Shown in pieces: positions 1-64,000 of a stretch of 64,000 bases of DNA. This DNA comes from Macrostomum lignano (lineage: Eukaryota), in the NCBI GenBank assembly GCA_002269645.1, contig NIVC01001550.1, positions 205,307 through 269,306 of the forward strand. The letters are read 5' to 3'. The notes beneath the pieces are model-generated. The model was given only the letters and a program-made list of their open reading frames with translations. It searched no databases and had not been told where the DNA came from. A program made the position numbers and the translations under genes. How positions within the stretch are numbered: position 1 is the stretch's first letter; every line of letters begins with the position of its first letter.

Positions 1-384
1 CTGTTTCAATCAATCAAAAAACTGATTCTTTATCTGTTTCGAAGTCATATTGCAATAATTACTTAAAAAATTCAACTCTTACTTTCTAGAGCCACTCGAT
101 CCGATCCCGAATTACCGCCGTAGTCCATAGCTACAGATTTTTATGTTAACGAGGTACCACAAAGAGTTGCTCTGATAATTTAATTATTCGAATAAAGAGG
201 GTTCGGTGCATTCATAAATTTCCACGGTAATAGAAATTTTCGGCGTAAGTATTTAATTTTACAAGTCACATGTATGAGAAAGAGTTTTTACCTCCAAAAA
301 GAATTAAAATATAGTTAAATGTAAATATAAATCATATTCTAAAGTAAAATCATCTGTACACTTCGTTTAAATGTTATGTAGCAC

Positions 385-392
385 GCCACGTC
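385..392 (-). promoter_or_regulatory. UPRE/XBP1-like element (GACGTGGC) about 240 bp upstream of the PDI-like ATG
   Basis: GCCACGTC on + strand, one mismatch to the TGACGTGG UPRE consensus. The position fits an ER-folding gene, but the motif is short and could be chance. Confidence 0.25.
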
Positions 393-628
393 GTGAGCCG
401 AAAATTTAAATGTTACATTTTATACGAATTCAATTTTGTACAAAGTTCTGCTACATATTTATCGTTAATAGTGGTAATTTCCGACTGGTTGCTACTTGCT
501 TACCTTAACTTTTTTAATTCAAACGCTTGACAAATTGCTGGTATTCTGTGCGCACGTAGCTTTAATTCTATCATTTCGATAACTTGTGATAGCGTTTGCC
601 GTTCGTCGAAAATTAAGGCTGCTTGGAA

Positions 629-3600
629 ATGTTTTGTCGGAAAAGCATTCTTATAATTTTATTTATCTCTTTTTCGCTAAGTAAGTATGCTGAGTATTTT
701 GTGGTTTTGAAAGTACAATTGTATTCAAATTTCACGATTATCTATTGTGAGAAAATTTGTGAAGAAATGAATAATAAATGACAAACATGAAACAACATCA
801 TTAAGGTAATTGTAATATGCATTAAACATAAATTTTAACTGTTCTTGATAATTTAAAACTTTTTTTCAGTTTGGACATCTGAAGTTAAAGAAGATCACTT
901 ATTACTATTGGATGAGGCAACATTCGAAAGCGCTCTACAGAATAAAGATGTCATGCTTGTTTTATTTCAGTCTAACCAGTGAGTTCCAATATTTTTTGTA
1001 ATGTATGAGTATTTAGTCATACTATATCCTATAATTTTCTTTCTAGTTTGGAAACAAAAATAAAACTGCTAGCTACAGTAATCTAGATGAGAAAAAATTA
1101 TAATTATTCCTTTCTATAGCCTTTTTAACAGCCTTTTCATGAAAAAATACAATGCATATATCTTAAAAACTCTTGGAAGTGAGGTTTACAATAAAAAAAT
1201 CGGCCTTATATTCTGAATTTTATGTCTATATTACTCCTTTCTAATGCACGTTTGGAGAAAAATAAAATAAAACACTGCCTCATAAGGATTTGGCCATGGT
1301 ACTTCTACCATTAACTGAAATCAATGTTACAATAAAAACTCTTTGTTTAATTAAAATTTTTAACAAATTTGCTATTGTAATGTGAAATTAAGTTTTAATC
1401 TCTCTCTCTCTCTCTTTCTGCATAATTGAATTATTAGTTCATTTCAACATGATACTGAGCAGGATAAGCATTTCAATACCCTTCAATCGCAGGTGCCAAA
1501 GCTGCTCCGAGCTGCAGGCAAAGATGTCCGCCGCGGCTGCCTTGCTGTTTGACTCCACCGGCTCAGAGGCTCCGCCGCCTCGAGCGGGCCTGGCCCGAGT
1601 CAACTCCACCGCCTCGCCTTCGTTGGCGGCCCAATACGGCATTGACCCCAACTTGGCCACCCCGGTGCTGAAGCTGTTCAAGCTTGCGAGCTCTTCCGCG
1701 GCGGCCTCGGACTACACTGGCCCAACTGACACCGCCGAGGCCATCGCTGAGCACATTCGTCTACAAGCTGAGGCAGACAGTGGGCCGCAGCGCCTCACGG
1801 AGGCCAACCTGACGGATGCGCTGTCGCGCCAAGCCAACTGGCTGGTGGCCTTTGTTGACGCCGCCTCGTCATCCAGGCTTGACTTCGCTCTGGAAGGTTT
1901 GAAGTCTGCGGCTGACCAGCTGCGGCGCGGCAAGCACCCGGTGGCATTCGGCTACGCTGACGCTCGCGGCAACGAGGAGGCGCTGGCCAAGCGGCTGGGG
2001 CTGAGCACTGACTCGCTGCCCGTGTTCGCCCTGCTGCAGCGTGACGAGGTGCGCGCGACAATTATTTTACTCTGCTTCAAAATGATTTATGGCTGATTGT
2101 GTATCTGTTAGTGTCTGGCGCTGTATAGCAACCGCATATATACTGCATAATAATGGCTTGGCACTCACATAGCAACCGCACAGCAAAGCCTTGGCAACCG
2201 CACAGCAAAGCCTTGGCAACCGCATACATGTAGCAACCCCTATTGCAGCGCATGGCTTAAGTACGCCAGACGCCTACACAACCTGCGCCACGCTGTGAAA
2301 TGACTTACCTGTGAAAGAAACCCTAAAGCAAAATTAGGGTAAACGGCAGGAGTAACTATGACTGTCTTATCAAGCCTAAATGCCTCGGCATCTAATTAGT
2401 ACCGCGCCGCGCCAAACTAATCGCCGCGCGCCGTACGCGCTGCGCCGCGCCGTATTAGATCCGCGCCGGACGCCGTCCGCCAAAATGCCCATGCGCTGCA
2501 ATCAGGGTAGCAACCACACAGCAAAGCCTTGGCAACCGCATAGCAACCACACAGCAAAGCCTTGGCAACCGCATAGCAACCGCACAGCAAAGCCTTGGCA
2601 ACCGCACAGCAAAGTCTTGGCAACCGCATAGCAACCGCACAGCAAAGCCTTGGCAACCGCATAGCACCTTGTTTACTCCTAGCTCCCATGTCTCCCAAAT
2701 TGTCCTCTGTCCATACTCACTTTTCTATGACCCACCCCGCAGCCAAGCTGGGCCATTCCGTTCTCGCACGAGTTGAACGGCGCCAACCTGGCCAAATTTG
2801 TCCGGGCCCACGTGGTCGAGTCTATCGCTCAGCTACGCGCCGAAGCGGCCCAAATTCACGACAGCCCGGAGCCGCTCGACGCCCTCAACGGCGGCGTTGA
2901 TGCGCACCTGGTGGCCAGCGAGGCCGCCGCCGCCCCCGTCCGGCGCTTTCTGGCCGCCTTCCTGGCCGAGTCCGGATTCTTTTTTGATCGTAGACTGGAC
3001 GGAGGCCTGCTGGCGGCACCGGCGGCGAAGAAACTTGGCATGACGCTGGATGCCATCTACGTGAGACTGTCGCCTCACCTGCTCACCAGCGGCGAGTCTG
3101 GCATGGCCCGGTGCGCTGAACTACTGTTTGCTCAGTTCAGATTCAAACTTGCAACCGCATAGCAACAGAGTAGCAACCGCATAGCAACAGAGTAGCAACC
3201 GCATAGCAACAGAGTAGCAACCGCATAGCAACAGAGTAGCAACCGCATAGCAACAGAGTAGCAACCGCATAGCAACAGAGTAGCAACCGCATAGCAACAG
3301 AGTAGCAACCGCATAGCAACAGAGTAGCAACCGCATAGCAACAGAGTAGCAACCGCATAGCAACAGAGTAGCAACCGCATAGCAACAGAGTAGCAACCGC
3401 ATAGCAACCGGCTATAAATGCGTATTTCCTCGTCCTTGTTATCCTCGTACTTATCATTGCAACTCCGTCAATTCGCATCCGCAGCTACCCTGGCCCGCTG
3501 CATTCGAGCCCGTCCCTCAAGACTTTCTTTGATCGGCGCAGCCTGCCTCGCCTCGGCCTGTTGGCCTGGCACACCAGGCGGGCCTACATGAGCGCGCCTG

Positions 3601-4842
3601 GCCGGTCGGTGTGCCTGTTCTACACAAGCCTGCCTGGCAACTGGTTGGGCGAGTCGGGCAAGCTGGCCAAGAGGACTCACGCCAAACTGGCCGCCATGAT
3701 CGAGGGTCGGCAGCAGCTGGCGCTGTTCGCTCTGGCGGGTGAGGAGCAGGTGAGCCGCTTTCCTGTCTGACCGACTTTTTATAACAGCAAACTCACTTCA
3801 ATGTGTACTTTTGGTAGTTTTCCATCAGCCACCCCTGATTCTCGGTAGTTTTCCGTCACCCACCCCTGATTCTCTCGGTAGTTTTCCATCACCCACCCCT
3901 GATTCTCTCGGTAGTTTTCCATCACCCACCCCTGATTCTCTCGGTAGTTTTCCATCACCCACCCCTGATTCTCTCGGTAGTTTTCCATCACCCACCCCTG
4001 ATTCTCTCGGTAGTTTTCCATCACCCACCCCTGATTCTCTCGGTAGTTTTTCATCACCCAACCCTGATTCTCTCGGTAGTTTCCCGGCACCACCACCGAC
4101 TCTCTCAGTAATTTTCTATCACCCACCCCTGATTGCTTAGACAGTTCTCAATCACATCACCCTCTCAATAAGCCCAATCCCGCCAACCCCATTCTGAACT
4201 CTGCACATCACCCAGCAATCAACCGAGGTGGCCAACTTCGGCTTCGACGAGAGCTCCTCGGAGGTGAACCTGGGCTGCTACGACGCCGCCAGACGCCGGT
4301 TCGCCATGCCCGAGTCGGACGGTCCCGACCCAGCCGCGGTGCACAAATTCCTAGACTCGTTCGCGGCCGGCACTGCGCCACAGCGGCTTCGCTCAGCCTC
4401 GGTGCCTCTCGCCGACAATGTCGAGGTTGCCACCGCCAACGCGGAGAGGTTAGCGCAGCTGCTGAAGGACGCGGCTCGGGTGCTGCTCATCCAGTGCGAC
4501 TTCTCCACCCAGCCGTGCGGCCAATCAATCAAAGAGTTCGCCGCCGCCGCCTCGGAGTTCCTTAGCAACCGCAACAATAAAAACATTCGCTTCGTCCGAG
4601 TGGACACCAAGTTCAATGATCTGCCAGGCGAGCTGTACTACAGATTCGAGGGCGAATCCGCTATAGAACTGACCTCCGAACAGCCGCAGGTGATGCTTCT
4701 GCTGCCCTCAGCGGGTCTGCAGTCTTCTGGCCAAGCAAAGGTGATTCGTTACGAACGGGACGCAGTTGCCAAGGCCTACCTGCTGCAGTTCCTGACCGAT
4801 AACAGCGAATTTGCGGATCGAGCAGCTCATCAGGAACTGTAG
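629..4842 (+). CDS. Protein disulfide isomerase family protein, ERp72/PDIA4-like five-thioredoxin-fold layout, about 658 aa; exons 629-680, 870-978, 1493-2048, 2743-3110, 3485-3749, 4216-4842
   Basis: All five introns are GT-AG with consistent phases. Features: signal peptide MFCRKSILIILFISFSL; Trx start LDEATFESALQNKDVMLVLF followed by CQSC; b/b' motifs (ARYPGPL, LKTFFDRRSLPRLG); a' domain with CGQS and RFVRVDTKFNDLP; C-terminal HQEL ER-retention signal. Confidence 0.85.
2170..2666. repeat. Minisatellite made of 11-bp subunits (TAGCAACCGCA/CAGCAAAGCCT/TGGCAACCGCA; 22-33 bp units), in two blocks at 2170-2225 and 2508-2666 in PDI intron 3
   Basis: Directly visible tandem copies on both sides of the 28S-like fragment. 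Confidence 0.9.
2290..2407 (+). pseudogene. Decayed fragment of eukaryotic 28S rRNA (helix 68-71 region)
   Basis: 2337-2407 reads GGGTAAACGGCAGGAGTAACTATGACTGTCTTATCAAGCCTAAATGCCTCGGCATCTAATTAGTACCGCGC, against the conserved 28S GGGTAAACGGCGGGAGTAACTATGACTCTCTTAAGGTAGCCAAATGCCTCGTCATCTAATTAGTGACGCGC. Weaker similarity extends upstream. The substitutions break H69 pairs. Confidence 0.85.
3151..3407. repeat. 22-bp minisatellite (TAGCAACCGCA+TAGCAACAGAG), about 11 copies, PDI intron 4
   Basis: Near-perfect tandem copies. Confidence 0.95.
3810..4135. repeat. 33-bp minisatellite (TCTCTCGGTAGTTTTCCATCACCCACCCCTGAT), PDI intron 5
   Basis: Tandem copies with degenerate ends. Confidence 0.95.
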
Positions 4843-4949
4843 ATTCGATAGCATTACGAATTTGATGGCATTACATTGCCACCGGTAAGGGGAACATGCC
4901 CAAGGGTCATGGGGGTCACGAGGTCTTTAAAAGCAAAAAATCTAGTCTG

Positions 4950-5222
4950 GGGCGCTGAATTGGCGCTAAAATCTAGTCTAGCGCTGAAATCTAGCCTTTG
5001 GCGCTAAAATCTAGCCTTTGGCGCTGAAATCTAGCCTTTGGCGCTAAAATCTAGTCTTTGGCGCTAAAATCTAGCCTTTGGCGCTAAAATATAGCCTTTG
5101 GCGCTGAAATCTAGCCTTTGGCGCTAAAATCTAGCCTTTGGCGCTAAAATCTAGTCTTTGGCGCTAAAATCTAGCCTTTGGCGCTAAAATATAGCCTTTG
5201 GCGCTGAATAGGCGCTAAAATA
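4950..5222. repeat. 20-bp minisatellite (GCGCTAAAATCTAGCCTTTG) just downstream of the PDI stop codon
   Basis: Tandem copies. Confidence 0.95.
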
Positions 5223-5984
5223 TATCGTCCAGCGACTGGCAACTGAGAATTTTGCACCCTCACCCTCTTGCACCCTCATTTATTTAATTGTCCCTTAATG
5301 CTTCCTGTCTGTGGGTTTCTGTTTTAATCAGGTAATAAGGTTATTTGCCTCCTATTGATGTTGCATTACGAGATTAAGGTACACATTTCTACGAGCGCAT
5401 TAATTGTTTTTATTTCGCCTTCCGCAGTTGACTTTTAACAAAATTTTTAATTACACGGAGAGTTAAGACTTTTATTGCTTTTTTTATTCGTTTGATTCTT
5501 ACAATCTGAACATATTTTACTAACAAATGTTTTTTGCCGTCTACTCTAAGTAGGCCAGACCGTTTGTTTCTCAATTAACTTTAAAACACTCCAATTGGTT
5601 GTCATTTATCTTTTATCGACTTTAGCCCGATGTACTCGTAGCTTTTAGATTTTTAGTGGTAATTTTATTTATATATTGCCTTCAGTTATTTGTATTTTGG
5701 TTAAACTGAATCTTATTCATTGCGTCACAGGATCTTGCCTCCTCCATTATGTGTCCGGAGCTGCCAAGTATTGATTTTTCATTCTTACGGACTTAAGCAG
5801 ATCTTATCATTGGTCAAATATACACTTTGCCTGTGGTTTTGCCTAACATTTTGTTTTTAGTTATTGTTTGTTAATATAGCTGATTCGCTGTATCGGAACT
5901 GGTATTTTTAACAAAGTTTCTGTATTTTACGCGCTTTATATGACTTTTAAGTTTCCTGTCACGACATTTAGGAGAGCGACAGCG

Positions 5985-6502
5985 AGAGGGGCGCCAGCTA
6001 CAGAGGGGGCACAGCTACAGAGAGGGCACAGCTACAGAGGGGGCACAGCTACAGAGGGGCGCCAGCTACAGAGAGGGCGTCAGCTGCAGAGAGGGCGTCA
6101 GCTACAGAGAGGGCGTCAGCTACAGAGAGGGCACCAGCTACAGAGAGGGCACCAGCTACAGAGAGAGCGTCAGCTACAGAGGGGCGCCAGCTACAGAGAG
6201 GGCGCCAGCTACAGAGGGGCACAGCTACAGAGAGGGCGTCAGCTACAGAGGGGCGCCAGCTACAGAGAGGGCGTCAGCTACAGAGAGGGCGTCAGCTACA
6301 GAGAGGGCGTCAGCTACAGAGAGGGCGCCAGCTACAGAGAGGGCGCCAGCTACAGAGAGAGCGTCAGCTACAGAGGGGCGCCAGCTACAGAGAGGGCGCC
6401 AGCTACAGAGAGAGCGTCAGCTACAGAGGGGCCCCAGCTACAGAGAGGGCGTCAGCTACAGAGAGGGCGCCAGCTACAGAGAGGGCGCCAGCTACAGAGG
6501 GG
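5985..6502. repeat. About 17-bp minisatellite (CAGCTACAGAGAGGGCG)
   Basis: Tandem copies with small length variants. Confidence 0.95.
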
Positions 6503-6514
6503 GCCTTTTACAGA

Positions 6515-7675
6515 AATCCAGACCAGAAGCTACAGAAGACAGACCAGAAGCTACAGAAGACAGACCAGAAGCTACAGAAGACAGACCAGAAGCTACAGAA
6601 AACATGGAGCAGAAGCTACAGAAGACAGACCAGAAGCTACAGAAGTCCAGACCAGAAGCTACAGAAGACAGACCAGAAACTACAGAAGACATGGAGCAGA
6701 AGCTACAGAAGACAGACCAGAAGCTACAGAAGACAGACCAGAAGCTACAGAAGTCCAGACCAGAAGCTACAGAAGACAGACCAGAAGCTACAGAAGACAT
6801 GGAGCAGAAGCTACAGAAGACAGACCAGAAGCTACAGAAGACAGACCAGAAGCTACAGAAGTCCAGACCAGAAGCTACAGAAGTCCAGACCAGAAGCTAC
6901 AGAAGACAGACCAGAAGCTACAGAAGACAGACCAGAAGCTACAGAAAACATGGAGCAGAAGCTACAGAAGACAGACCAGAAGCTACAGAAGACATGGAGC
7001 AGAAGCTACAGAAGACAGACCAGAAGCTACAGAAGACAGACCAGAAGCTACAGAAGACAGACCAGAAGCTACAGAAGACAGACCAGAAGCTACAGAAGAC
7101 AGACCAGAAGCTACAGAAGACAGACCAGAAGCTACAGAAAACATGGAGCAGAAGCTACAGAAGACAGACCAGAAGCTACAGAAAACATGGAGCAGAAGCT
7201 ACAGAAGACAGACCAGAAGCTACAGAAGACAGACCAGAAGCTACAGAAAACATGGAGCAGAAGCTACAGAAGACAGACCAGAAGCTACAGAAGACAGACC
7301 AGAAGCTACAGAAAACATGGAGCAGAAGCTACAGAAGACAGACCAGAAGCTACAGAAGACATGGAGCAGAAGCTACAGAAGACAGACCAGAAGCTACAGA
7401 AGACATGGAGCAGAAGCTACAGAAGACAGACCAGAAGCTACAGAAGACATGGAGCAGAAGCTACAGAAGACAGACCAGAAGCTACAGAAGACAGACCAGA
7501 AGCTACAGAAGACAGACCAGAAGCTACAGAAGACAGACCAGAAGCTACAGAAGACATGGAGCAGAAGCTACAGAAGACAGACCAGAAGCTACAGAAAACA
7601 TGGAGCAGAAGCTACAGAAGACAGACCAGAAGCTACAGAAAACATGGAGCAGAAGCTACAGAAGACAGACCAGAA
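6515..7675. repeat. 21-bp minisatellite (GACCAGAAGCTACAGAAGACA) with a GGAGCAGAAG/AAAACAT variant
   Basis: Tandem copies; shares the GCTACAGA core with the adjacent 17-mer array. Confidence 0.95.
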
Positions 7676-8271
7676 AACATTTGGATTCGCACCGACTGTT
7701 GGGGCCTAACATTTCAACCTGAGCCTGCTGAGCCTGCAACATCCTTCAATAAGATTAAAAAAGTGATTATACAGTAGATAATCACCACTAATCAGAGTTA
7801 CACAGTAAAGCTGCACAGTACTAGGCAAAACTGAATCTGTACTTTGAAAACTTGTTATTAACTGTATTTTTAAATCATCACCAGTAGTAAAAAACAATTT
7901 TCGTCTCGAGTGCTCATGTATACAGAAAAGCGTGCCCATATAAGACAGGTCAAAAGTTGCAAATCAGCTTAATATCCTACTCAGTACTCAGTAGTGCGCA
8001 TAAGCGAAGGCAGTACAAAGAATGTGCGTACATGTACATAATAGTGTACAGCTCAGAAACCTGTTATGATATAACAAAGTCAAAATGTATTCAAATGATT
8101 AGTGATTATTGAATAAGAAAGCGATTTGCAATCACAGGTTTCTTTACCTTTACAAATTGGGAAGAACAAATTATTATTATTTTAAAGTCTATAAACTGAT
8201 ATCAGTAATAAATAATGGATATACTTATAGTTATTATAGTGATTTATTGAGAGCTTGTACGTCGTATCAAG

Positions 8272-9759
8272 TTACGCGCTGGCCTCCGCTGCCAATGTCC
8301 CGGATTCTGCGGAATCTGCCATTGTCTGCTGCTGCAGCCACCGCTGCTCTGTCTCCGGCTCCTCCAACTCGGCATCCTGCCTCGTCTGCAGATCTGCATC
8401 AACTTTCACTTCAGCATCCGCAATCAGTTCCGGCTCTGCTGCTTCTTCCACATCCGGACTGACTTCCGGCTCGGCTTTTGATGAAGCATTGGCAGCCTCC
8501 TCCCCGAGCTTGCCAGCCTCCGCAGGCTGCATCGCCGAGTCGACTTCGGCATCGGCTCCGGTAGCCTCGTCGAGCTCCTCCTCATCCGGCATCTCTTCGT
8601 CAACCTCGCCGTCTCCTTCTCCATCGCCCTCGCCGTCGATGGTGATGCTGTACTCGCCGGTCTCGTATCTGCGCTCGAGAAATTCGAGACACTCCGAGCT
8701 AGTCAGCTTAGTCTCGATGTTCCGCTTGGGCTCGTTGCCGGGATGCGTGACCTCGATGTGGCGGACCAAGTGATCCTTGCGGTAGTAGGACTTCTGACAG
8801 CAGCGGCAGGCGAACGGCTTGAAGCCGACGTGTTTCAGCGAGTGACGCTGCAGGTTGGAGCGCTGGGTGAAGCTGGCGCTGCAGAATGTGCACTTGTAGC
8901 TCTTGTGCAGCGAGTAGGTGTGCTTAGACAGGCTGGCCAGAGAGGCGAAGGCTTCGGGGCACTGATTGCAGGGGAAGCTGCGGTGACCCCCGCGGCGGGA
9001 GCGGAGGCCAAACAGGGAGCGGGACCGCTGGCCAGACCGCTTGGAGTCGCTCTGCGTCACATTGCCGCTGCTGACGCCGCTGTTGTTGCTGTTGCTGGTG
9101 TTGCTGCTACCGAGGATATCCAGACGAGCATCTGCTGTTGGGCTTTTTAACGAGTCCGAAACTGCTGACTGCTGCTGCTGTTGCTGCTGCTGCTGCGGTT
9201 GCTGCTGCTGCGGCCGAGTCGGCTGAAAGATCGCCGTAGGACTCGGGAAGACGCTGGCAGCAGTCAGGAAGCCAGTTGGCAGCAGGAAGTGCTGCTGGAA
9301 GCTCGGATTATTGACGTAGAAGCCGAGGCAGCCGCTGCCGCCAGTCTCCTTCTTGACTGTCGCGGCGCTGGGAGGATCGGCGCTGGCAGAGGCTGCCGCC
9401 GGGTCGCCGCCGGCGCCGCTGCTAGCCGCCACAAACGAGTCCAAACCGTTGGCAACCATCTTCTGCGGCGCCTGCGACTTTCGTTTCGACGATTTCTCGG
9501 CCTTGGATGTCGCCACCGCCTCCGCCGGTGCCGCTGCTGCCGCAACCGTTGCAGTCGCAGCAGCTGACGCCGCAGTAGTCCTCACTGCTGGCATCGGCGC
9601 CGCCGCCAGGTCCTCGACAATGTCCAGGAAGACGGCGGATTCGTCCGAGCCGTCCAGACGAACGCTGACCAGGCAGGTGACCCGGGCGGACCGTTCATAG
9701 CCGGGCAGGTGACTCCTAATAGCGTCTAACAGATCCGCGCGGAATTTGGCTCGGTCCAT
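8272..9759 (-). CDS. zfp-1: C2H2 zinc-finger transcription factor of the flatworm zfp-1 family (495 aa, single coding exon; an acceptor just before the ATG suggests an upstream non-coding exon ending near 10360)
   Basis: Three C2H2 fingers. Fingers 2 and 3 carry QRSNLQR and RKDHLVR, which I recall as the diagnostic residues of the planarian/schistosome zfp-1 family, followed by the C-terminal block HPGNEPKRNIETKLTSSECLEFL. PolyQ and acidic low-complexity regions are also present. Confidence 0.8.
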   Translation of the reverse strand: MDRAKFRADLLDAIRSHLPGYERSARVTCLVSVRLDGSDESAVFLDIVEDLAAAPMPAVRTTAASAAATATVAAAAAPAEAVATSKAEKSSKRKSQAPQKMVANGLDSFVAASSGAGGDPAAASASADPPSAATVKKETGGSGCLGFYVNNPSFQQHFLLPTGFLTAASVFPSPTAIFQPTRPQQQQPQQQQQQQQQSAVSDSLKSPTADARLDILGSSNTSNSNNSGVSSGNVTQSDSKRSGQRSRSLFGLRSRRGGHRSFPCNQCPEAFASLASLSKHTYSLHKSYKCTFCSASFTQRSNLQRHSLKHVGFKPFACRCCQKSYYRKDHLVRHIEVTHPGNEPKRNIETKLTSSECLEFLERRYETGEYSITIDGEGDGEGDGEVDEEMPDEEELDEATGADAEVDSAMQPAEAGKLGEEAANASSKAEPEVSPDVEEAAEPELIADAEVKVDADLQTRQDAELEEPETEQRWLQQQTMADSAESGTLAAEASA

Positions 9760-11524
9760 TCTGGTGAAGTATCAGTTTCAGTATTCTTAGTTCTATACGA
9801 GGCCGATTTCCCAATACATAGGTAAATAGCTCATATATATGTGGCAATTTGGTATTATGGCCCACGAGCCTCCTGGAACTCTCCCACCTACTGCTTTGCC
9901 CCCCCCCAACTCCTCTGAATTCCCCCTTTGTGGAGGGCAACTTGGGAAACCGAGCTGCAAAATCAGGAATAGAGGGGAAGCGTGCCCCCCCCTAAACTGC
10001 TGCTTCTGCAATATGTAACTCCCCTATCCCCTAGCAGCAGTGCTAGATAAGATATCTAATAAGGCATTCTTATGTCGCTTTTTCCCACCTACTCGGGAAA
10101 CTAAGCCGACATGCGTTGGACAGAGCGGGAGAGAATTAAGGTGCGGAATGAGGATTCACGATAAAATAAGGCGCAAGATCTCTCTATAAATACAGTACGG
10201 GCTACATTATTGGGTATTCGAATTCGCGCCAAAAAAACAGTGTGTCTAATGCATACATCCCGATGGCAATTGGTGATTCAATTATTGGTTTTGGCGCGAA
10301 TTCAAAATGAAAATATTGATATAGGGATGGGATTAGCTGATTTGCTGCAGGAGACTTACCTATGTTGCCGATTACTTCGACTTAATTCTTTCGTTTATTT
10401 CCTACGGGAAGTCACACGCGAGGCAAGACAGTCAGGGGGGGGGCAATGAAATACAAAAAATACTTCAGTCAGTGAGAGAGCAGGACCCGCCTGCTGCAGC
10501 CGCATATTATAAAGTTGTATTGTCGGGGAGACGAGAGGAGGGAGGGAGGGGACAGGACTCGGTAAAATAGGGGGGGGGGACACCCGTCCTCTCCCTTTTC
10601 TCTCTGCTTGGAATACTTAAAAAAAGGGTCTCCTCAAACCCCCTTACTAGAACGGTTTGGAGAGAGACGACTGAGGAGAGGGGGAGTGAAGGCGGGGTGA
10701 TAATGCGGGGTAAGGGGTAAGAGAGGAGAGCGCTGCTCCGACTTTGTGCTAGGGCGCGCTTTGGGGTTAAGTGGAGGGACAAGGGGTGGGGGTTGGGCTA
10801 GGGGGCCGGCTGTATAATTGGGGAGGGGGTGGGTTTGGGCCTGAAAAGGAGAGCGAGAGGCCCTCCCCAAACTTGTGCAGTTGCAGCCAGCCTAAGCGGG
10901 GGAGGGCTAAAGCTGAGAAATGATCCTCCTATCTATCTGGTCTGTGCTTCACGCCCTATGCCCAGTTCTCTCTCCCCTCAGCCAGTTCAGGCACACCACA
11001 ACTCTCTCTCTCCTCTCCCTCTCTCAGGGTCTCAGCTCGGGAATTTGCTGGCGGGCTCTCCCTCTGTGTAGGGAAAGCAAGCCAGCGTTTGTTGTAGTTG
11101 AAGCAGGAGAGGCAGAAAAGCTTTGCCTGGCGGTTGCGTAGCGTACTGGCCGCACTGCGTATTATTGTGCCCCCTTTGCCACATGACCCTTCCCCGACCC
11201 CTCACTCCTACTTTCCCATTTGGGCACAGCACAGCGGCAAAAGCTGCTGCTATGCTATTACTAAGGCTGGCTAGCTTGATATCAGTGTACACTAGCGACT
11301 ATGGATAATGGAGTGTGGAAGTGGAATGAATGTGGAGTCCTGGATCGTTGCGTGAGGATTGTAGTCGTAGGTTAGCTGGGGATGCATTAATTTTTTCTGA
11401 ATTTCCCTCCAATAACTACTTTATTGATCCACACCTAACCACCAGGCAAGGTGAACTCACATCGGCACATTGTTCACGTGCACGTCCACGAAGACCACGT
11501 GGTCTTCGTCCACGAAGTCCACGA

Positions 11525-12260
11525 AGACTTTCAACTCCTAAGACCCAACTCCCAAAACTTTCAACTTCTAAGACCCAACTCCCAAGACTTCCAACTCCTA
11601 AGACCCAACTCCCAAAACTTTCAACTTCTAAGACCCAACTCCCAAGACTTCCAACTCCTAAGACCCAACTCCCAAGACTTTCAACTCCTAAGACCCAACT
11701 CCCAAGACTTTCAACTTCTAAGACCTAACTCCCAAGACTTTCAACTCCTAAGACCCAACTCCCAAGACTTTCAACTTCTAAGACCCAACTCCCAAGACTT
11801 TCAACTCATAAGACCCAACTCCCAAGACTTTCAACTTCTAAGACCCAACTTCCAAGACTTTCAACTCTTAAGACCCAACTCCCAAGACTTTCAACTCCTA
11901 AGACCTAACTCCCAAGACTTTCAACTCCTAAGACCCAACTCCCAAGACTTTCAACTTCTAAGACCCAACTCCCAAGACTTTCAACTTCTAAGACCCAACT
12001 CCCAAGACTTTCAACTCTTAAGACCCAACTCCCAAGACTTTCAACTCCTAAGACCCAACTCCCAAGACTTTCAACTCATAAGACCCAACTCCCAAGACTT
12101 TCAACTCATAAGACCCAACTCCCGAGACTTCCAACTCCTAAAACTCACAACTCCCAATATTCCCAAATCCCAAGATTCCCAAATCCCAAAATTCCCAAAT
12201 CCCAAGATTCCCAACTCCCAAGATTCCCAATCCCCAAGATTCTCAAATCCCAGGATTCCC
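11525..12260. repeat. 30-bp minisatellite (TCAACTCCTAAGACCCAACTCCCAAGACTT), about 20 copies, with a decayed CCCAAGATT tail
   Basis: Tandem copies. Confidence 0.95.
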
Positions 12261-13324
12261 TGCTCTTAATACGGGAGAGGATGGGGGCTTCATCAAGGAC
12301 TTCTGAATTGTATAGTAGACTAGCTCATCTTGTACTTCTAATCGTCCTTGGGCTTCACTTGGCCCACCGTCTGCATTCCGGAATTTGCCGAAGAAATCTT
12401 GAAGACAGATCAATGACAGTACGAGCTACACTCGCTGTTTTTCATTTTCTCATTCGAATTCTCTCCGCACCCCTCTCCGATATACAAAAGGGAACTCGCA
12501 CAGATTGCCTGGCCTCACCTGTTACGAAGAGGAGAGAGGGAGAGGGAGAGGGAGGGAGAGGGGAGAGAGAGGAGGGGGCAAGGTCCGCTCGGTACAGGAC
12601 GGGGTTCGCGCTAAATTATAAAACTTAATGCCCCCCCCCAGCTGTGCAGGCAGCTTTTTATCTTTCCTGCAGCGAGAGGAGGACTTGCCGCTTTTTCCAT
12701 TTCAGCCCTCCCCCCTCGTCTTCTGCTGCGTAACTCTCTGCTGGGCCTGAGCACTCGATGACTGGAGCTTAACTGAATGCGGACCGAGGTTGCGGAGAGA
12801 AAGGGGAGAGAGAGACAAGTAGGGACAGCAGGGAGTGAGGTGGGCTGCGGCCGGTGGCTTCCCTCAGGTTGGGTTGAGCAGCCTGAAAACAATACAGCCA
12901 AAAGCTTTTTATAGGCACAATAATGGGGCGAGTGCAGAGCAGGAAAAGCAGCACTGCACTGCAGTCAGCTCATGCAGCAGAAGCAGCAGCGGCAACACAC
13001 CATGTGTGTGTGGTGTGTGTGTGTGTGTGTGCAATTTTGAATTGAACGAATTGCATTCTATACTAAACTAAACCGCATACCGCCCCTTCGGAATAGAAGG
13101 AGAGGGAGAGTCTGAGGGGGGTGTAACAACTTGTGCTAAAGCTACATAACAAAACTTGGACACATCTTTCTAACAATAAAGCACAATTTGCTATCCTTCG
13201 TAAAAGCTATCCCAGTCGTCTGTAAGTGCGATTAAGACAGCGCTTGGCCTCTGCAATCGCTTCTGCACATTGCAAGGAGCATTTATGGTCTCTGAGCAAT
13301 AGTGTCATGTCTAGTCTGTTAGAC

Positions 13325-13595
13325 TGCCGGATTGTCAGACTGTCGGATTGTAAGACTGTCGGATTGTCAGACTGTCGGATTGTAAGACTGTCGGATTGTC
13401 AGACTGTCGGATTGTAAGACTGTCGGATTGTCAGACTGTCGGATTGTAAGACTGTCGGATTGTCAGACTGTCGGATTGTAAGACTGTCGGATTGTCAGAC
13501 TGTCGGATTGTCAGACTGTCGGATTGTCAGACTGTCGGATTGTCAGACTGTCGGATTGTAAGACTGTCGGATTGTCAGACTGTCGGATTGTCAGA
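13325..13595. repeat. 16/32-bp minisatellite (GTCAGACTGTCGGATT / GTAAGACTGTCGGATT)
   Basis: Alternating 16-mer variants. Confidence 0.95.
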
Positions 13596-14334
13596 GCAAT
13601 TAATTTGATTTAATTTTTTATTAAACAATTTCAGACCACTTTGATCCCAAACACTCTACTACTCTGTCAATAGTAAGTAGCAAATAGCGTATGGATTATT
13701 CACTGTTAAGAGTAATTGGAACTGGCAGAATTCTGTGCTACGTTTTTCGACTAAAAGCTTGCGAATCGAGCTGCTGTTGATGAGTTAAAACCGAGTTCAG
13801 CAGATCATGCGGGGTTGAGCTTCGGTTCTTGAGCACCGAATTAAGAGATAAAGCAGAGATTTTCTTTTAATCTTCTCTCCCCTCATACATTAAAATCCTG
13901 CTTAGCTGTAAAGTTGATGATGCATGCAATAATTGCTATACCATAATCTTCGTGTTAAATAACTGCAGAGATCCCTGTTCCTTACCTAGCCCGGGAATTA
14001 ATCTTTATAGTGACTTCTTAGCTCGGGTTTCATACAGCAATAGATCAAGGAGAATTAGAAGTGGAAACTCGTTTCGGTGAGCAAATATACCAGAAAATGG
14101 CTTTTGATTGACCTTCCAATAATATATTTTTGTTTCAAACTGATTGTTACTATTTCTGGAGGCCTTCTGGGAGCCTAGGGTTTGAGCCTTCAAAAGTTTT
14201 TCCTAGAAACGATGTGTCCCATCCTTCTTATTAGAGGGAACAAAGCCTACCGTCATTTACATGTACTTTAACATGAAAGTATAAACAGCATTTAGGAATA
14301 TTCAAGACAATACGAAAAGTACTCCAGCAAAGAT

Positions 14335-14845
14335 TAGCGAATCAAATGGATCAGTGAACAGTCAGGCTAATTACGGTAACAGTTGCTCTCTCAGGTGTCA
14401 GCCGAGATTACAGAATCAAATGAATCTGTGAGCAGTCAGGCTAATTACGGTAACAGTTGCTCTCTCAGGTGTCAGCAGAGATTACCGAATCAAATGAATC
14501 TGTGAGCAGTCAGGATAATTACGGTAACAGTTGCTCTCTCAGGTGTCAGCAGAGATTACCGAATCAAATGAATCTGTGAACAGTCAGGATAATTACGGTA
14601 ACAGTTGCTCTCTCAGGTGTCAGCAGAGATTACCGAATCAAATGAATCTGTGAGCAGTCAGGATAATTACGGTAACAGTTGCTCTCTCAGGTGTCAGCAG
14701 AGATTACCGAATCAAATGAATCTGTGAGCAGTCAGGATAATTACGGTAACAGTTGCTCTCTCAGGTGTCAGCAGAGATTACCGAATCAAATGAATCTGTG
14801 AGCAGTCAGGATAATTACGGTAACAGTTGCTCTCTCAGGTGTCAG
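14335..14845. repeat. 74-bp tandem repeat, about 7 copies, starting about 35 nt past the pseudokinase stop codon
   Basis: GAATCAAATGAATCTGTGAGCAGTCAGGATAATTACGG...CAGCAGAGATTACC repeated. Confidence 0.95.
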
Positions 14846-14878
14846 TGAGTATCGGATTAGTGACGCCGAGTCAGCTCG

Positions 14879-17800
14879 CTAGCCGAACAAGCTGTACAGC
14901 ACGCGAGACCTGCTGGTGAAGTAGGAACCGACCATCCGGTCAGCGTCGTCACCAAGATTGGTGGCCGGCTTCGAAGGCGTCGGCTCCCTGTTGTAGCCCT
15001 GCATGATGAGGCTGTGTGCGAACCAGAGTCCCTCGGGAGGCTGGGCCATCTCCAGGGCCTCCCAGTTCGTGTTCTTAGGGGTGGCGAAGTTGTTGGATGA
15101 AGCAAAATCGATTGATAGCGGAAAAATTTATGACCTGAATTTACATTAATTTTGTTTGATTGGGGTGTGAACTTCGTTCAGACATCTCAATCGATTCTAA
15201 TCTCTGTCAGCTGGATGTCACATATCGATTCTAATCTCTGTCAGCTGGATGTCACATATCGATTCTAATCTCTGTCAGCTGGATGTCACATATCGATTCT
15301 AATCTCTGTCAGCTGGATGTCACATATCGATTCTAATCTCTGTCAGCTGGATGTCACATATCGATTCTAATCTCTGTCAGCTGGATGTCACATATCGATT
15401 CTAATCTCTGTCAGCTGGATGTCACATATCGATTCTAATCTCTGTCAGCTGGATGTCACATATCGATTCTAATCTCTGTCAGCTGGATGTCACATATCGA
15501 TTCTAATCTCTGTCAGCTGGATGTCACATATCGATTCTAATCTCTGTCAGCTGGATGTCACATATCGATTCCTGTACGTGGGGCCAAAAGCAGTGCAAAT
15601 GTCTAACTTAATGCGTGTACGCTCGTACTCACAATGAAATAGTTGTGCTCCATCATGAGCTGATAGCCTTTGAACTCGAACTCTCCGTAACCGGCATCGA
15701 GGTAGAAGTCGTTGCTAAAACCCGAACCCGAGGATTTAGGCTTTTGGGCGTTTTTCCCCGCCAATGAGGCCGAACAGTTCGTCTGGGGCATCAGCGCTGA
15801 TTTTCCCGGGCCAAGCGGCATCGGACGGCCTTCGTCGTCAAAATCGAGGCGCCATGACAGATGCTGTCCGGCCACTGGCGGCCGTTTTGGCAGCGGCCTC
15901 GCAGCCAGCCGAGGCTTCGGCAACGGCGGCGTCGAGTGCTGCGTGGCTGGCACGAGACCGACAGTCTGCGGCTTGGCGCGCTTCGACCGATGCCCGGCCG
16001 GCAGCTGAGGAGTCGGCTCCAGCATCGACCCGGACTCTGACACGGATGCTGATTTCGGCGTGCCGCCATTCTCGGCGTCCGCTGTTGCGGATAGCGGCGT
16101 CTTCCAGGACTCCCTGATTGATTTCATTGAAGCCGTGGACCAACCTTTCAGACGCCCTTTCGAAGCCTGGTCGAAGTACATGGACGAGCTCACTCGTGCC
16201 CGCTGCAACTCCTGCCTGCGCTGCCAGAGGCGCTCGTTTTTTTGCCTCCTTGATGGCGTCCCGCTGAGCGAAGTTGCCGGCGGCGCCCTGACTGCCACCG
16301 AAGCCGGTCATGGCTGTGCCGGCCGCAAACGAACTGGCCGCGCCCATGGATGCTCGAGAAATTCGAATCTGCCCGACCGCGTCGCTGTCGCTTTCGAAGC
16401 CTTCAAAATCATCAACTGGATCAATGAATTGGCTGGAGACGCGCGAATAGCCGGCCAGTTGGCTGGCGCTGCGCATCAACTCCAGCTCCAGTATTTTCTG
16501 TGCGCGGGTAAGCGGATACGGAGTCTATCATTGTCGGGGGTATTATTGACACATTGAAAGGCAGCTAACCGAGATTAGACAGAGCCGGACACCAACTTCT
16601 AATAGCTTCCCAGCCGTTATAGCTTCTTTATTAGCAAAATTTTAGCCTAGTGGTTAGAGCGTCGGACTCACGACTGAAAGACACTCAACTCTGCATTGCT
16701 TCAGCTCACCCAGCTGTAAAATGGGTGCCAGTATTAGCTGGGATAATTGAGGGTGTATGTGGCGACCCCCCCTCCCCCCAGTCCTTGGACTGAGCAGCCG
16801 TACGCAGCCTTCAGATGCGCCGCGCAATAGCTGCGGCTGAGCTGTCGGTTGCACATCTGCCCATTGGGACAGGTGTAATCAATTATTATTATCATATTAT
16901 TAACATAGCTCGTACAACACTACGCATTGCTACGAAGATATCTAAAACTTACTTCCTCTTCAGCTCTAGGAATGCGACTCCACGAGTAGCACAGGTCGGC
17001 TTCCATCCAGCTGGGCTGAAGACTCTCCAGTATTCGGCGCATCGCCTCCTTGGTGACAATTTTGTTCCTGATGTAGCGAACGAGCGCTCCGAAATTGTGA
17101 CAATCGCAGAGCTTCGGGTCCATGCACTCGGCCGTGAGGCGACACTTTGGACAGATGCCAACAAACACGTCCCTGCGCCTGTGGTCGTCGGCAGTTGAAT
17201 GCATGTGAGAGATGCTGAAGTGTCGAATATTGTCGCAGTGCAGAACTCCCAGCATAGCGGCGTATCGCAGAGCGTCCAGCTGGTGAGAAGCTTCGCCGAT
17301 TTTTTCGCAAAGCGACGTGTCGAAATCGGTAATCTGCGGCCGACCATAGTAGTCGAGCGCGATGCTGCACAGAGACAGATTGCCGTGATAGATGCAACTG
17401 TGGCGCATGAACTCCAAGCCCAGCAGAATGCAGGCGGCGTAATAGCGTACGCTATTGTGCGAGAGATGCACCACTAGCTTCTTGAGGTCGCTCAGGTACA
17501 TGTTCGGTGGCAGGGGAGCAATGACGAGCATGTCCCGTTGATGAAGTCTAGCCGCCACTACTGGCTGTACAAACGCTGTCATTCTGGCTAGGTCCGTTTG
17601 CACCTTAAAAACCGCTTTAAAACTCTTTATTATCCTCTTGCTCTCTTCGTCATCCCATTCGCGTAAAGATCGACTAGTGCACGCGTACCGGACGCCAGTG
17701 TCGGTGCAGCGAACGCATCTGCAAATCGAGGAGCCGAGGAGAATTAGGCGTATCAGGTGACTTACCGATCGGTTGCTTAATAATCTAGTCAAAGGTGCGC

Positions 17801-18317
17801 TGAAGAGGGGCACCGATTGAGGCTCTGAAGTGGGTCTAAAGTCGTGTTTAATGTGACCTAAGAGTCTTGTCCTGCGGTAAAGTGTCAAAAGGATGTAACT
17901 TGGTCTCGAAAGTGTATTCGAGTAAGCTGCCCATTGATGGTCAATTGATTCTTCGACGCTATGTGTATAGACTTTAAGGCTTTGGTGGAGTGGACGGACA
18001 ATTGATGGTGGACAAGCAATGGAGCACATGGCTATAATGTTATTTTAGTTAACTCTGCTATCTGCCATATGACTTGCTCAGACCTACCGAGTTCCATTCT
18101 GGACGCTCTGCCGGTGGTCCAGCCAGAAATCTCGCGTCATGTGCCTCAGATCGAATGAGCCGTCAACCAGCAGGATTCGACTTTTACGACGCTGCTTGCG
18201 TGAGTCAACGTCCATATCGCTGGATAGGCTGTAACTGAAATCAATGCTTTTTGAAGTCTTTGAACTCTGGTTCGGCTTTTGCTTTGCGTCACGTTTTGGC
18301 GAGATTTCTCCCGACAT
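14879..18317 (-). CDS. Tandem GRK/AGC-derived pseudokinase with two degenerate kinase domains; exons about 18317-18088, 17871-16953, 16497-15633 (needs a frame correction near 15840-15880), 15073-14879
   Basis: Domain 1: VRCTDTGVRYAC and VRYYAACILLGLEFMRHSCIYHGNLSLCSIALDYYGRPQITDFD align to GRK subdomains I-VII. Domain 2: FERASERLVHGFNEINQGVL, AEASAGCE and DDEGRP. The spliced junction gives EHNYFI|NTNWEALE, matching the AGC tail HPFF..I.W..L. GT-AG sites are in phase. The exon 2 acceptor and the start codon are uncertain. Confidence 0.65.
15191..15570. repeat. 34-bp minisatellite (TCGATTCTAATCTCTGTCAGCTGGATGTCACATA), about 11 copies, last intron of the pseudokinase
   Basis: Perfect tandem copies. 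Confidence 0.95.
16643..16865 (+). mobile_element. tRNA-derived CORE-like SINE, copy 1 (B-box region deleted), in a pseudokinase intron
   Basis: A-box TAGCCTAGTGG and tRNA-like head. The segment GACACTCAACTCTGCATTGCTTCAGCTCACCCAGCTGTAAAATGGG resembles the MIR/CORE domain. The 3' 87 nt differ at one position from the copy at 30156-30375. Confidence 0.8.
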
Positions 18318-19205
18318 TTTGACTTCTGGCTTCTTTTTTGGTGCAATTCTCTGCTTTAATAAGAAAACTGACACTGATTTCTATGAGCCTACGAGTCGTA
18401 CCTGAGCTTAATCAAAATCTGTTTTATTTCAATCAGTTCACAGACTGTTTGTCAATCAAACTGGGATCGAAGAAAGGGATCGATTCCCACGCACAGACAA
18501 AAGAGAGCGGATGAAGAAGCCGTCTATGGTTGCGCGCAGCTATTAATAGAAAATATCGATAAACACAAGGAACTTTATACCCCGGTGACAGTGCGGTGCT
18601 TTTTCTCTCTGACTTTGCAAAACGTCACGGAGTCTTACACCATATCAGGGGCAGTGCAGCTGGCTCTCTGGTGAACGCGACTGGCTCTCGCGCCACGGAC
18701 CCTAATTTGAAAACGCATTTGTTTGGCGCTTGTGAGCGAAAACTGGGTTTTCGCACCCATGAGGGCACAGAGTGTGCCTGTGCTCAGGAGCCAGTGGAAT
18801 GGGAAGAATTGCCTCAGCACTGGCTGTTGAGTGCTGTGAGTCACCGAAGGTGCTGCGCCAGGGGTGCCCGCAGCCTTCCTGCCAATACTTTATTGTACCC
18901 GATCGTATGCTTTTTAGAAGTCCTTGTGTGCGCATGCAGCTCACAGAATCATAGACAGCAGATCTTATTATAGCAGCTTGTATTGTGATGAAACTTACGG
19001 CTCGTACAATAACTAAGACCTCGTGCAGAAACATGATCAAAGTTTCTAGACGATATTTCCGATGAAGCATGACGAACTTTCATGAGTCACATGCTCCAGG
19101 GCACAGAACACAGTGCAGGCATATGAGAGAATTTCATACAAAAAACGCTTACATACTTGTAGGACTACAGAGAGCAGAGGCTGCAGACGGGGGTCGGAAT
19201 TGCTC

Positions 19206-19387
<182 letters not shown>

Positions 19388-19684
19388 CCCTGATGCTCAT
19401 TAGGTTAATGAAAATAGCAGGAACGTTATCCATAATTGCTCATATTAGCAAGTTTAAGCGCCATCTAAATGTCGAAAATCACGCACTTTAAATTCTGTTT
19501 CTAATGAAAGTGAAAAGACGCAAGTGAATTCAGAAAACGGAATTTTTTATTTTTTATTAGACTATTTTTGGATTAACTGTAGCGAACGGATAAGCATAGT
19601 AAACAATACTGTCTGAATTTTCCAGCAAATGCCAAGCTAAGGTATGTGCAGGTGTCAAAGAGTCAGAAGGCGAGGCTGAGAGGG

Positions 19685-19870
19685 TGCCAGTGGGGTAGAG
19701 GGCAGGGAAGGTGATTGTCGGTGGGTAGAGGGCATGGGGTTGTAGGTGTCAGTGGGGTAGAGGGTAGGGGGGATGGGTGTCGGTGGGTAGAGGGCAGGGG
19801 TAGGTGGGTGTCGATTGGTAGAGGGCAGGGGAGGTGGGTGTCGGTGGGTAGAGGGCCCGGATAGGTGGGT
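19685..19870. repeat. Decayed G-rich repeat of about 30 bp (GTGGGTGTCGGTGGGTAGAGGGCAGGGG) just past the NHL stop codon
   Basis: About six diverged copies. Confidence 0.8.
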
Positions 19871-19901
19871 ATCGGAGGGAGAGGCTGGAATCCCGAGAAA
19901 C

Positions 19902-22900
19902 TTAATAATCACGCTGGCCGTTGGCCTCGACCCCGGCTGGCACCTGTGGCAGCTGTCGCTGGACTCGCTTGGGCCGCCGGCGGGGCTGCCCAACTCGATG
20001 TGCCTCAGTTTCCTTTGTCGCCGAATCATCCTGGCCCTCGAACAATGCGGCGGTCTCCTGACCGCATCCGCCTCCGCCGCCGCTGTCATTGTCCTCCAGC
20101 GACACGAACGGCTGCAGCAGGTCAGCCGAGTGGTGCAGCAGCAGCAGGTAGCCCCGGCCCTCCGGGTGCGGCTCCAGCACGGCTACGCACCGCCGGTGCG
20201 GCACGTAGGCGAGGCTGGCCGGGGCCCGCAGGCCGTCGTGCCGGTCCATCAGGCCGCACAGCCGGCCGCTCGGCAGCAGGAGGCCGACGCAGGCGCCAGC
20301 CGCCACCAGCACGTTCCCGTCGTGGTCGGCGGCGACTCCGGCCACTTCCGGTCGGGGCTCGCTGAGTAGCCGGAAGCCCTCGCTGGGACAGTTGCGCAGC
20401 GGCCGGCCGCCGAAGCTGAAGATCTTCACCGAGGCGAAGTCGGCCACGACGATTCGACGATCGAGCGTCACCGCCACGGACTCCGGCCGCGTCAGCTGGG
20501 CGGGGCCGTCGCCCGGCTCGCCGAATTGACTGCGCAGGTTGCCATTGGCGAAGAGCACCACGATGCGGTGCCGAGCGCGATCGGACAGCACGAAGTAGTC
20601 GCTCTGGGTCACCGCCAGGCCTCTCGGCTCGAGCGGCTGGTGGCGCGGCTCGCCCGGCAGCAGCTTCAAGAAGTCGCCCTGCCTGTCGAACAGTTTTGCC
20701 AGATTCTGAACGGTGTCAGTCAGGGCGATGCAGCCGCTGCTGGTTATCGCGACGGCGAACGGCGCGTTCACGCTGTCCTCCTGCTGGCCGGGGCAGCCGA
20801 AGCACAGCTTCACGAGGCCGCGGTCGCTGACCACCACGATGCGGTGGTTGCCGGAGTCCGCCACCGCAAAGTCACCTGCGGGTTGGCGACGGGGACTTTG
20901 CTCCTTTAGAATGTCCTGCTCTGCTCTGCAATATCCTGTATCCTGCCCTGCTCTGCAATATCCTGTATCCTGCCCTGCTCTGCAATATCCTGCTCTGCTC
21001 CGCAATATCCTGCCCTGCTCTGCAATATCCTGACCTGCTCTGCAATATCCTGCCCTGCTCTGCAATATCCTGCCCTGCTCTGCAATATCCTGTATCCTGC
21101 CTTGCTCTGCAATATCCTGTATCCTGCCCTGCTCTGCAATATCCTGCCCTGCTCTGCAATATCCTGCCCTGCTCTGCAATATCCTGCTCTGCTCCGCAAT
21201 ATCCTGCCCTGCTCTGCAATATCCTGCCCTGCTCTGCAATATCCTGCCCTGCTCTGCAATATCCTGTATCCTGCCCTGCTCTGCAATATCCTGCCCTGCT
21301 CTGCAATATCCTGCTCTGCTCCGCAATATCCTGCCCTGCTCTGCAATATCCTGCTCTGCTCTGCAATATCCTGCCCTGCTCTGCAATATTCTGAACTGCT
21401 CTGCAATATCCTGAACTGCTCTGCAATATCTTGAACTGCTCTGCAATATCCTGCCCTGCTCTGCAATATCCTGCTCTGCTCTGCAATATCCTGCCCTGCT
21501 CTGCAATATCCTGCCCTGCTCTGCAATATCCTGCCCTGCTCTGCAATATCCTGCTCTGCTCCGCAATATCCTGCGCTGCTCCGCAATATCCTGCTCTGCT
21601 CCGCAATATCCTGCCCTGCTCTGCAAGGTGCTCTGCTCTGCAATATCCTGCCCTGCTCTGCAATATCCTGAACTGCTCTGCAATATCCTGAACTTCTCTG
21701 CAATATCCTGTTCTTTTCTGCAATATCCTGCTCTTCTCTGCAATATCCTGAACTGCTCTGCAATATCCTGAACTGCTCTGCAATATCCTGCTCTGCTCTG
21801 CAATATCCTGCTCTGCTCTGCAATATCATGCTCTGCTCTGCAATATCCTGCTCTGTTTTGCAATATCCTGCTCTGCTCTGCAATATCCTGCCCTGCTCTG
21901 CAATATCCTGAACTGCTCTGCAATATCCTGCCCTACTCTGCAATATCCTGAACTGCTCTGCAATATCCTGAACTTCTCTGCAATATCCTGAACTGCTCTG
22001 CAATATCCTGCCCTGCTCTGCAATATCCTGACCTGCTCTGCAATATCCTGCCCTGCTCTGCAATATCCTGCCCTGCTCTGCAATATCCTGTATCCTGCCT
22101 TGCTCTGCAATATCCTGAACTGCTCTGCAATATCCTAAACTGCTCTGCAATATCCTGAACTGCTCTGCAATATCCTAAACTGCTCTGCAATATCCTGAAC
22201 TGCTCTGCAATATCCTAAACTGCTCTGCAATATCCTGAACTGCTCTGCAATATCCTAAACTGCTCTGCAATATCCTGAACTGCTCTGCAATATCCTGAAC
22301 TGCTCTGCAATATCATGCTCTGCTCTGCAATATCCTGCTCTGCTCTGCAATATCCTGCTCTGCTCTGCAATATCATGCTCTGCTCTGCAATATCATGCTC
22401 TGTTTTGCAATATCCTGCTCTGCTCTGCAATATCCTGCTCTGTTTTGCAATATCCTGCTCTGCTCTGCAATATCCTGCTCTGCTCTGCAATATCATGCTC
22501 TGCTCTGCAATATCCTGCTCTGTTTTGCAATATCCTGCTCTGCTCTGCAATATCCTGCTCTGTTTTGCAATATCCTGCTCTGCTCTGCAATATCCTGCTC
22601 TGCTCTGCAATATCCTGCTCTGCTCTGCAATATCCTGCCCTACTCTGCAATATCCCGAACTGCTCTGCAATATCCTGAACTTCTCTGCAATATCCTGAAC
22701 TGCTCTGCAATATCATGCTCTGCTCTGCAATATCCTGCCCTGCTTTGCAATATCCTGCCCTACTCTGCAATATCCCGAACTGCTCTGCAATATCCTGAAC
22801 TTCTCTGCAATATCCTGAACTGCTCTGCAATATCCTGCCCTGCTCTGCAATATCATGCTCTGCTCTGCAATATCCTTAACTGCTCTGCAATATCCTGAAC

Positions 22901-23565
22901 TGCTCTGCAATATCATGCTCTGCTCTGCAATATCATGCTCTGCTCTGCAATATCCTGAACTGCTCTGCAATATCCTGAACTGCTCCGCAATATCCTAAAC
23001 TGCTCTGCAATATCCTGAACTGCTCTGCAATATCCTAAACTGCTCTGCAATATCCTGAACTGCTCTGAAATATCCTAAACTGCTCTGCAATATCCTGAAC
23101 TGCTCTGCAATATCCTGCCCTGCTCTGCAATATCCTGAACTGCTCTGCAACATCCTACTCTGCTCTGCAATATCCTGCTCTGCTCTGCAATATCCTGAAC
23201 TGCTCTGCAACATCCTACTCTGCTCTGCAATATCCTGAACTGCTCTGCAACATCCTACTCTGCTCTGCAATATCCTGAACTGCTCTGCAATATCCTGAAC
23301 TGCTCTGCAATATCCTGCTCCCGCCCTCACCTCCAAGCGTGACCGCCAGGCCGCGCGGCTGCCTAAGCGCGTTGCGCCCGGTCGGCGCGATTCGCACGAG
23401 CAGCCCGGCGCCGCCAACAGCCGGTAGCGGCGGCTCCGGCGGCTGCGGCTGCGACCGCTGCTGACCGACCGAGGCCGCCGCCCCAGCCAGGCGCCCGATC
23501 ATCCATTTCGTCTTGCCGGCGAAGGCTTCGGCAAAGCCGCCCAAAGTCTGGCGCATCGACTCCAT
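19902..23565 (-). CDS. NHL-repeat six-bladed beta-propeller protein; exons 23565(or 23814)-23331 and 20875-19902
   Basis: The phase-1 GT-AG splice joins LRQPRGLAVTLG|GDFAVADSGNHRI, a canonical NHL blade. Five more blades follow (PFAVAIT, PRGLAVT, PESVAVT, VAGVAAD, PASLAY). The ATG at 23565 has a strong ACCATGG context. Confidence 0.8.
20905..23320. repeat. 20-bp minisatellite (TGCTCTGCAA+TATCCTGCCC and variants), about 2.4 kb, filling nearly the whole NHL intron
   Basis: Tandem 10+10 units with variant blocks. Confidence 0.97.
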
Positions 23566-24414
23566 GGTGCTGGCCAGTGCTGACCCCTCGGCCGGCTGAC
23601 TTTCGGCGTCCTCGGCTGGCCGGCCGGACAGCAGGCAGCCCTGAAGGAGGCACCAGCCGCGACTGGCTTGGCCGAGGCAGCTGCCGTCGGCTGCTGGCAG
23701 TTGATGGGGCATGACAGGAAACTCGATAATACTGCAGCTTGCTTGAGGCTCTCTCTCTCTCTCTGAGACATCTTCAATGCTTACTGGTGTTGCATCGGGT
23801 TCTCTCTCTCCCATCCGCCCCTCTGTCTCAAATGGAGGAGATTAATTCCCCCCCCCCTTGAGCTCAGCACTTGCGTCCGGCAGAGAAAGAGCTGCGCGTG
23901 ATTGGCAAGTCTAATAATAGGCCGCCATTATACAGGGGGGCTGGCATGGAGCGCGCTGATCGAATGCAAAGTCCAATTCTAAAAGGGAGTGTCGAGCTGG
24001 GGATAACTGCCCTGCCCGCTCGGAGAAAAGGGGGATTTGCAGAAAGCCGAGACGCCACGGGACAGAGCAGCCCACCCCAAAGCTACATGTAGTGTCTGCG
24101 GGGCTCAACAACAAGGAATTTAAATAAAGGCCGGCTTAGCGGGGGTGGCGCAGGCATAGATGGCTGGCAGCTGACACACAACACCAGCTCGGGGTGCTCA
24201 ATTGGCCCGCACAATTTAGGCTGACCGGTCGGCGCTTATGGCTACCGCATTCTGCTTGTATCGATCTAATTGAGATTCTCGATATGCTTACGTTTGCTGC
24301 AGAATTAGATTGCGATTCGCTCAGCACGCCTGAATAATAGTAGGCTGACTGCGCATTGCACACTAAATTTTATATACTGGAACAAAAACCTAAAAATATT
24401 ACCTGGATAGTTGG

Positions 24415-25752
24415 TGGATTGCTAATCTAGCCAATATGGATTGCTAGCCAATATGGATTGCTAATCTAACCAATATGGATTGCTAATCTAACCAATATGG
24501 ATTGCTAATCTAGCCAATATGGATTGCTAATCTAACCAATATGGATTGCTAATCTAACCAATATGGATTGCTAATCTAACCAATATGGATTACTAATCTA
24601 ACCAATATGGATTGCTAATCTAACCAATATGGATTGCTAATCTAACCAATATGGATTACTAATCTAACCAATATGGATTGCTAATCTAACCAATATGGAT
24701 TGCTAATCTAACCAATATGGATTGCTAATCTAACCAATATGGATTGCTAAGCTAGCCAATATGGATTGCTAATCCAGTGAATATGGATTGCTAATCTAGC
24801 CAATATGGATTGCTAGCCAATATGGATTGCTAATCTAGCCAATACTCTCTCTAATCTAGCCAATACTCTCTCTAATCTAGCCAATACTCTCTCTAATCTA
24901 GACAATACTCTCTCTCATCTAGACAATACTCTCTCTAATCTAGACAATACTCTCTCTAATCTAGACAATACTCTCTCTAATCTAGCCAATACTCTCTCTA
25001 ATCTAGCCAATACTCTCTCTAATCTAGCCAATTGGGGATTGCTAATCTAGCCAATTATGGATTGCTAATCTAGCAAATTGTGGATTGCTAATCTAGCCAA
25101 TTGGGGATTGCTAATCTAGCCAATTATGGATTGCTAATCTAGCAAATTGTGGATTGCTAATCTAGCCAATATGGATTGCTAATCCAGCCAATTGTGGATT
25201 GCTAATCTAGCCAATATGGATTGCTAATCCAGCCAATTGTGGATTGCTAATCTAGCCAATTATTGATTGCTAATCTAGCAAATTGTGGATTGCTAATCTA
25301 GCCAATTGGGGATTGCTAATCTAGCCAATTATGGATTGCTAATCTAGCCAATTATGGATTGCTAATCTAGCCAATTGTGGATTGCTAATCTAGCCAATTG
25401 GGGATTGCTAATCTAGCCAATTATGGATTGCTAATCTAGCAAATTGTGGATTGCTAATCTAGCCAATTGGGGATTGCTAATCTAGCCAATTATGGATTGC
25501 TAATCTAGCAAATTGTGGATTGCTAATCTAGCCAATATGGATTGCTAATCCAGCCAATTGTGGATTGCTAATCTAGCCAATATGGATTGCTAATCCAGCC
25601 AATTGTGGATTGCTAATCTAGCCAATTGTGGATTGCTAATCTAGCCAATTGTGGATTGCTAATCTAGCCAATTGTGGATTGCTAATCTAGCCAATTGTGG
25701 ATTGCTAATCTAGCCAATTGTGGATTGCTAATCTAGCCAATTGTGGATTGCA
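24415..25752. repeat. Compound 21/22/23-bp minisatellite (GGATTGCTAATCTAGCCAATAT family)
   Basis: Three successive variant blocks share AATCTAGCCAAT. Confidence 0.95.
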
Positions 25753-26264
25753 ACGCCAGGCAGCAAGGATGAGACAATAGACTGCCTTTCTGATATATTT
25801 CATCACGTAGACTAATATTCAATTATAAAAAAGGTACATATAGCACGTAACAATGATTAAGTTGTAAAGTGAACAAAGACTTACGCTAGATTTTAAAATT
25901 TTCGAAGTCACCAAGTGTGATTAGAAGAAACAAAGAGTGATTAGCTGAACGTCAGAAAGTAAGTTCCAAGATGTATTCACCGAGCTGGATAAAATTATGA
26001 GGCAGAAATTTGAAATGCTGTTGGAAGATAATAAAAAACTTCTAAATAGACAGAAAGCCACAATCTAAGACTGCTCGGTGCAACCAACACGAATCACGAA
26101 ACAGAGATTAAAAGTGCTCAGGACCGATCTCTCACCATCCAACAGCCAGTCCGGGTGACTTGGGGTTGCTCAGTGAGGACACTCGACCGCTCCTTGCTCG
26201 GCTTTGGTTGGAGCAGGACTCAAAGCTGAACTCGCAACTGCATATTATATATTGTATATATTCA

Positions 26265-27520
26265 TGCTACCTGATTGATGTGTGAAGTTTGATGCTAACT
26301 GATTGATGTGTGATTTGATGCTACCTGATTGATGTGTGAAGTTTGATGCTAACTGATTGATGTGTGATTTGATGCTACCTGATTGATGTGTGTGATTTGA
26401 TGCTAACTGATTGATGTGTGATTTGATGCTACCTGATTGATGTGTGAAGTTTGATGCTAACTGATTGATGTGTGATTTGATGCTACCTGATTGATGTGTG
26501 AAGTTTGATGCTAACTGATTGATGTGTGATTTGATGCTACCTGATTGATGTGTGAAGTTTGATGCTAACTGATTGATGTGTGATTTGATGCTACCTGATT
26601 GATGTGTGTGATTTGATGCTAACTGATTGATGTGTGATTTGATGCTAACTGATTGATGTGTGTGATTTGATGCTAACTGATTGATGTGTGTGATTTGATG
26701 CTAACTGATTGATGTGTGTGATTTGATGCTAACTGATTGATGTGTGATTTGATGCTAACTGATTGATGTGTGATTTGATGCTACCTGATTGATGTGTGTG
26801 ATTTGATGCTAACTGATTGATGTGTGATTTGATGCTAACTGATTGATGTGTGTGTTTTGATGCTAACTGATTGATGTGTGTTTTGATGCTACCTGATTGA
26901 TGTGTGTGATTTGATGCTAACTGATTGATGTGTGTGATTTGATGCTAACTGATTGATGTGTGTGATTTGATGCTAACTGATTGATGTGTGTGATTTGATG
27001 CTAACTGATTGATGTGTGTGATTAGATGCTAACTGATTGATGTGTGTGATTTGATGCTAACTGATTGATGTGTGATTTGATGCTAACTGATTGATGTGTG
27101 TGATTTGATGCTAACTGATTGATGTGTGTGATTTGATGCTAACTGATTGATGTGTGTGATTTGATGCTAACTGATTGATGTGTGTGATTTGATGCTAACT
27201 GATTGATGTGTGTGATTTGATGCTAACTGATTGATGTGTGATTTGATGCTAACTGATTGATGTGTGTGATTTGATGCTAACTGATTGATGTGTGTGATTT
27301 GATGCTAACTGATTGATGTGTGTGATTTGATGCTAACTGATTGATGTGTGATTTGATGCTAACTGATTGATGTGTGTGATTTGATGCTAACTGATTGATG
27401 TGTGTGATTTGATGCTAACTGATTGATGTGTGTGATTTGATGCTAACTGATTGATGTGTGGGATTTGATGCTAACTGATTGATGTGTGGGATTTGATGCT
27501 AACTGATTGATGCGTGTGAT
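26265..27520. repeat. 26/28-bp minisatellite (TGATGCTAACTGATTGATGTGTG[TG]ATT)
   Basis: Tandem copies. Confidence 0.95.
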
Positions 27521-28187
27521 TTAATTATTATGTGTTATTTGATGGTAGTCTGGTTGGGAATGCCAACTTTAATAAACAGATTATAAACTGCAGTTGCACA
27601 CTGAGATTTCGAGCTGGAGAACTGCTAGCCATGCAACTGCTCTGCCTCCGCCTTCTGCCGCTATAAAATCAAATTTCAGACATGAAACGGATGGATTATG
27701 GTTGAGTAAGCCATCAAAGGTGCTTTCAAATCAACTGGATCAGAGTGAAAACACAGGAAAGTAATTTCAGACCAGCATCCGGAATGCATGGCAGCCATGC
27801 CTCATAACGAAGGGTTCAAGCTGAACGAGCGAAAATATTCTGAAAAATTGCTCCGGGACAAAAAACTACTCAGAAATCGATGGTGGAAAATTCTTTCTCT
27901 GTGTGGGACTTGGCAGCCTCCGGAAAGAAAATTTTAGCCTTAGCAACTACTGGCGGACTTATTATCCGTTTTGCCATTTCATTTCCCAATTCCAGTCGAT
28001 CTCCCATTCCCGTTTTCTTTTCCCCAATTGCTTGCCTTGGTGACCCGGGCAAAAGCCATTTTGCTGGATCGATGAGGATTAATACAGTTTCCCTGATCCC
28101 TGCCAGCTCATGGGAGCTCAGCTCACACTTTCCAACCGGGGGGTTTCTCGAAGTGCAAAATTTCCCTTAGATCCTATTACCGGGTTC

Positions 28188-29545
28188 TGACAGCACCGGT
28201 TAGCGATACCTAATAAACCTGACAGCACCGGTTAGCGATACCTCATTAACCTGACAGTACCGGTTAGCGATACCTCATTAACCGGACAGTACCGGTTAGC
28301 GATGCCTAATTAATTAACCTGACAGCACCGGTTAGCGATACCTCATTAACCTGACAGCACCGGTTAGCGATACCTCATTAACCTGACAGCACCGGTTAGC
28401 GATACCTCATTAACCTGACAGCACCGGTTAGCGATACCTCATTAACCTGACAGCACCGGTTAGCGATACCTCATTAACCTGACAGCACCGGTTAGCGATA
28501 CCTCATTAACCTGACAGCACCGGTTAGCGATACCTCATTAACCTGACAGCACCGGTTAGCGATACCTCATTAACCTGACAGCACCGGTTAGCGATACCTC
28601 ATTAACCTGACAGCACCGGTTAGCGATACCTCATTAACCTGACAGCACCGGTTAGCGATACCTCATTAACCTGACAGCACCGGTTAGCGATACCTCATTA
28701 ACCTGACAGCACCGGTTAGCGATACCTCATTAACCTGACAGCACCGGTTAGCGATGCCTAATTAATTAACCTGACAGCACCGGTTAGCGATACCTCATTA
28801 ACCTGATAGCACTGGTTAGCGATATCTAATTAACCTGATAGCACCGGTTAGCGATACCTCATTAACCTGACAGCACCGGTTAGCGATACCTCATTAACCT
28901 GACAGCACCGGTTAGCGATACCTCATTAACCTGACAGCACCGGTTAGCGATACCTCATTAACCGGACAGTACCGGTTAGCGATGCCTAATTAATTAACCT
29001 GACAGCACCGGTTAGCGATACCTCATTAACCTGACAGCACCGGTTAGCGATACCTCATTAACCTGACAGCACCGGTTAGCGATACCTCATTAACCTGACA
29101 GCACCGGTTAGCGATACCTCATTAACCTGACAGCACCGGTTAGCGATACCTCATTAACCTGACAGCACCGGTTAGCGGTACCTCATTAACCTGACAGCAC
29201 CGGTTAGCGATACCTCATTAACCTGACAGCACCGGTTAGCGATACCTCATTAACCTGACAGCACCGGTTAGCGATACCTCATTAACCTGACAGCACCGGT
29301 TAGCGATACCTCATTAACCTGACAGCACCGGTTAGCGATACCTCATTAACCTGACAGCACCGGTTAGCGGTACCTCATTAACCTGACAGCACCGGTTAGC
29401 GATACCTCATTAACCTGACAGCACCGGTTAGCGATACCTCATTAACCTGACAGCACTGGTTAGCGATACCTCATTAACCTGACAGCACCGGTTAGCGATA
29501 CCTCATTAACCTGACAGCACCGGTTAGCGATACCTCATTAACCCG
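28188..29545. repeat. 32-bp minisatellite (CTGACAGCACCGGTTAGCGATACCTCATTAAC), about 42 copies
   Basis: Tandem copies without spacers. Confidence 0.97.
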
Positions 29546-30155
29546 ACTACTAAAAAAGTGAATTCGGTGAATAGAAATACAATCACAGTCTAAATTAGTT
29601 TTAAAGTGCAAATAACAAAAAATATAAACAAACTTCCTTCTCGTGCTCAATTTTAAGTCAACTCCAAAACATTGATGCGATTTTAGCAGTGGACGGATTC
29701 TAGTTGCATTTAAATCTATTTGATAGAAAGCGACACAAGCATTGGTAATTCAAGCAGGACAATAACAGGGACTCTAGATTCATAACCAGACCACAACCAG
29801 ACCCAGAGGTCCCTGATCAACGCAATAAAAACGGCCACAACATACAATAATAAGACAAAAATAGGTGAAAGGCTTGCAAAATACTACTATTAGTACTCTG
29901 ACCCATATGCAGTTAGCCAATCTAGTCCGCAAACTTGCGCAAGTTTAAAGTGCGCAAAAGCATTTAACATCTGACAATGTAAGCACTGGCCGGGAACTAC
30001 AAGCGTACGTGTGCACACCCGAAATAATGTATGTCATGCACACGAGCGTGTATACACCGTAAATAATGTTAAACGTTTATAATGCACAGAATGTACAATT
30101 CATAATGTACATGAAGCACGACACATACCATGTCTAGATACGATGTACATCATGT

Positions 30156-30375
30156 AATGGGCAGATGTGCAACCGACAGCTCAGCCGCAGCTATTGCGCG
30201 GCGCATCTGAAGGCTGCGTACGGCTGTTCAGTCCAAGGACTGGGGGGGGGTCGCCACACACACCCTCAATTACCCCCATCTAGTCTTGCTTAAGGACACA
30301 AATTGTTCCGAGTGGGATCGAGAATCGAACCCCCGACCTTCAAGTCGTGAGTCCGACGCTCTGATCACTAGGCTA
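30156..30375 (-). mobile_element. tRNA-derived CORE-like SINE, copy 2 (intact A and B boxes, part of CORE deleted)
   Basis: The minus strand reads TAGCCTAGTGATCAGAGCGTCGGACTCACGACTTGAAGGTCGGGGGTTCGATTCTCG (tRNA-Val(CAC)-like head), then TGTGTCCTTAAGCAAGAC (CORE-like), then the same 3' tail as copy 1. Confidence 0.85.
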
Positions 30376-30397
30376 CAACCCCCTATCAACTGTAGAT

Positions 30398-30895
30398 TCT
30401 ATCATGTACTCAGTAGAATGTACATCATGTACTCAGTAGAATGTACATCATGTACTCAGTAGAATGTACATCATGTACTCAGTAGAATGTACATCATGTA
30501 CTCAGTAGAATGTACATCATGTACTCAGTAGAATGTACATCATGTACTCAGTAGAATGTACATCATGTACTCAGTAGAATGTACATCATGTACTCAGTAG
30601 AATGTACATCATGTACTCAGTAGAATGTACATCATGTACTCAGTAGAATGTACATCATGTACTCAGTAGAATGTACATCATGTACTCAGTAGAATGTACA
30701 TCATGTACTCAGTAGAATGTACATCATGTACTCAGTAGAATGTACATCATGTACTCAGTAGAATGTACATCATGTACTCAGTAGAATGTACATCATGTAC
30801 TCAGTAGAATGTACATCATGTACTCAGTAGAATGTACATCATGTACTCAGTAGAATGTACATCATGTACTCAGTAGAATGTACATCATGTACTCG
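30398..30895. repeat. 23-bp minisatellite (TCATGTACTCAGTAGAATGTACA) directly after the CYB5R4 stop codon
   Basis: Perfect tandem copies. Confidence 0.97.
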
Positions 30896-30929
30896 GTGAA
30901 ATGTAGATACACGCAGTGTGCACACAATA

Positions 30930-33900
30930 TCAGCCCTCAAACATAAACAGCCGATCAGCGCTAAGCGGACAGTTAGCATCGGCAGCAGCAGCAGCGGCCA
31001 GAGCGTCGCCAACGCTTGCCAAGAAGCCGTCGGGTCCGCAGGCGGCGGTGAACACCCGCTCGGCTGGCAGGCCGGCCAGCGGCTCCCAGCTGGCGCAGGC
31101 GTTGGCCAGAGCCGGGCCGGACACGCGGCCGGTGAGGCCCGGCCAGTCGCTGGTGGGGTCAACTCGGGTCAGCGAGTGCCGGCAAGCCAGCCTGCCAGGG
31201 TATCGGGCGGTCAGGCGGTCCCAGTAGCTGCGCAGGATGATGTCGCTCTCGGTTCGGTTGTAGTACACCAGCAGCACTCGCCTGGTGGGTTTGGCGAAGC
31301 GTGTATCATGTACATCAGAATGTGCTCCATGACTGCCGACACAAACCCAAACCGAAAACCAAACCCAAACCCTAAGCCAAACCCTAAGCCAAAGCCAAAC
31401 CTAAACCAAACCCAAACCGAAAACCAAACCCAAACCCTAAACCAAACCCTAAGCCAAAGCCAAACCCTAAGCCAAACCCAAACCCTAAACCAAACCCTAA
31501 GCCAAACCCAAACCTAACCCAAACCCTAAGCCAAACCCAAACCCTAAGCCAAACCCAAACCTAAACCAAACCCTAAGCCAAACCCAAACCCTAAGCCAAA
31601 CCCAAACCTAAACCAAACCCAAACCCTAAACCAAACCCTAAACCAAACCCAAACCCTAAACCAAACCCAAACCCTAAGCCAAACCCAAACCGAAAACCCT
31701 AAACCTAAGCCAAACCCAAACCCTAAGCCAAACCCAAACCTAAACCAAACCCTAAGCCAAACCCAAACCCTAAACCAAACCCAAACCCTAAACCAAACCC
31801 AAACCCTAAACCAAACCCTAAGCCAAACCCAAACCCTAAACCAAACTCAAACCCTAAACCAAACCCTAAACCAAACCCAAACCCTAAACCAAACCCTAAA
31901 CCAAACCCAAACCCAAACCCTAAACCAAACCTAAACCCAAACCCTAAACCAAACCCAAACCCAAACCCTAAATCAAACCCAAACCCTAACCCAAACCCAA
32001 ACCAAAACCCTAATTAAACCCTAAACCAAACCCTAAACCCTAAACCCTAAACCCTAAACCAAACCCAAACCCTAAACCAAACCCTAAGCCAAACCCAAAC
32101 TCTAAACCAAACCCTAAACCCTAAACCCTAAACCAAACCCAAACCCTAAACCAAACCCTAAGCCAAACCCAAACTCTAAACCAAACCCTAAACCCAATGC
32201 AAACCTTAGGCCAAACCAAAACCAAAATTTTCGGCAATCAAATGACCGGAAATCATGTAGGTACAGATATATTGTAACAAACCAGTACATGACCGGTACA
32301 TGTTACACTGGTTGCGAAACCTCTGAGCTACAGATTCGAGTCTATGACCTTATCTAGCAAAAACTGAGAGGTTAATGGCACACTCACTTGTCAGAGTCCA
32401 GGTCTAGGAAAGCCAAGGTCAGGTTCACCATCGGGGTGACGCCTGTGCCGGCTGCGATCAGCACAAGGCAGTCATAGTGCATCACGCTGTCGAATGAGAA
32501 TTTACCGTCTGGCAAGGACACCTGGATGGTGTCACCTGGCGTGTGCGAGTTACATCGGGGGCGGCAAGTGAGACATGCTGGCCATTGCTGGGTCAGAGGG
32601 TGCGACAGACAGGGTGAGATAGACAGAGTGAGACAGACAGACAGACACACAGCGAGACAGACAGGGCGAGACAGACAGAGTGAGACAGACAGAGTGAGAC
32701 AGACAGACAGACAGACGGGCGAGAGAGAGGGCGAGACAGACAGACAGGGCGAGACAGACAGACAGGGCGAGACAGACAGACAGACAGACAGACGGGCGAG
32801 AGAGAGGGTGAGACAGACAGACAGGGCGAGACAGACAGACAGACAGGGCGAGACAGACAGACAGGGCGAGAGAGACAGGGTGGGACAGACAGACAGGGCG
32901 AGACAGACAGACAGGGCGAGACAGACAGACAGGGCGAGACAGACAGACAGGGCGAGACAGACAGACAGGGCGAGACAGACAGACAGGGCGAGACAGACAG
33001 ACAGGGCGAGACAGACAGACAGGCAGACAGAGGCGCTCACCCGGCAGCCGCCTGCGCAGCCAGTCGGTAAAGGCGCCGCCCTCGTAAAATTTGATGACCA
33101 GCGCCAGCTCAGCGGTAGCCTTCGGTTGCCAAACCTCCTGCAGACCGTCGACCGCTTCGTCGTTGCCCATAGCAACCGGGGTGTAGGCTCGCCTGACAGC
33201 CATCTCGCCGTCGCCCTCGCCCTCAACCGGCGTGGTCTCGCAGTAGACGTGCCAGCCAATGGGAGTTCGGACAGCCGAACCGGCCGGCAGGCTCAACCTG
33301 AACAGCCGGGTGTCCGGAGTCAGCTGACTCCAACCGGACAGAGTGGCCGGAAAAAGTCGGACAGGCGGAGGGGCCGAGCCAAGCCCGTACAGCTGGTCGA
33401 TGTCTACGGGGCCAATCACCGGGGCGCGCTGGTCGGAGCTCCGCTTGCCGAGCCGCAGGGTGGCGGCGGTGGAGCCGTCAATTTGGCAGCGAGCGTCGGC
33501 CAGGAGCAGGGCGGCGTGGGGCTGGCAGCAGCGGAACTCGTAGTAGCCGACCGCTGCGCCGTCCTCCGAGTCCAGCTCAGCTCGACAGTAGAGGCCGCCG
33601 CTAGTGACGATGGCGAAACTTCGACAGGGCCAGGGGAACGCGAAATTAATGATAAACTCGTCGCCTGCGTCGCGCCAGGTGAATTTCACCGATTCCGACT
33701 TTTTAGCGGCAACGGCGGAGGAGGAGGCAGAGGCGGCGGCGGCGGGTGCCGTCAGCGGACCGACGTGGCAGCGGCGCAGCATGGATTCAAAGTTCACCCA
33801 ACGGTGCACGCTGTTGAATAAGTCCGTGGCGTCTTCGCCAGCTCCGAGCATCAGCTCGTCAGGGCCGCCAGGGTGGAAGTCGGCGTACTTGGACACGTTG

Positions 33901-34632
33901 TACACCTGCGTGGGTGGGTGCGGCAACTCGTGGTTTCATGGTTTCTCACATAAATAGTCAGCATCACTGGAGTCTGAAGGGCAGCTGAGGTTTAAAGGGT
34001 TGAGAAGGGGTAGCTGAGTGAAGCCTGAAGGGTTGGGAAGGGGTAGCTGAGTGAAGCCTGAAGGGTTGGGAAGGGGTAGCTGAGTGAAGCCTGAAGGGTT
34101 GGGAAGGGATAGCTGAGTGAAGCCTGAAGGGTTGGGAAGGGGTAGCTGAATGAAGCCTGAAGGGTTGGGAAGGGATAGCTGAGTGAAGCCTGAAGGGTTG
34201 GGAAGTGGTGAAAGGAAGCCTGATTGGTTGGGAAGGGTTTAGATACGAGCCTAAAGGATTTAAATTATTTGTTAGTTAAGGTTAACTATAAAAACTGATC
34301 CATTCAACAAACACTCATATTTTTGTACTGCCAGTAGTCACTAATGAATTCCAATACTAAATAGCCGATGCTTAATAAAATAAAGCAGTTAGGCCTACCC
34401 TTACCTGTCCATTAAGCGCCATCCAACAGTCGCCAGGCTTATTATGCTTGGCCAGCTCCTCCGGTGACACTCCGTGCGGCCGGGTTCCATCCAGCATGTC
34501 GCGGCCTGAATTGCACAGGCGCACCCAGTCCATGAGGGAGTGGCCGGGACGGAGGGCCGTCTTATTGCGCAGGCTGCCTGTGGCGTTGCCTCGCTGCTGT
34601 TGCTGAGGTGGCGGAGGCGGTTGCAGAGACAT
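30930..34632 (-). CDS. CYB5R4: Cytochrome b5 reductase 4 (NCB5OR: cytochrome b5 - CS - FAD/NAD(P)H reductase); exons 34632-34405, 33905-33041, 32535-32388, 31281-30930
   Basis: GHSLMDWVRL, HNKPGDCW, HPGG heme motif, VHRWVNFESML, RAYTP FAD motif, IAAGTGVTPM, CGPDGF. All introns are GT-AG with consistent phases. Possible upstream UTR exons lie at about 35160-35410. Confidence 0.93.
31340..32225. repeat. Degenerate telomere-like repeat (AAACCC/CCCTAAA/CCCTAAG mix), CYB5R4 intron 3
   Basis: Includes four perfect CCCTAAA units at 32031-32058. Confidence 0.9.
32600..33030. repeat. GACA-based repeat (GACAGACAGACAGGGCGA), CYB5R4 intron 2
   Basis: Visible tandem copies. Confidence 0.93.
33985..34240. 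repeat. 33-bp minisatellite (GGAAGGGGTAGCTGAGTGAAGCCTGAAGGGTTG), CYB5R4 intron 1
   Basis: About seven copies. Confidence 0.93.
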
Positions 34633-37600
34633 TTCGCTTGAGTTGGCAGCAGTTGCGACGGCTGGTGGCGCCCCAGCTGAGTGGCTGTGCCGAGGCAACG
34701 ATGCAGAAGAGGCTGAGGAGGTTGTGCAACCCACGATGAGGCGCGCCGAATGACTGAGTTGAGATCGATAGCAGCTGGTTCGGCTTAATTCAGATCTAAG
34801 ACTGACATGCATGTAGAAGTGTTAAACAAAAGTACATTTTAATTGTAAATAGACAATCATTTACCATTGATATGATGGTTTCCAAGACATTAGTGTCATT
34901 TTCTAGGAACCTACTTGGCTTTTATTAGATTAGGAAGTTATTATGCCAATTTTGTATGGGATGGAACATATAGGGATTAGAAATTAGCAAATAAAAAGCA
35001 TCATTAAAAGGTTGTCAAAGGTAAAGCGAAAGCTAAAAGACTGGAAACAGAACTTAGAGATAAGACAGCTAAGTAAAAGAAATTAAAAGAACAGCTAGAA
35101 ACTAGAAAGTGAAATAAATTAAAGATATGATTAAAAGTTAACTGTCACCTTTCCCCAAGATTTCAGACCAAGCAAGATGACATGAACATCAGCCGAGGTA
35201 CCAGGCAGAGTCAGTTGGCGCGGTGCCAGGAGAAACGATATGGCAAGATACCCCAACTGGTGGGCAAGATAGAGCAATGGTCAACAGGCAAGGTCAGCAG
35301 GTACGTATGTGGATCTGCAAAAGCATGACTCACCGAGGGACGCATGGGTGGTCTGACGTGTGAACAATTTGAATACTGAACCCTAGACTGACCTTTAACC
35401 ATTGCCTGAAGTAACCAACTAACAGATATCAAATTATCTCTCTCTCCCCATAGCAATGCGCTAATCTAATGTTGCTGCATCTGTTCTGGCACCCCGCTGT
35501 TACTAATCAGTGGCGGGGGATGATGTGTATCAAAAGATTATAAAATAGACACGGCCTCGGCCCTGAAATAGGCAACTCTCACTGAGACTTTAATTCTATA
35601 GCCTGGACTCCAGTGTAGCTCACCAATAAATCTAAAGACTCATATTTGTTATTTGTGCTACAGGCACAAGTCATAAGCAGCCAAGTAGCGATATCCTTTG
35701 TAAGCTCTTTTAGGCTTCGAGGATAGTAGAAGCAATAGAACAAAACCGCTAGGCAACCAAGAAAGAAAGAAGTAGATCCGGAGACCTAAGAGGAAGTCTT
35801 ACAGAATAGGTCTTTATTCAGGAGCCATCATCATGAATTTCAAGGGATAAGGACAGATTGAAACAAATATATTGAACATAAACTGCCTAACATTGGATCA
35901 AAAAAGTTTTTATCTAATGTAGTAATAATAAATGTCAATGCAGATTTGAAAAATTTATTAAAATTTTATTTCTTTTGATAATAACTAGGCCTAAGAAATA
36001 TTCTAAGGCTAAAATAAGACAAATTGATAATGCATAAATTAAAAAAATATTATAACATTAGTATTTAAGCTTAAGCTAATGGCAAAATCTTTATGGTTGG
36101 CCATTTAGTAGGGATTGACTGTGGTCACAGTCACAATCGCAAAAACTGTGATCATAGAAAAATTCATGCAGTCTTTTGCCAATCACAATTTGTGAATTTC
36201 ATGAATTAAACCTTACTTTTTTAAGTCATATCACAACATACTGACATATATAAGATTGTGAAGGAAGACTACCCCCACCCTAGCCTGGTTGTGCCACTGA
36301 GGCCTGTTACAGGAAAGTTTTGGTTAGCCCTCAGGTCTAGGCTGCAGTGGAATTGTAAATATAGAGATTAAGACTTTAAGAGATTATAGAGATAGTCCAC
36401 TTTTGCTTTCCCATATTGTCAAGGCTGGCCATAACATAAATAAATATTTTCTTCTATTTAGGGTCAAGGGTTTCATATTTTAAGATATGAAAGCGATTCA
36501 TTGGGGCGAATCCAAAAAAATTAGAGGGGGGTGGAGGGGGGCAAGGCATACTGAAGTAAACAAACTACAACCCAATAAAAACAATTAAAAAAGTATGGCT
36601 CGATTTTTGCTACGGCTGAGGGGGGCAATCTGCTTTAAAAAATTGATAAAAGTATTCTTTTAGTCTTCCTTGGATTTCATTTAAGAAATCCATTAAAAAT
36701 TATCTCAATTTGGTTGATTTATGGTTTAAATGTACCAACCAAGGACGACTTAAGTAGAAGGACGGGAAACCTCGTTTCTTAGAAATTTTTTGAAGGCAGG
36801 TTTTTCCAAAAAAACATTACGGAGATAAAAGTTTTTCCGTAAATTCATAAATTCATTTTCAGCACAAAAATTGTTATTGCTTTTGATTGGAGGCAGATCC
36901 AAAGTTCATCTTTTCATATGTTGTGCCTTTCTTATTGCTCTATCGATATTCATAAAGCTTTTCGTTCATAAAATTAGGATTCTATGTTAATTTTTTATTC
37001 TACGTACATTTCCTGTACCTAACAATCATAAAAAATGCATGGCACAGTTCCAATCTTTCGTTTTATGAATCTATTTTATCATCTCTGTTAAAAATCGTAC
37101 GCGTCCTGTGTCTAATAATCATGACCAATTCATTCATCATTCATTTCATTGATATTTTTTACTGCAATTGTAACACAGCATAACAAAAATTAAGAAAACA
37201 TCATACAGGTTTCAAACATCGTTTGTTCTTCTTTCTACGTTTTCTGTCTTCTTCTTTACGTCTTCCTTCTACGTCTACCGCGTGCGTCTGTCTTACTTAG
37301 AAAACGGAAAGTATGCATAATTGATATATATTGCATACCGTATAGTATATTTTGGTCTGGGAAAAAGTGTATTGATTTTAGAAACTATGTAATACATCCA
37401 GGTGGCAGCTGCACACAACTTATGCAAAACAAAAACTAGCCAAAGTGCAGCTATACATGTACAATTGTATCAAGGCAAGCACTAGCTTTACAACTGCTGG
37501 TCTTTCGCAATTTCGCAAATTCGTTACAGGTGCTGGATAAATACAATCTTCGTATAAATTTACATACAGTACATGCATGATCCCTGTGCCCATGTATTTG

Positions 37601-38217
37601 CATTTATTTGCTATCTACTGATGGAAGCCACCCGCCATTTTGGCTCATTTTAATTGCTATTGCTTATTTTGTAAGTAAATTTTTGCAATAAGATTGATTC
37701 CCAAAAACTTTTCCCACAGTACCATGATTCCTTTATGAATACTTGAATATCAGATTTACTACTTTAGAAGCTTTTTTATTTCACGCGGACACAAAAATGG
37801 AAGCACACAGAAATGCTGTGCCAGGAAACTGCTAGAAAATGATATGTTATTGCAAAAACGACGAAATTGGCGTAAAGAAAGTAACAATTTAAATAAAGGA
37901 ACAAAAATGCTACCAAAACAGTAGTAGTTTATAACAAAAAAGCCAACCAAAAAGATCTGCAATCTGAACGAAACTAAGAATTAAACTGTTTTTAACCAAA
38001 GGATGTCGAAGATAAACTTCTCGGCCATTCTTCTCTGACTCTACTGCGAAATGAATCAAGAAGCCAATCAAACACAAAATGTAAACAAAACGAAAAAAAA
38101 TGTTTGAAAACGAACTTCATGCACTACCAAAAAGTTGTTGCTGCGAAAACAAAAAGTGTGTTAGGCTGGAGCACGCGGGACAAACTGCTGTCAGCTGGTA
38201 GACTGGGCTGGGAGACT

Positions 38218-41200
38218 TCAGCCCTCGTAGGACAGTCGCGGCTGCTTGACAGACGAAGTAGGTCCTGCCTCGTCGGCGTTGTCGGCATGGCGGCGCTTAC
38301 AGCCTGCTGGCCTAGCAGAAGGGGGTACGACTGCATTCGGCTTCTGAGTCTGCAGCTTGCTGGCCGTGGCGATGGCTGTCGACTGCGAGGCTGTGGAGGC
38401 GGCGGCGTTGTCGGCAACAACGGTAGCGACGTCTTTGTCCGGATCGATCAGGCGCAGCTGGAAGTCGGCAAATAGACGACGGGAATAGCTGAGCGTGTCG
38501 ATGGCAAACTGGCGTACGGCGCCGGTTGGTGGCCGGTCGCGGCTGGGGGCAGGTCGAAGGCCGCCGGGTCGGACGCAGCAGGACGGGTAGGTCATGGGCT
38601 CGGCAGAGAGCATCCTGAACAGCACTTGAACGTAGAATATGTCCGATTCGCTGCTGGGCAGCTTGTAGCCGTACTGGTTGGTGTGGGGGGGAGGCAGGTG
38701 ATGATCTTCATAAATTAATATGGGTTGAATACATGTACATGTATGAGTAGGTAATGAGTGATGACCAACTCAATGATTCTGGATTTGAGTTAAGTGATGA
38801 CCAACTCAATGACTCTGGATTTGAGTTAAGTGATGACCAACTCAATGACTCTGGATTTGAGTTAAGTGATGACCAACTCAATGACTCTGGATTTGAGTTA
38901 AGTGATGACCAACTCAATGACTCTGGATTTGAGTGAGTGATGACCAACTCAATGATTCTGGATTTGAGTGGGTGATGACCAACTCAATGACTCTGGATTT
39001 GAGTGGGTGATGACCAACTCAATGATTCTGGATTTGAGTGAGTGATGACCAACTCAATGATTCTGGATTTGAGTGGGTGATGACCAACTCAATGACTCTG
39101 GATATGAGTGGGTGATGACCAACTCAATGATTCTGGATTTGAGTGAGTGATGACCAACTCAATGATTCTGGATTTGAGTGGGTGATGACCAACTCAATGA
39201 CTCTGGATTTGAGTGGGTGATGACCAACTCAATGACTCTGGATTTGAGTGGGTGATGACCAACTCAATGATTCTGGATTTGAGTGAGTGATGACCAACTC
39301 AATGACTCTGGATATGAGTGAGTGATGACCAACTCAATGACTCTGGATTTGAGTGGGTGATGACCAACTCAATGACTCTGGATTTGAGTTGAGTGATGAC
39401 CAACTCAATGACTCTGGATTTGAGTGAGTGATGACCAACTCAATGACTCTGGATTTGAGTGGGTGATGACAAACTTTCACCGCAAAAGTCTCACCAGATT
39501 AAGCCAGTAGATCTTAAGTTCTTCGTACGAATTAAATGGCGAGTCGATTGGTAGGTCCTTGCGGATTTCGACTACTTCACCCTTCTTCATTCTGAAAATG
39601 GTTTAGCGTTGCAACGTTGGGTTCTGGGCTTTTGAATGAATGAATGAGAGGCTTAGAAAAGTATAAAAGACAGCAAATAACTAACGAAGGCAGAACGTAA
39701 ACCCATCTGTTGGGAATAAAGTCCTCAGTGATGAAGCTGCCGTCTGTGCGCAAAAAACTTGTGGACACCTCTGCAGGCACGCCGAGGCCATCCAGCTATA
39801 ACAGAAGGAAAGTAAAATTTCAGATTATCTGTGATCAGCCACAGTGGTCTTTAGGTTCCAATAATTTACTTACAGAAAATAGCGGAAGAATGGAGCTCAC
39901 AGGCTTCAGTGTCATATCCAGACTACTGTTAGTAGCGCAGAAATTTACCTCTAAAGAATATTAATAAAATAACTACATGTAGTTGTGAAATTATTCTTGT
40001 AGCCAAATAAAGTACTTGTGATGGACATGTTGGACAACTTACTGACACTCAGAATTGATGAATTGTTCCTTGAGTCCAGGAAGTCTTGACCTGAAAATTA
40101 TAAATAATTTTTTACTTGTCACATCAATTACTAATATTATTGATAGTAAAGATTATTATTGTACTTTTAAATGTATTACGAGTATCTAGCACTAGCAGTA
40201 AATGTCAGTGCTTTATATAAACTTGCCCTGAATCAGCAGGTCAGCACATGGAGCCCAGTTTTTGCTCAACCTGGTTTGGATTGTAAACTTCAGGGCCCTC
40301 TCCAGATCACCAGAGCAAGTTTTTCCTGTGACTAAAATCTGAAAAATATCACATCATTTAAATACTGATTAGGCGCTAACTACTGGCTGTTCAATGAAAC
40401 AATTAGAATATACTTACAGTCAACTTCAGTCTGGTGATTCGACTAGTTATTTCCTTCTGCTTCATGTAATCGGACTAAAATATAAATGTGTATAATTTAT
40501 TTAAAATTACTTCAAGTTGTGCACATGATACACCAGGCCTATTTTTAAGGCAGCACTGAAATCAGTTAAATAGTATAACATAATTTATGAAGTGAGACAG
40601 ACCATTTTAGCCAGTTAGTTATAGAAGGAATAAAGCTAAAGTAGTTTTAACAACTGTTATATTTATAAATTATGGATAGATAATTAAGTATGGGCATATA
40701 CTGGCATACCATAAATACATGTATATATTATTATAAGTTATATATAATGTAAATTGAAATAGGAAAATTGATCATAGTGTAATGTCAGCTTCGACAGGCT
40801 TAAACCTAATATTTTTATTTCATGCAATTTTGATTGTATAGATATAATATGCTGTATGGTTTATCTAAATTTCATAGCTAGTGTAAAATTAAAGAAAAAA
40901 TTACCAGTGGACAAGTTACAATTTAAGTTGCTAAATAAATTTTTATAATACATGCTGGAAATTTTAATGCAGTTATATTTTTAGGCATCAAAGCATTAAG
41001 CCGAAACAATAGCACATCCACAGGTATAAATTAAACAGTGAAATATAACAGACAGAAGCATTACCTTGCCAATAATCACCAAGTGAGTGCAGCTAGGGTC
41101 TGTGCTAGGTGCAACAAGAATGTGTTCGTTCGTTAGGATTAGTTTCCTACAATAATGAGGAGATTGCATTGATGGTTTAAAAATAATTTTAGGATAATTT

Positions 41201-41362
41201 TGGCACACTAGTTCAAATTGTGAAAAAGTTTGATTTGACATGTCAAAACAGTACGAGTATAAAGCACACATTCTATAAAAAAAATCAGGAAAAAATAAAT
41301 ACTTGCCTAGCAATGAACACGTGAGGTAGATTAAACACCATCTGGCTGCCTCCCCTGGTCAT
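38218..41362 (-). CDS. C18orf63: C18orf63/DUF4708 family protein; exons about 41362-41307, 41272-41065, 40474-40418, 40338-40227, 40090-40043, 39950-39874, 39795-39686, 39591-39495, 38673-38218
   Basis: The spliced product contains CRKLILTNEHILVAP, NWAPCADLLIQGQDFL, WVYVLPSMKKGEVV and YWLNLYGYKLP...FRML...TYPSCCVR, which match my recollection of human C18orf63. Phases are consistent if a GC-AG intron is used at 40226-40091. The two 5' exons are less certain. Confidence 0.75.
38750..39472. repeat. 35/36-bp minisatellite (GAGTGGGTGATGACCAACTCAATGACTCTGGATTT), last intron of C18orf63
   Basis: About 20 copies. Confidence 0.95.
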
Positions 41363-42795
41363 AGGGTCTTGTCGATCAGCTTTCACTAGAATCGAAACTA
41401 AATCATCAGTACAGATAGGTTCGAAATTAAAATGAAACGACATTTTGCAGACAACCAATCAATTGCGAAATAAATTCTTTTTCCTTAATGAAGCAATATT
41501 CACCGTTAATCTACAATACGTTCCAGCACTAGCGCAAAAGACAACAAGCCTAGTTGTGTTTGGCTGTTGAACGCGGTGCGCGACCGACGCGCGCGTGCAC
41601 ACTTTGAAAATAATTTTTAAATTTTATCGCTGGAATAAAGGTTTAACACAACAGCACTGTTGCCAATTTTCTGTGTAAAAACTAAAATTTATGATAAGTA
41701 AATTGTAGAGGCAAATAGTTTTTATCGAAATGGTTGGCAAGTTTTCATAAGAGAAATTTATATATTAAGTTGTGTACATATTTAATTTCAATTTCACTAA
41801 AGCGTCAATTTCAAACAAGGCCTTTTTTTATACAGCAGTAACTCACTCAATTGAGCCAGTTGGTTCATTGAAGCCCTTTAGGCTTTAGTTATCTGGTCAT
41901 ATAATATAGAATTATTTATGTGAATCTTTCCTTTGAATAAATTTGCGTCATTTGGTATAAAGTTTTAATAAATATTGAATTTATTGAAATAATAAAATAT
42001 GCGCCGCTCTGACAGACACGGCGGCCGTGTTGTGTCTATAATGCAAAAACTTAAGACACGGTGGCCGTGTCTCTAATAGTAACTAGGTCTATACTTATCT
42101 AGTTACTGTCTGTAACATAGCTACATCACATGTAGAATGCATTTCACTTCCACTGGAGATACAGCGGCCGTGTCAATGAAGCCTGCATATAGTATCGTAA
42201 TATAATATTGAATGATTTCGCACTTAAAAACACTGCGGTCATCTCTTTAATGCAAAAAATTAGACCAGCCACATGGTACATGCATGCCTGAACATTATAA
42301 ACATAACATGGCAGCTGTGCCTATAAGCTTCTGGGAGAATTTGTACAGTATTTGAGCACTATTACATTATTATAATAAATACATAATGTTGCATTTTCTT
42401 TTCATTTTTGTTGGAAAAGAGACAATCAGCTTGAAAATTTTTATGTTAATTTTGCTCCAATGTTGATATTATGCCTCTTGGTATTGCTTTGTTGAGTAGT
42501 CTATATAGCAAGATTATAAAAAATACTGTTTTTGGTTAGGCCTATAGCAATTCATTGGCTAAATTATTAGCTAACCTCAAAAGCTTATACTTTTTCTCCA
42601 AAGATGCTTTCAGGTATATTATCTGTATATAAAATGAAATTATTTTTTCTATTGAAGTAGGGCCTATTAAAATAAAGTAGACTAGAGCTAAAATAAAACT
42701 GCATTGCTATTCATCTATAGTGTGACACTAATGTCTTTTAGCAATATCAATGTGGATTAACAAATATAAAGTATTCTCAAATTCATGCCATTCCA

Positions 42796-43361
42796 ATGGA
42801 TTTGCCTCACCGATTCGAGCCAGTCCTGTCAGCCTGCCATCACCTGCCAGTGGCAAGATTTGCTCAGCTCTGTAGCACTGCCTGCCGCATCTGCTTGCCA
42901 TCTGCAGCCAATGCAGGAGGCAGCGCGCCGCAGTTGCCAGCCGACCCAGCTGAGAAGGAGGCGACCGCGGTGCTGGCCGGCGCCATGGCCGAGTCGCTGA
43001 GCCGCGGCCTGCCGATGTCCGCCCTGCTAGCTGCGCTGGAGGAGCGCGGCCTTTCTGGCGAGCACCTGGCCGCCTTCGCCAGCGTGGCAGCCGAATTCGC
43101 TGATGCCGGAGCGTCGCGCCAGAGTCCCGGCCAGCTGCCGCATGTTGTTGGCGTCGACTGGCGCCTCGACTACCTGCTTGGCCGGAACAGCAACTGCAGC
43201 AGCAGCAGCCGCATCTTGAGTACCACCTGGACATTCTCACCGACTGTCCGGCCAAGCCTCGCCTTCGCTGCAGCCGGCACCAGCTGCAGGACCTGCTGGC
43301 TCAGCTGCGCGAAGCCCTGGCAGCGGTGGAATCTGTGGCCTCCACTGCTGACAGCTCATGA
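42796..43361 (+). CDS. COMMD3: COMM domain protein 3, intronless CDS with an apparent 1-nt deletion at about 43186-43189
   Basis: LPHVVGVDWRLDY is followed, in the -1 frame, by PHLEYHLDILTD...LRCSRHQLQDLLAQLREA, completing the COMM domain. LPH..V.WRL.Y and QLQDL match COMMD3. Confidence 0.75.
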
Positions 43362-43671
43362 ATTTTTCTGTTGGCTAAAATTGGTGAATCTGGACACTGA
43401 TTGAATTGTAATGCATTTGCAGACAATTTTTGTTATTCTGCATTACTTGTGTAGCGCATCTACAGCTACTTCGAATAGTAACAGCTGCGGGCCCAATTTT
43501 ATAATTATATATTACAACGGTTTAAATATGAATTTTAGTTTGCCGTTAGGAAATTAAAATGCTTTCTTTACTACTTGTTGCTTAGGTTATTACAGTAATC
43601 AACTGCAACTGTTCTTGCCATTTAGAGTTTTCGTTTTTTAAAGAATGAAGTATTTTATCGCGATTGAGCTC

Positions 43672-44370
43672 AAAGAGGACAGTGAACATGAAGAGAAGAC
43701 AGTGAACATGAAGTGAGGACAGCTAGTGAACATGAAGAGAGGACAGTGAACATGAAGAGAGGACAGTGAACATGAAGAGAGGACAATGAAAATGAAGAGA
43801 GGGCAGTGAACATGAAGTGAGGACTGCTAGTGAACATGAAGAGAGGGCAGTGAACATGAAGAGAGGACAGTGAACATGAAGTGAGGACAATGAACATGAA
43901 GAGAGGGCAGTGAACATGAAGTGAGGACAGTGAACATGAAGAGAGGACAGTGAACATGAAGAGAGGACAGTGAACATGAAGAGAGGGCAGTGAACATGAA
44001 GAGAGGGCAGTGAACATGAAGACAGGACAGTGAACATGAAGAGAGGACGTGAACATGAAGAGAGGACAGTGAACATGAAGAGAGGACAGTGAACATGAAG
44101 AGAGGACAGTGAACATGAAGAGAGGGCAGTGAACATGAAGAGAGGACAGTGAACATGAAGAGAGGACAGTGACCATGAAGAGACGACAGTGAACATGAAG
44201 TGAGGACAGTGAACATGAAGAGAGGGCAGTGAACATGAAGAGAGGACAATGAACATGAAGAGAGGACAGTGACCATGAAGAGACGACAGTGAACATGAAG
44301 TGAGGACAGTGAACATGAAGAGAGGACGTGAACATGAAGAGAGGACAATGAACATGAAGAGAGGACAGTG
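43672..44370. repeat. 20-bp minisatellite (GAGGACAGTGAACATGAAGA)
   Basis: Tandem copies with 18-bp variants. Confidence 0.95.
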
Positions 44371-44749
44371 CATCTGCAAAGGCGCATGGTGTGCAGTGAG
44401 GAAGTCAGCTAATCCATAAGAAAGTTTTCCCCAGTTTGCCCGGGAAGAAGTGGCCTGACCTGACCGACGGCAGCGCACCACTCGATACACCTGCTGGCAC
44501 ACTTGTGCATAATGCCGATTCACTGTAGTTGATTGCTTTCAATAAACATTTCCTAGTCAGTCTCAGCTGGTTGCTGTTGATCTGTTGATGCCAATTGTCA
44601 AGGTCAAGTTCGGGTCAGCAGCTGCTATCGGTTTTAGCTCGTGGCAGAATTTTTGTAACGTCAAACTTCATTCGGTCCTTGTTCGGGGATTTCTAGAGGG
44701 GGGAACTTTTGCTTCTGCGAAATTCAGGGGAGCGGTGGTAGCGGAGAGG

Positions 44750-45525
44750 CAGATTCAGGGGCTGAGGTGGGAGCGGAGAGGCAGATTCAGGGGCTGAGGT
44801 GGGAGCGGAGAGGCAGATTCAGGGGCTGAGGTGGGAGCGGAGAGGCAGATTCAGGGGCTGAGGTGGGAGCGGAGGGGCAGATTCAGGGGCTGAGGTGGGA
44901 GCGGAGAGGCAGATTCAGGGGCTTAGTTGGGAGCGGAGGGGCAGATTCAGGGGCTGAGGTGGTAGCGGAGAGGCAGATTCAGGGGCTGAGGTGGGAGCGG
45001 AGAGGCAGATTCAGGGGCTGAGGTGGGAGCGGAGGGGCAGATTCAGGGGCTGAGGTGGTAGTGGAGGGGCAGATTCAGGGGCTGAGGTGGGAGCGGAGGG
45101 GCAGATTCAGGGGCTGAGGTGGGAGCGGAGGGGCAGATTCAGGGGCTGAGGTGGTAGTGGAGGGGCAGATTCAGGGGCTGAGGTGGGAGCGGAGAGGCAG
45201 ATTCAGGGGCTGAGGTGGGAGCGGAGGGGCAAATTCAGGGGCTGAGGTGGGAGCGGAGAGGCAGATTCAGGGGCTTAGTTGGGAGCGGAGAGGCAGATTC
45301 AGGGGCTGAGGTGGGAGCGGAGAGGCAGATTCAGGGGCTGAGGTGGGAGCGGAGAGGCAAATTCAGGGGCTGAGGTGGGAGCGGAGGGGCAGATTCAGGG
45401 GCTGAGGTGGTAGTGGAGGGGCAGATTCAGGGGCTGAGGTGGGAGCGGAGGGGCAGATTCAGGGGCTGAGGTGGTAGCGGAGAGGCAGATTCAGGGGCTG
45501 AGGTGGTAGCGGAGGGGCAGATTTA
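44750..45525. repeat. 32-bp G-rich minisatellite (GGGGCTGAGGTGGGAGCGGAGAGGCAGATTCA)
   Basis: About 24 copies. Confidence 0.95.
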
Positions 45526-46004
45526 AGCACTGACGAACATAGGTGGCTGAGACTGCTCTGTACTTATTCGGCGGTGTGAATCTGGTTGTAGTGGAGAATC
45601 TGGGGGGAGGGGGGGCACGTACTGATAGCAAGCGCCATTCAAAGGAAAAAGGAGATACACCCCCATGAAAGAGTCTGCAGATGATTAAGAAGATGTTGAA
45701 GGCAAAAGGGAATATGGGAAGATTATATTGTAGCCAGTTTTCCCTTTCATCTTTAACTGATTCTGCAGCATCCCGAGAGTCCGCCGCATCTCTGAGAGCA
45801 TTCCCCTAGGGCGGATTAGACTTTGGGAATATCTGAGTCCTGCTTTGCCGTGCCCTGTGTCCATAGGGATCGGGGCGATTCCCTGTGCCTAAGATTTACT
45901 AATGCTGGCCTATGCGAGCAGTGGGTAGCTGCTCATGGAGAGAGACGGGGTTTGAGATCTGAGTCTTAATTAAACGGAAAATGATATCAGATCTCCGCAT
46001 ATCT

Positions 46005-46660
46005 CAGGTGAATGCACCTCATCTATCTCAGGTGGATCTGAATTCCCTTCATCTATCTCAGGTGGATCTGAATTCCCTTCATCTATCTCAGGTGGATCTG
46101 AATTCCCTTCATCTATCTCAGGTGGATCTGAATTCCCTTCATCTATCTCAGGTGGATCTGAATTCCCTTCATCTATCTCAGGTGGATCTGAATTCCCTTC
46201 ATCTATCTCAGGTGAATGCACCTCATCTATCTCAGGTGGATCTGAATTCCTTTCATCTATCTCAGGTGGATCTGAATTCCCTTCATCTATCTCAGGTGAA
46301 TGCACCTCATCTATCTCAGGTGGATCTGAATTCCCTTCATCTATCTCAGGTGAATGCACCTCATCTATCTCAGGTGGATCTGAATTCCCTTCATCTATCT
46401 CCAGATGGATCTGAATTCCCTTCATCTATCTCCAGATGGATCTGAATTCCCTTCATCTATCTCCAGATGGATCTGAATTCCCTTCATCTATCTCCAGATG
46501 GATCTGAATTCCCTTCATCTATGTCAGGTAGATCTGAATTCCCTTCATCTATCTCAGGTGGATCTGAATTCCCTTCATCTATCTCAGGTGGATCTGAATT
46601 CCCTTCATCTATCTCAGGTAGATCTGAATTCCCTTCATCTATCTCCAGATGGATCTGAAT
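46005..46660. repeat. 30-bp minisatellite (CATCTATCTCAGGTGGATCTGAATTCCCTT) with a shorter variant
   Basis: Tandem copies. Confidence 0.95.
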
Positions 46661-47227
46661 TCCCCAGGCTCATATCTCATGTGAAATTGCATCCATTCTA
46701 TTCGCTGTACTAAGTTGACCTAAAATAGCTTAAGGAAACTATTAAAGCTTTTACTAGCACCCCATTCACCTGCCGCTTTACCTACGCGAAAGCGTTCTAT
46801 TGGCTGACTAACGTGTAGCATTTGTGGTTCTGCAGGCCGCTCCTCATTGGCTGACAGACAGCGGCTCAGGCTCGAAGGCAATCATAAAGAGAACTGTTTT
46901 TAGCCCCGCTATTAATCCCACTTCTGCAGCATGGTTGATCGATTTTTTTCCGAGGTAACTCGCAGAAGTTTTTTCCACTTTGAAAGCGCTCCCGCAAAGC
47001 AATGCTAATACAGGTGTGAAATCAATGCGAATGTGAAGCAATAACGCTTCTGCTGGCTTCCGCAAGCAACTACTGAACTGCATCGAGTGGATCAGTGTGA
47101 GTTCCTATCGGACTTTCTGTGGACACTGGGGATTTCACCGTGTGAAAAGTACAGTTTTTGTAGAGTGACTAAAAGAAGTGAAAAGTTGTTATATTCGGGT
47201 GTCAAACAAGTGATCTACTACACCAAT

Positions 47228-47966
47228 CTTCACTCCTCCTTGTCACTCTTCTGACCCCCGTTGTCCCTAATTGATAACCACTCTAATCACTCTTCACTCC
47301 CCCTTGTCACTCTCTTGACCCCCGTTGTCCCTAATTGATAACCACTATAATCACTTTTCACTCCTTCTTGTCACTCTCTTGACCCCCGTTGTCCCTAATT
47401 GATAACCACTATAATCACTTTTCACTCCTCCTTGTCACTCTCTTGACCCCCGTTGTCCCTAATTGATAACCACTCTAATCACTTTTCACTCCTTCTTGTT
47501 ACTCTTCTGACCCCCGTTGTCCCTAATTGATAACCACTCTAATCACTTTTCACTCCTTCTTGTTACTCTTCTGACCCCCGTTGTCCCTAATTGATAACCA
47601 CTCTAATCACTTTTCACTCCTTCTTGTTACTCTTCTGACCCCCGTTGTCCCTAATTGATAACCACTCTAATCACTTTTCACTCCTTCTTGTTACTCTTCT
47701 GACCCCCGTTGTCCCTAATTGATAACCACTATAATCACTTTTCACTCCTCCTTGTTACTCTTCTGACCCCCGTTGTCCCTAATTGATAACCACTATAATC
47801 ACTCTTCACTCCTCCTTGTCACTCTCTTGACCCAGAGTGTCGCTAGTGACAAATGGAGGTCAGGAGAGTGAGTTACAAGCAGGAGTGAAGAATGACTAGT
47901 GGTTGTCAATAGTGACAATGGGGGTCAAGAGAGTGATAAGCAGGAGTGAGAGAGTGACTATGGTTA
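47228..47966. repeat. 63-65 bp tandem repeat (about 9.5 copies) followed by about two diverged inverted copies at 47843-47966
   Basis: The unit ...TGACCCCCGTTGTCCCTAATTGATAACCACT... is mirrored by AGTGGTTGTCAATAGTGACAATGGGGGTCAAGAG downstream. Confidence 0.85.
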
Positions 47967-48659
47967 GTGCTTACTAGTGCGAGGAAGTCTGCCATGCAAG
48001 TATCCAACAGTTACGAGCCAGCAGCCCTGGGATTCAAAATGCACTAAAAAAGACTGCAAATTGTAATCGACAATACAAGTGATTGAACGAGCTTCCACCG
48101 CTCTGCCAGGCCTCTCCTCCTCCTCTGTATAACCCATGATCGGTGCTTGATGCACGGTGTGGGAATCTCCCTCTCGCTAATCCCAACTGAACTGCACATA
48201 CTGAGCTTGAGCAAGTCATTCAAAGCTCGTCTGAAGAAGGTGAAAACGCAATACGAAACGCACAAGCAGACTGAAGGAACCGAACGGAGCCACCCCCTTA
48301 GCTCGTACTCGCTCTCTGTCTGCCTGACCGCCTCCTTACTCTATATGACTACTTCCTTACCTTTCTGTATAACTCGCCCTTGCCTCTAATCAGGGTCTGA
48401 GTCAGGAATCTCTAAGCCGAAGGAATTTCTTTGCTCTTCAACGTTGCGCCGTTTTTCTCTTCTCAATCTCTCTCTCTTTGCGTCTGCGTGGGTACCGAAC
48501 GGGAGAGCTGGGGGGAGGGGATTGACAGCTTCGAGGAGCGTACTTTACAGCTAATGCCGGCCTGTAAACGCCACTTGTCTCTCCTAACTTTACTGTGTGG
48601 TAAACGACTGCCCATTTTAAAAGTCTGTGATATCCAGTTTCAGCGACCCTGAAGTTGTT

Positions 48660-48865
48660 TGGCCTTCAAAGTGACCGTTTCTGAAGTTGTCTGTACTTCG
48701 AGGTTATCCCGAAGTTGTTTGTCTGTACTTCGAGGTTATCCTGAAGTTGTCTGTTTGTACTTGAGGTTGTCCTGAAGTTGTCTATCTGTACTTGAGACTG
48801 TCCTGAAGTTTTCTGTTTCTGAAAATATCTGTACCTGAAGATGTCTGTACCTGAATTCCCCCAGC
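48660..48865. repeat. Decayed repeat with a CTGAAGTTGTCTGTACTT core
   Basis: Several diverged copies. Confidence 0.7.
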
Positions 48866-49357
48866 CTGAAGTACATGATTAAATCAGCTCAAACCAAGTC
48901 AGCTTTTCAACATCAATGAATAATTTTCGCTCTTTCTCTTATGCTATCTATTAAATCTTGAAGATGTTTGTCCTGGATATGTACAATGTCTGATTCGCCT
49001 TGAGTAGATAGACTCAAGCCCAAAGTAGACGCAGTTCGTGCAGCATTTATTAAAGCAGACGGGTATGTAAATTTTGTAATTAGCTGAGACAAAATTGCTG
49101 CGGTAGGCAGCAGAGAACAGTATCAATGCCCCCCGTGCTCTGCGAGATTTTGATTGACCATCTTGGTTTGTTTTTGCAGAAGAAGAGATGGACTGGGGAG
49201 GTAAGCTGAGCACAGATGAGCACAGATGCTCACTTAAGTTAAGCGAATGCGAGCCACCCACTGCAATTTGTTGTAGCCAAACTGGGCTCCGGGGAACTGG
49301 TGAAATTGCAGTAAATTTCATTGCGCTTTGAGGCTAAACTTTTCAGTCTGTCATAAT

Positions 49358-50190
49358 CTGACAACAGACAATCTGACAACAGACAATCTGACAACAGACA
49401 ATCTGACAACAGACAATCTGACAACAGACAATCTGACAACAGACAATCTGACAACAGACAATCTGACAACAGACAATCTGACAACAGACAATCTGACAAC
49501 AGACAATCTGACAACAGACAATCTGACAACAGACAATCTGACAACAGACAATCTGACAACAGACAATCTGACAACAGACAATCTGACAACAGACAATCTG
49601 ACAACAGACAATCTGACAACAGACAATCTGACAACAGACAATCTGACAACAGACAATCTGACAACTGACAATCTGACAACAGACAATCTGACAACTGACA
49701 ATCTGACAACAGACAATCTGACAACAGACAATCTGACAACAGACAATCTGACAACAGACAATCTGACAACAGACAATCTGACAACAGACAATCTGACAAC
49801 AGACAATCTGACAACAGACAATCTGACAACAGACAATCTGACAACAGACAATCTGACAACAGACAATCTGACAACAGACAATCTGACAACAGACAATCTG
49901 ACAACAGACAATCTGACAACTGACAATCTGACAACAGACAATCTGACAACTGACAATCTGACAACAGACAATCTGACAACAGACAATCTGACAACAGACA
50001 ATCTGACAACAGACAATCTGACAACAGACAATCTGACAACAGACAATCTGACAACAGACAATCTGACAACAGACAATCTGACAACTGACAATCTGACAAC
50101 AGACAATCTGACAACAGACAATCTGACAACAGACAATCTGACAACAGACAATCTGACAACTGACAATCTGACAACAGACAATCTGACAGC
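49358..50190. repeat. 15-bp minisatellite (GACAATCTGACAACA), about 55 copies
   Basis: Near-perfect tandem array. Confidence 0.99.
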
Positions 50191-50804
50191 TGATGTTGCT
50201 AATCAGATATTGCAGATGAAAACTAAACAAAGATCTAAGAATAACATCGAAGCACTATCGATTAGGATATTGAACTGATTAATTTCCAAGAAAACCTTTA
50301 CAGGAAATCCGCGCAGTTTAAATTTCAAAAGATTACACGCGAAACTCGATGCCCGAAGCGGATGGGGCGGGGCGGGGTGGGCGGGCTCGAATGAAAAATA
50401 TTGAATTCAATTTGCGCTGGGGCAGCGATAAGGCTTCCCGCTGCGCGTGCCCGATAGCAGACTCCGAGTTGGTGAAGCAGGATAAAAAGAAACATGTGGC
50501 TTCGTTGCTCCTTCATTCCTGCCGGCTGAGGGGGAGGCCCGATGCTAAGGAACAGCTGAAGAGGATCAAGAAGAGGATCATTCTCCCCGCGATCCCGAGC
50601 CTCAGCCAGCTATAGGACTTCCCTTCACTAGCGGCTAATGGCAACTTAATCCGCAACCGCCGGGTGCTTCCGCCTGCTGAGTCGTCTGCTCTCCACCTCT
50701 CTCCCGCTTTCACTCTCAGCAGGTTGCCTCCTAGTGCCTTACACAGATTAAAACTGAATTCACTAGGCCTCTCTGCAGTAATCTCGATCCTCACTCGTCT
50801 GTCA

Positions 50805-51385
50805 CCCTCTCCACTGCCTGTCACCCTCTCCACTGCCTGTCACCCTCTCCACTGCCTGTCACCCTCTCCACTGCCTGTCACCCTCTCCACTGCCTGTCGC
50901 CCTCTCCACTGCCTGTCGCCCTCTCCACTGCCTGTCACCCTCTCCACTGCCTGTCACCCTCTCCACTGCCTGTCACTCTCTCCACTGCCTGTCACCCTCT
51001 CCACTGCCTGTCACCCTCTCCTCTCTCCACTGCCTGTCACTCTTTCCCTTACTCTACTGCCTGTCACCCTCTCCACTGCCTGTCGCCCTCTCCACTGCCT
51101 GTCGCCCTCTCCACTGCCTGTCACCCTCTCCACTGCCTGTCACCCTCTCCACTGCCTGTCACTCTCTCCACTGCCTGTCACCCTCTCCACTGCCTGTCAC
51201 CCTCTCCTCTCTCCACTGCCTGTCACTCTTTCCCTTACTCTACTGCCTGTCACCCTCTCCTCCCTCCATTTTCTGTCAACCTCCCTCCATTGCCTGTCAC
51301 CCTCCCTCCATTGCCTGTCACCCTCCCTCCATTGCCTGTCACCCTCCCTCCATTGCCTGTCACCCTCCCTCCACTGCCTGTCATC
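50805..51385. repeat. 19-bp minisatellite (CACTGCCTGTCACCCTCTC) with a duplicated higher-order block
   Basis: Tandem copies. Confidence 0.95.
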
Positions 51386-51998
51386 CTCTCCTCTTCTCTG
51401 CCATTCATTTTTGTGACTTTTGTATCACGGATTTAACTCAAACGCTAGCGAACTTTATTTGCCAATCAAGTTATAGTTTAATACCCGCTATTTACTACTT
51501 AGTAGAGACGTAATCAACTTCGTTATTGTAATCTTTAGCAATGTAATCACCCGTTGCCATGCAGTTGGGGTAAATAAAAAATGGATGTATCCAATTTAAG
51601 CATATGAAGAGGTGCTTTGTGTAAATCTTAAGCCAGTTGATCATCGCTTTTAATATCGCGATAGTTTACATGAAATACCCCACCTATATTGCTTTGAGCG
51701 GCCAAATCAAATTTCCCAAGTTCTTAAAAGTGGCTTTACGAAAAAATTAAGTTTAGAAGGTGGAAGCTGGGCCTTTTTAATTTAATATTGTCTCCCAGAC
51801 TGGGCCAGTCCTCCCATGGAGATGCAATCTTCTCATCAGTCACGCCCGGAAAGATGCAGAATGCAATGTGCTGGGCTGCTTTCATTGTGTCGTCACGGAC
51901 TGCAGAGTCAGAATAGGGAGCCTGGGTGATGAAGGGTGATGGTGGGAGTCAGTGCAACTTGCTTTGCTTCTCTAAAGCCGCTGAGTTAGACAGATACT

Positions 51999-52537
<539 letters not shown>

Positions 52538-52934
52538 GTTCAATCTTGCCCTCTCCCCACCCACTCATCCTGCCCAGGTGGGGTGGAGAGCACAGATGAA
52601 GAGGAAGCTGCCTAGTCCACTTCCTGTCAAGGCCCCAGAACCGCAGCCATTTATTGCCCGCTGTTCCCATAGAACATCCACTTAGCCAAGGATTTGCTGG
52701 CAAACTGGTTAATTATCGAGACTCAGCAGTTCCCCAGGCCTGAGCTGGAGTCCTCCTGGCAAATGGAAATTAGCAGATTAATATTGATTCACCAAAATGC
52801 ATCACATAGTATAATGCCTACATGCTTTCCCGGCTGGAACACAGTAATAATTTTAATGATTGCTAAAGCACTGCTTTGCTTTGTAACATTTGGAAACAGA
52901 GTCAAAGTAATAAGCAAAGTCAATGATTGATGAT

Positions 52935-53440
52935 GTCAATAGCGCCAAGCTGATATAAGTGGCGCCAAATGGCTGTCGATGGCGTCAAGCTGATATCAGT
53001 GGCGCCAAATGGCTGTCGATGGCGCCAAGCTGATATCAGTGGCGCCAAATGGCTGTCAATAGCGCCAAGCTGATATCAGTGGTCCCAATTGGCTGTCAAT
53101 AGCGCGAGATGGCTGTCGATGGCGCCAAGCTGATATCAGTGGCGCCTAATGGCTGTCGATGGCGCCCAATGGTTGTCAATAGCGCCAAATGGCTGTAGAT
53201 AGCGCCAAGCTGATATTAGTGGCGCCAAATGGCTGTCAATAGCGCCAAGCTGATATCAGTGGCGCCAAATGGCTGTCGATGGCGCCAAGCTGATATCAGT
53301 GGCGCCAAATGGCTGTCAATAGCGCCAAGCTGATATCAGTGGCGCCAAATGGCTGTCAATAGCGCCAAGCTGATATCAGTGGTGCCAATTGGCTGTCAAT
53401 AGCGCGAGATGGCTGTCGATGGTGCCAAGCTGATATCAGC
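52935..53440. repeat. 40-bp (20+20) minisatellite (GTGGCGCCAAATGGCTGTCAATAGCGCCAAGCTGATATCA)
   Basis: Dimeric tandem unit. Confidence 0.93.
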
Positions 53441-54191
53441 TCGTAGAGCCGATTATCCAGGCTAACATCAAGGCATTTATGAGCAAAGCCAGTAGCAGTG
53501 GACAAACAGCAGGACAAAGTCCAATTCAATCCCATGATTAACAGATGCTGAACTCATAATCACGGATGGATTCCCGGACACAATAGCGCCTGACATTCGC
53601 ATCGCATATTGTCCAGCCCGTGACCCGCCATCCAGCGCCACAGATTGAATTCAATCACACAGAGAGACAGGACCTTAGAGGCAAAATGTCAGCCTCTAGA
53701 AGAAGAGTATTGAAGCCATGCTGTGGGGCCGCAGCTGTGCTCAATAGGATTAAGCAGAAATCCTAGCTGGCAGTTTATTCTCATAATCTCAAGTCCAGAG
53801 AGGAACTCAATTCCCGCCGCATCCTGCCCGAGCAAACAGGCAGGCCTGTCTCACCTCAGTCTCATATCTCCTGTTTTCGAGTCAGCAGATAAAACACATC
53901 CCTAAATATTCGATCTGCTTCGCCACCTCTTGTAGGTCAGACCCTACCCAGACTCCTTGCAGCCATTGGGACTACTTCAGCTTCCATTGGAGCAGTTGAT
54001 TTTTTTGCCCAGCTAGTAATAATCAGGGTTCCTGTCACGCTTCGCGTCCCGCATGAAGCATCCCGACAACAATAAAGCCACCACCCCCCTACTGGATGCC
54101 TAGCAGAGGATGCTGGTTGAGATTGGGCTCAATTTGAACAGATGAGGAGGCCTGCTATAGAAAGATGTGAGTGACTTTTTTCTCTTTGAGT

Positions 54192-54222
<31 letters not shown>

Positions 54223-55509
54223 CACGCCACTTCCTGCACTTTGGGAGCGTGCCTTCCGGTTGCCAGGCGGGCTAGAGAGAGAGGGGGGCAGGTGGGGCTG
54301 AGAGGCGAGGCCATAGGTGGGGTAACCCTGCCAGCCTCATCCGGAGCTGCAGCTTCCGTTTCTCGAGGCCATTCAGCTGAGCTCAAGAGCCCCCGGCCTT
54401 GGAGTTGGGGATGCTGAGCAGTAGTGCTCATGGCGCAATGTCGAAAGAAGGCTCAACTCAAACTCAGACTGAAAAAGCTTCTGGAGCCAACGGGGCTTTA
54501 CTAGCAATATAGCTTGCGGGGGGCGGCTTTCCCCTCATGCTTCAAGAACTTCCTGGCTCCCCAGCCCCGTGACAGCGCTAATGAGGCCGGGCCACTGGCT
54601 GAAGGGGAGGCAGGGGGGGGGGATGGGGAGATCGTAAAGACTGCGCTCTCGCCAAGAATCTCATCTCCAGAATCCCCCATCATATCTTTTCAATCCCCTC
54701 TGCCCCCGCCAGCACCGCCGTGATGTCACATCCCATCACTGCGGATAGTGGCTTCCCAGCGTCTCGTTCCCCAGCCTCCGCTCTTCATCGAGAGCGCGGA
54801 GATTTCCGAGGGATTTCTGGCCAGCTACGGGGGAAAATAAAGAGTGGAGAAGACAGGCGGAGAGCTGGGGGCCCGGCGATAAAATCTGCTAATTCCAGCG
54901 GCCACGATATGGGGAGGAAGGAGGAGTTTTCTCTTTTTGTTTATTCTTGCCTCCCCAGTCTCTAAATCCCCATCCCGCGGCGGCAGGGCGAATGAGGGAG
55001 ACTTTTTTGATCCGTGGGATTATAAAGGCTTCACTGCTGCTCCCACCCCAATCCCTCATTTCTGTCTCTTCAATTCATTTCCCCATTATAAATCAAGAAC
55101 TGCGGCTAGCAAATGAAGTTAGTGAAAGCTCCGCGCTGCGCTCAAAAAGGAAGTTGCCATGGCGGTTGGAGGGGGGGGGCACGGGGGGCTCTAAGCCGGT
55201 TGTTTCTGAGTCGCTCAGCATCCGGCTGCTGCATCGCTTCTGAGATTGTCCCGTTTCTTTTTTATTTGGGAAGACTTCGGAGCCAGGGCGATTCGATTCC
55301 TCGCGTGGCCGCATCAATTTGAGGCTTGGGCTTACCTGGCCTGGGGGTTTGCGTGCGACTCACAGCCGTGAGGGCCAACCTGTGAAGTGTACATGCCTGA
55401 TGATTAGAAAGACAGGACCGATGTACACCCTGTGTGAGCGTGTGTGTGAGTGCGTGGCTGCGTACGAATCCGTGTGGGTGCTCACTGGCTGCGGTTCCAC
55501 TGTCGTCAG

Positions 55510-56385
55510 ATTTGGCTATTTAGAGTCAGATTTGGCTATTTAGAGTCAGATTTGGCTATTTAGAGTCAGATTTGGCTATTTAGAGTCAGATTTGGCTATT
55601 TAGAGTCAGATTTGGCTATTTAGAGTCAGATTTGGCTATTTAGAGTCAGATTTGGCTATTTAGAGTCAGATTTGGCTATTTAGAGTCAGATTTGGCTATT
55701 TAGAGTCAGATTTGGCTATTTAGAGTCAGATTTGGCTATTTAGAGTCAGATTTGGCTATTTAGAGTCAGATTTGGCTATTTAGAGTCAGATTTGGCTATT
55801 TAGAGTCAGATTTGACTATTTAGAGTCAGATTTGGCTATTTAGAGTCAGATTTGGCTATTTAGAGTCAGATTTGGCTATTTAGAGTCAGATTTGGCTATT
55901 TAGAGTCAGATTTAGGTATTTAGAGTCAGATTTGGCTATTTAGAGTCAGATTTAGGTATTTAGAGTCAGATTTGGCTATTTAGAGTCAGATTTTAGGTGT
56001 TTAGAGTCAGATTTTGGTGTTTAGAGTCAGATTTGGGTGTTTAGAGTCAGATTTGGGTATTTAGAGTCAGATTTGGCTATTTAGAGTCAGATTTAGGTAT
56101 TTAGAGTCAGATTTGGCTATTTAGAGTCAGATTTAGGTATTTAGAGACAGATTTGGCTATTTAGAGTCAGATTTAGGGATTTAGAGTCAGATTTGGCTAT
56201 TTAGAGTCAGATTTAGGTATTTAGAGTCAGATTTGGGTATTTAGAGACAGATTTTGGGTATTTAGAGTCAGATTTAGGTATTTAGAGTCAGATTTAGGTA
56301 TTTAGAGTCAGATTTGGGTGTTTAGATTCAGATTTGGGTATTTAGAGTCATATTTAGGTATTTGAGGTCAGATACTGGCATTTCG
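55510..56385. repeat. 20-bp minisatellite (AGTCAGATTTGGCTATTTAG) with divergence increasing toward the 3' end
   Basis: Perfect copies on the left, variants on the right. Confidence 0.97.
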
Positions 56386-57107
56386 TAGATTCAGATATGT
56401 TTTTATATTAGAGTTTGTCATTTAGTTTCAGCTTCCTGCATTTTCATGTCCAAACCAAACAGGCTCTAAAAGCAGTATAAAAAGGTCCCCCGTTACCAGA
56501 AAAGTTTTTTTCCCAGAAAAATCAGGAGAGAAGCGCATCAAAAAGCAGCAGTTTGCAATGACAGCTACAACAGGCCACCCTGGGCCCTACCCTAATCTAC
56601 CTACCCTGAATAGCAGTCATCGCAGTGGATTTCGGGTCAGGAAAGGCCCGCTGTTCACTTCGCACCGTCAGGCCGTGTATGGGTGTGGGGTGGGGGACAT
56701 GCGTCCTGGCGATATTGGGATTCGGGATCTTGCGTCGCCCCCTGTCCTGGTTGGTCGTCGCCCGGATCCCCTATGCCGAAGCAGACTCGTTGGTGCGATC
56801 TTGCGGGGAAGCCCCCGTCCGCCATTCATTCATCCATCCCGCATCCCCCTTGTGCTTTGCGTCCCCCTCTTCAACTCCGCAACTCCCTTCCCCTAGAAGC
56901 AGCAGATTTACCTTAATAACCGAGAAACTCCCGATCCCCCCGTCCACCGCAGCTCTGGCCCCGCCTCCATACCGAACGAAGCCGCGCACATCTGCAGACC
57001 CTGACGGACACCATCAGCTGCTGTTCAAGAAGTTTCTATCGGCAAGAGAGAGAGAGAGAGAAAGCGAGAGAAATCTGCAACGTTAGCCGCAACAGGCTTG
57101 TCTGCTT

Positions 57108-64000
<6,893 letters not shown>

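Follow-up and report, generated by a model that had tools for sequence, protein, structure and literature searches.

A probable single AGC-type pseudokinase with a long linker and a conserved C-terminal tail encoded by a spliced Macrostomum lignano gene

Gene structure, copies and selection

The window, a 64,000-nucleotide stretch of Macrostomum lignano contig NIVC01001550.1, contains on its minus strand one spliced gene of four exons between positions 14,879 (stop codon) and 18,317 (ATG), the features of which are listed in Table 1. The gene corresponds to GenBank BOX15_Mlig007152g2, which is annotated as encoding a hypothetical protein and whose deposited product is PAA66566.1. All of its introns are canonical GT-AG introns, and the GenBank gene models of the M. 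lignano assembly are derived from a genome-guided RNA-seq transcriptome (PMC5730564). The first-pass annotation of this DNA, which was made from the sequence alone, had placed a spliced gene within exactly these limits, and both the limits and the splicing were confirmed. It knew of no described protein with such a layout; the product had, however, already been deposited as a hypothetical protein (PAA66566.1, with PAA90060.1 and PAA89174.1 as intact forms), though it is uncharacterised. Searchable full texts and the supplements of two M. lignano transcriptome papers contained no mention of 'Mlig007152', and we found no expression, localisation or interaction data for the gene in the literature.

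Exon 1 encodes a Lys/Arg-rich N-terminus, whose basic character is suggestive of a nuclear signal, and the beginning of the kinase-like domain (RILLVDGSFD..DFWLD..). Its sequence is the same in the homeologous copy L001, and its start Met is common to the annotated proteins P0001 and P0002; intron 1 differs from that of L001 by 8 substitutions and 20 gap columns. Exon 2 encodes beta-3 (VRYACT), alphaC, alphaE (YYAACILLGLEFM), an HGN loop, a DFD motif, a Cys/His-rich post-DFD block and a putative alphaF, and the product of exon 4 reads NTNWEALE.AQPPEGLWFA..LIMQ.Y...GSYFTSRSRVLYSLFG. The repeat within intron 2 gave no tRNA match and no Rfam match. Intron 3 consists mostly of a perfect 34-bp minisatellite (15190-15571).

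Table 1. Positions of the gene features in the window
Feature	Position	Strand	Remarks
Exon 1	18088..18317	-	aa 1-77; donor CG|GTAGGT, phase 2
Intron 1	17719..18087	-	369 nt, GT..AG
Exon 2	16953..17718	-	aa 78-332; most of the kinase-like domain
Intron 2	16498..16952	-	455 nt; holds a dispersed ~250-bp repeat
Exon 3	15633..16497	-	865 nt (1 mod 3); linker and beginning of the conserved tail
Intron 3	15074..15632	-	559 nt
Exon 4	14879..15073	-	195 nt = 64 aa + TAG; conserved C-terminal tail
Kinase-like (pseudokinase) domain	16968..18182, across intron 1	-	aa 46-327
Degenerate catalytic loop YHGNLSLCS	17364..17390	-	HMMER alignments to PKC-theta and PKN
DFD replacing DFG	17319..17327	-	DLD in paralog B
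Conserved Cys cluster CPKCRLTAECMDPKLCDC in the lengthened activation segment	17100..17153	-	Cys and His invariant between paralogs
Linker	15684..16967	-	aa 328-603 of the intact reading; 'domain 2' of the first-pass annotation
A7 homopolymer, +1 frameshift	16237..16243	-	A6 in both intact copies
Premature stop in the shifted frame	15838..15840	-	end of the annotated 551-aa PAA66566.1
Conserved C-terminal block	14882..15683, across intron 3	-	aa 604-684

The gene belongs to a family of five M. lignano copies in two paralog groups, namely three near-identical copies including that of the window (group A) and two further copies (group B). Four of the five are intact, and the intact group-A copies are PAA90060.1 and PAA89174.1. 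The four-exon structure and the intron phases are the same in both groups, as are the length and phase of exon 4. Among homeologs, exons differ by 0.6%, and introns 1-2 by ~2.9% plus 47 gap columns. Between groups A and B, the kinase-like domain showed a pN of 0.175 and a pS of 0.654, giving an omega of ~0.13, although the dS between the paralogs is saturated and all omega values given here are therefore rough. The first-pass annotation had named a dN/dS near 1 as the outcome that would speak against it, and the value for the domain between these M. lignano paralogs lies far below that. The family is thus, on coding-sequence comparison, under purifying selection and evolutionarily maintained. 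A processed or decaying pseudogene was rejected at the family level in view of the introns with conserved phases, the four intact copies and the low omega. No relatives closer than ordinary kinases were found among 1.84 billion representative proteins; since no orthologs were found outside M. lignano, the constraint rests on the two paralog groups. A kinase gene adjoining paralog B was considered as a parent, but it encodes an ordinary active kinase (HRDIKCDN, DFG) and is not an obvious one.

The window copy differs from the two intact copies of its group in exon 3, which measures 864 nt in those copies; the extra A truncates the tail. Restoring the A6 run gives a gene model that matches PAA90060.1 (684 aa) from end to end at 99% identity, and the frameshift indicates that PAA66566.1 is probably misannotated. 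Either the extra A is an error of the assembly, in which case the homopolymer was mis-assembled, or it is genuine and the window copy is a truncated homeolog that lacks the tail. That this copy (Mlig007152.g2) is truly frameshifted and decaying, yielding no more than the 551-aa product without the tail and leaving the function to the two intact copies, is a possibility that we take seriously without favouring it. The assembly was polished by Pilon with Illumina and RNA-seq reads (PMC5730564), so that a leftover homopolymer error is not the default expectation, and A7 stands against A6 in both other copies. Moreover, the window-specific substitutions, six in number and three of them non-synonymous, all fall 3' of the frameshift (CDS positions 1519, 1789 and 1857 among others), and the DV1 line has extra copies of large-chromosome material, so that redundancy is available. 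However, the window is byte-identical to NIVC01001550.1 and the extra A thus rests on that one assembly, in which polishing is unreliable where three ~98% identical copies draw multi-mapping reads. The other two copies show a similar clustering of their differences, a pattern that suggests haplotype blocks more than relaxed constraint, and the window copy has no further disabling mutations, its splice sites and remaining ORF being intact.

A degenerate kinase-like domain of AGC type

The recognisable kinase similarity of the protein is confined to the region from alphaC through DFD. Pfam Pkinase (PF00069) scored 16.0 bits on the window model and 17.9 bits on the paralog, below the gathering cut-off of 31.7. 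An hhalign comparison with an AGC alignment, the members of which had been selected circularly, gave a probability of 99.1% from alphaC to DFG. AF2 modelling of the domain, using an MSA that contained AGC sequences, produced a kinase topology with a pLDDT of 57-74 over aa ~87-209 (beta-3 to DFD) and below 50 elsewhere. Foldseek with this model returned only kinases, drawn from every group and with no preference for AGC kinases or GRKs, a result that the AGC-containing MSA biases. The full-length AF2 model built from the two-sequence family alignment was unusable (pLDDT 31).

The catalytic residues are extensively replaced. No GxGxxG loop occurs in either alignment register, Thr occupies the beta-3 Lys position (YAC-T), HRD has become HGN and DFG has become DFD, and Ser takes the place of both Lys and Asn in the catalytic loop. 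These substitutions are kept in both paralog groups, and the catalytic loop differs from that of paralog B at one residue only. The first-pass annotation had recognised this first domain by its motifs, all of which lie in the coding frame: TDTGVRYAC (aa 82-90), YYAACILLGLEFM (aa 169-181), YHGNLSLCS (aa 187-195) and DFD (aa 208-210). It had rightly noted the missing Gly-rich loop and beta-3 Lys, the latter position being occupied by Thr, and also the absence of RGS and PH domains, neither of which was found by Pfam at E<=10. As the Gly-rich loop, the VAIK Lys, the HRD Asp, the loop Asn and DFG are not intact, the domain is a pseudokinase by sequence criteria. We infer that the protein would be unable to phosphorylate and would probably not bind ATP.

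An enzyme might nevertheless persist, either as an atypical kinase with relocated catalytic residues, as in WNK, or through another nucleotide-dependent activity, as in SelO. The DFG Asp is kept in both paralogs, and the part following DFD is the most constrained region of the protein (omega ~0.08 between paralogs A and B), with invariant His, Cys and Asp residues. We nevertheless consider such an activity quite improbable, given the joint loss of the G-loop, the beta-3 Lys, the catalytic Asp, the loop Lys and the loop Asn, and given that neither register shows a Lys in the beta-2 or G-loop region that could compensate.

To place the domain, the two-sequence family profile was searched against 1.84 billion representative proteins and against the PDB. 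The former search gave 17 non-family matches at E<=1e-3; Pfam was run on ten of these and found Pkinase in eight, and most of the sequences inspected bear AGC alphaE signatures and AGC tail motifs. In the PDB, the top matches were nearly all AGC kinases, at marginal E-values (~1e-3), and AGC kinases in general (PKC-theta, PKN1/2, GRK2/3, PDK1/Pkh, AKT, PKA and STK32A) were the best and almost the sole sequence matches. The kinase-like domain is therefore, as judged from these profile matches, nearest to AGC kinases in general, and the AGC-group origin of the dead domain that the first-pass annotation had proposed is borne out. The unnamed protein P0010, which is 284 aa long and bears HGD and DFD, was considered as a closer relative and rejected, as it matches from alphaC to DFD only, at 30-35% identity, like other kinases.

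The more specific derivation from a GRK was not upheld. It had been part of a proposal that the locus encodes a tandem double pseudokinase, in which a dead GRK domain was duplicated internally and retained, possibly to act in GPCR desensitisation as a scaffold or decoy; that role likewise found no support. GRK2/3 are indeed among the best PDB matches, 'TG..YAC' and 'LGLE.M' resemble motifs of GRK4-6 and GRK2, and the DLD of paralog B is reminiscent of the GRK DLG. However, GRK2 (20.9 bits) lies within 1.5 bits of PKC-theta (22.0), Pkh (21.1), PKN1 (20.8) and STK32A (20.6), and a GRK is thus not favoured over other AGC families; three PKN-like matches (P0018, P0019 and P0022) fit 'YAAC..LGLEFLH' at least equally well. 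Unlike GRKs, the M. lignano protein lacks the GRK N-terminal region, with just ~45 low-complexity residues N-terminal to the kinase-like domain, and Pfam found no RGS-homology domain on the full-length model at E<=10.

The C-lobe past DFD had no significant match to anything and was modelled at a pLDDT below 50. The Cys cluster is followed by a putative APE remnant (TAE/DPK) and then by the putative alphaF (NFGALVRYI), and MAFFT set TAECMDPK..FGALV against T..YMAPE..DWWSLGV. When the post-DFD region was searched alone (aa 208-346), hhalign gave P=0.073 against the AGC alignment, and the PDB gave no match at E<=10. Both hhalign and BLASTP set the stretch LRYAAMLGVLHCDN.IRHFSIS against the kinase alphaE/HRD region, which would fit a cryptic partial duplication within the domain, with a second degenerate alphaE-HRD-DFG following the first. 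This resemblance was not significant (the hhalign P-value just given; BLASTP E=0.16-0.49), and an internal alphaE/HRD duplication was rejected after shuffle tests of the internal alignment, in which group A reached p=0.05, group B p=0.11 and a wider segment p=0.19; we regard it as highly improbable. The Cys cluster may bind metal.

Linker and C-terminal tail

The first-pass annotation had read a second, more eroded pseudokinase domain in what we call the linker. Nowhere else in the protein is conservation as low: the linker shows 27% identity and 89 gap columns against paralog B, compared with 68% identity and no gaps in the kinase-like domain. It is rich in Ser, Ala, Gly and Pro, with disorder-promoting residues making up 66% of its sequence, and it includes proline-rich stretches (PPLPKPRLAARPLPKRPP) as well as a single short conserved island (HRSKR). 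No kinase match was found in aa 333-684 by Pfam at E<=10, and the linker showed no similarity to the kinase-like domain (best BLASTP E=3). The two motifs that had been taken as shared with the first domain are SICHG (15865-15851) and DDEGRP (15839-15822), which are separated by 12 nt; only the latter belongs to the real coding frame, whereas the frame of the former is interrupted by several stop codons. The supposed common HG and GRP motifs are thus a product of frame mixing. The internal duplication is contradicted as well, and the claim of a tandem double GRK-derived pseudokinase, for which we see next to no chance, fails. Correcting it prevents an erroneous architecture from being recorded.

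The C-terminal block is 55% identical to that of paralog B, with an omega of ~0.32. Its YQ.MM.H.YF...NW..LE..QPP stretch aligns with the alphaI end and the C-tail start of AGC kinases, and hhalign placed the tail start against the AGC 'HPFF..NW..L' block at the expected template position (P=2.3e-4 to 4.3e-4, the lower value with a probability of 45%). The intact AGC tail of the first-pass annotation therefore receives weak support at its start. Pkinase_C gave no match in the tail at E<=10, neither the hydrophobic motif FxxF[ST][FY] nor FD..F was recognisable in the tail sequence, and the tail alone had no Pfam match and one chance PDB match, to carboxypeptidase A1 (E=1.1). A word-index search with the tail alignment gave zero matches and also missed the family itself, and it carries no weight.

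Proposed architecture and comparison with known kinases

We consider it likely, with a probability of roughly 0.7, that the product of the locus, rather than being a tandem, has a single catalytically dead kinase domain of AGC type, then a long linker and, at its C-terminus, a conserved tail. The ancestor would have been an AGC-group kinase, and aa 46-327 would be its pseudokinase domain, in which the Gly-rich loop, the beta-3 Lys, the catalytic Asp, the loop Lys and Asn and the DFG Gly were replaced and the activation segment was lengthened to carry the conserved Cys/His cluster. Residues 328-603 would be a fast-evolving, disorder-type linker inserted within a single AGC 'core + tail' unit, and the first ~25 residues of the tail (aa 604-684) most likely represent the alphaI end and the C-tail start of AGC kinases. 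Such a protein may serve as a non-catalytic scaffold or adaptor, whose tail might dock back onto the pseudokinase N-lobe, in the manner of AGC tails in cis and of the Tribbles tail, or might engage a partner, with short docking motifs possibly supplied by the linker.

A more elaborate version of this architecture is speculative, and we think it unlikely to hold as a whole. It would describe a Macrostomum-restricted family in which an AGC kinase had its catalysis erased, its activation segment turned into a Cys/His module, its core split and its tail made into a switch. The strongly constrained Cys/His-rich module (H-C...H...H...CPKC-x5-C-x5-C-x-C) would possibly bind zinc, the ~275-aa disordered insertion would split the core directly before alphaI, and the AGC-like tail, tethered at long range, would serve as a regulated switch for docking in cis or for binding a partner. 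The function of the gene is testable, as M. lignano has established methods for both RNAi and in situ hybridisation. The protein is an orphan pseudokinase, with no orthologs detectable among 1.84 billion representatives, yet its family is under purifying selection in a regeneration model organism; it adds modestly to the known lineage-specific pseudokinases.

The M. lignano protein shares with AGC kinases the alphaE motif [FY]YAA[CE]I.LGLE[FY][LM]H, the spacing from alphaC to DFG and, as at the end of the AGC core and its C-lobe tether, an H-x-[FY]-F...[ND]-W-x-x-L block followed by PP. Unlike AGC kinases, it keeps only the DFG Asp of the catalytic residues, its C-lobe is unrecognisable by sequence, and ~275 aa separate the kinase-like domain from the 'HxYF..NW' block. 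It also lacks a recognisable hydrophobic or turn motif as well as C1, C2, PH, RGS and HR1 domains.

To our knowledge, AGC-derived pseudokinases are rare, though pseudokinases are common, and humans have only the RSKL pair. RPS6KC1 (RSKL1) and RPS6KL1 (RSKL2) are catalytically degenerate, AGC-derived human pseudokinases that bear MIT (and PX) domains, and the kinase-like domain of RPS6KC1 is interrupted by long inserts. In contrast, the M. lignano protein had no MIT or PX match in Pfam, and no sequence relationship to either protein was detected. Tribbles proteins pair a dead kinase domain with a conserved motif in their C-terminal tail, which docks on the protein's own alphaC region and, once released, binds a partner. 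Tribbles is CAMK-like rather than AGC, its linker is short and its tail motif differs from that of the M. lignano protein, to which no homology was detected; we therefore use it as a working analogy only.

Greatwall/MASTL and NDR/LATS have inserts after DFG, and plant and fungal AGCVIII kinases have both DFD and an insert; all of these are active kinases. The M. lignano protein resembles them in its lengthened activation segment and in a long non-conserved insert inside the AGC unit, but their inserts lie between DFG and APE, whereas its ~275-aa insert follows the putative alphaH. Its 'TDFD.SLC' pattern is identical to that of an AGCVIII-type (plant-type) match (P0011), and the likeness to these split-core and DFD kinases is probably convergent.

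Gene structure and group-A copies

Six-frame translation and splice-site inspection of the window revealed a minus-strand gene of four exons with GT..AG at every intron, and its coding span coincides exactly with the first-pass interval of 14879-18317. The assembled frame is broken at a run of seven A (A7). When the run is read as A6, the gene encodes a 684-aa protein with 99% full-length identity to GenBank PAA90060.1 ("hypothetical protein BOX15_Mlig007152g1", Macrostomum lignano); the window copy itself was deposited as BOX15_Mlig007152g2 (PAA66566.1, 551 aa), whose reading runs across the frameshift. Over 8.5 kb, the deposited contig NIVC01001550.1 is byte-identical to the window, which therefore belongs to that assembly, Mlig_3_7. 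The GenBank gene models of Mlig_3_7 derive from a genome-guided RNA-seq transcriptome, and transcripts at least 95% identical carry a common name prefix (PMC5730564). Thus, a transcript model exists for the gene, which answers the earlier concern that there might be no transcript, although reads multi-map among the copies, so that the transcripts may not stem from the window copy.

Coordinates of the gene and of associated features (window positions unless a locus is named)
Feature	Position	Strand	Remarks
Exon 1	18317-18088	minus	ATG at 18317, in-frame stop just upstream
Exon 2	17718-16953	minus	
Exon 3	16497-15633	minus	865 nt (1 mod 3)
Exon 4	15073-14879	minus	ends in TAG
A7 run	16243-16237	minus	frame broken
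Stop reached after A7	15840-15838	minus	
SICHG	15865-15851	minus	third frame, several stops
DDEGRP	15839-15822	minus	true coding frame
~250-bp repeat	16640-16895		intron 2
~250-bp repeat, further copies	30156-30378; L003 1160-1458		85-94% identical
34-bp minisatellite	15190-15571		11.2 copies, 100% matches
34-bp array in L001	L001 8773-9426		about 19 copies
74-bp tandem array	14325-14845		7 copies, 97% matches; starts 34 nt past stop codon
(CT)88 microsatellite	19208-19384		upstream of gene
Array of 20-bp unit	20939-23318		upstream of gene; 2.4 kb, 118 copies
C2H2 zinc-finger ORF	8272-9759	minus	495 aa, Pfam E=4e-10
Protein-kinase gene	L003 1-2666	minus	HRDIKCDN, DFG

The assembly contains three copies of this gene (group A): the window copy, Mlig007152.g1 (NIVC01000127.1, locus L001) and Mlig010400.g1 (NIVC01000162.1, locus L004; PAA89174.1, 684 aa). 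A paralogous group B is represented by Mlig006990.g1/g2 (locus L003, 728 aa), and the two groups have the four exons, the intron phases and the 195-nt last exon in common. The window and L001 are collinear, with ~97-98% identity over exons, introns and flanks, which fits a report of 180 Mb of duplicated blocks with at least 95% identity in this M. lignano line (PMC5730564). Of 2055 exon positions, 12 differ between them (6 synonymous, 6 non-synonymous), in addition to the single A7/A6 indel, and introns 1 and 2 differ by 23 substitutions and 47 gap columns in 824 nt.

The extra A was found in the window copy alone, the other two group-A copies having A6. Six substitutions (3 synonymous, 3 non-synonymous) are specific to the window copy, all 3' of A7 at CDS positions 1519-2028 (about 15974-14908). 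Because the other two copies have private differences that are just as clustered, the pattern suggests recombinant haplotype blocks among the three copies. An assembly artefact may account for the extra A, as read-based polishing is confounded by three copies of ~98% identity, and this assembly was polished with Pilon (PMC5730564). Alternatively, and somewhat less probably, the extra A is a genuine mutation that disables a redundant homeolog.

A constrained pseudokinase domain

Every motif that the first-pass annotation quoted from the kinase-like domain (aa 46-327) lies in the coding frame. Pfam Pkinase matched aa 137-213 only, at 16 bits (17.9 bits for the paralog; cut-off 31.7). In a set of 1.84 billion representative proteins, a profile built from the domains of groups A and B recovered six family members, all M. 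lignano predictions, of which several belong to an older assembly with many errors; beyond these, matches began at E=2.5e-7. Of the ten remote matches scanned with Pfam, eight were ordinary kinases, and most of the remote sequences read carried AGC signatures, among them "RFYAAEIVLALEYLH", "FYAACCVLGLEFLH" and HPFF..NW tails. Against the PDB, the same profile returned almost exclusively AGC kinases, led by PKC-theta (22.0 bits), Candida Pkh (21.1), GRK2 (20.9), PKN1 (20.8) and STK32A (20.6), with PKC-eta, PKA, AKT and PDK1 next. Since the list is nearly all AGC and GRK2 stands among similar scores, these sequence comparisons support, with marginal statistics, an AGC ancestry but not the specific GRK ancestry proposed earlier.

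HMMER alignments placed HGN opposite [HY]RD, Ser opposite both the catalytic-loop Lys and the Asn, and DFD opposite DFG. YAC-T occupies the position of the AGC YA-x-K, and GxGxxG was absent from both possible registers of the N-terminal strands. Paralog B has the same catalytic substitutions, with DLD. AF2 with an AGC-containing alignment reproduced the order beta-3, alphaC, beta-4/5, alphaD, alphaE and beta-7/8 at pLDDT 57-74; pLDDT was below 50 for all of the domain beyond DFD.

This post-DFD region is the best-conserved part of the protein (71% identity between paralogs, zero gaps) and contains invariant His and Cys, including CPKC-x5-C-x5-C-x-C. MAFFT set "TAECMDPK...FGALVRYI" opposite "T..YMAPE...DWWSLGVIIYEM", a placement by which the DFD-to-APE-like segment would be ~30 residues longer than usual.

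Nei-Gojobori counts between groups A and B gave, for the kinase-like domain, pN 0.175 and pS 0.654 (omega ~0.13), with omega ~0.08 for its post-DFD part (aa 211-327) and ~0.32 for the C-terminal block (aa 604-684), ratios that are rough because dS is saturated. In the linker (aa 328-603), pN was 0.53 and the A/B alignment was barely better than random. Synonymous change unambiguously exceeds non-synonymous change on the kinase-like domain, and the pseudokinase family is not a decaying pseudogene.

Linker, tail and proposed role

The tandem double-pseudokinase architecture is not real. The two motifs cited for a second kinase domain, SICHG and DDEGRP, lie in different frames, the true reading around the latter being ...AGQHLSWRLDFDDEGRP..., and aa 328-603 had no Pfam match at E<=10. 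Nor was the proposed internal duplication detected between these residues and the first domain (best BLASTP E=3). Another candidate for such a duplication, "LRYAAMLGVLHCDN", resembled alphaE/HRD only faintly and was rejected (shuffle p=0.05-0.19, not significant). The linker is rich in Ser/Ala/Gly/Pro, with 66% disorder-promoting residues, and its alignment between paralogs has 27% identity and 89 gap columns.

Between paralogs, the final ~80 residues share 55% identity, in the pattern F.F..YQ.MM.H.YF...NW..LE.AQPPEG.WFA..LIMQ.Y...GSYFTSRSR.LY..FG. Profile-profile comparison with an AGC alignment placed "YQLMMEHNYFINTNWEALE" on "INEIKAHPFFEGFNWKQLF", which is where alphaI ends and the AGC C-tail starts (P 2.3e-4 to 4.3e-4, probability 34-45%). 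Pkinase_C and PDB searches with the tail were negative, and no FD..F or FxxF[ST][FY] motif was seen in it. The "intact AGC tail" was overstated; more likely than not, the block is what remains of the end of the AGC core together with the tail, in which case the linker would interrupt a single AGC unit as an insertion in its alphaH-alphaI loop.

The protein has lost its catalytic residues, its pseudokinase domain and tail are strongly constrained, and its linker evolves freely yet remains an open reading frame; no accessory domains were found. The protein may act as a non-catalytic scaffold or adaptor, whose putative binding surface is the pseudokinase domain together with the Cys/His-rich module of its activation segment. 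The tail could dock back in cis or recruit a partner, the linker might present short motifs (PLPKPR/RPLPKRP-type proline stretches and a conserved HRSKR), and the basic N-terminus RKQRRKSR is a possible nuclear signal. Nothing linked the protein to GPCR signalling, contrary to the desensitisation role first suggested. GenBank and UniProt already list it as hypothetical or as an uncharacterised "protein kinase domain-containing" protein, and no publication dealing with it was found. It represents a new lineage-restricted pseudokinase, of supported AGC ancestry and modest interest.

Older predictions, neighbours and repeats

UniProt A0A1I8JRV8, A0A1I8FKA2 and A0A1I8FRY3 are older ML2-assembly M. 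lignano predictions of this gene with many frame errors, mixing all three exon-3 frames; SICHG occurs in one, and one bears the name "Rad51 domain-containing". We rejected them as extra family members, as they are annotation artefacts.

The zinc-finger ORF downstream of the gene also follows the homeolog in L001. A divergently transcribed, apparently active protein-kinase gene starts ~335 nt upstream of the paralog B ATG; no equivalent was seen beside the window copy. One copy of the dispersed ~250-bp repeat of intron 2 is within an intron of that kinase gene. Part of the repeat looks tRNA-like by eye, and ARAGORN and Rfam matched nothing. The 34-bp minisatellite makes up most of intron 3, and its copy numbers show that array length varies between near-identical gene copies. 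The 74-bp array, probably in the 3' UTR, is longer in L001 than in the window, and the 40-codon ORF present in every unit is surely spurious. Unrelated minisatellite arrays occur by the dozen throughout the 64-kb window, in agreement with a reported share of ~15% tandem repeats in the M. lignano genome.
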